Shown here in pieces: positions 1-31,361 of a DNA stretch of 31,361 bases. This stretch comes from an uncultured virus (IMG/VR IMGVR_UViG_3300030103_004079). Its lineage: Duplodnaviria > Heunggongvirae > Uroviricota > Caudoviricetes. A model generated the notes under the pieces. That model was not told where the DNA came from, made no database searches, and was given only the letters and a program-made list of their open reading frames with translations. A program made the translations under genes and the position numbers. The number at the start of each line of letters is the position of its first letter. The first letter of the stretch is position 1. The stretch is from IMG/VR virus record IMGVR_UViG_3300030103_004079; one strand, written 5' to 3'.

Positions 1-526
1 CATAATGTTCTATGATGTAAAGTGCCACATCATCAACTTCTAAGTCTAGCCCAGTTAAACCCTCAGTAATGTCATCGGGCTTCATATCTTTAATTGAATA
101 TGCTTCTTTAGGTAGGGCTTTATCATCTTCTCTAATAGCATAGTGAACAAACTTAATCATAAGTTCGGGTGATTCCAATAATGCTTCTAATACATTACCT
201 TTGAATTTTTTAGCAAAAGGGTCACTGACTTCTTCCGAAGAATATCTTAGTGCTTTAATTCCTTGATATAATTTTTCGGCATTGTTTGTTATTGGGTCGG
301 AAACATCATTTGATTCTAATAAGTCCTCATCAATATAATCCTTGAGTTCATTTGAAAGAGCATCTGTCATTTCATATGCTTCTTTAATTTTATTAACCGC
401 ATTTCTCCATTTAGAACCGTATTCCTTTGGGTCGGTTCTTGCTGAAAGATAAGCAACTCTTGTTCTTTCAAAGAGTCTTAGAATATCTGTGGATATTGAC
501 TTATCCTTCTCAATAAGAAGTGGCAT
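1..526 (-). CDS. Hypothetical protein, 5' part only (runs off the window start); MPLLIEKDKSISTDILRLFERTRVAYLSART...
   Basis: Manually translated open frame from ATG at 526 to the window edge with no stop; starts just after the stop of the 533..1003 ORF. Confidence 0.8.
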   Translation of the reverse strand, partial: MPLLIEKDKSISTDILRLFERTRVAYLSARTDPKEYGSKWRNAVNKIKEAYEMTDALSNELKDYIDEDLLESNDVSDPITNNAEKLYQGIKALRYSSEEVSDPFAKKFKGNVLEALLESPELMIKFVHYAIREDDKALPKEAYSIKDMKPDDITEGLTGLDLEVDDVALYIIEHY

Positions 527-532
527 GAAACA

Positions 533-1003
533 TCACTTTTTCATAAACTTTATTTCTTTGATAGTATAGTCTTCCGAATCTCCTCTAGTAGATTCAGCAT
601 AAACAATTAAATCTATGGGGATAATAAAAGCAGGTCTGTATGATGAACTAGAAGAACTTTTTACTTTACCAAATTCTTTTTCAATCATATCCTGTAGTTC
701 CTCAACTGCTCCTGTTTTACCAACAAATTTTTCTATATTTAATTTTCTTGAACTAGATTGTTTCTTTAAACTCTCACCGGCTAAACCATACCCTTCTTTC
801 TTTTGAGTTTGATTAGTAATCTTAGAAGCATCTTGTACCTTTGGCCTCTTAATCTTCTCAACTTCGGGGTCAGTATCTATTTCCAATACTTGAGTAGGTT
901 CTATATTCATTCTCTTTTTTGCGCTTAATTCTTCCTTAGCCTTTCTTGCTTTTTCAATAGCGAGGCTAATTATTTTTTCTTGTCTTGTAACTTTTTCCGG
1001 CAT
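533..1003 (-). CDS. Hypothetical K/E-rich protein (156 aa)
   Basis: ORF track; tiles tightly with neighbours in the minus-strand operon. Confidence 0.75.
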   Translation of the reverse strand: MPEKVTRQEKIISLAIEKARKAKEELSAKKRMNIEPTQVLEIDTDPEVEKIKRPKVQDASKITNQTQKKEGYGLAGESLKKQSSSRKLNIEKFVGKTGAVEELQDMIEKEFGKVKSSSSSSYRPAFIIPIDLIVYAESTRGDSEDYTIKEIKFMKK

Positions 1004-1007
1004 AATA

Positions 1008-1301
1008 TCATCTCAGTGTAAAAAATAAGTTTTTGTTGTTAGAATGAATTTTAAGATAGCCCATGTCAGCATATAATTTATTTGCTATTTCTTCCGCTTT
1101 TTCTGGACTCATTTCTAATGCGTCAAGAGGAACAATAGCCATAGTCATATTCGGTGATTTCGCATCTCTTTCTATTTCGGGGTCTGCAATTTCTTCAAAC
1201 AATTTTTCATATTCTTTCATAGAAAGATTATCATTTTTTGGCACTTTATCTGCTCTTGGATTCTTAATCGGTGGCATTTTTAACACATCTTCCCAACTCA
1301 T
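1008..1301 (-). CDS. Hypothetical protein with MSWEDVLK N-terminal tag (97 aa)
   Basis: ORF track; shares the W-x-x-[IV]-L-K N-terminal motif. Confidence 0.8.
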   Translation of the reverse strand: MSWEDVLKMPPIKNPRADKVPKNDNLSMKEYEKLFEEIADPEIERDAKSPNMTMAIVPLDALEMSPEKAEEIANKLYADMGYLKIHSNNKNLFFTLR

Positions 1302-1302
1302 T

Positions 1303-1551
1303 TTATTGACCCCCTACCTTTTCTACCATCTTATGAATGTCTTTCCATTCCATGTTGCCTACATCTTTCAATGGAGAACCACCAATAGTTCCGTTGTTCA
1401 TTCTTGGAGTTGGACTGTCTACAACAACATAACCCGACTTCATTAGTAGGTTATCGTCATTGTAAACTGCTTTCTCTAAACTCTCTATCTTAGCACTAAG
1501 GGCTTTGATAATCTCAAGTAGTTCTTCATTAATTGTATTTTCTTCACTCAT
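1303..1551 (-). CDS. Small hypothetical protein with N-terminal coiled coil (82 aa)
   Basis: ORF track; ATGA overlap with the upstream gene. Confidence 0.8.
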   Translation of the reverse strand: MSEENTINEELLEIIKALSAKIESLEKAVYNDDNLLMKSGYVVVDSPTPRMNNGTIGGSPLKDVGNMEWKDIHKMVEKVGGQ

Positions 1552-1910
1552 CTCTTTTCCTCCTTTGATGGATATACTAAATCTCGTAGTTGTCTGTAAA
1601 GCAATTCATAGTCCTTACGAAGTTCCGTAGCCGAAGCGACTATATCTACATTCCGTTCATCCATAGACTTCATTTTCTTTGTAAGTTTTTTATCGGACTT
1701 AACTAATTTAACATCTTTTAATGCTCTAATTAATTCACCTAATTTAGTAAAGTCTTGACCAAAAAATTCTGTTGGTTGTGCGGCTTGTAGTGTTTTCTTT
1801 AGACGCTTAGTTTGTTTCTTATCTAGTGTGTCTAATATATTCTTCTTTACTTTTTCTTCTTTCTTTATGGTAAATTCTTTACCTTCTTCATAATAATCCC
1901 ATGTCATCAA
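1548..1910 (-). CDS. Hypothetical protein (120 aa)
   Basis: ORF track; 4-nt overlaps with both neighbours; GGAGGA RBS. Confidence 0.8.
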   Translation of the reverse strand: MMTWDYYEEGKEFTIKKEEKVKKNILDTLDKKQTKRLKKTLQAAQPTEFFGQDFTKLGELIRALKDVKLVKSDKKLTKKMKSMDERNVDIVASATELRKDYELLYRQLRDLVYPSKEEKR

Positions 1911-4900
1911 TCTTCCTCCTCAAATAATTCCGGTGATTCTTCTTTCAATCTTTTGAGTCTTTCTTTTTCTTTTTGGTCTGCTTCTTCTTTTTTCTCTTCT
2001 GCTTCTTGTAAAAATTGTTTGAAATTTTTGTCTTCGCTTGCTAGTTGTTCGGCAAGCGCAGGATTTTCTGAGGCTAGTCTTATTTTCTTAGTATCAACTG
2101 AATTTTTTATTTTCCTCTTGAAATCATCATATTCTTGTGATGTATCAAAGAAAGAAGCAATATCAATTTCATCGTTAATCATAGAATAAAATTCAGTAAT
2201 TATTTGTCGTTGTTCTTCAAATTCCTTTTCATCCACACCTTCTCCAAATGTTCCCTGTAACTTTTCTAGGACTTGGCTGTAATTAGTTATTTGATAGTCT
2301 ACCAAATTTGTCATTCTTTTGTCCAATTCTTTTGCTAGTTTTACTGATTCTTCATGGCGGTCTTGTAGTCTTCTTAATTCCTTTACATAATCCCTAAATT
2401 CATCAACTGCAAAGGCCGCTAATGTCATTCGACTAAAGCCTTCCTTTTTGGGGTCTAATATTTCTGCCGTTTTTTCGTCTTTTATTTGTCTTCCAATATC
2501 AAAAGCATCATATAACGAAACAAGTTCTTTCTCTCCTTGTCTTCCCTCGACCATAGGTATATATTCAAAAGTCAATTGAGACAAGTCCATAAAAGATTTA
2601 TTTTTACTAAATGCGTCTGTTAAATTATCAATTGCTTCGTTCAGTTCCTTGATGCCTTCGTTATATTTATCAATAACTCCTTTAGACCTATCTCTAACTT
2701 TATCCGTTGAAATATATTCTTCGATTGCTCTTTTTATCTGTTTTAATGCTCCCTTATACACTCTAGGTTTTCTTAATGGTTGCCCGCCATCGAATACCTC
2801 TAGTATAATATCGAAACTAGGGAATAGTTTACTTACAATGCTGAATATTTCCGAACCTGCTAATGGAATAATATCCTTTGTTAAGGAAGTAGGTAAACTT
2901 ATATCCATTCTTAACTTATCTAATGTTTCTTTAGTAGACATGTCTTTAAGAGCATTGGTAACAGTTACTTCTTTAGGCTCTTTTGAATAAGCCCCGCCTT
3001 TGAAATCTCTAACAGCAAGTTTATCCATAAATTTTAATTCTTCTTTTATGGTTGTCAATTTCTTTACAGTATTAGCATCAACAAGCACTTGTTCAAACCT
3101 TTTAGTATAGGCTTGTGCTATTTTTGCTATTCTTTTCTTATCTTTTCCTGCATAAATAGATTCTCTTTCACCTTCTAACTGCCCTATCATATTTTTGAAA
3201 CTCTCAAACATTTCAGTAAAGTCATCTAAAGCATCGAAAAGTTCCTCACCTTCATCTGCTGATTTTATATTTTCTTCTAAAAATTTAGTTATTGATTCTC
3301 TATTCTTTTTCCCCCTATTAAGGTTAATGCTTAAGTCTTCTTTTTGTTTCTTTAAGTCTTTTAGCAATTGCCCTATTTCACTTCTCAAATCATTTATGAA
3401 TTTTTCTACTTCTTTATCTCCTTTAGGAAGAGTTCTTCTAGCCTCCCTAATCAAATCCATTTTTTCTTTGATTTGTTTTTCAGTAAGGTTTATTGTTTTG
3501 AATCGTTTTCTTTTTGCTAAATTTTTGCTAAAGTTTAATTCTTGTTCTAAACTTTCTGCCCTGTCTATATATCTATCCCAAACCGATTCTAATACTTCGG
3601 GCGTTGTTAGTTTCTCATTATCTTTTGATTCTATTGACGGAAAGTAGGAAACATATTTTGGTTTCTCTATTTCCTTGTTGTACTTCAAACCCTTTCCATC
3701 TAAAGTTATTTTTTTCACCATCGGCGTAACAGTTTTTGCTCGAACCTTCAAGTCTCCTTCTGTGTCTTTTTCATCATTCACAACTATGCTGTCATCTACC
3801 ATAAATACTCCACGAATTATTCTCATCTTAGCAAGTCTTTCTAATACTTTGAATAGTCCTGTAGATGCTTCTTCTTCTGCCTTTATGTATTTATTTACAA
3901 CAGTCTTTGGTATTCCTATACCTGCAATCGTCATCTTTCTGCGTCTATCTGTTATCTTTTTGAATCTCTTTTCTTTGATACTTCTCAACTTCTTTCTTTT
4001 CTTTTTAGTTTCAGTATCTATACCTTGAACACTACTTCCTGTAAGTTCCTCAAATGTATCTACAACAGCATTCATTACTTCACTATCTTTCAAAATACTA
4101 CTAAGACCATCTATTACTGCTTTTAGTGTATTAACTCCGGCTTCTCCATCAGCGAGTGGAAATGGCCTAACATCCCACACCCACTTTCCTTTTACTTTCT
4201 TAGCATCAAAATATCTAAACATATCTGTTTCTTCTTGTTTTCTAAGTTTCTTATTTTGTTCTCTAGCAAACCTTTGATATGCCTCTTCTTGAACTTGTTT
4301 TCTTGGTTTTTCTTTTGGAACATCACTCTTTTTTGGTTTCATTTTGTTTAAAACAATATTTATTCCATCCATAATAAATTGAGGATTATCATAATTTGTA
4401 TCTTTAAACATAGTTCTTAATTTATTAGAAGCGGCTGTTTTACCATCTTTATCTAAGTTTTCCTTTACTTCTTTAAAATTCTTTAATAAGAAATTAAAAA
4501 ATGTAGGCGTATTTTCATTAACTTCTTGTTCTTTCCTTTTGTCAGCAAACAGTTTGTTGTCTACTACTTCTTTTCTGTTTGCTAGCATGTCTAAGAATTC
4601 TTGAATTTTCTTTCCTTTTTCGGGATTTTCTTTCTTTGTTTTGTTAAGAGCATTAACTAATTGATTATATATTTTAATATAGGTGTCTTTTATTTTTCCA
4701 TATCCTAAAGTGCCTTTCATTCCTTTCGGATTTCCTTTACCCGTCGCTAATCTATCTAGTTGCGTCTTTATCTGTTTATCACTCAACCTTTTTCCTTTGC
4801 GCTGTAGTCTAATTGTTCTTTTAGACATTGTATCTAATACTCTTTTAACTTCGGGGTTATCTTTGAGTGTTTCTAATTCTGCTACGGTATCTTTACCGCT

Positions 4901-5545
4901 ATAAATTCCTAACAATCTCTTTGGACTTATCGCCTCAAAGTCGTCTGTTTCCGATGGAGTTGGTTTAAAGAAAGGTTTGCCGCTTTCACTTTCACGACGC
5001 TTTACTTCTTTTATCCTTTCTTTTAGTTCTTTAGCCTCCATAATTTGCTTCAGTCGCTTGCCTTCATTATCTGCAATCCAATCGAGTATTTCTTCTTGAT
5101 ATTTTTCCTCTAATTCCGCAAGGGCTTCTTGTAATTCTTTGTCTTTACGAGATGAACTGACTCTTTTAAAATCTAAATTTACAGGAAGTTTGTTAAATTT
5201 TGCACTTCTTTCTCTAGCCTCTCTAAGTAATGTAAGTCTTTCTTTATCACCAACTAAATCTAAAAGTCTTTTCATGGCTAGTTTAGTCTTGTCGTATCTT
5301 TCTGTTGCTCTCGATAACTTACCAGTTGGTGGTCTTTCCCCTCTTTTGTAGTCTAAGTCCGGTAATGCTCCTAGTTCTATTAATTTTTTTTCTGCCTTAT
5401 CTTTTACATCGTTGGCTAATTTATCTTTAGGCATATCTTTTTCTGCAACTTTTAGAATAGAATTATCTTGTAACTCTTCTATCAAACACTTCAAAAGAAA
5501 ATGAAGGTCATCTTCTCTATTATGTAAGATAGCCTTCATAAACAT
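1907..5545 (-). CDS. Large K/E-rich, predicted helical/coiled-coil protein (1212 aa), possible internal virion protein
   Basis: Long ORF with GAGGCGA RBS, two genes downstream of the portal; no catalytic motif recognised, so function is inference. Confidence 0.8.
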   Translation of the reverse strand: MFMKAILHNREDDLHFLLKCLIEELQDNSILKVAEKDMPKDKLANDVKDKAEKKLIELGALPDLDYKRGERPPTGKLSRATERYDKTKLAMKRLLDLVGDKERLTLLREARERSAKFNKLPVNLDFKRVSSSRKDKELQEALAELEEKYQEEILDWIADNEGKRLKQIMEAKELKERIKEVKRRESESGKPFFKPTPSETDDFEAISPKRLLGIYSGKDTVAELETLKDNPEVKRVLDTMSKRTIRLQRKGKRLSDKQIKTQLDRLATGKGNPKGMKGTLGYGKIKDTYIKIYNQLVNALNKTKKENPEKGKKIQEFLDMLANRKEVVDNKLFADKRKEQEVNENTPTFFNFLLKNFKEVKENLDKDGKTAASNKLRTMFKDTNYDNPQFIMDGINIVLNKMKPKKSDVPKEKPRKQVQEEAYQRFAREQNKKLRKQEETDMFRYFDAKKVKGKWVWDVRPFPLADGEAGVNTLKAVIDGLSSILKDSEVMNAVVDTFEELTGSSVQGIDTETKKKRKKLRSIKEKRFKKITDRRRKMTIAGIGIPKTVVNKYIKAEEEASTGLFKVLERLAKMRIIRGVFMVDDSIVVNDEKDTEGDLKVRAKTVTPMVKKITLDGKGLKYNKEIEKPKYVSYFPSIESKDNEKLTTPEVLESVWDRYIDRAESLEQELNFSKNLAKRKRFKTINLTEKQIKEKMDLIREARRTLPKGDKEVEKFINDLRSEIGQLLKDLKKQKEDLSINLNRGKKNRESITKFLEENIKSADEGEELFDALDDFTEMFESFKNMIGQLEGERESIYAGKDKKRIAKIAQAYTKRFEQVLVDANTVKKLTTIKEELKFMDKLAVRDFKGGAYSKEPKEVTVTNALKDMSTKETLDKLRMDISLPTSLTKDIIPLAGSEIFSIVSKLFPSFDIILEVFDGGQPLRKPRVYKGALKQIKRAIEEYISTDKVRDRSKGVIDKYNEGIKELNEAIDNLTDAFSKNKSFMDLSQLTFEYIPMVEGRQGEKELVSLYDAFDIGRQIKDEKTAEILDPKKEGFSRMTLAAFAVDEFRDYVKELRRLQDRHEESVKLAKELDKRMTNLVDYQITNYSQVLEKLQGTFGEGVDEKEFEEQRQIITEFYSMINDEIDIASFFDTSQEYDDFKRKIKNSVDTKKIRLASENPALAEQLASEDKNFKQFLQEAEEKKEEADQKEKERLKRLKEESPELFEEED

Positions 5546-5554
5546 ATTATCGCC

Positions 5555-5782
5555 TCAAAATGGAATATTTTCTTTCTTACCCCTACGCTTTTGTGGGGGT
5601 AAGATAACATCGGGAACATCATTAGATGCTCTTATTGCTTTATGAGTTGTGTCCGGTGGTAGTCCACCAACAGAAAAATCACGATTCTTTGTAACCTTTC
5701 TAGTTTCATTTGCATTCTGTGTCTTTACTTTCGCTAATTCTTTCTTTAGTCTAATCTCTTTCTGTCTATTATCTTCTGTCAT
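5555..5782 (-). CDS. Small basic hypothetical protein (75 aa)
   Basis: TAATG-coupled to the portal stop; GAGGAGG RBS. Confidence 0.75.
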   Translation of the reverse strand: MTEDNRQKEIRLKKELAKVKTQNANETRKVTKNRDFSVGGLPPDTTHKAIRASNDVPDVILPPQKRRGKKENIPF

Positions 5783-7428
5783 TAACCTGTCCTCCTCTCA
5801 CTTCTTCTATCTACATTTTGATTACCTGCGTCTTCCGGTAATCCGCTTAATCTTTTATCCGGCCCTGTACTCATAGAAGGTTTATTTCTAGTAGCGGGTG
5901 GGTTTTCTTGTGGCTTACTACCGCCACTTTCTGCAAACATTCTTGTTTGTTCATCTAAGTCTCTTTGGTCTAAATTAGAACCTGCTAGTGGGTCTTTTTC
6001 TATGGGTTTTCCATCTTCTCCCATCTTCTGCCCCTCTTCTTGTGGTTCGGGTTTTTTGTAAGTAAAGTTACCGTCTTCATCCATATCAACTTCAAATCCT
6101 AGATTCTTAATAGAACCTGCAATACCGACTTCTAATTCTTTCTTTCTTAGCCCTGCTATTTCATCTTCTTCTTCACTTGGAGGAAGTTTCAATACCCAAT
6201 CAGTGATTCCAAATTGCTTTACAAGATAAGGAAATACATAACTATTGTAAACATTCTGTGCCATTTGAACTGCTCTATTAGTTACAAGAATCTGCATACC
6301 TTCATTGTTAAGTCCACCGCTTGTAGTGTTATCAGCCATGAAGACCTTACTTACTCCATAAAATGCCGATATTCTATCTCTTAAATCATCCTTAACAGAA
6401 ATATAATCCATTTCTTTTAGGCTATCCATAAACTTAATCCACTCAACAGCACCCTTACCACCTTCTGCTTCTATACCCATGACAGGAATAAAGTGTGGGT
6501 CTGCCTCCATCTTTTCTTTTACTCCTCTCCAAAAGGCTCTCATTGAATCCATGTTTCTAGTTTGAACGGCCAGTAATCCTCTTGGCATTCTGCTCTTAGT
6601 ATAGGCTGAATTGACATAGTTTTCCATAGCAATTAAAGTCATAATGTGATTATACAATGTAATCACAGGAGAAAAACCATAGAGTCTTGAAGGACTATAT
6701 TTACTGAAATGTAATACTTCCCCTTTAATGAAATACTGTTCATCGCCCTTTGCTCTATTAACATAGTGTATAGGCTTCAAAGGAGAACCACAAGTTTCGC
6801 AAGTATCGTGCGGTTCTGTTGAAATAACATCTCTATGGTGAACACAAGTAAATCCTTTGTTACCTTTTACGCCATCTTCATCAGCATAGATAAACATAGT
6901 AACAGGGTCGCCACGATACACTTCCTTGACACGGTGCATTCTAATTTTACCATTACCGTCTAAGAAATATTCCTTAACCATAACTATGTATGCGTCATCC
7001 ATAATATTCAAATCATCCTCTAGTTCTTTTAAGACATCAATAAACAATTGCTCGGATGAATTTACATATCCCTCTAAAAACTTTTCAGCATATTCTAATT
7101 GTTTAACATCGGGTATTTTTAAATCAGTAGAGCCACATCTTGAACATTCTTGAACAGGTCTTGTGTGGGTTTTTCCGCAATTATTACACTTTGCTTCAAA
7201 TGCTTTTTCCCAAACATAGCCTCTCCTGTAGACTTCCTGTTTCAATTGAGTTATACAAGTTCTAACAATAACTGATTGTTGAACCATAGAATAGATGATG
7301 GGGGCAGTCATCATGTAGTTATTTTGCCTTTCTTGAATACCCATGTTGTAAATATTCCTATCGGCAGGTTTTGGTGTAGTACGCCTGAAAAGATTTGTGA
7401 AAGAGAACCGTCTTCGTTTTTCTGCCAT
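5782..7428 (-). CDS. Portal protein with Cys/His Zn-ribbon-like insertions (548 aa)
   Basis: Portal-like segments 'GEVLHFSKYSPSRLYGFSPVITL', 'MPRGLL', 'RDRISAFYGVSKVFM'; CNNC..CSRC and CVHH..CETC insertions; same strand and module as the terminase. Confidence 0.85.
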   Translation of the reverse strand: MAEKRRRFSFTNLFRRTTPKPADRNIYNMGIQERQNNYMMTAPIIYSMVQQSVIVRTCITQLKQEVYRRGYVWEKAFEAKCNNCGKTHTRPVQECSRCGSTDLKIPDVKQLEYAEKFLEGYVNSSEQLFIDVLKELEDDLNIMDDAYIVMVKEYFLDGNGKIRMHRVKEVYRGDPVTMFIYADEDGVKGNKGFTCVHHRDVISTEPHDTCETCGSPLKPIHYVNRAKGDEQYFIKGEVLHFSKYSPSRLYGFSPVITLYNHIMTLIAMENYVNSAYTKSRMPRGLLAVQTRNMDSMRAFWRGVKEKMEADPHFIPVMGIEAEGGKGAVEWIKFMDSLKEMDYISVKDDLRDRISAFYGVSKVFMADNTTSGGLNNEGMQILVTNRAVQMAQNVYNSYVFPYLVKQFGITDWVLKLPPSEEEDEIAGLRKKELEVGIAGSIKNLGFEVDMDEDGNFTYKKPEPQEEGQKMGEDGKPIEKDPLAGSNLDQRDLDEQTRMFAESGGSKPQENPPATRNKPSMSTGPDKRLSGLPEDAGNQNVDRRSERRTG

Positions 7429-7465
7429 AACAACTACCCCCGTTTACTTTGGACTATTCTATCTA

Positions 7466-7705
7466 TTATAGAATCTTCGCAAAGGCTTTCCTCAAAACCC
7501 TACGCCAACCGCCGCTAATGCTTTTCTTTCTTTTGGGTTTTTTGTCATATTCTTTTGTGCTTTTATTAGCATATAAAGCGGCCATATATTTCTTTGCTTT
7601 TGACTTAGACATGCCCTGTTTATTTTTTCTTTCGTTGGTGTTAGTATTAACAACATAGTAGCCGTTTTTTCCGACTCTTAGTTCATAAGGCAAGGCATTC
7701 ACCAC
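7466..7705 (-). CDS. Small basic hypothetical protein (79 aa)
   Basis: ORF track; 'AKKYMAALYAN' segment; C-terminal GWRRVLRK resembles the W-tag. Confidence 0.65.
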   Translation of the reverse strand: MVNALPYELRVGKNGYYVVNTNTNERKNKQGMSKSKAKKYMAALYANKSTKEYDKKPKRKKSISGGWRRVLRKAFAKIL

Positions 7706-8202
7706 TTGACTTTATTAGCCCAATAAGCGGCACTGGTTTTTCCTCTCTTTATATTCTTTCTGTGCCGACTCTTGAATGACTTGCGCTTTGCCTTCATTCT
7801 TTTGCTCTCACCTTTCTTCGGCTTACCTGCTACACTAGCCCCTTGTTCTCCAAAGCGAATAGTTTTTGTTTTCTTACCGTCTTTAACTACAACAACATGA
7901 GATTTCTTAGGGTGCTTTGGTGTTCTTTTTGGTTTGCTAAAACCACTAACCCCTGCTCTCTTCAAGGCAGGATGTCTTTTTTTTGTTTTAAGAACTTCTT
8001 GCCATTTTGTAACTACTCTTGTAGTTACAGGTTTCATATCTCCTCGCATTTCATTTCTGCGCCTAAGTTTCTTTTTTTCATCTAAAAATCCGAGTATTAT
8101 TTCTTCATCACTCTTGTTAGGGTTTTGTTGTTTTATCTGTTGTATTTTACCCTGTTCTTCACTAGATAATCGGCTATAAATACTTTGTAATAATGGACTC
8201 AT
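7699..8202 (-). CDS. Basic hypothetical protein with C-terminal 'TIRFG..SFKSRH..SAAYWA' domain (167 aa)
   Basis: ORF track; domain resembles uncharacterised proteins I recall from aquatic viruses (unverified); internal KWQEVLK precedes the domain. Confidence 0.75.
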   Translation of the reverse strand: MSPLLQSIYSRLSSEEQGKIQQIKQQNPNKSDEEIILGFLDEKKKLRRRNEMRGDMKPVTTRVVTKWQEVLKTKKRHPALKRAGVSGFSKPKRTPKHPKKSHVVVVKDGKKTKTIRFGEQGASVAGKPKKGESKRMKAKRKSFKSRHRKNIKRGKTSAAYWANKVKW

Positions 8203-8600
8203 TATTTACCCCTCATTTGATTTTCTTTAGATGTTTTATCATCATCAATTGGGCCACCTTTAGCCCAAGTATAGCAAGTTCTTGCTGAATGACATTTGAA
8301 ATGATGCATCCAACAATATCCTAAACGCCCATCATCATCAGTAGTTAGTGGCATACATTCATCCATTCTTGGTGATATGTCGAAAGCAACACAATTACTA
8401 CAATTAGATTTCTTTGCTACATCAGCAGTAGTCTTCCATCTCTTAGCATATTCTTCCCAATATTTTTTGTCGTTGAGATTAAGTGGGCCATATCTAATAT
8501 TAGGATTTTTAACTGCGGCATCTCTATTTTTAGTATTGAGCATTAAGTCTTGTGTTGCTCTAGGACACTCAAGTTGTTTAAGAATAATATGCCATGTCAT
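8202..8600 (-). CDS. Cys/His-rich hypothetical protein, start revised to MTWHIILK
   Basis: ATG at 8600 avoids overlap with the upstream gene and gives the W-tag; CSNC, GYCWMHHFKC and RTC motifs suggest metal binding. Confidence 0.8.
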   Translation of the reverse strand: MTWHIILKQLECPRATQDLMLNTKNRDAAVKNPNIRYGPLNLNDKKYWEEYAKRWKTTADVAKKSNCSNCVAFDISPRMDECMPLTTDDDGRLGYCWMHHFKCHSARTCYTWAKGGPIDDDKTSKENQMRGK

Positions 8601-8604
8601 AAAA

Positions 8605-8985
8605 TCATCTCGGACTGTGTGTATAAATGTCTCCATCTTTGTGCATGAATATAACTTTCTTTCTTTTCATAGCATCAAGAATTCTTTTTAATTCTTTAGG
8701 AGGGGCTATTGCTTTTAGGTTTTTCATACCTAATGCTCCACCTTCTTTTTTAATTTCAGCGAGTATTTCTTTTTCTATTTGAGCATCAGTTTTCATGGCT
8801 TTCTTTTCCTCTCTAAGTTTATCAAAATCTGCTTCTGTTATTTCTCCTTTTGGTTCGGCCACATCTATTCTATGTTGATTACCAGTAAGGGCTTTCTTTG
8901 TTTTTTCTCTACACTTAGCACAGCCACAGTCCATCTTTTCATTACTACCACCGCAATGTGATTTTAATATTTTTTTCCAACTCAT
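8605..8985 (-). CDS. Hypothetical protein with MSWKKILK tag and CGCAKC motif (126 aa)
   Basis: ORF track; ATGA overlap. Confidence 0.75.
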   Translation of the reverse strand: MSWKKILKSHCGGSNEKMDCGCAKCREKTKKALTGNQHRIDVAEPKGEITEADFDKLREEKKAMKTDAQIEKEILAEIKKEGGALGMKNLKAIAPPKELKRILDAMKRKKVIFMHKDGDIYTHSPR

Positions 8986-9332
8986 CTTGTAAATCCCCTG
9001 CCTCTACTTCTCTTTAGTTTTTTCTTTGCTTTAGTCTTTTTCTTTTGTTCATTAATGAAAGTCCTATAAATACCTGCTTCGGAAGTTTTGCCCATTTCTC
9101 TTGCTCTTTGTTCCATAGCAATAGCCGCCTGTGTTTTATGAGCATGGCTTCTGTTACTTCTTTTTATCTTTGCTACCGAGCGTTTAGCCGTTTTTACATC
9201 TTTAAATCCTAAACCCTGTATTGTTCCTTTAGGGTTTTCATCTGTGTATAAATCTGAATGTTTTTTTGAGTTAGCGGGCTGACCTTTTTTTCTAGGTATT
9301 CTTGGTGCTTTTAGAATATCTTGCCACATCAT
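8982..9332 (-). CDS. Basic hypothetical protein with MWQDILK tag and 'KHSDLYTDENPKGTI..AMEQRA' domain (116 aa)
   Basis: ORF track; 4-nt overlaps; domain recalled from aquatic viruses (unverified). Confidence 0.8.
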   Translation of the reverse strand: MMWQDILKAPRIPRKKGQPANSKKHSDLYTDENPKGTIQGLGFKDVKTAKRSVAKIKRSNRSHAHKTQAAIAMEQRAREMGKTSEAGIYRTFINEQKKKTKAKKKLKRSRGRGFTR

Positions 9333-9649
9333 GCCCCCTTCCTCCTTTTGTAAGTTTTACAAGCGGCACAAGTTGGTCTACATCTTTGTTTAGTTCCTTT
9401 GGAAGCATCCGGTCTTCCACAAGGTTTTGTTCCTTTTTTATCATCTTCACATGATTGACAAGAAACCCAACCTTTTGCTTTACCACTACCACCTCTTCTT
9501 TGAAACCATCCATGAAGACCGGACTCTTTTTCTCTCTTGAAATTGTCTCCGCCCTTTCTTCTTTGTTTCTTCTTATATCTTTTAGCACCGCTTCTTCTTC
9601 GAGCCTTGCTCTTTTTTTGAAGAATGTCCTGCCATGCCATGTTAATCAC
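9329..9649 (-). CDS. Basic Cys-rich hypothetical protein; likely start MAWQDILQK at 9640
   Basis: ORF track; CQSC, PCGR, RCRPTCAAC motifs; W-tag. Confidence 0.75.
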   Translation of the reverse strand: MINMAWQDILQKKSKARRRSGAKRYKKKQRRKGGDNFKREKESGLHGWFQRRGGSGKAKGWVSCQSCEDDKKGTKPCGRPDASKGTKQRCRPTCAACKTYKRRKGA

Positions 9650-9876
9650 TTCTTAGATTTGTTGCCCCAATTATCCGCACCAACTTTACGACATCTAACT
9701 AAAGCACCACTAGCGTAAGCGGAAGGCCACTTATCATATCTGCTACGAACTTTGTAATAACAAGCATCTTGTTTTTTATCGGACTTACGATTTCTGCGGC
9801 CTTTTTTCTTAGCCCGTTTAGAACTCTTTTTTCTTCGAGACTTACTCTTTTTTTGAAGAATATCTTGCCAACTCAT
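9646..9876 (-). CDS. Basic hypothetical protein with MSWQDILQK tag and 'WPSAYASGALVRCRK' domain (76 aa)
   Basis: ORF track; GGTGA RBS. Confidence 0.8.
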   Translation of the reverse strand: MSWQDILQKKSKSRRKKSSKRAKKKGRRNRKSDKKQDACYYKVRSRYDKWPSAYASGALVRCRKVGADNWGNKSKK

Positions 9877-10019
9877 TTCTTCATCACCTTTGGTTTATCT
9901 GCTTGCTCCCAACATCTTCTACAAAAACCGAATGGGTGAACATCTCTTGTCATGTAACATCTACCGCAGTATTTGAAATTAAGTTTCTGTTTACTAATCA
10001 CCCATTCTTTTGTATTCAT
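9873..10019 (-). CDS. Small CxxC..CxxC zinc-finger protein (48 aa; MNTKEWVISKQKLNFKYCGRCYMTRDVHPFGFCRRCWEQADKPKVMKK)
   Basis: Manual translation, absent from the ORF track; fills the gap and overlaps the next gene by ATGA. Confidence 0.7.
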   Translation of the reverse strand: MNTKEWVISKQKLNFKYCGRCYMTRDVHPFGFCRRCWEQADKPKVMKK

Positions 10020-10023
10020 GCTA

Positions 10024-11874
10024 TCACATCTTATCTATTAAGTAAGCAACATGGTGGCTTAATTTGTCATCGGGGTATTCTTTCAATTCATCAATAGTAA
10101 TCCACTTGTAATCGCTATGCTCAAACGATAAAGTAGGATTCCAGTCATCTTCTACTTCTATTCTAAAACAATGATATTTCTTTGGTGGTTTCATGTCCCT
10201 ATCAAAATGAACTCCTAATTTAGATGATGGTTTTTTCTTTAATCCTAACTCTTCACCTGCTTCAATCATACAGACTTTTTCTGCATCGGGAGTTCCATCG
10301 GCGTTAAACTCGTCAAGTTCTTCTACCTTACCTCCGGCAAATTCCCACATTCCTATCATAGTATCTTCTTCGGGAGAACGCTGAACAATCAAAACTTTAT
10401 CTCCTTTGAAAACTGCCGCACCTGCCGCATGTCTAACACCATCTTTATCCAATAAGAATTTCTTTTTGTTGTTTCCTTTAGCATACCAAGAAAGTCCTTT
10501 GTCTTCCATTTCATCTTCTTTGATAATAACTCCACCAATGTTTTCCATACTATCCATTATAGACATCTTACAGTTGTCTTTGTATTTCTGTATATTGTCA
10601 AGGTATATTCCCTCTTTCAACCAATCAAACCCTACATGGTCTTTATGGTTCTCCCACTTCATTAACTTGAATATCTCATCACATCTTTCCTTATACCAAT
10701 CTTGTTTTTTGTAGGATTTTTTCATTCGTATAAGTTCCATAAGTAATTTAGCATTACCTTTCTTTAATCTAAAGTGTGGTAAGCACTTTTCTAATAAGCC
10801 ATAAACATCATCTTGAGAATAAAAATTTAATCTTTGAACCGGCCTAGTTTGTTGCGGGGATTTTTGATTTAAATGTAACTTACCGAAACCTATGCTCTTG
10901 TGCATCTCTTCCATAAATGCCCTTCCTCTTTCTCCTGTAGCAATTAACCCTACTCTTGGATTGTGGTTTCTGTCCATTGTAATATAACCATCCGAATCAA
11001 TAAAAGCCGCAGTATAAGCCCAAATATTTTTCTTAAGCATTGTTGGTAATTTATAATATGCTCCATCAACATTAGCAACATCTAACTTCTTTACCATTTT
11101 AGAAATCATATTTGTTGTCGTGCTTTTATGCAAAGTGTTTGGCATTCTATCGTGAATTTGTTTAGCACCAATAGAAGGACTCTTAATAATTTCACTTTCA
11201 ATAAAAGAAAGTATTCTTTCTTTCTTGCTTTTAGTAATGGACTGGTCACTAATGTTTTTTATTTGTTTTTTGTAATCTCTTTTAGCAATACGGCATTCTT
11301 TTTCTAGTTGAGCATATTCTTTAGAATAAACCATGTCTGTCTTATTCAAATCACATTCCCAATACTTACAAATGGCATCAATAATATCTCTTCTAGCATT
11401 GACACTACTAATTTTATTTATTTTCATCAAATCTTTTTCACTAAAACCCATCTTAAGTATTGCAGGTTTGTATGGCTTAATCCAATAAATAGAATCTATG
11501 CATTTATTGATATGGTCGGAGTAGCCGTCAATAACAGTATCAATAGCCTTAGTCATTCTAGTTCTTTGCTCTCCCTTTAATTTCCTTCTAGCCTTTCTCA
11601 TTTTCTTCACAAGGTCGGGAATGTTTTCTCCATCAATAGAATATTCACTAGGGAAAGAACTCAATTGTTTTCTAGCATCACTAGCGTTAATGTTTAGATT
11701 CTTAGAAAGTAAGTTTACTGCTTCATAATCGGACATAATGTAGTCATTAACAGAAGCCAGTTTAGTTCCTAATGCTTCCTCCACTTCATCCTTAGTATTT
11801 TCCTGTTCTTCCTCAAGTTCAGCAAGCCTAGCCATGTTTTGCGAACCTTGTCTATACTCTTCTGCTGTTGGCAT
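10024..11874 (-). CDS. Fusion protein: helical N-terminus + LAGLIDADG endonuclease-like domain + C-terminal Nudix hydrolase (616 aa)
   Basis: 'WAYTAAFIDSDGYI' LAGLIDADG helix and 'LLEKCLPHFRLKK'; Nudix signature 'VLIVQRS..MWEFAGGKVE...EAGEELG..EHSDYKWI'; AGGTGA RBS. Confidence 0.8.
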   Translation of the reverse strand: MPTAEEYRQGSQNMARLAELEEEQENTKDEVEEALGTKLASVNDYIMSDYEAVNLLSKNLNINASDARKQLSSFPSEYSIDGENIPDLVKKMRKARRKLKGEQRTRMTKAIDTVIDGYSDHINKCIDSIYWIKPYKPAILKMGFSEKDLMKINKISSVNARRDIIDAICKYWECDLNKTDMVYSKEYAQLEKECRIAKRDYKKQIKNISDQSITKSKKERILSFIESEIIKSPSIGAKQIHDRMPNTLHKSTTTNMISKMVKKLDVANVDGAYYKLPTMLKKNIWAYTAAFIDSDGYITMDRNHNPRVGLIATGERGRAFMEEMHKSIGFGKLHLNQKSPQQTRPVQRLNFYSQDDVYGLLEKCLPHFRLKKGNAKLLMELIRMKKSYKKQDWYKERCDEIFKLMKWENHKDHVGFDWLKEGIYLDNIQKYKDNCKMSIMDSMENIGGVIIKEDEMEDKGLSWYAKGNNKKKFLLDKDGVRHAAGAAVFKGDKVLIVQRSPEEDTMIGMWEFAGGKVEELDEFNADGTPDAEKVCMIEAGEELGLKKKPSSKLGVHFDRDMKPPKKYHCFRIEVEDDWNPTLSFEHSDYKWITIDELKEYPDDKLSHHVAYLIDKM

Positions 11875-11884
11875 TTATATCACC

Positions 11885-13327
11885 TTAAAAATTAATTCCC
11901 ATAACTCCTTGAGAGCGTTTATACTTGTTAACCTTTGGCGGGTCAAATAATCCCATGTCATCTAAGAGTATGAATGTTTCACTCATTGTATGAGTAGCGG
12001 CATTAGCCAATGCTAAACTCATAACCATGTCATCATGCGCCCCTATTCCCTCAAACTTCCCTTTGTCTGTAATAGCAAACATAGATAGTTCTTCTATCAA
12101 AGTAGAGGTAACTCTACGACTTTCTTCATTAGCGTAAGGTAATATTATCTTACCGTTTTCAAAGTTCATTTGTAAACTTAGAATAATCTCTTCTTTCTTT
12201 TTTCTAGTAGTGTTAAAGTCGTGAACATTTAAGTCTGTAACATTTCTAATCTCTTGTGTAAATGATTTAGCAAATGTATTTGTTTCAAATAATATTGCTT
12301 CGGGTTGAAACACTTTACCAATCAACTTTACTTTCTGTATGTTTTCTCTAAACTCTACATTCTTAGAACGGTCAATAAACACAATAGTTTTATTATCATT
12401 CTCATCAACTTCTAATACAGTAATTACATTGTAATCTCCATCAGTAGAAATAGCAGGGTCAATACCAACATAATATTTGTAGCCCTCTCTACGCATTGGT
12501 TTCAAAACATGGTCTTTACTCTTAGCCGCTTCCAAATATTCGGGATTAAACAAAGAAGTTCCAGTTGATATAGGAACACACATATATTCTCTTGTAAACA
12601 TAAGAGAACCGACTTCAGCCTTTCTTGCCATAAGAGCATCATAATCCCACCTACTAGGCCATAGGGGTTCATTGAGAGCGTTAAGACAAGGGTAGGTTCT
12701 AAGAGTATATGCGGGGTTCTCGGAGAGTTGTTGGTAAATATCTGTATAACTAAATGGAGTTCCAATAACTCTTAGAGAAGCAGTATGGTGAAGTGTTGGT
12801 ATCATGTCACCATAAAACCAATCTGTAACCTTTTGAATTCCTGTCATACTAAACTCTTTCAAAGGGTCGTCAATGATAATCTCTTGAGGGTGAAGTCCAC
12901 GAATCTGTGAACCGACAGAACGCTCTAAGATTTGATTACCATTAGTAAGTGTAATATTTCCTATCGCCCATCCCTTAGCAGGTTTGAATTTTTTAAGCAT
13001 AGGGTGATTGAATAGTTTATCTATATCTCTCATGTGAACCAAAGTCTGCTTTTGGTTAGAAGAAATGTATAGCATTTGATATGGTGGCTCTCTAAAAATT
13101 AAATTCCACACAACCCAACTGTGCATAAAGACAGATTTACCGTGACCTCTTGAACAAATGATAACAGTTCTTTGAGTATCGTTCATTAACTCTAACCACT
13201 CTTGTTGATGAGTTGCGAACTCCCAACCCAAGACATTTTGAAAGAAATATGGAAATGAGTTTTTAGATAACTCCATATCCATTTGATGCTCAAAATTAAA
13301 ACTATCTAAATCCATATTATCACCCAA
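11885..13327 (-). CDS. terL: Terminase large subunit (480 aa; start may be MDLDS)
   Basis: Walker A 'CSRGHGKS', 'IRG..IIIDD' Walker B, 'IGTP' coupling motif, RNase H-like nuclease 'GIDPA..DY' and 'HDDMVMSLALA'. Confidence 0.93.
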   Translation of the reverse strand: MGDNMDLDSFNFEHQMDMELSKNSFPYFFQNVLGWEFATHQQEWLELMNDTQRTVIICSRGHGKSVFMHSWVVWNLIFREPPYQMLYISSNQKQTLVHMRDIDKLFNHPMLKKFKPAKGWAIGNITLTNGNQILERSVGSQIRGLHPQEIIIDDPLKEFSMTGIQKVTDWFYGDMIPTLHHTASLRVIGTPFSYTDIYQQLSENPAYTLRTYPCLNALNEPLWPSRWDYDALMARKAEVGSLMFTREYMCVPISTGTSLFNPEYLEAAKSKDHVLKPMRREGYKYYVGIDPAISTDGDYNVITVLEVDENDNKTIVFIDRSKNVEFRENIQKVKLIGKVFQPEAILFETNTFAKSFTQEIRNVTDLNVHDFNTTRKKKEEIILSLQMNFENGKIILPYANEESRRVTSTLIEELSMFAITDKGKFEGIGAHDDMVMSLALANAATHTMSETFILLDDMGLFDPPKVNKYKRSQGVMGINF

Positions 13328-14141
13328 ATATTCTTCTCAAAAAAGTTTTATTCTCTTTTGATAAGTTCTGTATGCCATATCTTCCATAGGCATCGTTCAC
13401 ATTATTTATTAGCGGTTGTCTAAATTGTTTACCTCTCATACCTGCGTTTCTTGCTCTAAGACCTAACTCAAGCGCAACTATTTTGTTTTTATCTTTTAGA
13501 GATAGTGGCTTCACAGTTCCTTTAGATTTCATCTTCAAAGAATCTACCCACCTAACTAATCCTGCTATAGCATTAGTATTTGTTTTAAATGGAACATAGC
13601 CCACCCCTATTTGACCAAAATAAGTATCAACAAATTTAGCCTTTGATTGGTCAGTTGTTGCGGGGTGTGATAGATAATTCTTTAATTTTAAATATGGGTT
13701 TTTTGGGAACTCCGAAGTATAGGCGGCATATTCCTGTCTTTCGGGCTTTTTATCATATTCTTCAAATATATTTGGCATATCTAAATCTCTAGCATAAAAA
13801 TATCCCTCATGCCCTGCTTCATGAGATATGCTTCTTTTAATCATTTCCTCCATTGCTTTTTCTTTTTGTTCATCGGTTATTTTTATTTTTTCTCCGCCTT
13901 TTTCATAGTCTCTTTCTTTACTACGAGCCTTCGCATTTATCGCACTTTTTATTCTAGTGAGGTAAATTCTAATTATTCCTTCGTGAGTAAAGTCATTGTA
14001 ATCATTAAGGATAGTTGGAGGGATATATTGCGCCAAAGCACCTTTAGGAACATTTAGTTTTTTTTCATTGAGTTGCTTATCAGTAAGGTATTCAACCTCC
14101 GCTTTTCTAATAACACCCCACCACTTTAGCATTATTTTCAC
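13320..14141 (-). CDS. Protein with HExxH zincin-like metallopeptidase motif (273 aa)
   Basis: 'ISHEAGHEG' followed later by 'QEYAAY'; N-terminal KWWGVIRK resembles the W-tag. Confidence 0.6.
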   Translation of the reverse strand: MKIMLKWWGVIRKAEVEYLTDKQLNEKKLNVPKGALAQYIPPTILNDYNDFTHEGIIRIYLTRIKSAINAKARSKERDYEKGGEKIKITDEQKEKAMEEMIKRSISHEAGHEGYFYARDLDMPNIFEEYDKKPERQEYAAYTSEFPKNPYLKLKNYLSHPATTDQSKAKFVDTYFGQIGVGYVPFKTNTNAIAGLVRWVDSLKMKSKGTVKPLSLKDKNKIVALELGLRARNAGMRGKQFRQPLINNVNDAYGRYGIQNLSKENKTFLRRIFG

Positions 14142-14605
14142 TTACCTGCTTTCAGCAATTCAAACCATTTCTTTATTCCAAAGTCATCTCCGTATCTATT
14201 TCTAAACTGTTCTATTAGTTTAGAATCTATACCCATTTCATCTTCGGGAGGTATATCAAAATTATACACTTGTCTATTCTTTTCTTTCCATGTTTCATTA
14301 GGAATAGTCTTTGCCTTAAATCCGGCAATCTTAGGTTTATCACCTATCAACTCCAATCTTTTTTCCGACATTGGCCTCCAACTCTTTGATTCTTCTTTAG
14401 ATTTCATTCCACCTAATATAGCATAAGTTCCCTTATCGCTATATCCTGCAATACCAACCACTTTACCATCTACTCTTCGTATAACATATTCATCCAAGTC
14501 ATACCAAACAGGAACATTCCTATTTATCTTATCATCAGGGTTATCATTATTCCAAGCACCTTCCGCTTCCATTTTAGAATGTGGGCCGGTTACTTCATCA
14601 GTCAT
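14138..14605 (-). CDS. Hypothetical protein, possible GNAT-like fold; start revised to MTDEV
   Basis: AGGTGA RBS before ATG 14605; 'YVIRRVDGKVVGIAGY' beta-hairpin typical of GNAT folds (weak). Confidence 0.6.
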   Translation of the reverse strand: MTDEVTGPHSKMEAEGAWNNDNPDDKINRNVPVWYDLDEYVIRRVDGKVVGIAGYSDKGTYAILGGMKSKEESKSWRPMSEKRLELIGDKPKIAGFKAKTIPNETWKEKNRQVYNFDIPPEDEMGIDSKLIEQFRNRYGDDFGIKKWFELLKAGK

Positions 14606-14609
14606 AACA

Positions 14610-17066
14610 TCACCTAAAGTTAGCCTTGATGAAATACACATGTTCGCTATTTATTCCATATGCTTTACTAATACTATCAAAAGAATCAATCTCATTAACA
14701 ATGCCGACTAGTTCACTAGCCGACATATCAACATTGTATTTAGTTTCCATTTTTTGTAAGATAGCATCTACATCGTCAAAGTCTTCTTCATTCCTCTTAG
14801 CAAAGAATATCTCTTTTCCTTTGAGTATTCTCAAAGAATCGTGTGCCTCCAATATTCTACTATAAATGCTAGACTTGGCTATTCTATCAACTTGTTTCAA
14901 AAACTCTAAGGTTTGTTTATACAATGGTTCGTTTTCTGTTTCCAAAACCATTTGTTTTTCTCTAAGAGTATCTATTAGAATCCTAACGGGTGTCATTTCA
15001 TCAACATCATCAATACCTCTACTTCTAAATGCGTCGGAGGTATCTAATCCCATAAACTTCTCAAGTATTTTTTTACCCGATGACATTGATTCTAAGCCAC
15101 CAAAAATAGACGCTACATCCTTCTTTATTTGTTTCTTTATGTTGCTCTTACCTCGATATATTTCACTAAGAGCATTAACAAAACTCTCGGCTTTCTTTTC
15201 ACTTTCTTTTGGGTTTGTGAATATTTCGCCGGAGTTTATTGACTCAAGGAAGGGTAGCAGTTTTTTCAATCTTCTTGGTTTAATGAATCTACTTTGCGAA
15301 TCAACAATTTTATCATTCATTGTTCGATAGGCTTGATACTTTTCTCCTGTTATTTGAGTTGAAACTATAATTCTCAAGTGGCCATCTTTCGCAAATGGCA
15401 ATGTAATGCCTAATGTGTTTTTAGAATGTATTGGCTCTAAAAATAATTCACCTATCATTTCCGATATTTCCTTGAAAAGAATCTTAATATCTTCGGATAT
15501 TTCTTTGGAGGCTCTAGCCATGCCTCTTCTTCCCAATGTAGTCTTAACATATTTCTCATAAGCCCTATGTTGAAAATTAGAATCCTTTACCCCTTTGCCT
15601 GTCATATCTAAGTATGTTCTAAAATCAAATAGGGTTTTTTCTTCTTCTAATAATTCAGCAAACAAACGCAAAAATTCCTGTATGTTTTCTCTCTTTTCGT
15701 TTGCCCTGCTCACTTCCGAACTATACCTTTCTCTTAATGCAGGTTCTTTGAATATTTCAAAAGGTAAAGAAAAGGTAGTTTCGTTTAATTTGTCTATTGA
15801 TTTAATTGTAGCCTTTAGTTTATTTAGGGTAGTTTGTGTATCTTCACCATCTAGTATTTCTTTTACTTCGTCTTTGATGGATAGGAAAAACTCTTCCACC
15901 GTTTCTACAAAATTAACATCATTAAAGGTATCAACTATTCCATCCATCTCATCCTTCAAATACAAAATAGCCAACGGGTCTAAATCTATATCTTCAAGAA
16001 GTGGCTTACTTTCAGTATTAGAAATAGAGTCTTTAGCAGACATTATATCACTAATCTCTCTCATTTCTTTTTCTTCACCCGTTTCTTTATCTTGCACTTT
16101 ATCGTAAATCAACTCTATATCACTTTCATCAGTTAATGCGCTCAACGCTCTAATTTCAGTAAGGAAGTTTGTTATTAGTTTATCTGCTCTTTCATATACA
16201 TCTGTTAACTCATAGGTCTTTTTTGTTGAAGTAGATATATAATTCAAAGAATCTTTATCAAATCCACCTATTAGTTCTACGAAGGCTTTGGCATCTTCGG
16301 CCAAAACTTCATCTTTGCTTTCCTGTAGTGGCTCAATCAACTTAGCCAATTCTAAGATTTTTGTATGTAAATCTGCAAACTTGGGAGACATATCTTCCCA
16401 AAACTCATAGATGCTACCTCTTTTTGATATGTCTTTTAATTTTTTATTTCCTAATAAGTAGGCAACATCAATATCTACAATTTTAAATTCAAGGAGGCTT
16501 TTATCTTCATAAGCACCCTCTATTTCATCTATAATCATCTCTACATTTTTAACAATAGTTTCGTCTTCTATTGTGTCCTTTACACTATTAAAACTATTTC
16601 TCATAACTTTAGTATCAAATAAATCACTATCATCTTTATTATCTTTTAGATTTATTAAAGAAGCATCTATGCTTAAGTTAGGGTTAGATAAATCATTTTC
16701 CATGATACTATTTCCATCAAGTTTTTTAATCGTTCTCTTACCCTTTCTTTTGAAATCTATTTGTTCGCCAAAAACACTTATTGCTTTTTGTATGTCGGTG
16801 TTATCATCTTCCTCTACAATTCTTCTATCAGCAAGAGTTAAAGTTTTCGCTAGGTTTTTCTTAACATACTCAAGAACTTCGTTGTTTATGTCTTTCTTTA
16901 CTGCGAACTTAGCACCTTCGGGATATTTTATATTGGCTTTCTTTTTAATTAATTTCTTCAATTCTTTATCCCTTTGTTCGGAACTAGAAAATTCTTTATA
17001 TATTTCTACGAATTGAGCCTTTATTTCTTGCAGGAATTCTTCGGGGTTGTCTAAATATTCCATCAT
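14610..17066 (-). CDS. Large acidic, predicted helical protein (818 aa)
   Basis: ORF track; GGAGG RBS; no catalytic motif seen. Confidence 0.8.
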   Translation of the reverse strand: MMEYLDNPEEFLQEIKAQFVEIYKEFSSSEQRDKELKKLIKKKANIKYPEGAKFAVKKDINNEVLEYVKKNLAKTLTLADRRIVEEDDNTDIQKAISVFGEQIDFKRKGKRTIKKLDGNSIMENDLSNPNLSIDASLINLKDNKDDSDLFDTKVMRNSFNSVKDTIEDETIVKNVEMIIDEIEGAYEDKSLLEFKIVDIDVAYLLGNKKLKDISKRGSIYEFWEDMSPKFADLHTKILELAKLIEPLQESKDEVLAEDAKAFVELIGGFDKDSLNYISTSTKKTYELTDVYERADKLITNFLTEIRALSALTDESDIELIYDKVQDKETGEEKEMREISDIMSAKDSISNTESKPLLEDIDLDPLAILYLKDEMDGIVDTFNDVNFVETVEEFFLSIKDEVKEILDGEDTQTTLNKLKATIKSIDKLNETTFSLPFEIFKEPALRERYSSEVSRANEKRENIQEFLRLFAELLEEEKTLFDFRTYLDMTGKGVKDSNFQHRAYEKYVKTTLGRRGMARASKEISEDIKILFKEISEMIGELFLEPIHSKNTLGITLPFAKDGHLRIIVSTQITGEKYQAYRTMNDKIVDSQSRFIKPRRLKKLLPFLESINSGEIFTNPKESEKKAESFVNALSEIYRGKSNIKKQIKKDVASIFGGLESMSSGKKILEKFMGLDTSDAFRSRGIDDVDEMTPVRILIDTLREKQMVLETENEPLYKQTLEFLKQVDRIAKSSIYSRILEAHDSLRILKGKEIFFAKRNEEDFDDVDAILQKMETKYNVDMSASELVGIVNEIDSFDSISKAYGINSEHVYFIKANFR

Positions 17067-19366
17067 TTCTCCTCCTTGAACAATTTTCCGTTTATCATCT
17101 GCCTTAACAAATTTTCATCATAGTATAGTGTCTTATAGTTCTCCGGCCTATTTGCTATGTCTTCTAATTTCTTCTTTAAAGATTTCTTAAACAACTCTCT
17201 TATTTTGTTTAAATCTTCATTGACTTTATTGGCAAGTTCTTCTATGGCTTCTTTAAGAGATTCATTTTCTAGTGAAAGATTCTCTCTAGCCATATCACCA
17301 ACTATGTCTTTCAAAGGCTTATCCGCTTCAACAACTATTTCCCTTTCGTCGGCATCCAAGTCTTTTATTTCTACTTTCTTTTTGTATTCAGCCGCAGGGA
17401 ATAGAAGTTCTACCGTGTATAGTGCGACAGCAAAAGATTGAGACTTATCCATTTTTTTAGACAATAAATTTTCTACATTTGTTTTTGATATGACTTTGCC
17501 TAATGTTTGGTCTTTGGGTAAAGAAACTAATAGTTCATAAAATGCTTTAGCGATTTCACTAGAAAAATCATCGGCTGTTATTGGTTCTAGGTCTTCTAGT
17601 TCATCAATAAATTCACCAAGTTTTTCATCATCCTCATCCCATGATTCTTCTTCTTGCATTGTCTCTCTTACAAGAGGCTCTAGCCTTTTAATGAAAGCAC
17701 CTAACTCTTTATTAGTTGTAATGTATTTATTTCCTGCTCTTATCAAGTATCTACTCTTATCGTCTGTATTTTGAGTATCTAAGTTTTGAGTTCTAAACTT
17801 CCCATAAAGGTCTTCAAAGGTATCATCCTCTAAATTTTCTTTACTGAACAGCCATTTTATAACTTCTGCGTCAAACTCTTCAAAGTTTTCATCTCCGACT
17901 AATTCGTTGTATTCTTTTTCTGCTTCGGCTAATTCTTTATCATTTAACTCCGATGTCTTCTTATTTAATTTTCTAGCGGCTGTCGCTTTAGCAGAATCTA
18001 AAGAATATTTTGCAGTTCTTTTTGATAGTCCCTTACTTGCTTCAAAAAAAGCATCCGAACCGCTAGTAGTTAGTAATTGTTCAAAAAATGGGTGAATTTC
18101 TAACTTTCTTGCTCCTCTAGCCCCTTTTTGGAACATAAGATTATCAATTTTTTCATTATTTATCTTGAAAAGTAGGGGTGTTTTATCTAATTGTCGCCTT
18201 GCTCTCTTTTCTCCACGAACTTTTATACCAAATTGCATTTTGCTTGCTCCTAAAACACTCAAATATGCCTCTACCTGTTGTTTTTCGACATTTTCAGCAG
18301 TTAATTTAGTCAATTCGGCATCTTCCATAGCATATCCGCCAATTTTTGTTTTATTTTGCAGTTTTTCATCCGAACTCACTAACAATTCATACAATTCGGG
18401 ATAATCAACATAAAAAAGTATTCTTGCTTTAGGGTTTGCTTTCATTTTAGCGGCTTTTTGTGAATATTTAGCCGGTTTTATGTCTGTTTCGTCTATATCC
18501 TTAAATGATTTCTTGCCACCAAGAATAATTCTTTTCTGTGTCCTTGCTTCAGCCGTAAATCCTTGTCTAAATGTCAAACGAACACCATCTTTATCAACAA
18601 ACTTAGATAAGAATTCTTCTTGTTCAATTTTTTTCCTTACAGGAATGTCTACAACCTTACCATAAAGCGTAAGATTTTCTTTTATCTTGTTTTTTGACTT
18701 GAATTTGTTGCTATTTGCTGTAAATTTCTTGAAATCCCCTACCTTTTTAGCATAAACTATACCTTCAATGTTCTCAATTCCAATCACAATCAAGGCTTTG
18801 TTGAAAATAACACGGTCTTTGAAGAAATCTTGGACACTTACATTACTATCCTTAATGCTGTTTTTCAAAATAGTGGTTAATTTTTTTAGATTCTGCTGTC
18901 CTATTACCTTTCTTAGTCTATCTTTGCCTCCATCGGACAAATTTTTCTTATATTCTTCTAAAAGACTAGTTAAATCTTTTAGTTGATTTTGGCTTAATGA
19001 TTCCAAATTAGCATAATTTTCTATTTTTTGAGTAAACCCAAGTTGCGGCCTACCCCCTACTTTTTTAGGAAAGTGTTTTTTAATTACAGCATCAAACCGT
19101 TTAAACACCTCTTCCAATTTAAGTTTATATTTTGCGTAGGCTTCTGTAAAGTTTCTTCTAAATATATTTTTAAATTCGTTAATATTAGAATAATAGTATT
19201 CTACATCATCTCCTCTTCTTTGACCGAACTTAGAAAAAATATCTTGTTCTGTTATTCTAATATTATCTTTTGCTTTAGTCTTACTATCCGATAGCATCTG
19301 TTGATAAGTTCCATCAATCATTAAGAAATCCCAAAATGAGGAAGTAGGAAACGGATATGTAGGCAA
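17063..19366 (-). CDS. Large K/E-rich protein (767 aa), TTG start
   Basis: ORF track; AGGTGA RBS directly before TTG; ATGA overlap with the next gene. Confidence 0.8.
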   Translation of the reverse strand: MPTYPFPTSSFWDFLMIDGTYQQMLSDSKTKAKDNIRITEQDIFSKFGQRRGDDVEYYYSNINEFKNIFRRNFTEAYAKYKLKLEEVFKRFDAVIKKHFPKKVGGRPQLGFTQKIENYANLESLSQNQLKDLTSLLEEYKKNLSDGGKDRLRKVIGQQNLKKLTTILKNSIKDSNVSVQDFFKDRVIFNKALIVIGIENIEGIVYAKKVGDFKKFTANSNKFKSKNKIKENLTLYGKVVDIPVRKKIEQEEFLSKFVDKDGVRLTFRQGFTAEARTQKRIILGGKKSFKDIDETDIKPAKYSQKAAKMKANPKARILFYVDYPELYELLVSSDEKLQNKTKIGGYAMEDAELTKLTAENVEKQQVEAYLSVLGASKMQFGIKVRGEKRARRQLDKTPLLFKINNEKIDNLMFQKGARGARKLEIHPFFEQLLTTSGSDAFFEASKGLSKRTAKYSLDSAKATAARKLNKKTSELNDKELAEAEKEYNELVGDENFEEFDAEVIKWLFSKENLEDDTFEDLYGKFRTQNLDTQNTDDKSRYLIRAGNKYITTNKELGAFIKRLEPLVRETMQEEESWDEDDEKLGEFIDELEDLEPITADDFSSEIAKAFYELLVSLPKDQTLGKVISKTNVENLLSKKMDKSQSFAVALYTVELLFPAAEYKKKVEIKDLDADEREIVVEADKPLKDIVGDMARENLSLENESLKEAIEELANKVNEDLNKIRELFKKSLKKKLEDIANRPENYKTLYYDENLLRQMINGKLFKEEK

Positions 19367-19374
19367 CTTATCAC

Positions 19375-19518
19375 CTACTTCATAGCATATCTTTCTATTT
19401 CATCTATTGCTGTCTTAACATACTTAGGGGCTGACTTCATACTATCTCTTAGTGTTGCTAAGGCTTGAGCAATCATAGCCTCATCCATATCTTCTTTAAT
19501 TATATCTTGCCAATTCAT
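19375..19518 (-). CDS. Small W-tag protein (47 aa; MNWQDIIKEDMDEAMIAQALATLRDSMKSAPKYVKTAIDEIERYAMK)
   Basis: Manual translation; GGTGA RBS; W-tag. Confidence 0.75.
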   Translation of the reverse strand: MNWQDIIKEDMDEAMIAQALATLRDSMKSAPKYVKTAIDEIERYAMK

Positions 19519-19523
19519 TGTAA

Positions 19524-19967
19524 TCACCGCTTCATGTGCTTTTTATTTTTAGGCGGTTCATAACCTCTTTCTCTATAAAACTCTTCAGTAAATGTAGGTT
19601 GTTCAAATCCGTGAAATGGCTTAATGTCTTTGGGTTCTTGTCCTTGAAAGAAACCAACTCCGTGAGTGTATTCAAAATTTATTTTTCTGTTAATATCCCA
19701 AATTTCATCTTGTTCGGGTGAGTCCCTAAATGCTTTATGCCATTTAGAATAGTCCGAATTGGGGTCGTACTTTTTAGGTTCTTTAGGTTCCGGCCCTAGT
19801 TCTCTTGTTAGTCTTTCTTCTAAGTCATCATACAATTGTTTTACTTTTTGGTGAAGAGGATGGTCAAATTCACTTTTCGGCCTCATAATTTTCTCTTCTG
19901 CCATATGTGCATCAATCATCATTTGAGCATCTCTTTGGCTTATTTTTAATATATTTTTCCAACTCAT
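19524..19967 (-). CDS. Hypothetical protein with MSWKNILK tag (147 aa)
   Basis: ORF track; AGGAG RBS. Confidence 0.8.
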   Translation of the reverse strand: MSWKNILKISQRDAQMMIDAHMAEEKIMRPKSEFDHPLHQKVKQLYDDLEERLTRELGPEPKEPKKYDPNSDYSKWHKAFRDSPEQDEIWDINRKINFEYTHGVGFFQGQEPKDIKPFHGFEQPTFTEEFYRERGYEPPKNKKHMKR

Positions 19968-20168
19968 TGTAATTTCTCCTGCATTTCTTACCTATTTTAT
20001 ATTTCTAAGAAGGTCTAATAATATCTCATCTAATCCTTCTGTATGTTCAGTTTTGATATTATATTCCTTTCTTAACTTTCTAATAATCTCTCTTGCTCTT
20101 TCGATTTCTGCTTTAGAGTCATATTTTTTAATTGTATATTCCCAACTCATTGTAATTTCTCCTGCATT
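19959..20168. repeat. 27-bp exact direct repeat CCAACTCATTGTAATTTCTCCTGCATT at 19959-19985 and 20142-20168
   Basis: Direct comparison of the two segments. Confidence 0.9.
19992..20150 (-). CDS. Small W-tag protein (52 aa; MSWEYTIKKYDSKAEIERAREIIRKLRKEYNIKTEHTEGLDEILLDLLRNIK)
   Basis: Manual translation; ATGA-coupled to the upstream gene. Confidence 0.75.
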   Translation of the reverse strand: MSWEYTIKKYDSKAEIERAREIIRKLRKEYNIKTEHTEGLDEILLDLLRNIK

Positions 20169-20803
20169 CTTTTCTTAATGTCTAACCAAATTTCGGGATT
20201 GTTTTGTGCCAACACTTCTTGGACTATCTGCATCTGTGCAAATATAATTGTGTCCTGTCTCTTATGTATAAGTTTGCCCTTAAACTCCATAAGATATTTT
20301 AGCGACTCTCTAACTTCTTTCGCAAGTTTAGTTAGACTATCTATTTCTCTAGGTTCTAAATCAATATCATTAAACAAATCATTCAACTTACTGTCAAGCC
20401 TTTGTATGTTAGCACTTAGTAAATCAATCTCATTAACTTCTTTCTTTGCTATCATTACTGCGGCAGACTCTTGAACAATTGGTGCTAAGTGGTGTTTCAT
20501 ATGTCTTTGAATTTGTTCCTTAGTCGTTTCTAATGCTTCTGCAATATCGTCACTAGAAATGTCACCGTTTGATAATGACACTTCGTAGTGCTTTCTCATT
20601 GGGTCTGTGCATAATACACACTTAGGATTACTACTATTGACATAATCTCCCATGTGATTTCTTTGGTGTTGTGCCGCAGTTCCACTTCTCCAATTGTGTC
20701 TTGAATCTAAATCATCACAAGAAACCTCACCGGCTTCCAACATTCTTTCGAGTTCTTCTCTATCTTCATGTTGGCAAAAACCACAACGCTTTCTTGTTAC
20801 CAT
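20147..20803 (-). CDS. Probable terminase small subunit / DNA-binding protein with two CxxC..H..H Zn-finger/HTH repeats and a C-terminal coiled coil (218 aa)
   Basis: 'CGFCQH...QHQRNHM' and 'CVLC...DIAEALETTKEQIQRHMKHH' repeats; upstream of terL on the same strand; TerS assignment is inference. Confidence 0.55.
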   Translation of the reverse strand: MVTRKRCGFCQHEDREELERMLEAGEVSCDDLDSRHNWRSGTAAQHQRNHMGDYVNSSNPKCVLCTDPMRKHYEVSLSNGDISSDDIAEALETTKEQIQRHMKHHLAPIVQESAAVMIAKKEVNEIDLLSANIQRLDSKLNDLFNDIDLEPREIDSLTKLAKEVRESLKYLMEFKGKLIHKRQDTIIFAQMQIVQEVLAQNNPEIWLDIKKRMQEKLQ

Positions 20804-20808
20804 TTAAA

Positions 20809-21120
20809 TCACCTTTTTTGTATGAATTCAAATGCTTTATCATTCAACTCTTCATTATCAACTATTTCTGTAATAGAAGCAGGTTCTCCATAATGTTCTT
20901 CTACAAGTTTCAATAAATCTTCATATAACTTTTGATATTTATATGGCTTTTCATAAAACCTAAGAACATCTTTTACATTGCTTAAAACGGCCAATTCAAC
21001 TAAAACCATCGCAAACGCATTAGTTTCATCATAACTGTTGAGTTTTTCTGCTTTTCTTATTTCATCTTTCCACATTCTATCAACTCCATAGATATTCATG
21101 CCATGACTTTTGTATATCAT
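20809..21120 (-). CDS. Hypothetical protein; likely start at the internal MWKDEIRK
   Basis: ORF track; internal start removes the overlap with the upstream gene and has a GGAG RBS. Confidence 0.7.
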   Translation of the reverse strand: MIYKSHGMNIYGVDRMWKDEIRKAEKLNSYDETNAFAMVLVELAVLSNVKDVLRFYEKPYKYQKLYEDLLKLVEEHYGEPASITEIVDNEELNDKAFEFIQKR

Positions 21121-22207
21121 CCTTTGGAACTTTTAACCCTTTTAGATTTAGATGCTCGCCCCATGCTAACTTCTTTGATTTACCCTTTCCAACAACCGCT
21201 ACAATTAGTGATGACATAGCAGTTGCTTGAAAGGGCTTTAATGAAAATGTTTTGATTTGACCCGCAGGTGGTTCTATACCTGCTATCTTTGAAAGTGCTT
21301 CTTTACTTGTCTTTTTGTTGTCTAATGTAAACTTCATACCCGAAAAAGTTCTTGCCATTTCTGCCAACTTAGGAACTCCCTTTTGCTTAAACAAGGCCTT
21401 TCTTTTTAACAATCCTAATACATGTTTTCTAACAGGTGGGAAGATTGCCAACTTAGAAGGTAACTTAACCTGCAAATGCATATTTTCTATTGCTTTATTC
21501 GATTCACCTAAAGCAATTTTTATTATATCCTTTAGCCCAATTTTGATTAAATCTCCCCTACCAAAAAGGGCTTGAGCCAAAGGCGGGTTAGCAGTATTTG
21601 GTGTATCGCTATACCATGTCGGAGGTGCTTTCTTTCCATATTTTTTCTTATACCATTCATTTGCATAGTGGCCGTAAACCTTGTCTTTCTCTTTACCTAT
21701 GGCATTACCATCAGCATCCGACTTTGCAGGAAAATTAAATACGGTATTTCTAGGATTTAAAGTGCTTGTTGCTTCCTCAAATCCCTCAATGGCATCTTGG
21801 AATTCTTGTAGTTTTTCTACATGACTTACTAACAGAATCTTATCTTCTTTGAATTCTTCCATGAATTCTTCTATGTCATCTAATAGAGTAAATGCTCCTG
21901 TGCTTCCTTTATTTGGCGACCTGTCTCTTCTATATCCACTAGTCACATGCTCTTTCAATTGTAAATATAGATTAGCAGGATGAGGCTGACCACTCTTAGT
22001 ATCTATTTGTCCGACCTTCTTTCCCTCTCTAGGTTTTCTAATCCTTCTACCTTCGCTAAGTAGTTTTTTCCTACCTATTCCTGTGCATTTCTTAACCCAA
22101 CCGTCATACTCATCAATGAACTTAAATGAGCCTCTAACTTCAATATCGGTTTCTCCAACCCTAATCACGGACTTTTTCTTCTCGTCTTTTCTTACCACGC
22201 TTTCCAC
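21080..22207 (-). CDS. Basic hypothetical protein (375 aa)
   Basis: ORF track; start position uncertain. Confidence 0.75.
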   Translation of the reverse strand: MESVVRKDEKKKSVIRVGETDIEVRGSFKFIDEYDGWVKKCTGIGRKKLLSEGRRIRKPREGKKVGQIDTKSGQPHPANLYLQLKEHVTSGYRRDRSPNKGSTGAFTLLDDIEEFMEEFKEDKILLVSHVEKLQEFQDAIEGFEEATSTLNPRNTVFNFPAKSDADGNAIGKEKDKVYGHYANEWYKKKYGKKAPPTWYSDTPNTANPPLAQALFGRGDLIKIGLKDIIKIALGESNKAIENMHLQVKLPSKLAIFPPVRKHVLGLLKRKALFKQKGVPKLAEMARTFSGMKFTLDNKKTSKEALSKIAGIEPPAGQIKTFSLKPFQATAMSSLIVAVVGKGKSKKLAWGEHLNLKGLKVPKDDIQKSWHEYLWS

Positions 22208-22340
22208 CTCCGTATTTTATATTGAATAATTCGGGGTTAGCCCCATGACCGCCAAATGAAACTGCTCCCGACTCTTTTTCGATGATGGGTTTTTCATCCT
22301 CATCTTCTTTTTCTTTTTTAATAATAGAAAACCAACTCAT
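22161..22340 (-). CDS. Small W-tag protein (59 aa; MSWFSIIKKEKEDEDEKPIIEKESGAVSFGGHGANPELFNIKYGGGKRGKKRREEKVRD)
   Basis: Manual translation; starts immediately after the upstream stop. Confidence 0.7.
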   Translation of the reverse strand: MSWFSIIKKEKEDEDEKPIIEKESGAVSFGGHGANPELFNIKYGGGKRGKKRREEKVRD

Positions 22341-22341
22341 A

Positions 22342-22569
22342 TCAAGCCCTCGCTAAACTTCCTAATATTCTCTTAATACTATCCATTGTGGTCTTATGTA
22401 ATCTATGATATTCTCCTGCTAAGTCTTCAAACTCATCAGCATCAATCATTTCTTCACCGTGAAACTTTCTAACCATTTCATCTAATTCTTTCAAAACATC
22501 TCTTTGCTTGCCAAAGTTATCAATGGCATTTTGCGTAGTTTGACGCTTTAGAATACTTTGCCATGTCAT
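22342..22569 (-). CDS. Hypothetical protein with MTWQSILK tag (75 aa)
   Basis: ORF track; TAATG coupling; GGAGGAG RBS. Confidence 0.8.
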   Translation of the reverse strand: MTWQSILKRQTTQNAIDNFGKQRDVLKELDEMVRKFHGEEMIDADEFEDLAGEYHRLHKTTMDSIKRILGSLARA

Positions 22570-23471
22570 TAATATCTCCTCCTTTGCCTACCAATATTTT
22601 TTCTTTGACCCTTTGTTTGGAAGAACCTACTACCTTGTAGTTTCATTTCTCGCTCTCTTCGCATTTTCTCTTTTAGCATTTCTTCCTGCTTCTTTTTATA
22701 TTCGGGACTTTTTAAATATGCATCACGCTTTCTTTTTATTTCATCATCATATATTTCTTTGAACTTTCTAACCTTATCTTCAAAAGTCCTTCCCTTACTT
22801 GTTACAGGTATCGTCTTGAAATCAACATCTAATAGAGTTTCAAGTAGTGCTTCAATTTCATAAGGCTTAAAATTCTTCCATCCAGTAGGGAAGTCTTTTA
22901 CATGGCCTCCAAATTCTTCTGCTGTTAGTGGTTTTCTTAAATCACCGGATTTTACTCTTTTGTATGCCGCTTCTTTTCTTATTTTCGCTCTAGCATCTTC
23001 CATTATTTTATCTGCCTTTTCTTGGAACTTGGCATTTAATTTCTTAGTAGCACGAAGAACCTCTATATCTGCTAAAGTATCTTTTTTAGATTCTTTAGGT
23101 TCGTATAAAGCACGACCACTATCTATAATGTAATTGAAAGGTCTTATTTCATATCTAGTGAAACCTTCCATTTTCTTAATATTTACAAAGAAGTCCGAAT
23201 CTCTCAATCTTTCTATTGTTCTACTACGCAAGCCTCCGATGACATCTATTTGATAGTAAGGTTCGTCTTTTATTTTATTTAACCTACCAATTCCACCTCT
23301 AACACCTAGACCTTCTCCCGAAATAACATCAACTGCGGAATATCTTTCTGCGGGGTCATCCTCAAGAATATCAAACATTTCTTTAAGCCTTAATTTAGGA
23401 ACATACTTTTTAGAATCCTTATCTTTAGGAAATACCGTTTTCGGCATTTTAAGTATGTCAAACCAACCCAT
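22569..23471 (-). CDS. Hypothetical protein; start revised to MGWFDILK (300 aa)
   Basis: Internal ATG at 23471 gives the W-tag and avoids overlap with the upstream gene. Confidence 0.75.
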   Translation of the reverse strand: MGWFDILKMPKTVFPKDKDSKKYVPKLRLKEMFDILEDDPAERYSAVDVISGEGLGVRGGIGRLNKIKDEPYYQIDVIGGLRSRTIERLRDSDFFVNIKKMEGFTRYEIRPFNYIIDSGRALYEPKESKKDTLADIEVLRATKKLNAKFQEKADKIMEDARAKIRKEAAYKRVKSGDLRKPLTAEEFGGHVKDFPTGWKNFKPYEIEALLETLLDVDFKTIPVTSKGRTFEDKVRKFKEIYDDEIKRKRDAYLKSPEYKKKQEEMLKEKMRREREMKLQGSRFFQTKGQRKNIGRQRRRY

Positions 23472-23484
23472 GTCTTCAATCCCT

Positions 23485-23865
23485 TTATTTGTGAGGCGGC
23501 TCCCCGAATCTACTATATCTTGGGGCATTTTCATATTCTTCTTTTTTGTTTTTCTCGTATTCTTCTTTGAATTTGCCTATTCCCTGTTCTAACATAAATT
23601 CTTCAACCATTCTTTTGAAAGTGTTCTTTGTGTGAATAACATCAAAAGGAGGCTTTTCGTCATCTATATCTTGCAGAAATTCAATAATAGGCTTATCTTT
23701 ACCTATTAATCTATAATTCCTTTTCATTGAACTCCACCTATCTCCCAATGCTCCCTTTTGGTGCGCTCTTGTAATCATCAAAGGTTTCATAGACCTTTCA
23801 GTATCTTCCATAAGTTTCTTGCGGTCTTCTTCACTCATGGTTTTTAGTATATCTTTCCAACTCAT
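23485..23865 (-). CDS. Hypothetical protein with MSWKDILK tag (126 aa)
   Basis: ORF track; AGGTGA RBS. Confidence 0.8.
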   Translation of the reverse strand: MSWKDILKTMSEEDRKKLMEDTERSMKPLMITRAHQKGALGDRWSSMKRNYRLIGKDKPIIEFLQDIDDEKPPFDVIHTKNTFKRMVEEFMLEQGIGKFKEEYEKNKKEEYENAPRYSRFGEPPHK

Positions 23866-23969
23866 TTCTTATCACCTGTAACAAAACACTTCTTTGACTT
23901 TGCCTCTTTCTCATCTACTTCTTTTGACTTTGCATCAAACCACTTATCGAGATAATTACACCTTGTCAT
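23862..23969 (-). CDS. Micro-protein (35 aa; MTRCNYLDKWFDAKSKEVDEKEAKSKKCFVTGDKK)
   Basis: Manual translation; AGGTGA RBS; ATGA overlap with the next gene. Confidence 0.6.
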   Translation of the reverse strand: MTRCNYLDKWFDAKSKEVDEKEAKSKKCFVTGDKK

Positions 23970-23979
23970 ATTATTCACC

Positions 23980-24411
23980 TTATCCAAATGTAATAACAAT
24001 TTCATCTAATGTTAATCCATCTCCGTCTTTTACCAATTCCGCATCTATGTAAGGAATAAAAGTCATAGGTAATTCCTTAGTGTTAAAATTTATATCTACT
24101 TGAAAATCATCTACTACAACATCTTTATCTTGTATATCCCATTTCATATCAGCCGCATCAAAATCCTTATCAAAAGAAGCATCAACTCCCACTACAGTAA
24201 TTTTGTCAATATTCGGCTCTTGGATATATACTGAATCATCACTATGCTCAAGAGTCAAACTCCATTCAATTATTACTTTTTCATAATCAGTTTCATAGAC
24301 ACCTTTTCCGCCAGTAATAGAATGCAATCTACCATCTCTACGCTTTTCAAGTTCAGTAGTATATGTAAAATCTTGAACTCTCGCTTTGCGTATGGCGTTT
24401 TTCCATGTCAT
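23980..24411 (-). CDS. Acidic beta-rich hypothetical protein with MTWKNAIRK tag
   Basis: ORF track; the annotated GTG start is part of the AGGTGA RBS, so ATG 24411 is preferred. Confidence 0.75.
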   Translation of the reverse strand: MTWKNAIRKARVQDFTYTTELEKRRDGRLHSITGGKGVYETDYEKVIIEWSLTLEHSDDSVYIQEPNIDKITVVGVDASFDKDFDAADMKWDIQDKDVVVDDFQVDINFNTKELPMTFIPYIDAELVKDGDGLTLDEIVITFG

Positions 24412-24421
24412 ATTATTCACC

Positions 24422-24802
24422 TTACTTTTTTCGTGGTACTGAAATATTGCGCTGTTCTTCCGAACCCCTAGATATTACTTTGAAGTTTCGCCCCTCTTCC
24501 ATCATAAGTCTTCTTGGTAACATTATTCTTCCATTGTCACTTTCTGCAAGTAGTCCATAATCCTTGTAAGTTGGATGGTATCTTGCTCCATTAATTGTAT
24601 ATCGGTTTCCTTTTTCTAAGTATGCTTGCCTACTACGGGATTCCCAATCAGGAATAACAGGTAGATAATTATTTACCCTTGAGCCTGTATATTCAACAAC
24701 TGAACCAAATGGTAAAGCCTCGCCATCAAAGAAACTAAAATACATTTTGTAGTCTTTGTGTCCTTTAATCATTCCTTTTCTAATTATATCTTCCCATGTC
24801 AT
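24422..24802 (-). CDS. Hypothetical protein with MTWEDIIRK tag (126 aa)
   Basis: ORF track; AGGTGA RBS. Confidence 0.8.
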   Translation of the reverse strand: MTWEDIIRKGMIKGHKDYKMYFSFFDGEALPFGSVVEYTGSRVNNYLPVIPDWESRSRQAYLEKGNRYTINGARYHPTYKDYGLLAESDNGRIMLPRRLMMEEGRNFKVISRGSEEQRNISVPRKK

Positions 24803-24832
24803 AATATCACCTTTTATTTTAAACGACTTTTT

Positions 24833-25084
24833 CTAGGATTTGTCATAGCCTTGCCTCGCCTCTTTTATGTAGGCTAATCCATTTTCCATATTCCTAGAAA
24901 CAGACTTCTTTATGTAGCCTATTTCCTTAAGAAGAGTATCTTTATCTGCTTCTTGTTTAATCTCATATTCAAGCCTCATCACTTGTTCGGATAATCTACC
25001 CATATTAAATTTAAAGAGTTCTAATATTTTGAAATACCTTTGGTCGGATATTTTTTCTTTTTTAATCGTATTTTCCCAATTCAT
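24833..25084 (-). CDS. Hypothetical protein with MNWENTIKK tag (83 aa); first gene of the minus-strand operon
   Basis: ORF track. Confidence 0.75.
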   Translation of the reverse strand: MNWENTIKKEKISDQRYFKILELFKFNMGRLSEQVMRLEYEIKQEADKDTLLKEIGYIKKSVSRNMENGLAYIKEARQGYDKS

Positions 25085-25638
25085 TTAATTTCAACTCTTT
25101 TTTCAAAAAATGTGGCGGAATTTTTGTGGCACTAGCGTAAAAATTTTTTTTATAACTATTGTATTTCCAGAATAAAAGTTATACTATTCATTATTAACCA
25201 TGCTTAGTTATAATCAAATAAACTACTATCCTTAGTATCTTTAATCTTACCTTGCATAGTCATTTTATTCTTAGCCTTAATGTCTCTAATGTATCTTAGT
25301 AATGTATTTAACTTAGTTTTAATGTCTTTTAACTCATCATCTAACTCTTCAGTATAATTACCACTCTTAGTTTTAGTCTCATTAAGTATTTCCTTAAGTT
25401 TTTGTGATATTGTATTTAACCTAGAAACTAAGCCAAATCCAATATCTTGACTAATGCAACAACCTCCTTTAACAGGTCGTAGCAATATAAGGGTAATAAA
25501 GGTAGTAGTTTTATGGGTTAATATGTTATACACAGTAGTTAATAAGTCAAAATTAACGATGAATGCTTATATTATTCAAATTAATAAAGAATAAAAATTT
25601 TGGAACAAAGCCATATGGTTGTAGAGCAACCAAATTAA

Positions 25639-25695
25639 CAAGCATATGGTTCACTTTAAGAACCCGAATAATATACCTTGTAGGGAATAGTAACC
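25639..25695 (+). promoter_or_regulatory. Cassette 1 promoter (representative of nine copies): CATATGGTTCACTTT-NN-GAAC-..-TATA-like box
   Basis: Conserved in all nine cassettes; ATG lies 53-54 nt from CATATGG in five protein cassettes, consistent with leaderless archaeal transcripts. Confidence 0.8.
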
Positions 25696-26046
25696 ATGAC
25701 AGGAATGCATATAGAAGAAACAAGAACGATTGGTTATGGTAAATTTTGGAAAATAAGTTTTATCTTATATTCATCCAGCAATTATAGGCAAGAAAGAGAG
25801 GAATTATACATGAGGTTTTTTGATAAATGGACAAAATCGCCAATCGGTAATTTTCCCTACAAAATATCTTCAGGCAAAGTGTTGAGAATATCATTTTCCG
25901 ATAAATCAGTTCCATACAGACAACAATACAATTCAAACACCCAGAAATACGAATCACATAAAACATATATGACTCAACAAGATATAGACGAATACAAAAA
26001 GTGGTTCTACGACTTATTTACTGAAGATTTGGGTATGGAAATATAG
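25696..26046 (+). CDS. Cassette 1 hypothetical protein (116 aa)
   Basis: ORF track; ATG at +53 from the repeat; followed by a terminator. Confidence 0.8.
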   Translation: MTGMHIEETRTIGYGKFWKISFILYSSSNYRQEREELYMRFFDKWTKSPIGNFPYKISSGKVLRISFSDKSVPYRQQYNSNTQKYESHKTYMTQQDIDEYKKWFYDLFTEDLGMEI

Positions 26047-26061
26047 AGTTATTTCGCCCTG

Positions 26062-26115
26062 ACGGTCAAAAAAACCCCCATTTTCTTAGGAATCTGGGGG
26101 TTTTACCTTTTTTTT
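26062..26115 (+). terminator. Hairpin + T-tract terminator, conserved-flank type
   Basis: ACGGTCAAAAAAACCCCCA...TGGGGGTTTTACC-T8. Confidence 0.8.
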
Positions 26116-26214
26116 CGAGGTTTGATGATGTTATATTTATTGAGGAGAGTATCATCAAACCATATGGTTCACTTTGCGGAACCCGCCATATATACTTTAC
26201 AGGAAGGAGTAGGC

Positions 26215-26607
26215 ATGTCACTGAACATAACATATCATAGGAGCATAATGAAAGAAAGTAAAGAAGATACCATCGAGGTTACTTGCTGTAGCAAAGGCAG
26301 TAAGCACTGGGAATATGCCTTAAAGGTCGTTTCCTCTATTGCCAAAAAGTCGTATTACAGCCCTCATGTTTATTTTGATTGGGGAGGCTCAAGCAAGTGT
26401 GTCATAAGAGTTAAAGGTTCATGGAATGCTGAATCAATGAGTAATTTCTTAAGAAAAGCATCAAGTGAAAGAGCAATCGAAAGCGGTCTTTTTAATGGTC
26501 GAAGAACTTGGGTCTTCAATCATAAAACAGAAGATTGGGAGCGATTCAATGAGGAAGAAGTAGATAGTCTTCCAAGTAATATCTACAGTTTAGATTTGTC
26601 GGAGTAG
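26215..26607 (+). CDS. Cassette 2 hypothetical protein (130 aa; MSLNITYHRS...)
   Basis: ATG at +54 from the repeat; the ORF-track 5' extension runs through the repeat and is rejected. Confidence 0.8.
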   Translation: MSLNITYHRSIMKESKEDTIEVTCCSKGSKHWEYALKVVSSIAKKSYYSPHVYFDWGGSSKCVIRVKGSWNAESMSNFLRKASSERAIESGLFNGRRTWVFNHKTEDWERFNEEEVDSLPSNIYSLDLSE

Positions 26608-26613
26608 ATAAAT

Positions 26614-26666
26614 ACGGTTAAAAAAACCCTGCAAGGTTTCGGCCTTGTGGGGTTTTACCTTTTTTT
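26614..26666 (+). terminator. Hairpin + T-tract terminator, conserved-flank type
   Basis: ACGGTTAAAAAAACCCTGCAAGG-TTTCGG-CCTTGTGGGGTTTTACC-T7. Confidence 0.8.
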
Positions 26667-26794
26667 GGTCAAGGTTTGGTGTTTACGCTACGCTCTAAAT
26701 TCATTATATAAATTACATTTATTATATGAATTTACACCAAACCATATGGTTCACTTTAGGAACACAGAATATATATCTTCCATCAAGGAGTAAG

Positions 26795-27001
26795 TGTCTA
26801 ACCGGTATAATAGACAAAGACTGACCGGAGTTAAGCGGCCTATCGGCTTAACACTATGGCCTAATGACGAGAGGAAACTTGGAATAGAGGTAAAAGTGGC
26901 TAGAAAAACATGGCGATGGATATGAACGCCCATATCCAACAAATCAAGTGTTTTTTGCAGGACTAGGGGATATAGGCTCTCCCCTAGTCCAAGTTTTTTT
27001 T
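26795..27001 (+). ncRNA. Cassette 3 candidate structured small RNA (~200 nt); alternatively a 43-aa GTG-start ORF at 26794-26925
   Basis: Full promoter and terminator but no ORF of 60 aa or more on this strand; hairpins TGTCTA/TAGACA, GTTAAGC/GCTTAAC, TGGATATG/CATATCCA, GGACTAGGGGA/TCCCCTAGTCC + T-tract. Confidence 0.55.
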
Positions 27002-27104
27002 ATTGAGGTTTGAGGTCGTTTTATACTTATTACTGTTAGTAACCTCAAACCATATGGTTTACTTTGGAATACCCGTTTCATATAGTTATGTAGAAGGAGT
27101 ATGC

Positions 27105-27422
27105 ATGTCGAGCGTATTAGACAAATTTGAGCAAGAACTAGCGAACACCAATGTAGTTGAATATGTGCAATCAGCAAACGGAGACATCAGTGCTGAAAAA
27201 ATCACTGAAATGTCAAATCGTAGAAATACACTACATAAAATAATTGATGCCATGAGCAAAATGAAGTTGAGTGAATCACTTTGGAATAAATTTAATCATG
27301 AAGAAATCGAAGAAATAGCAACTGCATTCAACAATGTTTTAGACAGTTTCCGAAGAGAAAATGATGGACTATACCAAACTATCCAAGATTGGGAAGAATG
27401 GGCAGACAGCCGACCTTACTAA
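27105..27422 (+). CDS. Cassette 4 acidic helical hypothetical protein (105 aa; MSSVLDKFEQ...)
   Basis: ATG at +54 from the repeat; followed by a terminator. Confidence 0.8.
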   Translation: MSSVLDKFEQELANTNVVEYVQSANGDISAEKITEMSNRRNTLHKIIDAMSKMKLSESLWNKFNHEEIEEIATAFNNVLDSFRRENDGLYQTIQDWEEWADSRPY

Positions 27423-27429
27423 GGTCAAA

Positions 27430-27482
27430 ACGGTCAAAAAAACGACCCTGTATTTAGGTGCAGGGTCGTTTTACCTTTTTTT
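27430..27482 (+). terminator. Hairpin + T-tract terminator, conserved-flank type
   Basis: ACGGTCAAAAAAACGACCCTGTA-TTTAGG-TGCAGGGTCGTTTTACC-T7. Confidence 0.8.
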
Positions 27483-27627
27483 ATCGAGGTTTGAGGTCGT
27501 TTTAATTAACTTACTAGATAGTAACCTCAAACCATATGGTTCACTTTGAGAACTCGGATTATATACTAAACAATAGGTAGGTGGTGCTTCAAGGGGTTGA
27601 AGTGTAATTATCATTGAGGTGAAAATT

Positions 27628-28104
27628 ATGAATATGGAAAAACTAGAAACTAATAGAAATAACATACGAACATGGATGAAGGAAAACGAAAGCCCACTTA
27701 ATGATGCTTTAGAGGGTCTACTCGTAGCATCTGAGTTGGCTAAAACTGATGATGAAGCGGTCAAGTATTGGTCGTCAATTCGTTCACTTTGTGGCAACAT
27801 GAGTCCTTCTCCTGTTAAGAAAGGTGTGCAATCAAAATACTCTACTGATGTTTTGGCTGTATTAGACGCTATTGGAACTGAAGTTAATGATGCTTCTATC
27901 CGCTACCATAACGACGGTATTATGTCTAAGGTATTGTTTTCTCACGGTAAATCCGGTGGAAAACAAATGCTAGCAGAAGTATTTGGTAAGACTATGAGAA
28001 ACATGACCATTGGAAAACTTAAGAAAAAGTTGGATGATGGTATATGGGACGGAACTCTAGCCGGTTTAGACTCCTTGACCGAAAAAACGGAGGATAATGA
28101 GTGA
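27628..28104 (+). CDS. Cassette 5 hypothetical protein, paralog of 29474..29983
   Basis: GAGGTGA RBS before ATG 27628; shares YWxSIRxxCGNxxxSPxxKG and DGxWDGTL with the cassette 8 protein. Confidence 0.85.
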   Translation: MNMEKLETNRNNIRTWMKENESPLNDALEGLLVASELAKTDDEAVKYWSSIRSLCGNMSPSPVKKGVQSKYSTDVLAVLDAIGTEVNDASIRYHNDGIMSKVLFSHGKSGGKQMLAEVFGKTMRNMTIGKLKKKLDDGIWDGTLAGLDSLTEKTEDNE

Positions 28105-28111
28105 TTAACAT

Positions 28112-28235
28112 TTCAACCCCTTGTTGCCCCTACTCCCGATTAGGCCGAATAGTGAAACTACTCTTACAGTGCAGTAAATAAGCACTTCTTAAGAGATTTT
28201 AAAAAATAGTTTCACTATTCGGTCTAAGTTTTTTT
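28112..28235 (+). other. Structured 3' UTR RNA element / terminator of cassette 5
   Basis: 20-bp stem 28141-28160/28207-28226 enclosing CTCTTA-CAGTGC..GCACTTCT-TAAGAG; T-tract follows; 28112-28123 complementary to the 5' leader. Confidence 0.75.
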
Positions 28236-28343
28236 ATTTAGGGTTTGATGCGGCCTTCGGCCTAAATGTTTAAAGAACATTTCATCAAACCATATGGTTC
28301 ACTTTAAGAACCCAATTCATATATCTATTGGTATAGAGATAAC

Positions 28344-28685
28344 ATGCGAAAGATAACTAGAGACGCAATAAACGCACTATATGATAAAAGAGACTTCAAG
28401 CGAGGTAATACAGAAATTAAAGAAGTAATCAACTATTCTTCTGCGACTAGTTGCATGGTTATGTATTTACACGGTAATGGTATTGCCAAACTTGAGGATA
28501 ACAACTTATACATTCGTCACGCAGGATGGCAAACTAACACCACTAAAGAACGCTTGAACGGCTTGCCAAATGTCAACATTCATCAAAAGGATTTCACATG
28601 GTATCTAAATGATAGAATGTGGGAGAACGGCAACGAATGGACATGGGTTGACTGCTTATCATTGGAAGACTTTTCTTTCAATTAA
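28344..28685 (+). CDS. Cassette 6 hypothetical protein ('YLHGNGIA..GWQTNTTKERLN..QKDFTWY', 113 aa)
   Basis: ATG at +53 from the repeat; motif pattern recalled from uncharacterised aquatic phage proteins (unverified). Confidence 0.85.
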   Translation: MRKITRDAINALYDKRDFKRGNTEIKEVINYSSATSCMVMYLHGNGIAKLEDNNLYIRHAGWQTNTTKERLNGLPNVNIHQKDFTWYLNDRMWENGNEWTWVDCLSLEDFSFN

Positions 28686-28717
28686 TATGAACTAATATAG
28701 TCCGAGTGACTATAACT

Positions 28718-28756
28718 GCCTTTCTCGACCCTTCGGGGTCGGGATTGGCTTTTTTT
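28718..28756 (+). terminator. cUUCGg-capped hairpin + T-tract terminator
   Basis: CTCGACCC-TTCG-GGGTCGGG followed by GGC-T7. Confidence 0.8.
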
Positions 28757-28859
28757 GGGGTTGTGAGTAATGTATTTTATAATACTAGGAGAGTATTACT
28801 CACAACCATATGGTTCACTTTCGGAACTCGAATTATATATCGAACAAGGTATAGTAGGC

Positions 28860-29325
28860 ATGTCGGGAGTCATGAACCGGCAGGGATTGACCGAACACCC
28901 TATGAACGGGGGTAAGGTGCAATGTTCCGAGTAGTTTCGGCTTATGTGACTATGATGCTCTAATGAGTAAGTTTTCACCTCTAAGGAAAAGTCCTTGAAC
29001 CTCAAAAGGGGAGTTATTACTAGTAACTTGGATAACATTGGCAGTATGGCTCTTGAGAAAAAGAGAGCGTTCAAAGTGAGTGCGACCCAATCGTATCATA
29101 CTTGAAGATACCCAACTCTTCATCCCATCCCATTCCAATGGCTATTAGTGGCCATAACACCATTGAGAAACAAAGGTGAAAGTCAAATCGTAAATGTAAG
29201 GCGGTCGAATATGCATGACAGGGTGCAAAATGAAGAATACTAGTTGTCCTTCAATCACTCCCCTCGATTCAAGCATCACGCATTCACTGGATTTGAACGA
29301 GTAGCCGGAGTTTCTCAATTTTTTT
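28860..29325 (+). ncRNA. Cassette 7 candidate large structured ncRNA (~400-460 nt)
   Basis: Promoter-driven, no plus-strand ORF of 60 aa or more starting downstream of the promoter; nested long-range helices and many local hairpins; ends with a hairpin and T-tract. Confidence 0.7.
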
Positions 29326-29473
29326 ATTGAGGTTTGGCATCGTTATTATTACTTTACTGGTAGTAATGCCAAACCATATGGTTCACTTTGAGAACTTGAT
29401 TCTTATACTATTAGACTAGTAGTAGTCGCTTCGCAGGGTATGAAGTAAACTTACAAACATCGGAGAGATAAAT

Positions 29474-29983
29474 ATGATGGAATATAGTAAATTAATTAGC
29501 AAAACAAACGATATATTGGCTTGGCTTGAAGTAAATGATGCCGGCGCACTTGAAGGCGCAATTAGAGGTATCATTACTGTTGCTCAAGTTGAAGGACAGA
29601 CAGAAAAACAATACGGTAACTATTGGGGTAGTATTCGCCAAATGTGCGGCAACCTCCCAAACTCACCAATCCGCAAAGGAACACAACCGTCTATACCTGC
29701 CGAAGCGTTAGCGTGTGTGGATTCTGTAGTGACTCAAGTGCAAACTGCTTTTGCGGGTATTACTGAAAGCAACGAACTAATTCTTGAAGTAGTTTTACCT
29801 TTTAGAAATACAACCGGAAAAGGTTTTGAGTCTATGGATGAACTTGCTGCATATATGGCAGGTCGAGCAAGAGACGCATTAGTCAAGGCTCACAAAGATG
29901 GCCGTTGGGATGGTACTCTCAACGATGGACTAACAGGTATGACTCCCCCTCAACCTGCATCAAAGAAGGAGGATAGCGAGTAA
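29474..29983 (+). CDS. Cassette 8 hypothetical protein, paralog of 27628..28104 (169 aa)
   Basis: GGAG RBS; shared motifs YWGSIRQMCGNLPNSPIRKG and DGRWDGTL. Confidence 0.85.
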   Translation: MMEYSKLISKTNDILAWLEVNDAGALEGAIRGIITVAQVEGQTEKQYGNYWGSIRQMCGNLPNSPIRKGTQPSIPAEALACVDSVVTQVQTAFAGITESNELILEVVLPFRNTTGKGFESMDELAAYMAGRARDALVKAHKDGRWDGTLNDGLTGMTPPQPASKKEDSE

Positions 29984-29994
29984 GGCTAACTGAT

Positions 29995-30133
29995 TACCCT
30001 GTGTTGCCCCTCTACTAAATACATTCGACAAATTAGCACCCAAAGGACATTACAACTCATACAGTCAAGAGAATTCACGACTTCTTATGAGATAGTAAAA
30101 AATAAAGTGTCCTTTGGGTGTCTATGCTTTTTT
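29995..30133 (+). other. Structured 3' UTR RNA element / terminator of cassette 8
   Basis: Stem 30037-30051/30106-30120 enclosing CTCATA-CAGTC..GACTTCT-TATGAG; T-tract follows; 29995-30003 complementary to the 5' leader. Confidence 0.75.
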
Positions 30134-30238
30134 ATGCAGGGTTTGAGGCGTAGAATAAGATTCAACAAAAGAATGTGCCTCAAACCATATGGTTCACTTT
30201 AGGAACACAATTGATATACGCTGTGGTATAGAGATACC

Positions 30239-30511
30239 ATGACAGTAATAGATTGGCATGCAGAAGTAAAAGAATATAAACAAAACTATGATGATGATGA
30301 TGGAATTCATGAATATATTGAGAGTTTAGTCCCTCAATATTTCGGTGACATCTATCAAACATATCATGATGAGATAGGAACACCCCTCAATATTGAAATT
30401 GAAGCACACCATGTTGGCCTTAGATTTTGGCGTATAATAGTAGGTCATATATTCGAGGCATACCTTGAACAATTCTTGACCGCTTGGCATGAAGTAGAGG
30501 AGGAAGAATAA
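30239..30511 (+). CDS. Cassette 9 gene A: Ocr (T7 gp0.3)-like acidic DNA-mimic / anti-restriction protein (90 aa)
   Basis: 'DDGIHEYIESLVPQYFGDIY...RIIVGHIFE...EVEEEE' parallels the T7 Ocr pattern 'DAIHMAADNAVPHYYADIF...RILQARIYE...EEVEE' as recalled; very acidic; ATG at +53. Confidence 0.65.
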   Translation: MTVIDWHAEVKEYKQNYDDDDGIHEYIESLVPQYFGDIYQTYHDEIGTPLNIEIEAHHVGLRFWRIIVGHIFEAYLEQFLTAWHEVEEEE

Positions 30512-30721
30512 ATGATACCAAGATGGAACGACGAAGTTTATCCGGTGATGTTCTCAAGTGACTTTGGGAGGAATAGTTCAATAGTAGCAATATGTAGTAG
30601 TCACAATGATGCAAAAAGATTTGTTGCTAAATTAGAGAGTGAATTAACCGACGATGAAATCGCAGAAGGTTATCTATATGGTATCTTAATGTTTAACATA
30701 ATAGAATGCGGAGAGGAATAA
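30512..30721 (+). CDS. Cassette 9 gene B: small acidic hypothetical protein (69 aa)
   Basis: Starts right after the gene A stop; GAGGAGG RBS; followed by a terminator. Confidence 0.75.
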   Translation: MIPRWNDEVYPVMFSSDFGRNSSIVAICSSHNDAKRFVAKLESELTDDEIAEGYLYGILMFNIIECGEE

Positions 30722-30727
30722 TCAAAC

Positions 30728-30778
30728 ACGGTCAAAAAAACCGGCTATCTTTAGGGGTAGCCGGTTTTACCTTTTTTT
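30728..30778 (+). terminator. Hairpin + T-tract terminator, conserved-flank type
   Basis: ACGGTCAAAAAAACCGGCTATC-TTTAG-GGGTAGCCGGTTTTACC-T7. Confidence 0.8.
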
Positions 30779-30831
30779 CGAGGTTTTGTGCAGTTATTAT
30801 TTATTTAACTCCTTTGCAGTTGCACAAAACC

Positions 30832-31361
30832 ATACCATATTATAACCATAAGCCTTCAATTGGTAGCAATATTTACTACCCAAGATTCCAATACCCTCGA
30901 TAATATTATTTTCAATTGAATGTATAAATAATGAAAATAATAATAAAAATATCAATATAATATACTATATAATATTAAGAAAAACATTATTTTGGGTCAG
31001 CAGGGGGGGTGAAAATAAAAGTGAAAATAAAATTCTTGAGAGTAATGGGGAATAACTGTGAAGTTATTATATAATAAATATATTATTTTATTATTTTATT
31101 ATTTTCAATACTACTCTCTTTCTTCCCTCCCCTCCTCGATTTTTACTGTTAAGATTCTTGAGGGTTATTTTCAAGGTGGATTTCAAATGGTAATTTTCCC
31201 CTCTCGGAAGCAGGGCAAAATAATGAAAATAACAAAATATTAGAGCAGTTGCCCGTTTAGTGTTCAAAATAATCTAAAAATAATCCAAAATAATAACTTG
31301 AGTTGGCAAAGTTCATCTAAATCAAAATAGAAATAAAGCCTTCTTTAAATGTAATTTAAGC
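30832..31361. other. AT-rich non-coding region with short AAAATAA-type repeats; possible replication origin or terminus-proximal region
   Basis: No credible ORF; tandem GTGAAAATAAAA x2 at 31009-31032; many AAAATAA/TTATTTT units on both strands. Confidence 0.4.

Follow-up and report, generated by a model that had tools for sequence, protein, structure and literature searches.

Nine small gene or RNA units joined by palindromes and foldable DNA hairpins in an uncultured, magrovirus-like ocean virus

Nine small, self-contained gene or RNA units stand in one row in a magrovirus-like virus of the ocean, sharing at their joints a ten-letter palindrome, ACCATATGGT, and foldable DNA hairpins. The virus is uncultured and its host is most likely an archaeon; the window is the whole stretch of 31,361 nucleotides that was analysed. 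Each long stem-loop makes up the large arm of a joint with two-fold symmetry about ACCATATGGT, a "twin-hairpin joint" of which we found no description in the literature searched. The hairpins appear to be selected at the DNA level, and the units are apparently reshuffled without a dedicated cut-and-paste enzyme. We put at about one in two the probability that terminator, joint and promoter form one boundary module, shuffled through recombination between its repeated copies.

The virus and its cassettes

The initial annotation took this to be an archaeal-type virus, and the gene content of relatives with ~90% nucleotide identity agrees. As read from Pfam scans of G003 and G002 (107 and 84 ORFs), these relatives carry a split PolB, an RFC-like clamp loader, an ERCC4-HhH nuclease, ATP-dependent ligases, a thermosome-type chaperonin and a TFB homologue. 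The last has a TFIIB zinc ribbon and the NCBIfam TFIIB core (E 2e-6 and 2e-7), and TFIIB, TFB and Brf account for all of its best 40 Foldseek matches. Every cassette comes with a promoter and a terminator of its own, and in five of the nine (1, 2, 4, 6 and 9) the ATG lies 25-27 nt downstream of the start of an ATATA box. A bacterial promoter reading was also considered, to which GGAG-like boxes 8-10 nt upstream of the ATG (cassettes 2 and 4) and a TTCACT-N16/17-TATACT arrangement would fit; it was discounted solely because of the archaeal gene set and of a second clade, in which the Shine-Dalgarno-like box is absent and the TATA lies 24-30 nt upstream of the ATG.

All nine cassettes lie on the plus strand. 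Cassette 1 (25696..26107) consists of an ORF of 116 aa without a family (25696-26046) and a terminator hairpin, cassette 2 (26215..26659) of an ORF of 130 aa, also without a family (26215-26607), and a terminator (26623-26656), and cassette 4 (27105..27475) of an ORF of 105 aa with no family above threshold (27105-27422) and a terminator (27439-27472). Cassette 6 (28344..28749) encodes a protein of 113 aa (28344-28685) that matches Pfam Kyano_Gp96 (E 1e-20) and phrog_554, with a terminator at 28723-28744, and cassette 9 (30239..30771) has two ORFs (30239-30511, 90 aa; 30512-30721, 69 aa) and a terminator at 30737-30768. Cassettes 5 (27640..28228) and 8 (29474..30127) encode paralogous proteins (27640-28104; 29474-29983, 169 aa), and each has a long 3' region and a long-stem terminator, which in cassette 5 stands at the end; the cassette 5 protein is helical, without a known fold. 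Of the eight cassette proteins, seven fall into no family and the other belongs to one of unknown function, Kyano_Gp96, which does not bear out the earlier description of these as early, host-interaction genes.

The other two units may act as RNA. Cassette 3 (26796..26993), 95% identical in G002, is short, with ORFs of at most 43 aa, and would give rise to a small RNA or, alternatively, a small basic protein. Cassette 7 (28861..29318) has no ORF and is therefore a probable non-coding RNA; its 5' part shows a similarity to the manA RNA motif that stays under the Rfam threshold, and its 3' module (29128-29325) is kept in nine sources. Contigs from RNA libraries fall on cassettes 4 (27153-27397) and 7 (28871-29127) and around cassettes 5 (27586-27760 and 27907-28087) and 8 (29452-30048).

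Anatomy and covariation of the joints

The boundary order is T-tract, large hairpin, palindrome, small hairpin and TATA-like box, which places the stems, as first described, after a T-tract terminator and ahead of the following promoter. The large arm adjoins the terminator of the preceding unit, and the small arm (GGTTC-ACTTTnn-GAACC) the TATA box of the following one. The element ATATGGTTCACTTT, at first read as a plain promoter box, comprises half of the ACCATATGGT palindrome and the small second hairpin, just downstream of which lies an archaeal TATA box.

Joint 1 (26108..26194, plus strand like all that follow) begins with a T-tract (26108-26115), followed by a large hairpin of 11 bp (26119-26161), ACCATATGGT (26159-26168), the small hairpin GGTTC-ACTTTGCG-GAACC (26166-26183) and a TATA-like box (26188-26194). 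The same five elements lie in joint 2 (26660..26775) at 26660-26666, 26673-26743 (10 bp, with a 51-nt loop and an inner hairpin), 26741-26750, 26749-26762 and 26769-26775; in joint 3 (26994..27086) at 26994-27001, 27007-27051 (10 bp), 27049-27058, 27056-27073 (imperfect) and 27080-27086; and in joint 4 (27476..27565) at 27476-27482, 27488-27533 (10 bp), 27531-27540, 27539-27552 and 27559-27565. Joint 5 (28229..28325) has them at 28229-28235, 28242-28291 (9 bp), 28289-28298, 28296-28312 (GGTTC-ACTTTAA-GAACC) and 28319-28325, the loop of its large hairpin holding two inner hairpins, GGCC-TTCG-GGCC and AAATGTT..AACATTT. They follow in joint 6 (28750..28839) at 28750-28756, 28759-28807 (13 bp), 28805-28814, 28813-28827 and 28833-28839, in joint 7 (29319..29409) at 29319-29325, 29331-29375 (10 bp), 29373-29382, 29381-29394 and 29403-29409, and in joint 8 (30128..30220) at 30128-30133, 30140-30186 (10 bp, CAAAAG in the loop), 30184-30193, 30192-30205 and 30214-30220. 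The small hairpins of joints 2, 4, 6, 7 and 8 have the form GTTC..GAAC.

A stem-loop followed by a promoter, as originally claimed for every boundary, is thus present at the interior joints but not at the two ends. The array head (25606..25677, plus strand) lies at the strand-switch point and lacks the long stem-loop; it contains the half-palindromes GCCATATGGT (25610-25619) and GCATATGGT (25642-25650), with the small hairpins GGTTG-TAGAG-CAACC (25617-25631) and GGTTC-ACTTTAA-GAACC (25648-25664), and a TATA-like ATATACC (25671-25677) 25 nt upstream of the cassette 1 ATG, and is 94% identical to the relative G001 as far as 25675. The array tail (30772..30838, plus strand) has a T-tract (30772-30778) and then, at 30782-30838, a large hairpin of 11 bp (30782-30831) but only a half-palindrome (ACCAT, 30829-30833) and neither small hairpin nor promoter.

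A scripted search for perfect GGTT...AACC stems recovered exactly nine hairpins on the plus strand of the window, the nine of the initial annotation, with stems of 9-13 bp; folded as DNA, they have z-scores between -3.8 and -7.0 relative to dinucleotide shuffles. The 16-mer CCATATGGTTCACTTT has nine matches with at most one mismatch, all on the plus strand from 25642 to 30185, and a tenth with three mismatches at 24697 on the minus strand, while 0.56 matches would be expected by chance even at three mismatches. The proposed covariation of the arms is confirmed in two ways. In an unbiased sample of junctions, chosen by the downstream motif alone (45 occurrences from 12 sources), three occurrences are the first promoter of an array, where the long stem is absent, and the other 42 all have 8-13 consecutive perfect Watson-Crick pairs. 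The second test is an alignment of 51 distinct junctions, taken from this virus and its relatives; its rows came from a finder requiring at least seven perfect pairs, which leaves pairs 8-9 as its unbiased part. Its 9-pair helix shows 98.3% pairing versus 71.7% when shuffled, and no shuffle out of 500 came up to the real figure. Pairing there falls to 33-44% when the partner is shifted by 1-3 columns, and all five variable pairs change on both sides (124 such cells), with no one-sided changes.

The symmetry is also seen in four further complete viral genomes, where each ACCATATGGT is flanked on both sides, reading outward, by a GGT-stem, a loop and a stem-ACC, and 45 of the 48 half-elements have CTTTG or CTTTTG inside the loop or close to it. 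The stems of the small arms covary as well (GGTTC/GAACC, GGTAT/ATACC, GGTAGC/GCTACC, GGTATGT/ACATACC and GGTTGTGA/TCACAACC). In all five complete genomes the palindrome occurs 4-8 times, always within one stretch of 2.3-3.5 kb, and a reversed control pattern does not occur; the copies lie inside the array in the window (8/8), G002 (8/8), G001 (6/6) and G003 (5/5). A covariance model of the junctions, the check suggested at the outset, gave 28 matches in the 284,633 bases of the window and G001-G003, all within arrays, most of the sequences searched having also served to build the model. One joint of the relative G006 has a convergent terminator on either side and no promoter; therefore the joint is not simply a promoter element. 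A specific reader is suggested by the palindrome and by the near-invariant CTTTG motif of the loop; it could equally well be a nuclease or recombinase.

Cassette differences between relatives

The window carries cassettes 1 to 9 in order. G002 has 2, 3, 4', X, 7, 5, 6', 8, 9, opening with cassette 2 and with cassette 7 relocated between X and 5, and G001 has X1, 4, 5, 6', 7', 8, 9; cassette 1 is missing from both. Cassettes 1 and 7 vary as units, from palindrome to palindrome. Gain, loss and relocation of cassettes with breaks inside the joints had been predicted and were found, but the breaks are not confined to the CAAACC/ATA boundary to which they had been assigned. Across 61 junctions the partners of a hairpin change repeatedly on both sides, the same hairpin occurs with differing neighbours on either side, and crossovers flank the large hairpin on both sides; at joint 3 of G002 and L141 another hairpin, GGTTTGGTGTC, stands between two unchanged neighbours. 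Most partner changes fall on the palindrome side (five hairpin types with at least two downstream partners versus four with two upstream), an excess that a site-specific cut would likewise predict.

The search for a tyrosine recombinase or HUH endonuclease came back empty: six-frame searches of three related genomes, one rated 100% complete, gave no match to Phage_integrase, Resolvase or Y1_Tnp, and no tyrosine, serine or HUH recombinase family appeared in the Pfam scans of 107 and 84 ORFs. Thus, of the integron-like, structure-dependent capture first suggested, the covarying stems and the shuffling stand, while the lack of a recombinase found, the breaks on both sides and the self-contained cassettes count against it. 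To our knowledge integron cassettes have no promoter and terminator of their own, unlike the cassettes here.

It is possible, if unlikely, that the joint is nevertheless a true structure-guided recombination site, in which inverted half-sites (ATGGT and the CTTTG-loop hairpin) bound each cassette and an enzyme recognises the folded arms, cutting and rejoining at the AT/AT centre. Candidates for such an enzyme would be a host protein, a viral one that has escaped recognition, or the viral ERCC4/XPF or PD-(D/E)XK nuclease together with ATP-dependent ligases; in a variant, nucleases would cut extruded hairpins and repair from another joint would make the hairpins recombination hot spots. Covarying stems in a predicted untranscribed stretch, the invariance of palindrome and loop motif, the palindrome-to-palindrome differences of cassettes 1 and 7 and the promoterless joint of G006 all suit this idea, as does the lone hairpin replacement between constant neighbours, which is expected of a break-centred conversion tract. 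The attC sites of integrons have extrahelical bases, which a bulged T after the 9-bp stem of the second clade recalls. The relatives do encode an ERCC4-HhH nuclease, a PD-(D/E)XK nuclease and two ligase-domain proteins, but these are usual magrovirus replication and repair genes. Crossovers on the T-tract side of the hairpin also argue against such a site, as do the failure to find the three recombinase classes in three related genomes and in the Pfam scans, and the lack of cassette-skipping joints among those listed on the 5.9-kb stretch in contigs from four runs.

Possible roles of the hairpins

We consider it improbable that the joint is no more than a shared operator or a shared upstream element in a divergent promoter. 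In that view the large arm would be the unused mirror half of a promoter that once worked in both directions, gene conversion between joints would maintain it, short antisense RNAs might arise from it, and shuffling would be an unselected by-product. An A-rich, TATA-like tract does follow the large arm on the minus strand of the window, and the corresponding arm in other groups leads into YTATAC and a gene that runs leftward from a start of its own. CTTT(T)G is kept in only 5 of 16 half-elements of the window and lost from most large arms, which fits relaxed use, and a precedent may lie in the class I intergenic repeats of halovirus HF2, which are promoter repeats that are conserved and carry additional motifs upstream (PMC8707807). 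However, the large arms of the window have perfect stems of 9-13 bp, longer than the 3-10 bp of working promoter arms elsewhere, and this is not decay, and the G006 joint sits between convergent terminators.

Phage T7 has RNase III sites between its early genes. The hairpins would be like these if they acted as RNA, reached by read-through or from an overlooked promoter and serving processing, stabilising or back-up termination between cassettes, with CAAAG and CUUUG loops that could kiss. The complementarity of those loop motifs, the UUCG or UACG loops on inner hairpins of joint 5 and its orthologue, a T-G pair within the L063 inner hairpin and a covariant TTACC/GGTAA in G002 would agree, yet we find such a role decidedly improbable. 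The joints lie outside the predicted transcripts, downstream of terminators with tracts of 7-8 T and upstream of TATA boxes, and DNA is therefore the most likely level at which selection for pairing acts. A dyad in the sequence itself (palindrome, CAAAG/CTTTG) is a trait of DNA sites rather than of RNA, and the main stems lack the wobble pairs of adjacent RNA helices: the 42 motif-anchored stems have none in their first eight pairs, and an automated, noisy extraction gave 21 G-T among 298 pairs in terminator helices versus 12 among 521 in the large hairpin. In the RNA of cassette 7, 4 of the 26 predicted pairs change on one side only.

In bacterial genetics, intrastrand template switching corrects quasi-palindromes and can yield perfect arms without function. 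That replication errors of this kind, and not selection, keep the pairing is very unlikely: the perfect, wobble-free stems and several double changes between hairpins with still-similar loops (joint 7 differs from joints 3 and 4 at three stem positions) would fit, but at least 19 stem types are retained across two clades with cassettes only ~70% identical, the stems stand constantly between T-tract and palindrome with conserved GGTT/AACC outer pairs, the second clade has a conserved loop motif and bulge, and unselected palindromes tend to be deleted.

The boundary module that we favour would consist of an oligo-T terminator with its hairpin, the two-fold symmetric joint around ACCATATGGT and a promoter of the archaeal TATA type. 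With 4-6 bp, the small arms are hard to extrude from duplex, and a DNA hairpin thus needs a single-stranded phase or a protein; the pairing would act on DNA in a single-stranded state or under torsional stress, and a two-fold symmetric factor may read the joint, for which the viral TFB homologue is a candidate by co-occurrence alone. Because a block of ~20 nt repeats at every boundary, recombination by homology from joint to joint could delete, insert or relocate whole promoter-gene-terminator units, as with the PeSLs of T4-type phages, and would need no dedicated recombinase.

A conserved joint between the cassettes

The window is divided between a tailed-virus structural block on the minus strand (1-25533), which includes the portal protein (5782-7428) and the large terminase (TerL, 11885-13327), and a row of nine short units, or cassettes, on the plus strand that ends at 30831. 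The coding strand switches at about 25550, where the GC skew also changes sign. No cultured-phage DNA matched window 25000-31361 by blastn, no GenBank phage has a terminase more than 26-28% identical to this one, and no tRNA genes were found within the window. The nearest relative, G001, has 24% of sampled words in common with the window and matches it at about 90% identity across the structural genes, and pattern scans added another close relative (G002), the complete genome of a virus from a second clade (G003) and eight metagenome contigs with at least two motif copies. Within the structural block, a 616-aa protein (10024-11874, minus strand) carries an HNH-endonuclease-like stretch at residues 286-404 and, at its C-terminus, a NUDIX hydrolase domain. 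The array is followed by a 530-nt AT-rich non-coding stretch (30832-31361, GC down to 0.24) that holds numerous copies of TGAAAATAA/TTATTTTCA in direct and inverted orientation and is possibly an origin or control region. It is kept in G002 and followed there by a cassette-5-like paralogue, a UvrD-type helicase and replication genes; the 260-nt non-coding gap between paralogue and helicase (L189:4833-5094, L189 being the sequence record of G002) contains an inverted repeat (GGTTGAATTAGTT...) with a 13-bp stem and a 69-nt loop, together with several GC-rich hairpins, none of the joint type described here.

The initial annotation placed nine stem-loops at the cassette boundaries, and a script for perfect GGTT...AACC stems returns exactly these nine, of 9-13 bp, and no further ones on the plus strand. 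A 16-mer 3' of the stems occurs nine times at no more than one mismatch, always on the plus strand (25642-30185), where chance would give 0.56 copies even at three mismatches, and folding of the nine hairpins as single-stranded DNA gives z-scores of -3.8 to -7.0. The proposed layout, with a hairpin between the T-tract of one cassette and the promoter of the next, does not extend to the ends of the array, the first boundary being without a long stem and the last without a promoter, and it is narrower than the actual anatomy. The palindrome ACCATATGGT is made up of the last bases of the 3' arm, ATAT and the following GGT, and 3' of it lies a second, small hairpin (GGTTC-ACTTTnn-GAACC) whose own 3' arm stops 5-7 nt before an ATATAC-type box. 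The whole element, which we call the joint, thus has two-fold symmetry, in the order hairpin, AT|AT, hairpin. Each palindrome of four other complete genomes is flanked, reading outward on either strand, by GGT-stem, loop and stem-ACC, and CTTTG or CTTTTG is present in 45 of the 48 half-elements; the window keeps the CTTTG motif in only 5 of 16 half-elements, with most large arms lacking it, and yet has the longest stems. At the loci checked in other genomes, each half-element has outward of it either an outward-facing TATA-like box or the terminator of an inward-running gene, and in one joint-bearing genome (G006) a joint sits between two convergent terminators.

The arms had been said to differ between copies while staying complementary, and this is borne out well beyond the window. 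When junctions were picked by the downstream motif alone (45 occurrences in 12 sources, three of which are array heads without a long stem), 42 of 42 non-head junctions had 8-13 consecutive Watson-Crick pairs, and at least 19 distinct stem sequences were present. In an alignment of 51 distinct junctions, collected by a finder that demanded 7 perfect pairs, a 9-pair helix is 98.3% paired, compared with 71.7% in shuffles, none of 500 of which reached the observed value; sliding the partner by 1-3 columns lowers pairing to 33-44%. The four outer pairs (GGTT/AACC) are invariant, and the other five all change on both sides, with no one-sided cells. Because of the finder's demand, the motif-anchored junctions are the fair sample for wobble pairs, and they have none in the first eight pairs. 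The stems of the small arm likewise covary.

The palindrome is confined to the array, with 8 of 8 copies there in the window, 8 of 8 in G002, 6 of 6 in G001 and 5 of 5 in G003. All five complete genomes carry it 4-8 times, always in one 2.3-3.5 kb stretch, and a reversed control pattern gave no match. A covariance-model search had been suggested as a check; a model built from the 51-junction alignment returned 28 matches in 284,633 bases (the window plus G001-G003), all of which fall in arrays, although most are training sequences. Scanning viral contigs for GGTTG-N22-52-CAACCATATGGT gave at least 123 loci, of which 32 have true stems of at least 8 bp and 91 are chance matches; through the true-stem loci the joint design is also seen in further viral contigs, about 87-97 kb in length.

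Exchange of cassettes between joints

As predicted, relatives vary in the content and order of their cassettes, both among the window, G001 and G002 and between G004 and G005, two other joint-bearing genomes. The window runs from cassette 1 to cassette 9; G002 reads 2, 3, 4', X, 7, 5, 6', 8, 9, and G001 reads X1, 4, 5, 6', 7', 8, 9, X and X1 being cassettes outside the window's series. Cassettes 1 and 7 vary as palindrome-to-palindrome units, with the promoter spacer on the left and the terminator and large hairpin on the right, and units are likewise swapped between palindromes in G004 versus G005. No cassette is flipped at a palindrome among the window and G001-G003, nor between G004 and G005. 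The initial annotation expected breakpoints at CAAACC|ATA, and here the comparison of hairpin partners (61 junctions, 14 sources) gives a different picture. Hairpin type H4 has a constant upstream unit and four different downstream units, while in the second clade types H9 and H11 have a constant downstream unit and a varying upstream one; between the end of cassette 3 and the start of cassette 4, one hairpin is found in the window and the source L098 and another in G002 and the source L141, with the same neighbours. Given that hairpins change partners both up- and downstream, crossovers must have occurred in both conserved blocks, on either side of the hairpin, and they are somewhat commoner in the longer block, CAAACCATATGGTTCACTTT. 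Among assembled contigs, no recombinant join is listed on the array stretch.

The protein of cassette 6 (28344-28685, plus strand) belongs to Kyano_Gp96 in Pfam (E 1e-20) and to phrog_554, a family named after cyanobacterial myoviruses and therefore common to bacterial and archaeal marine viruses. Cassettes 5 and 8 (27640-28104 and 29474-29983) and a third copy just past the G002 array (L189:4362-4832) form a paralogue family of helical proteins of about 155-170 aa, with 24 homologue clusters, each gene having downstream of it a long 3' region whose terminator has a 16-bp stem. In the search for a protein that reads the joint, an AlphaFold model of this family (pLDDT 79.6) has no Foldseek match at E <= 0.001 (best 0.69), VIA-align returned three-helix-bundle look-alikes only (Z <= 8.2), and Atlas search scores reached at most 0.76. 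Next to the arrays of other groups runs a leftward gene whose N-terminus, judged by eye, is similar to that of this family. Cassette 3 (26796-26993, plus strand) has its own promoter-like box and terminator, no ORF longer than 43 aa and 95% identity in G002; its product would be a small RNA or else a basic protein of small size. Cassette 7 (28861-29325, plus strand) has no ORF and is probably an unknown viral non-coding RNA. The deepest RNA-library contigs of the stretch are those of cassette 7; its 3' module (29128-29325), with the closing helix TGAGAAAC/GTTTCTCA, is conserved across 9 sources, and one second-clade contig matches it at 98% identity, against about 70% in the remaining cassettes of that contig. 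Its 5' part aligns with the manA RNA motif (Rfam RF01745) over the full model length at 47.5 bits in a 496-nt search and at 23.1 bits in the whole window, under the gathering threshold of 55.2 bits, and the 87%-identical G002 orthologue gave no match at E <= 0.01; we thus do not assign cassette 7 to manA.

The initial annotation suggested looking for a tyrosine recombinase or HUH endonuclease; Phage_integrase (PF00589), Resolvase and Y1_Tnp each gave no match in six frames of the three related genomes G001-G003, in searches that did match control genomes (all 14 for PF00589). Nor did Pfam find a recombinase family among the window ORFs scanned, the 107 ORFs of G003 or the 84 of G002, and integrases are stated to be absent from such genomes (PMC11706807). 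The array resembles an integron in its small units, the imperfectly conserved sites between them and their covarying stems, and the joint resembles attC in having conserved outer bases, variable inner arms and loop and, in the second clade only, a single bulged T. The attC architecture is R''/L''...L'/R' with AAC...GTT outer boxes and extrahelical bases, and integron cassettes are mostly promoterless and transcribed from a common promoter. In contrast, the joint array has neither an integrase nor attI, and the IntI-type tyrosine recombinase that lies adjacent in integrons was not found in the relatives or among the window ORFs scanned; its outer boxes are GGTT(T)G...C(A)AACC in 51 of 51 aligned junctions, with arms of the form GGTT...AACC instead of RYYYAAC...GTTRRRY; crossovers lie to either side of the stem; the site is two-fold symmetric with a second hairpin; and each cassette carries its own TATA-like box and T-tract terminator. 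Short hairpins near unit ends also recall IS200/IS605 and REP/RAYT elements, in which subterminal hairpins are recognized in folded, single-stranded form and cleavage takes place at a short motif next to them. However, these are dispersed elements with a Y1/HUH transposase, which was not found in any of the three related genomes, whereas here promoter-gene-terminator cassettes lie in a single array.

We take each boundary to be a terminator-joint-promoter module whose repetition allows whole units to be exchanged. An alternative is that the joint itself is a structure-guided recombination site, for which speak the invariance of its palindrome and loop motif and the existence of a joint without a promoter; we consider this unlikely. 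Slightly more doubtful still is its fullest form, in which the joint would be the recognition site of a novel structure-guided DNA exchange system, with inverted half-sites (ATGGT plus a CTTTG-loop hairpin) that are cut and rejoined at AT|AT when the arms fold, either by an enzyme of no known recombinase family or by viral structure-specific nucleases and ligases.

The module finds its best parallel in the promoter-early stem-loops (PeSLs) of T4-type phages, reportedly described by Arbiol et al. in 2010. As far as the available part of Comeau et al. 2014 (PMC4122927) goes, PeSLs are composite stem-loop/terminator and promoter motifs set between small, functionally uncharacterized genes of a plastic region, where units are inserted, deleted and replaced at the motifs among close relatives, and the favoured cause is recombination between repeats and not a dedicated enzyme. 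This parallel, already drawn in the initial annotation, holds: the nine boundaries have a terminator, hairpins and a promoter-like box, units are exchanged between relatives at the motifs, and 7 of 8 cassette proteins have no family. A PeSL-type array would also be expected to give mini-circles through recombination of adjacent motifs, and the assembled contigs list no joins of this kind. PeSLs also differ from the joint. The PeSL promoter is of sigma-70 type, from bacterial myoviruses, and that of the joint is an archaeal TATA; the gene set here is archaeal-type with a viral TFB, sigma-70-like matches are not enriched, and the TerL is distant. In PeSLs the stem-loop is the terminator itself, whereas here the terminator is separate, and between it and the promoter the joint adds a palindrome, two covarying hairpins and a conserved loop motif. 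Unlike a PeSL, a joint may also occur without a promoter.

Probable archaeal-type promoters and a candidate reader of the joint

G003 encodes a family-B DNA polymerase (split) and an RFC-like clamp loader, PolB not being among the matches listed for G002. Both genomes have an ERCC4-HhH nuclease, two proteins with ATP-dependent ligase domains and a UvrD-type helicase (Pfam), as well as a thermosome-type chaperonin (Cpn60_TCP1) and a caudovirus capsid module with an SU10-type capsid protein; a primase was not seen in the Pfam tables of either. Magroviruses are tailed viruses assigned to Marine Group II archaea, the Poseidoniales. In the available part of PMC5434244 they are characterized by a caudovirus structural module, archaeal-type PolB, clamp loader, ATP-dependent ligase and chaperonin. 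Judged by gene content, with portal and TerL in the window and the replication set and chaperonin in G002/G003, the present viruses match this published description.

These genomes also encode, outside the window, a TFB homologue of 278-283 aa (L189:11848-12684 in G002; L183:7174-8025 in G003) with a TFIIB zinc ribbon and a cyclin-fold TFIIB core (NCBIfam E 2e-6 and 2e-7). All 40 Foldseek matches listed for its model (pLDDT 75.6; E <= 0.001) are TFIIB, TFB or Brf, among them the Pyrococcus TFB core on BRE/TATA DNA. The homologues form 39 clusters, and one is present in each of four further joint-bearing genomes searched. By co-occurrence the viral TFB may be a candidate reader of the joint, but all searched genomes carry the joint, and we regard this as a lead only. 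Neither TFB nor TFIIB is mentioned in the available part of PMC5434244 or in PMC8651126, nor TFIIB in PMC10160649.

In cassettes 1, 2, 4, 6 and 9 the distance from the start of the ATATAC-type box to the ATG is 25-27 nt; in the second clade the TATA box starts 24-30 nt upstream of the ATG, with no Shine-Dalgarno-like box. Promoters of the halovirus HF2 have a TATA box whose start lies at -26 relative to the mapped start sites (available part of Russ et al. 2021, PMC8707807). From its spacing, the box downstream of the joint fits an archaeal promoter. A bacterial promoter (TTCACT-N16/17-TATACT plus Shine-Dalgarno) was set aside: four junctions reach 9 of 12 positions, but there are 27 matches versus 19.0 +/- 4.6 in shuffles, and the second clade has neither box. 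A coding extension from the palindrome ATG was also rejected, being in frame in 2 of 5 close-ATG cassettes (2 and 4), which is the chance level.

HF2 offers a second parallel, as an archaeal tailed virus with conserved promoter repeats. Its class I intergenic repeats, as the available part of PMC8707807 has it, are 56-58 bp long, precede early and middle genes, place a TATA about 26 nt before the start site and carry extra conserved motifs thought to bind viral regulators. Compared by that partial description, they differ from the joint in that no hairpins or palindrome are described and their positions are conserved among relatives, not shuffled. By analogy, PeSLs and the HF2 repeats appear to be the closest known systems, and neither has a palindrome with twin covarying hairpins. 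More distant likenesses concern single features. The virion RNA polymerase of phage N4 uses hairpin promoters, with the DNA hairpin just upstream of the start site as here; however, no viral RNA polymerase was seen by Pfam in G002/G003, and the stems and loops of the joint are far larger. KorB of IncP plasmids is a global regulator with palindromic operators, one palindrome serving many promoters and some sites far from promoters, but its sites have no flanking covarying hairpins.

The initial annotation placed the stems between terminator and promoter, and the joints do follow T6-T8 tracts and precede TATA boxes. Their dyad symmetry at the sequence level is typical of DNA sites, and we propose that the hairpins would be selected on DNA, a two-fold symmetric factor being the candidate reader. 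Wobble pairs are missing from the main stems but do occur in the RNA helices next to them: G-T pairs make up 21 of 298 pairs in terminator helices versus 12 of 521 in the large hairpin, as counted by an automated, noisy extraction, and the cassette 7 RNA has one-sided changes in 4 of 26 pairs. A simple cruciform is disfavoured by the small arms, which have 4-6 bp only, and some inner hairpins also carry UUCG-type loops. Contigs from RNA libraries lie on cassettes 4, 5, 7 and 8, in 12, 8 and 6 of 30 bins, and those of a DNA run in 30 of 30. The 13 RNA pieces listed all lie clear of the hairpins, and one begins at 27586, about 26 nt past a TATA-like box; because contigs cannot show starts, ends or absence, we draw no inference from either observation. 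A C/D-box small RNA was rejected by eye, TGATG occurring in two arms only and no D box being seen.

Significance for magroviruses

Magroviruses rank with the most abundant viruses in surface ocean waters, and we know of no cultured magrovirus and no cultured magrovirus host. In the text searched, promoters, hairpins and intergenic elements are not mentioned in the available part of PMC5434244, in PMC11706807 or in PMC10160649; the first, in that part, has no repeat or stem-loop, the second no stem-loop or inverted repeat, and the third no palindrome or transcription factor. A full-text search for ACCATATGGT gave no virus or archaeal title among the matches listed. In the literature searched, we thus found nothing published on where magrovirus transcription starts or stops or how it is organized. 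The palindrome and its flanking hairpins provide a sequence tag that marks the accessory-gene array in each genome, the joint offers a design of promoter and boundary that can be tested for an archaeal host not yet in culture, and the joint arrays amount to an experiment of nature in which genes are exchanged as modules. Should the hairpins be read as DNA in folded form, archaeal transcription or recombination would gain a rare example of structure-specific DNA recognition. Should they be a recombination site, they would represent a new kind of cassette system, and if the exchange-system reading is true, these viruses would possess an independently evolved functional analogue of integrons, with cassettes that bring their own promoters.

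Follow-up and report, generated by a model that had tools for sequence, protein, structure and literature searches.

Covarying pairing between the leader and the stop region of a phage gene family, with a Shine-Dalgarno-like GGAGG ahead of the stop codon

In two paralogous genes of an uncultured virus of the Caudoviricetes (IMG/VR IMGVR_UViG_3300030103_004079), the leader, beginning at the predicted 5' end of the transcript, pairs with a strand that reaches up to the stop codon of the same gene; comparison of homologues makes it near certain, as judged from sequence, that this is a conserved structure of the sense RNA. The two genes (27628-28104 and 29474-29983) lie in cassettes 5 and 8 of a stretch of 31,361 nt, referred to here as the window. 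An earlier note on this DNA put forward an mRNA closed end to end and preserved by compensatory changes; 61 homologous units, duplex energies and covariation now lend strong support to this closure. The span of the closure from the transcript 5' end to the stop codon is a feature absent from that note, as is a conserved GGAGG before the stop, which is a new element. The relationship of the two products claimed there was borne out (32% identity, E 1e-22, BLASTP), as was the restriction of a long leader to cassettes 5 and 8: the remaining cassette genes begin ~12-20 nt past a promoter-like box that recurs in 7 cassettes according to repeat comparison and consensus scan. The features of the two loci are as follows.

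Cassette 5:
27540..27567 (+), promoter-like box TTCACT, 16 nt, TATACT (consensus scan); transcript start probably near 27573-27576
27576..27586 (+), outermost 5' strand P0 (GGTAGG, GGTG), predicted partner 28125-28134 (whole-transcript minimum-energy fold)
27586..27590 (+), conserved GCUUC, opposite GUUGC 28123-28127 (C-G, U.U, U.U, C-G, G-C)
27590..27616 (+), 5' strand of P1: core CAAGGGGTTGAAGTGT, AATTA, TCATTG (minimum-energy fold)
27628..28104 (+), 158-aa gene paralogous to that of cassette 8, from a family without a name
28089..28093 (+), Shine-Dalgarno-like GGAGG inside the ORF (ACG GAG GAT), 8 nt ahead of the stop TGA 28102-28104
28095..28134 (+), 3' strand of the closure: final codons, stop, ACATTTCAACCCCTTG, GTTGCC, CCTACT (whole-transcript fold)
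28140..28235 (+), long imperfect terminator hairpin and T run, arms 28140-28165 / 28202-28227, containing the shared ACTTCTTAAGAGAT

Cassette 8:
29382..29409 (+), promoter-like box TTCACT, 16 nt, TATACT (consensus scan); start probably near 29414-29418
29417..29425 (+), outermost 5' strand P0 (TAGTAG, AG), predicted partner 30010-30017 (minimum-energy fold)
29428..29432 (+), conserved GCUUC, opposite GUUGC 30003-30007
29432..29454 (+), 5' strand of P1: CGCAGGGTA, then the weaker AGT and CTTAC (fold and duplex prediction)
29474..29983 (+), gene, 169 aa (P0001)
29968..29972 (+), Shine-Dalgarno-like GGAGG (AAG GAG GAT), 8 nt ahead of the stop TAA 29981-29983
29980..30017 (+), 3' strand of the closure: stop region, TACCCTGTG, TTGCCCCT, CTACTA
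30037..30133 (+), long terminator hairpin (CACCCAAAGGACA ... TGTCCTTTGGGTG) and T run, containing ACTTCTTATGAGAT

Pairing between the leader and the stop region

All elements of the pairing described earlier were recovered in the window. Both leaders carry a GCTTC..GAAGT hairpin (27586-27603 and 29428-29445); in cassette 5, CAAGGGGTTGAA at 27590-27601 is the exact complement of TTCAACCCCTTG at 28112-28123, in cassette 8, CGCAGGGTA at 29432-29440 pairs with TACCCTGTG at 29995-30003 with one G.U, and TTGCCCCT directly follows the 3' arm in both. The predicted pairing exceeds what had been noticed: minimum-energy folds of the whole transcripts comprise 37 leader-to-3' pairs in cassette 5 (27576-27616 with 28095-28134) and 22 in cassette 8 (29417-29446 with 29989-30017), and the closure is retained in the centroid folds. 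Moreover, CTTAC of the cassette 8 leader can pair with GTAAG 29980-29984, which contains the stop, and P1 of cassette 5 overlaps the Shine-Dalgarno sequence GAGGTG (27616-27621) at its first base only.

A search for homologues yielded 94 loci, 83 of them usable, which together with the two window copies made 85 units, 62 of them distinct; one of the 62 contains an N and was left out of the duplex tests. Alignment of the flanks, proposed earlier as a check, revealed leader/3' complementarity in 61/61 non-redundant units. The predicted duplexes had a mean energy of -37 kcal/mol (range -27 to -48). Measured against 100 dinucleotide shuffles, the median z was -5.7 and z lay below -3 in 60/61 units, so the pairing is not a product of chance; six other window cassettes gave z values of -2.5 to +0.7. 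The cognate 3' piece was the best of 61 partners in 31 units and ranked among the top three in 49. The core of P1 (positions 1-8) is paired in 60-61 of 61 units, with up to 6 pair types at each position, and occurs as 20 different helices (haplotypes), 18 of which are complementary at 8/8 positions. In an unsupervised MAFFT alignment the covariation score was 0.330, compared with 0.155 +/- 0.009 in shuffles (0/500 reached 0.330) and 0.07-0.13 for slid partners, and 13/19 pairs had changed on both sides. G.U outnumbered A.C among the core pairs by 91 to 10, which shows that the sense RNA is under selection, and the sense duplex was more stable than its antisense counterpart in 55/61 units. When 18 whole transcripts were folded, the pair probability of the P1 core was 0.87-1.00 in every one.

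The boundaries of the duplex are equally constant. Its 5' strand begins 8-10 nt past the -10 box, roughly where transcription is predicted to start, and the onset of the 3' strand falls within 2 nt either side of the end of the stop in 61/61 units, in a test piece that itself began at the stop. Duplexfold runs in which the leader piece was lengthened to 100 nt and the 3' piece to 45 nt of ORF end with a further 70 nt suffered from over-extension and scattered pairs and were not used for boundaries. Rfam release 15 gave 0 matches in the window at the gathering score, and relaxing the threshold to E up to 1 for 27400-30250 returned manA, in cassette 7, as the sole match. Two further ideas were dropped: ARAGORN found nothing tRNA- or tmRNA-like in the paired ends, and an antiterminator formed by the 3' strand with a terminator arm amounted to ~5 weak pairs by eye.

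Within the duplex, GCUUC and GUUGC form a conserved tandem U.U module. Position -1 is C-G in 56/61 units, position -2 is U.U in 55/61, position -4 is paired in 61/61 (CG 51, GC 5, UG 5) and position -5 is G-C in 57/61. Several subfamilies also retain, with covariation, a local 5' hairpin that competes with the long-range helix as in the folding pathway of hok (GCUUC/GAAGU, GGCUCAA/UUGAGUC, CCUCAA/UUGAGG, UCUCAAA/UUUGAGA); the largest subfamily is devoid of it.

The GGAGG element and its joint distribution with the closure

GGAGG occurs in 62/62 units, always in the frame xxG GAG Gxx, at a distance of 8 nt from the stop in 55/62 and of 14 nt in 7/62. Elsewhere in the same ORFs, GAG accounts for 17% of Glu codons, third-position G is likewise at 17%, and GGAGG is found 10 further times in 31,680 nt; the neighbouring residues vary (K/T/S/M/E before E). 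No start codon or ORF follows GGAGG and the stop, so that the start near the stop which marks a coupling site is missing although GGAGG itself is present in 62/62. Folding of 18 units revealed no conserved RNA partner for GGAGG; its unpaired probability ranged from 0.01 to 0.80, so that in some units the prediction has it partly paired, and in the 14-nt subfamily it is part of a local CGGAGG...CCUCCG hairpin. Programmed frameshifting or readthrough at the stop was considered and rejected: a conserved slippery site is absent, the last sense codons vary (GAG, CAC, GTC, GTG, CTC, GAA), the 3' strand covaries as RNA rather than as codons, and the spacing from GGAGG to the P site is 5 nt versus 3 nt in prfB.

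Among more distant paralogues the two elements come and go together. Closure and GGAGG are both present in 8 loci (L096, L104, L105, L106-108, G002a, G001a) and both missing in 6 (L095, L097, L098, L099, G003b, G004c), with 0 discordant loci. This co-occurrence rests on few independent events, one paralogue clade being without both. The closure-less clade retains the same protein motifs and its leader carries a local GCCC-loop-GGGC hairpin instead. In L096, which forms a close pair with L095, three GAG codons give rise to the GGAGG, which is only 2 nt away from the stop, for which reason it may have originated by chance. L106-108 build their GGAGG from the Gly codons GGA GGT; their helix is evident by inspection and in 2/3 duplex predictions, and z values of -1.9, -0.5 and 0.0 in a crude shuffle test fell short of significance. 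L105 and L096 keep the closure without GCUUC/GUUGC.

A possible closed loop and competing explanations

We tentatively interpret the structure as that of a closed-loop early mRNA, in which the ends are protected and terminating ribosomes are kept beside their own start site, an interpretation that we regard as possible, if somewhat short of an even chance. Each gene is then a monocistronic, panhandle-shaped early phage mRNA: P0, GCUUC and the G-rich P1 pair with CUACU-like bases, GUUGCC and the C-rich strand running from the stop onward, making the ORF the loop of a single long, interrupted helix. Covariation of the sense RNA demonstrates this structural part, and the functional steps are proposed. 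Since the closure hides the 5' end, it should guard against 5'-end-dependent decay; it would also place the stop codon beside the gene's own ribosome-binding site. A ribosome terminating there might then have its 16S rRNA tail paired, at initiation-like spacing, to the strong Shine-Dalgarno-like GGAGG, whereupon the small subunit would be retained and passed to the start site ~25-45 nt off along the leader. The G/C-rich outer P1 core would probably remain closed during termination, because a ribosome standing on the stop codon would not extend that far, and in several subfamilies the local 5' hairpin may hold the leader until the 3' strand has been transcribed. The net result would be a long-lived mRNA with efficient re-initiation during early infection. 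More doubtful is the full form of the proposal, a natural prokaryotic closed loop whose 5' end is tied to the stop by RNA pairing and whose GGAGG-held small subunit re-initiates on the same ORF. The closure is predicted not to mask the ribosome-binding site: in folds of 18 units, the true Shine-Dalgarno sequence and AUG were equally open with and without the 3' strand (mean unpaired probability 0.24-0.82 versus 0.26-0.83). The closed-loop reading leaves the conserved U.U module unexplained.

If the panhandle were a stabiliser only, its paired 5' end blocking pyrophosphohydrolase or the entry of RNase E or RNase J, GGAGG would have a separate role, and we consider this rather unlikely; the same holds for the roles one might assign to GGAGG in that case, such as a translational pause at the stop or a shield over the 3' portion of the ORF. 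P0 does pair the predicted first bases of the transcript, the leader hairpin of the closure-less clade suggests that 5' structure is a common need, and the hbs interaction of B. subtilis provides a precedent (PMC5737220), but a local 5' hairpin would serve equally well. End protection also gives no reason for a partner strand that starts at the stop codon in every subfamily, or for a GGAGG whose register to the stop is fixed and which disappears jointly with the closure. GGAGG is equally left aside by a reading to which we assign a slightly lower probability still, in which host RNase III cuts the duplex and trims leader and terminator while the new mRNA ends stay paired. RNase III acts on the stems flanking 16S and 23S rRNA and on internal-loop sites of T7 early mRNAs, its substrates often having an internal loop at the cut, and the phage helix, with its 22-37 or more pairs, comprises about two turns or more of double-stranded RNA and has a conserved internal module at a fixed place. 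A very faint hint in the same direction is that cassette 8 contigs from RNA libraries (two runs of one sample; assembled) start at 29452, in the leader just past the P1 core, but they extend to 30011-30048, beyond the 3' strand. The assembled RNA-library contig of cassette 5 begins at 27586.

It seems improbable that the GCUUC/GUUGC U.U module is an operator through which the encoded protein, or another early one, controls the stability or translation of its own mRNA. The sequence conservation of positions -5 to -1 next to covarying pairs, the limitation of the module to this gene family (six other window cassettes are without it) and conserved basic motifs in the protein, e.g. LPNSPIKKGRGS, would suit such binding; yet profile and fold searches found no RNA-binding fold or family for the protein, L105 and L096 are closed without the module, and the closure-less paralogues share the protein motifs. 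A latent mRNA of the hok kind, kept inert by closure of the full-length transcript until 3' processing frees the leader for refolding and translation, would share the architecture of a metastable local 5' hairpin combined with full-length 5'/3' pairing, but we hold it to be very improbable: the 3' strand leaves the predicted accessibility of Shine-Dalgarno sequence and AUG unchanged in 18 units, the encoded protein is no small hydrophobic toxin, no antisense RNA gene was seen, a promoter scan over 27400-30300 found no conserved minus-strand promoter at either leader, and the local hairpin is missing in the largest subfamily. Inverted repeats acting at the DNA level, whether as a recombination site or as termini of a mobile cassette, deserve hardly any credence. 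The repeats do flank a single gene that is present in several copies per phage, but the excess of G.U over A.C and the more stable sense duplex speak against this origin, the arms lie within the transcription unit in fixed register to stop and promoter, and their sequences vary freely, unlike transposase-bound ends.

Known systems and the encoded protein family

To our knowledge, the bacterial mRNAs described with long-range pairing between 5'- and 3'-UTR are few (hok, icaR, hbs) and each is confined to a narrow group; the phage closure is a variant of these pairings and is itself new. Our literature search (titles and beginnings of abstracts, subscription journals aside) returned no such phage element and no combination of a pre-stop Shine-Dalgarno-like sequence with 5'/3' pairing. 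The analogy to type I toxin mRNAs raised in the earlier note did not hold up, as the product is a soluble, helical, acidic-tailed protein of 158-183 aa and the predictions do not have the closure masking the ribosome-binding site. In hok (hok/sok of plasmid R1), the 5' end (tac) pairs with the 3' end (fbi) after the nascent RNA has first folded into a local 5' hairpin, and homologues show covariation. The phage closure likewise joins the extreme 5' end to the 3' end, covaries and is accompanied by a local 5' hairpin in several subfamilies. However, the phage products of 158-183 aa contrast with hok-type toxins of ~50 aa or less, which are hydrophobic, and the phage module includes GGAGG before the stop, with a Shine-Dalgarno sequence that is not predicted to be masked. 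The 3'-UTR of icaR covers the Shine-Dalgarno sequence, represses translation and promotes RNase III cleavage. Like icaR, the phage RNAs have a C-rich strand in the 3'-UTR that pairs with a G-rich one in their own 5'-UTR, but the G-run involved is 25-45 nt ahead of the start codon and the true Shine-Dalgarno sequence is predicted to be open, the helix of cassette 5 touching only the first base of GAGGTG. That the icaR pairing of S. aureus takes place between 3'-UTR and 5'-UTR within one mRNA has been reported (PMC3868564). The hbs mRNA of B. subtilis is short and monocistronic, and its 5'- and 3'-UTR form a long-range duplex of 14 bp by which the access of ribonucleases to the leader is modulated (PMC5737220). 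The putative phage mRNA resembles hbs in being monocistronic with a long-range 5'/3'-UTR duplex, but hbs is a host gene, whereas the phage duplex has 22-37 or more pairs, runs from the first transcribed bases to the stop, contains the conserved U.U module and goes together with GGAGG.

A likeness to translational coupling is provided by the window itself, where gene 30239-30511 carries GGAGG in its last codons and the spacing to the ATG of the coupled gene 30512-30721 is also 8 nt; in the closure genes, by contrast, the own stop occupies the position of the would-be start codon and no downstream ORF follows. Eukaryotic mRNAs form closed loops, and plant viruses have 3' cap-independent translation enhancers with 5'/3' kissing interactions. 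What these share with the phage element, as do engineered circular bacterial mRNAs (PMC13563091), is the proposed principle that a ribosome-binding element at the ORF 3' end is brought to the start and that a closed mRNA is stable and of higher output. They differ in relying on protein bridges, cap-binding factors or covalent circles, whereas the phage RNAs would use RNA pairing together with a proposed SD/anti-SD contact. The phage closure represents a deeply conserved, covariation-proven case whose geometry is exact, reaching from the start of the transcript as far as the stop codon, and GGAGG in fixed register to the stop is a second conserved element that points to the ribosome. Should the closed-loop reading be true, ribosome recycling in cis by mRNA closure would not be confined to eukaryotes and their viruses, and the phage would encode a cis recycling device, the counterpart of the cap/poly(A) loop and of plant-virus 3' enhancers; it would also offer a small genetic part, ~90 nt long and independent of proteins, with which bacterial mRNAs could be stabilised and translated more strongly. 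Were the closure to serve end protection only, it would still be a clean natural system for relating mRNA topology to decay.

The encoded family comprises 173 clusters at 50% identity; its soluble products are predicted to be helical, with six predicted helices in the cassette 5 and 8 proteins. Pfam and PHROGs gave nothing above noise for the two window proteins at E up to 1, profile searches of 98 family members produced 0/98 matches at E <= 0.001, and the best PDB sequence-profile E-value was 0.09. The fold comparison suggested in the earlier note gave no match at E <= 0.001 with Foldseek against PDB, and Foldseek against viral structures and the ESM Atlas returned no informative family or fold. 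A VIA-wide fold search found generic three-helix bundles only (Z <= 7.8), and two BFVD matches (E 3e-5 and 2e-4) are both unnamed viral proteins. An RNA-binding fold or family did not emerge from Pfam, PHROGs, PDB, Foldseek or the VIA-wide search.

Cultured phage records contained no match for the DNA 27400-30250 or for protein P0021, and the terminase relatives found there are all distant (22-28% identity); a locus search with the single query P0028 gave no match. Assembled contigs from RNA libraries, which do not convey ends, strand or level, cover portions of both closure genes and of cassette 7, not of cassette 6, although a stretch lacking cover carries no weight as evidence, and the closure genes are present in RNA libraries of <=3 samples. 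The carriers, with 2-4 gene copies per phage, form a widespread lineage of uncultured marine phages of ~80-96 kb.

Pairing between leader and stop-codon region

The two genes lie on short plus-strand cassettes of the window:

27628-28104, plus strand: ORF of cassette 5, 158 aa
29474-29983, plus strand: ORF of cassette 8, 169 aa

The coordinates in the earlier note were all correct on recheck against the sequence, and its view of the two proteins as paralogues was borne out (32% identity, E 1e-22). The complementarity it had described between 5' leader and 3' UTR is present in both genes, but its length had been put far too short: a repeat search returned a 34-nt inverted pair in cassette 5 (27572-27605 with 28108-28141), and folding yielded 37 pairs there (stacks of 6, 4, 16, 5 and 6, between 27576-27616 and 28095-28134) and 22 pairs in cassette 8 (between 29417-29446 and 29989-30017). 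This 5'/3' closure is kept in the minimum-energy and centroid folds of the whole transcripts of both cassettes.

Relatives of the protein were collected by a word-indexed protein search (24 clusters) and a full HMM search (173 clusters at 50% identity, 16 below 1e-30), and 94 loci were fetched (14 viral, 80 metagenomic). Usable were 83 with a complete ORF, at least 90 nt upstream and at least 150 nt downstream; ten loci cut by contig ends and one with an early in-frame stop (L081) were left out. Together with the two window copies these make 85 units, each comprising one leader, ORF and 3' flank, 62 of them distinct in leader plus 3' flank; cassette 8 is identical in these parts to one fetched locus, L015. 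Duplex tests were performed on 61 units, omitting L057, which holds an N. The leader (-65 to -13) paired with the stop plus 42 nt at a mean of -37.0 kcal/mol, with a median z of -5.7 against 100 dinucleotide shuffles (z < -3 in 60/61), versus a mean of -21.8 kcal/mol for non-cognate leader/3' pairs. In 31 units the cognate partner was the best of all 61, and in 49 it was among the top three; elsewhere it was beaten only by close relatives. Six other window cassettes gave z values of -2.5 to +0.7 in the same test.

The closure can be divided into outermost pairs (P0), a conserved module with 5'-GCUUC-3' facing 5'-GUUGC-3', and an inner helix (P1). P0 comprises a few pairs starting 8-10 nt behind the -10 hexamer and probably lies at about the first transcribed bases, as judged from the inferred start site.

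Pairing at the five positions of the GCUUC/GUUGC module
Position -1: C-G in 56/61
Position -2: U.U in 55/61
Position -3: U.U in 36/61, else other combinations
Position -4: paired in all, covarying (CG 51, GC 5, UG 5)
Position -5: G-C in 57/61

The P1 core has its G-rich strand in the leader and its C-rich strand in the 3' UTR; its pairs have ensemble probabilities of 0.87-1.00 in the whole transcripts of 18 diverse units. Its inner extension is subfamily-specific, yet reaches the stop codon: the duplex starts at most 2 nt from the stop in 61/61 units, using a 3' test piece that itself began at the stop, and in several subfamilies the TGA stop itself is paired. The leader strand of the helix stops 5-30 nt short of the Shine-Dalgarno (SD) sequence; in cassette 5 it extends to the first base of that sequence. 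Beyond the 3' strand, the UTR continues, depending on the subfamily, with long hairpin terminators (window type), a simple terminator or about 190 nt of further structure. The window type and several other subfamilies can form a local alternative, a 5' hairpin between GCUUC and a GAAGU downstream of it, with arms that covary across subfamilies (GGCUCAA/UUGAGUC, CCUCAA/UUGAGG, UCUCAAA/UUUGAGA); leader-alone folds of the two window cassettes reach -9.5 and -10.9 kcal/mol. The largest subfamily is devoid of this hairpin. In thermodynamic predictions for 18 units, SD plus AUG is about equally open with the 3' strand present and in transcripts cut at the stop, so closure is predicted to leave the start site unmasked.

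For pair counts, conserved GCUUC and GUUGC served as the anchors of each unit. Standard pairs form at each of the first eight P1 positions in 60-61 of 61 units, and several pair types occur at a given position (position 2: UA 33, AU 18, CG 9, GC 1; position 7: UA 38, AU 14, GC 3, GU 3, CG 2, UG 1); of 20 distinct eight-pair haplotypes, 18 are fully complementary and two match in 7/8. The compensatory change claimed in the earlier note was confirmed among the collected homologues by a separate count in an unsupervised whole-unit MAFFT alignment, which gave a covariation score of 0.330 versus 0.155 +/- 0.009 in column shuffles (0/500 reaching 0.330) and 0.07-0.13 for slid partners. Both sides had changed in 13/19 pairs of this alignment, which misplaces the inner helix of two subfamilies and thereby lowers paired cells to 79%. 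Repeats acting at the DNA level would be a hardly credible explanation, since the excess of G.U over A.C cells (91 vs 10 in 61 units) and the greater stability of the sense duplex relative to the opposite-strand reading (55/61 units; mean margin 6.35 kcal/mol) speak against terminal repeats of a mobile element. We have shown here that a sense-strand RNA helix joins the transcript start to the stop-codon region and is kept by compensatory change; this closure is a real, conserved, RNA-level feature.

GGAGG before the stop codon

A feature absent from the earlier note is a GGAGG in the last codons of 62/62 units, always as xxG GAG Gxx and 8 nt (55 units) or 14 nt (7 units) from the stop. In the rest of the ORFs, GAG accounts for 17% of Glu codons (117/688) and G for 17% of third positions, and there are 10 other GGAGG in 31,680 nt. 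Since the surrounding residues vary (the preceding codon being AAG, ACG, TCG, GAG or ATG) and three loci of a more distant branch (L106-108) build GGAGG from the Gly codons GGA GGT, 13 nt from the stop, the constraint is on the nucleotides and their register to the stop. For a ribosome whose A site holds the stop, GGAGG is 5 nt away from the P-site codon. This spacing resembles that of initiation; the 16S rRNA tail pairs with SD sequences located 5-9 nt upstream of the P site. The only other cassette ORF of the window to end with GGAGG is 30239-30511; the spacing there is again 8 nt, and the motif serves the coupled gene 30512 as its SD.

In records of related phages, 2-4 paralogues lie no more than a few kb apart. 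The homologous loci L096, L104, L105, L106-108, G002a and G001a have both closure and GGAGG, and L095, L097, L098, L099, G003b and G004c have neither; no locus among those examined has one feature without the other. The loci devoid of both belong mostly to one paralogue clade and thus represent few independent events. The GGAGG of L096 is 2 nt away from the stop and derives from a GAG GAG GAG tail; in this locus and in L105 the closure is retained but the GCUUC/GUUGC module is not. For L106-108, crude shuffle z values are not significant (-1.9, -0.5, 0.0); compensatory helices are clearly visible, however (GCAGGGUA/UACCCUGC vs GGAAGGCAUU/AAAUGCCUUCC). The paralogue clade (L097, L098, L099, L114 (G003b) and L118 (G004c)), with the motifs GTPFRRG, KHxKSGGG and WDGSV, lies in the same phages as the closed-loop copies, at a distance of a few kb, and has neither closure nor GGAGG; 4/5 of its loci (not L118) have a local GCCC-loop-GGGC leader hairpin just upstream of the ribosome-binding site.

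Possible function and known systems

Paired 5' ends slow 5'-end-dependent decay. The stretch that a ribosome at the stop codon covers or opens extends only about 10 nt downstream. Owing to this short reach, translation would leave the G/C core and the outer module closed. We tentatively favor a reading in which the module would hold the mRNA closed, and hence stable, and terminating ribosomes would be retained beside the start site of the same ORF for closed-loop re-initiation. Protection of the mRNA ends and nothing beyond it strikes us as rather unlikely; that the helix is a stalk for RNase III processing also seems unlikely. The conserved U.U module is the feature least well explained by re-initiation on a closed mRNA; an operator for the encoded protein at this module is, in our estimate, distinctly improbable.

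The nearest architectures are the tac/fbi fold-back of hok and the 5'/3' pairings of hbs (PMC5737220) and icaR (PMC3868564). The window element is a member of none of these: its product is no small toxin and comes from a different gene family, and its SD is predicted to stay unmasked. The likeness to type I toxin mRNAs proposed in the earlier note does not extend to the product or to start-site masking, and we give a hok-like latent mRNA very little credence. No Rfam family covers the closure element, and literature searches among open-access papers turned up none with a title or abstract opening that describes it. The element is a new form of 5'/3'-UTR pairing, to which GGAGG adds a feature related to the ribosome. 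Closure is plausible in cells because long-range pairing within bacterial mRNAs acts in vivo, according to a 2025 preprint (PMC12697547).

Encoded protein and neighboring cassettes

AlphaFold2 (19-row alignment; mean pLDDT 77, pTM 0.48) predicted six helices and a disordered acidic tail. Neither the protein nor any of 98 relatives matched a Pfam or PHROG family; the protein matched no solved structure by sequence, and its predicted fold gave nothing at E 0.001 or better in Foldseek against the PDB, only generic three-helix bundles in a VIA-wide search (Z at most 7.8) and nothing above 0.76 in the Atlas. Gene position suggests an early gene product. Contigs from four RNA libraries (at most three samples) cover 27586-27760, 27907-28087, 29452-30048 and cassette 7, hinting that the cassettes are transcribed while not bearing on transcript ends.

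The window is phage-like, with portal (5782-7428, minus strand) and large terminase (11885-13327, minus strand) genes; searches against cultured phage records found no close relative. From about 25.6 kb on, its plus strand is a row of short cassettes, each with a near-identical promoter-like box at the start (AACCATATGGTTCACTTT ... TATAyy; TTCACT-16-TATACT in the consensus scan) and a terminator at the end. The boxes (25637-30241, plus strand, at least 7 copies) carry the palindrome CCATATGG just upstream of TTCACT-16-TATAyy, and upstream of each lies a hairpin with conserved arms (GGTTTGAGG ... CCTCAAACC) and variable middle; possible roles are those of a regulator site or of an upstream promoter element common to all early promoters of the phage lineage.

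The cassette 6 product (28344-28685, plus strand) has matches in Pfam (Kyano_Gp96, E 1e-20) and PHROGs (phrog_554, E 5e-24) to a family known from cyanophages with function unassigned; its gene also follows the closed-loop gene in two homologous loci (L005, L007). Cassette 7 (28861-29131, plus strand), which has no long ORF, matches the whole Rfam manA RNA model (RF01745; 47.5 bits, E 2e-10), below the gathering score of 55.2; the RNA-library contigs cover this stretch at a word depth of 42-62. L024 has a match to the same family in the cassette that follows its homologous gene (2231-2497, 46.2 bits), and L008 has a weak one. The non-coding stretch behind the manA-like match (29131-29320, plus strand; TTCCAATGGCTATTAGTGGCCATAACACC...) recurs in the 3' flanks of L004, L052 and L056, where it immediately follows the homologous gene's 3' helix and takes the place of a terminator, and may be a second structured RNA domain. 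The sole two-gene cassette (30239-30511 and 30512-30721, plus strand) has its stop TAA followed at once by ATG, with GAGGAGG 8 nt before this ATG; its first product is very acidic, with weak, non-significant matches to Ocr-like DNA mimics (Pfam E 0.08, PHROG E 0.07). A 616 aa ORF adjoining the terminase (10024-11874, minus strand) has PHROG matches to an HNH endonuclease (residues 286-404) and a NUDIX hydrolase (residues 472-604).

Follow-up and report, generated by a model that had tools for sequence, protein, structure and literature searches.

The region studied (positions 28860–29325) belongs to an array of cassettes near the end of the window, by which we mean the whole stretch of 31,361 nucleotides of viral DNA that was analyzed. 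The features of the cassette and its flanks are listed in Table 1. The inverted repeat of the junction hairpin, GGTTGTGAGTAAT...ATTACTCACAACC, is also present in genome G001 and at locus L009; its hairpin pairing is visible in a chance mir-5470 alignment returned by the Rfam search. The promoter-associated box CCATATGGTTCACTTT was matched 10 times in the window with up to three mismatches, versus 0.56 matches expected, and nine of the 10 matches were on the + strand, between positions 25642 and 30200. A σ70 promoter scan detected TTCACT-N16/17-TATACT at four of nine boxes, and the box at 28806–28821 was not among them. An earlier note, made from the sequence of this region, had claimed a full promoter; the box and the TATA-rich element upstream of the region agree with this claim, the type of promoter being putative. 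The run of seven T residues is likely the end of the transcript. A gene for a 169-aa protein starts downstream, at 29474, behind its own junction hairpin and promoter box. A terminator scan called four other terminators in the array and did not call the end of the 3' domain; at 26623, 27439, and 30737 this array has ordinary terminator hairpins (a 15-bp GC-rich stem followed by seven T residues).

Table 1. Features of the cassette and its flanks, with positions in the window
Feature	Position	Strand	Basis
Inverted repeat GGTTGTGAGTAAT...ATTACTCACAACC, junction hairpin of the cassette array; adjoins the promoter box	28759..28807	+	Read from sequence
Conserved promoter-associated box CCATATGGTTCACTTT	28806..28821	+	Pattern count in window
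TTATATATC, TATA box (archaeal reading) or −10-like element (bacterial reading)	28833..28841	+	Read from sequence
5' domain: expanded manA-type RNA, helices P1–P6 of the Rfam model plus 59-nt and 40-nt insertions	28861..29131	+	RF01745 alignment, covariation
Junction ATTCCA, conserved start of the 3' domain	29132..29137	+	Alignment of 31 sequences
Hairpin H1, ATGGCTA TTAG TGGCCAT	29138..29155	+	Alignment
Closing helix Hc, 5' strand ATTGAGAAAC, pairs with 29310–29319	29162..29171	+	Alignment
H2 5' strand GGT (pairs with GCC, 29304–29306), then GAAA, 5' strand of the loop-E-like loop	29175..29181	+	MFE folds
H3 5' strand GTCAAATC, pairs with 29290–29298	29182..29189	+	Anchor-based pair counts
Hairpin Hv, stem TGAAG/CTTCA around loop AATACTAGTTGTC	29231..29253	+	Anchor-based stem counts
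H3 3' strand GATTTGAAC, then GAGTA (loop-E-like 3' strand), GCC (H2), and GGA	29290..29309	+	Alignment, anchor counts
Hc 3' strand GTTTCTCAAT, running into T7 (29319–29325)	29310..29325	+	Read from sequence
Next cassette: junction hairpin and promoter box	29331..29389	+	Sequence, ORF list, box count

According to the earlier note, the cassette carries a structured non-coding RNA instead of a gene, and its ATG closes after 24 codons. The ATG at 28860 indeed opens 24 sense codons that end at a TAG (28932–28934), in the frame of the ORF 28770..28934. A Pfam search of five local ORFs gave no match. No stop-free frame was common to the 31 copies of the 3' domain compared, in which the longest stop-free stretch varied from 26 to 67 codons and changed strand and frame, and single-nucleotide indels that break frames occur among the conserved copies at 44 loci. 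Together with the covarying helices described below, these results uphold the non-coding reading. An antisense stop-free stretch of 56–80 codons is kept in five close copies of the 5' domain. The proposed check on folding energy against dinucleotide shuffles revealed no strong margin: the z-score was −1.38 for the whole region (nine of 100 shuffles as good), −1.86 for the 5' part (11 of 200), −1.31 for the 3' part (23 of 200), and +0.22 for the minus strand. ARAGORN detected no tRNA or tmRNA, and a blastn search (distant mode) of positions 28690–29470 against 50,697 phage records gave no match. At the gathering threshold, Rfam gave 0 matches over the whole window. The roles that the earlier note put forward for the RNA, which it supposed to be expressed early, were decoy, scaffold, or ribozyme; Rfam ribozyme families did not match, the sole ribozyme row being Hairpin-meta2 (8 bits, E 9.9).

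In a search of 901 nt against 4227 Rfam families, the 5' domain aligned to the entire manA model (RF01745, positions 1–192 of 192) with 47.5 bits and an E-value of 6.3e-11, and the next best family had an E-value of 1.1. The manA gathering cut-off of 55.2 bits was reached by no copy; the best score, 49.5 bits, was that of L233, and L246 had 46.4 bits and two more relatives 28.3 and 25.8 bits. The Rfam alignment is fragile, because the manA-type copy of L013, which is near-identical to that of the window and has a 9-nt insertion, reached just 17.7 bits, in an alignment of part of its length, and was unreported at E ≤ 0.01. A search of G001 with RF01745 gave no candidate, which fits the replacement of the 5' module there (see below).

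Covariation in the 5' domain was assessed on seven sequences from about three lineages, using a structure derived from the window's own alignment, a choice that favors this structure. In this set, 83.3% of cells were paired, versus 40–50% when the strands were slid; both sides had changed in 15 of 68 pairs, and the covariation score was reached by none of 500 shuffles. Both sides had changed in 5/5 pairs of P4 and in 4/5 pairs of the insertion hairpin I2c, and both the 59-nt and the 40-nt insertion form covarying hairpins of their own. The window has the UAAGG block of the manA consensus, but GUAGUU and AACUC in place of the GUGGUG and UAAUCC loops. The GUGGUG loop is found in L242, L246, L217, and L218, and the UAAUCC loop in L217 and L218. 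We consider it moderately probable, jointly with the overall explanation given below, that the 5' domain is an expanded member or a close relative of the manA RNA class. Several of the local hairpins listed in the earlier note, whose ten strings are all present, belong to this fold: GAAGA/TCTTC and CCGA/TCGG are helices of the Rfam manA model, as is the longer-range pair AGTATG/CATACT, and GCTCT/AGAGC is an insertion hairpin kept in five of the seven aligned sequences. TGGCTA/TGGCCA corresponds to H1 of the 3' domain, its first hairpin, which is conserved. The remaining one, GAACA/TGTTC, clashes with manA model pairing and falls to 2/5 pairs in four of the seven sequences.

The 3' domain (29132–29319, followed by T7; ~190 nt) was found at 44 marine viral or metagenome loci, in 31 distinct sequences. 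Because the search pattern used to collect these copies has 21 fixed bases, the diversity of the set is under-sampled and these bases are invariant by construction. Scans of viral contigs with 14-mers gave at least 120 stretches, 80 of which were taken, and 82 stretches, and an nhmmer profile detected one new true copy, L067, among those taken. A gapped scan of viral contigs yielded six stretches, including L223, a GC-rich chance match, and a metagenome scan yielded 42, from which L231, L236, L237, and L251 were left out as unalignable.

Two kinds of genomic setting were observed. At 28 of the 44 loci, 119–481 ORF-free nt separate a promoter box from the 3' domain behind it; at 14 loci, the domain lies 0–182 nt downstream of the end of an ORF (50 aa or longer), with no box between. 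A run of at least four T residues directly follows the domain at 43 loci, and the next promoter box lies within 200 nt at 38. The genes downstream fall into at least five unrelated families, the 169-aa family being present in 17 of the 38 loci that have a downstream ORF. In genomes G001–G004 the domain occurs once per genome. Related loci contain at least six further conserved ORF-free modules, also without an Rfam match. Apart from manA, Rfam searches of the window and its relatives, with the GOLLD and ROOL models included, gave no family at E < 1. No Rfam 15 family (among them GOLLD, ROOL, HEARO, ribozymes, and tRNA-like RNAs) covered positions 29132–29318 at E ≤ 10, except for a 24-nt chance row, CRISPR-DR45, at E 9.4. 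There was no mention of the domain in the literature searched. As predicted from its conserved sequence and pairing, it is an undescribed conserved 3'-terminal RNA domain without an Rfam family. The suggestion of a new class that belongs to no known family thus holds for the 3' domain and fails for the 5' 271 nt, which align to the full manA model.

The 3' domain begins with ATTCC (alignment columns 3–7), which is invariant in 31/31 sequences despite differing upstream DNA; other modules in relatives begin with ATTCATGG. The seven pairs of H1, a hairpin partly inside the search pattern, are formed in 31/31 sequences, one of the pairs being C-G in 11 and U-G in 20. The closing helix Hc (8–10 bp) is nearly invariant, with A-U changed to U-G in L263 and the last pair broken in L255, and the nesting of H2 and the internal loop is the same in MFE folds of 8/8 representative sequences. 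Because Hc, H1, and H2 barely vary, covariation was evaluated in H3 and Hv, both of which were counted by anchors. H3 formed standard pairs in 184/186 cells, versus 19–88/186 when slid by 1–3 positions; its third position is AU in 20 sequences, GC in 10, and GU in one, and its fourth is UA in 14, GC in 10, and AU in seven. The loop of Hv contains AAUACUAGUU in 28/31 sequences, while its stem takes at least five unrelated sequences and has a mean length of 5.4 bp, versus 3.3 bp with shuffled flanks. ACTAGT (29239–29244), within this loop, is a 6-nt palindrome. The G-U pairs (U-G in 20/31 sequences in H1 and in 12/31 at position 5 of H3) fix the + strand as the RNA strand.

Loop-E (sarcin-ricin) motifs have the consensus AGUA opposite GAA between two helices, and are often protein-binding. 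In the 3' domain, GAAA (29178–29181) lies opposite GAGUA (29299–29303), between H2 and the covarying H3, and this predicted AGUA/GAA internal loop has the look of a loop-E motif; the search pattern prescribed its 3' strand. Likewise, CGAGTAGCCGG belonged to the pattern, and its invariance is by construction. GGCGAAAGUC is present in 30/31 sequences, and the window has GGUGAAAGUC. RNAalifold run on the 31 MAFFT-aligned sequences missed H3 and Hv and instead paired the invariant loop with AAC.AGUA, where both sides are invariant; this pairing was not adopted. A kissing contact between the loop of the window's insertion hairpin (UUACUAG) and the Hv loop was also considered, and was dropped, as the former loop differs in L233, L242, and L217. 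Three conserved segments of the 3' domain (the loops of H1 and Hv, and GAGUAGCC) are complementary to one another, so that competing pairings among them may form.

The earlier note had pictured one large RNA folded by nested long-range helices, and listed eight long-range or pseudoknot pairs. All 16 strings are present at their positions. In seven of the pairs the two strings are exact reverse complements, and the eighth, TTGACCG/CGGTCGA, forms 7/7 standard pairs with the help of one G-U. The region has modestly more perfect complementary 6-mer pairs than its mononucleotide shuffles (42, versus 26.8 ± 6.6; 2.7% of the shuffles reach 42). The single long-range fold itself did not survive comparison: five helices and one pseudoknot that would join the two halves are lost in relatives. 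For example, GTCATG/CATGAC retains 2/6 pairs in L013 and 1/6 in L242, and CACCC/GGGTG retains 0/5 and 1/5, respectively. This decay follows from the exchange of 5' partners among relatives and from the location of 14/44 3' domains behind ORFs. In G001, the flanks and the 3' domain are 85–90% identical to those of the window, but positions 28848–29131 are swapped for 177 unrelated nt, while in L013 the same manA-type domain is fused to another 3'-domain subtype. The 34 distinct upstream contexts include at least seven other 5' partners of the 3' domain. Clustering of this upstream DNA by single linkage was abandoned, as everything merged via the shared promoter cassettes. Comparison of the sequences thus shows that the predicted cassette RNA consists of two independent, exchangeable domains joined at AUUCC.

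The manA motif (RF01745) was described by Weinberg et al. (2010, PMC2864571). All six model helices and the multi-stem junction can be fitted to positions 28861–29131, the UAAGG block is found in the window and the GUGGUG and UAAUCC loops in relatives, and the setting is a marine virus in both cases. The differences are that the window copy is below the gathering cut-off and is 271 nt long, compared with the 192 positions of the model; that downstream of it come another RNA domain, T7, a junction hairpin, and a promoter box before the next gene, whereas the original description places the motif in 5' UTRs; and that the carrier is not a T4-like cyanophage. According to a 2026 preprint (10.64898/2026.07.01.735769), manA RNAs shorter than 200 nt assemble in vitro into decamers, octamers, and a 60-mer cage by means of kissing loops and GNRA contacts. 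The window RNA would be of the same class, but its peripheral helices, on which assembly depends in the preprint, differ and are enlarged. The predicted RNA, with its separable halves, offers natural two-domain constructs for manA assembly experiments.

For fifteen years manA has been an orphan riboswitch candidate. In this lineage, the position of a manA-type RNA alone between a promoter and a T run, fused to a second domain, argues against a 5'-UTR switch. GOLLD and ROOL are multi-domain, stand-alone RNAs of viruses that combine conserved and variable parts and contain E-loop-like internal loops. The window RNA resembles them in all these respects, but is far shorter and has domains that can demonstrably be exchanged. 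Bacterial intrinsic terminators consist of a short GC-rich hairpin directly before a U run. Like them and like 3'-UTR-derived RNAs of bacteria, the 3' domain comes last in its transcription unit, next to a T run (43/44), after RNA modules or ORFs; its closing helix, however, is an AU-rich stem of 10 bp around 138 nt. Since ordinary terminators exist in the same array, a conserved 190-nt domain far exceeds the needs of termination.

As judged by comparative analysis, the cassette is a real RNA gene that is only half new, its predicted 5' half being a relative of manA and its 3' half having no described family. The explanation that we favor, with somewhat better than even confidence, is a free-standing gene for a structured two-domain non-coding RNA of ~460 nt, in which a manA-type domain is joined to a 3' end piece. 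The + strand would be transcribed from the cassette's own promoter, starting within 28848–28862 and ending in T7. The first domain would be a folded, possibly self-assembling RNA and not a riboswitch for the downstream gene. The second would form a rod of three stacked helices (Hc, H2, and H3) with purine-rich internal loops, and its variable inner part would present the near-invariant loop AAUACUAGUU. It may be the 3'-terminal element common to different types of viral transcripts, mRNAs as well as arrays of RNA modules, and could mark, protect, or release transcript 3' ends. What is new is that, in ocean viruses, a single predicted domain ends RNA arrays and mRNAs alike. A bolder proposal, which we consider unlikely, is that marine viruses, probably of Marine Group II archaea, assemble particles or scaffolds composed solely of RNA, using domains that can be interchanged. 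In this scheme the manA-type domain would be an oligomerizing core and the 3' domain a universal connector, whose invariant palindromic loop ACUAGU would pair copies with each other or dock them to further tagged viral transcripts; at the conserved AUUC joints, parts could be shuffled or released in the course of evolution and perhaps by a nuclease.

Contigs from RNA libraries of several studies cover both domains and break at the junction. These data are contigs only, from which starts, ends, strand, and level cannot be read and to which DNA may contribute. The manA-type domain is inside contigs of runs from three studies; its contig depth was 62 and 42, versus 5.9 and 5.2 over the neighboring gene in the same runs, though depth cannot rank RNAs. 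Contigs of two studies stop at 29127–29129, and one contig of 166 nt spans 29134–29300; in run X2 the depths of the two domains were 10–108 versus 7.8, with the same caveat. Contig cover was absent at 28300–28675 in 4/4 runs and at 29146–29239 in 3/4, an observation from which we draw nothing.

These contig ends and unequal depths would be expected if cleavage of a single precursor transcript at the conserved AUUC junction gave two stable RNAs with separate jobs, as also in relatives with arrays of 2–4 modules. Each module is a closed stem domain, and ATTC(C)A(A)TGG links one to the next, which suits such a scheme. The breaks may, however, be assembly branch points produced by module shuffling, as neighboring modules differ between co-occurring strains, contig depth gives no ranking of RNAs, and Rfam searches recognized neither a nuclease site nor a ribozyme family; on balance we regard processing as unlikely. 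A role as decoy or sponge is quite unlikely; here an RNA-binding protein of the host or the virus would be captured by the 3' domain, through its purine-rich internal loops and its invariant loop, with the manA-type domain contributing additional valency. The 3' domain does hold invariant single-stranded or non-Watson–Crick elements (GGCGAAAGUC and AAUACUAGUU) between covarying helices, and its AGUA/GAA arrangement is like the often protein-binding loop-E motifs, but RNA–RNA tertiary or intermolecular contacts explain the same features equally well, no partner protein was identified, and no adjacent gene is constant.

A cis-regulatory leader, in which a manA-type aptamer acts through an expression platform made of the 3' domain and T run, so that read-through controls the 169-aa gene at 29474, appears very doubtful. 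Weinberg et al. (2010, PMC2864571) proposed manA as a riboswitch candidate in 5' UTRs, the 3' domain closes with a helix and a T run, and the 169-aa family is the one downstream in 17/38 loci. Yet that gene has its own junction hairpin and promoter box, as is the case at 38/44 loci, and in L009 the same gene sits after a different cassette that lacks the RNA unit. The 3' domain itself stands behind unrelated 5' modules and, at 14/44 loci, behind ORFs. The alternative pairing of aptamer and platform over a downstream ORF that would be conserved in a riboswitch was not seen, the cross-domain pairings claimed earlier having decayed. Finally, a decayed gene or spacer with chance complementarity is disfavored to the point of being scarcely credible. 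The modest folding z-scores (−1.3 to −1.9) and the antisense stretch in five close copies are compatible with a lack of RNA function, but several helices across the two domains carry compensatory changes, the manA model is matched at E 6e-11, conservation spans 44 loci despite frame-breaking indels, and Pfam gave no match, all of which speaks against it.

The carrier of the 5'-domain RNA is a virus of about 80–96 kb with magrovirus-like gene content, and Marine Group II archaea are its probable host. Should the carriers be viruses of archaea, the manA class would extend beyond bacteria and their phages. Among five records, Pfam PCNA_N and DNA_primase_S were each found in none, and MCM in one, as a weak match below the cut-off. 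A tblastn search with TerL gave only distant bacterial-phage matches, at 28.5% identity or less, and in the ESM Atlas a structural ORF matched viral clusters exclusively, at values below 0.9.

The large minus-strand genes form one block of the window, and an array of small plus-strand cassettes extends from ~25.6 kb onward. A scan of the window for a 16-nt box, CCATATGGTTCACTTT, allowing up to three mismatches, returned 10 copies (0.56 expected), nine of them on the plus strand within 25642-30200. Every box is preceded by an inverted repeat and followed by a TATA-rich element and, in the nine cassettes of the array, by a small payload, often ending in a 14-15-bp hairpin and T7 (26623, 27439, 30737). 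Relatives contain the same cassettes in a different order: at the related locus L014 the 169-aa gene stands before the RNA unit and a Gp96-like gene behind it, while at L009 the RNA unit is missing from the corresponding position.

Coordinates of window genes and of the RNA cassette
Feature	Coordinates	Strand or block
Portal	5782-7428	minus-strand gene block
Large terminase	11885-13327	minus-strand gene block
RNA cassette	begins at box 28806, stops short of box 29374	+

The RNA cassette carries, instead of a gene, an RNA that is real, conserved, structured, and non-coding, as the earlier note had proposed, and that consists of two separable domains. The ATG at 28860 does close after 24 codons, and the sequence strings listed in that note are all in place; of the eight long-range or pseudoknot pairs, all but one are exactly complementary. 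Folding energy, which the note had suggested as a test, makes a weak case (plus strand z −1.38, with 9 of 100 shuffles folding equally well; minus strand z +0.22). Covariation, also suggested there, supports helices in both domains through compensatory changes. A second 24-codon ORF (ATG...TAG, 29230-29304, plus strand) lies inside the 3′ domain and spans its Hv hairpin; it is not conserved, because the ATG is missing in the G001 and L013 subtypes.

At Rfam gathering thresholds, the whole window gave no match. In a permissive scan of 28600-29500, the segment 28861-29131 aligned over the full 192 positions of the manA model (RF01745); its score of 47.5 bits (E 6.3e-11) is below the 55.2-bit cut-off of the model, and the remaining seven rows had E values of 1.1 or more. 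The alignment contains insertions of 59 nt (12 in the model) and 40 nt (15 in the model), and several local hairpins of the earlier note (AGTATG/CATACT, GAAGA/TCTTC, CCGA/TCGG) proved to be manA helices on the plus strand. The manA-type copies in two related metagenome loci scored 49.5 and 46.4 bits, and those in the more distant virus records G005 and G006 scored 28.3 and 25.8 bits, respectively. The copy at the related locus L013 is near-identical to that of the window, with nine extra bases in one hairpin; it scored only 17.7 bits over a partial length and is absent at E ≤ 0.01 from the scan of relatives' loci. The Rfam alignment is therefore fragile.

With the model helices and five insertion hairpins placed on a MAFFT alignment of seven copies, a small sample tested against a structure derived from the window's own sequence, 83.3% of cells were paired (40-50% with partners slid), both sides had changed in 15 of 68 pairs, and the covariation score was reached by none of 500 shuffles. 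Both sides changed in all five pairs of P4, a helix of the manA model (AAUGUU/AACAUU, AUUGAC/GUUAAU, CUUCUUAA/UUAGAAG), and in four of the five pairs of the insertion hairpin I2c. The 5′ half is an expanded variant of the known manA class in an unusual stand-alone setting, so the wholly new class envisaged for the entire RNA does not hold. In the literature, manA has been described as a candidate riboswitch located in the 5′ UTRs of genes from T4-like cyanophages and of marine genes (PMC2864571), and cyanophage S-CREM1 has it listed with wcaG and abiF as neighbours, all inside 1 kb (PMC9964418). A 2026 preprint reports that manA RNAs form decamers, octamers, and a 60-mer cage in vitro (10.64898/2026.07.01.735769).

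The domain boundary can be seen in the nearest virus record, G001, which is 90% identical to the window over 28690-28847 and 85% over 29132-29470, with 177 unrelated bases between its two matching stretches; the break in identity coincides with the manA match. At L013, the same manA-type domain is joined to a different subtype of the 3′ domain. The two halves being separate domains, pairings that bridge them decay accordingly in relatives, and the single nested fold of the earlier note is lost with them. GTCATG/CATGAC drops to 2/6 pairs at L013 and 1/6 at the related locus L242, CACCC/GGGTG drops to 0/5 and 1/5, and the TTTCACCT/AGGTGAAA pairing depends on a T unique to the window among 31 sequences.

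Two-anchor pattern scans for the 3′ domain found six loci in viral contigs (one by chance, five true) and 42 in metagenome contigs (four by chance, 38 true), and adding the window and duplicates brings the set to 44 loci, which represent 31 distinct sequences. With 21 bases fixed by the patterns, members that have diverged further escape detection, and conservation at these positions is meaningless. Counted from the fixed anchors, standard pairs fill 184 of the 186 cells of helix H3 (CAAAUC/GAUUUG in the window), versus 19-88 when slid; one position is AU in 20 sequences, GC in 10, and GU in 1, and the next is UA in 14, GC in 10, and AU in 7. The Hv hairpin keeps its loop, AAUACUAGUU, in 28 of the 31 sequences on stems unrelated in sequence (CUAA/UUAG, UGAAG/CUUCA, GGUAUCG/UGAUACC, GUCAUAC/GUAUGAC, UGCGAG/CUCGUA, AGUGAAG/CUUCACU). 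These stems average 5.4 bp versus 3.3 with shuffled flanks, and a 4-bp stem by itself is not significant, because 39% of shuffles attain one. Minimum free energy folds of all eight representatives predict one common nesting of Hc (AUUGAGAAAC/GUUUCUCAAU), a 3x3 purine loop, H2 (GGY/GCC), GAAA opposite GAGUA, and H3; the GAAA/GAGUA element looks like a candidate loop-E motif. The predicted helices Hc, H1, and H2 show almost no variation across the family, and one Hc pair is broken at locus L255. U-G pairs (20/31 in H1, 12/31 in H3) mean that the plus strand alone fits. No Rfam match to the 3′ domain was found in the window or in the relatives' loci scanned, nor was a blastn match found in the phage collection. 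The 3′ half is a new RNA domain, modestly sampled.

A T run follows the 3′ domain at 43 of the 44 loci, and at 38 the next promoter box is no more than 200 nt away. The upstream tally covers 42 loci, the other two having too little flanking DNA: at 28 of the 44, a box and 119-481 ORF-free bases precede the domain, and at 14 an ORF of 50 codons or more terminates 0-182 nt upstream with no intervening box (at L230, the stop codon directly adjoins the domain). Besides the manA type, the ORF-free stretches contain a second common module type (in G001 and L225, among others) and no fewer than five additional ones. Two or three modules sometimes stand side by side; each has a closing stem of its own, and ATTCATGG-like linkers connect them. 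The non-manA modules had no Rfam match in the loci scanned. The 3′ domain is present as a single copy in each of G001-G004. A manA-specific partner was rejected as its identity, as other modules and ORFs also precede it; a leader of one gene was likewise rejected, as the genes that follow it come from five or more unrelated families. These varied partners and genes make the 3′ domain the constant terminal segment of transcription units of several kinds. Its position suggests that it acts at the 3′ ends of transcripts, and any mechanism is inferred.

The second conserved module stands in for the manA-type domain ahead of the 3′ domain at L225 1060-1250 (−), L002 1660-1830 (+), L226, L234, L235, L248, L253, L255, and L261. 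It starts with GGCNAC..TTCGG..GGTNCGG, ends with GAGGTGACGACCTCTTAANCTGCAC, and is without an Rfam match. The further ORF-free modules, at least five, occur in the locus groups L246, L252, L254, L256, L259, L264; L239, L244, L250, L253, L263; L226, L234, L255; L014, L245, L247; and L227, L249, L250, L260, L265. Examples of closing stems are GGAGTAT...ATACTCC, GGGTTGTTCGAC...GTTGAACAACCC, GGAGGAG...CTCCTCC, and GGGAGCATAGCGA...TCGTTATGCTCCC. Weaker manA-type matches lie at L217 1400-1860 (−) and L218 1516-1770 (+). In G005 (L217), the one of G005 and G006 whose order was followed, a box leads into a manA-type RNA with a 90-nt insertion; behind this RNA come another 3′ piece of ~110 nt, which contains a long CAGCGAGAGAG/CTCTCTCGCTG hairpin, then T8 and, beyond it, the next box.

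Assembled contigs from RNA libraries provide weak hints of expression; contigs give no strand, ends, or levels, and such libraries may also contain DNA. Runs of three studies yielded contigs covering the manA-type domain (28919-29084 at 100% identity, 28902-29129, 28871-29127, and 28884-29034), and a single contig of 166 nt extends over 29134-29300. In two runs, depth was 62 and 42 on the manA-type domain versus 5.9 and 5.2 on the neighbouring gene, though a module common to several strains collects extra depth. Contigs end at 29127-29129 in two studies, and shuffled neighbours branch assembly graphs right at such a junction.

Records of the relatives range from 78 to 96 kb. A family-B DNA polymerase is split in two frames in three of five (G001, G003, and G005; frames ~1.3-1.8 kb apart), and a Cpn60-type chaperonin is encoded by four of five (G002-G005). 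They thereby resemble group B magroviruses, for which Philosof 2017 (PMC5434244) gives both traits. For the first half of the polymerase, Halorubrum tailed viruses are the nearest match (25.7%, E 2e-22), with T4-like cyanophages barely behind (25.1%, E 2e-20). Against the magrovirus fit, none of Pfam PCNA_N, MCM, and DNA_primase_S was above cut-off in the relatives, the upstream gene 28344-28685 (+) matches Pfam Kyano_Gp96 (Kyanoviridae Gp96 family, E 1e-20; also phrog_554), and the array terminators, a hairpin and a T run, look bacterial. We lean towards an archaeal host; the promoter element is either a TATA box or a −35/−10 element, hinging on the host. The magrovirus papers covered yielded no mention of non-coding RNA, manA, Rfam, intergenic, promoter, or hairpin, and no paper joining magrovirus with RNA terms was among the matches listed.

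The Kyano_Gp96 family takes its name from T4-like cyanophages, the phages in which manA RNA is classically found. Within the first 25 kb of the window, megablast matched cultured phages only at 9074-9299, where a hypothetical Prochlorococcus phage P-TIM68 gene is 75% identical. A 616-aa ORF at 10024-11874 (−) combines HNH endonuclease-like residues 286-404 with NUDIX hydrolase-like residues 472-604.
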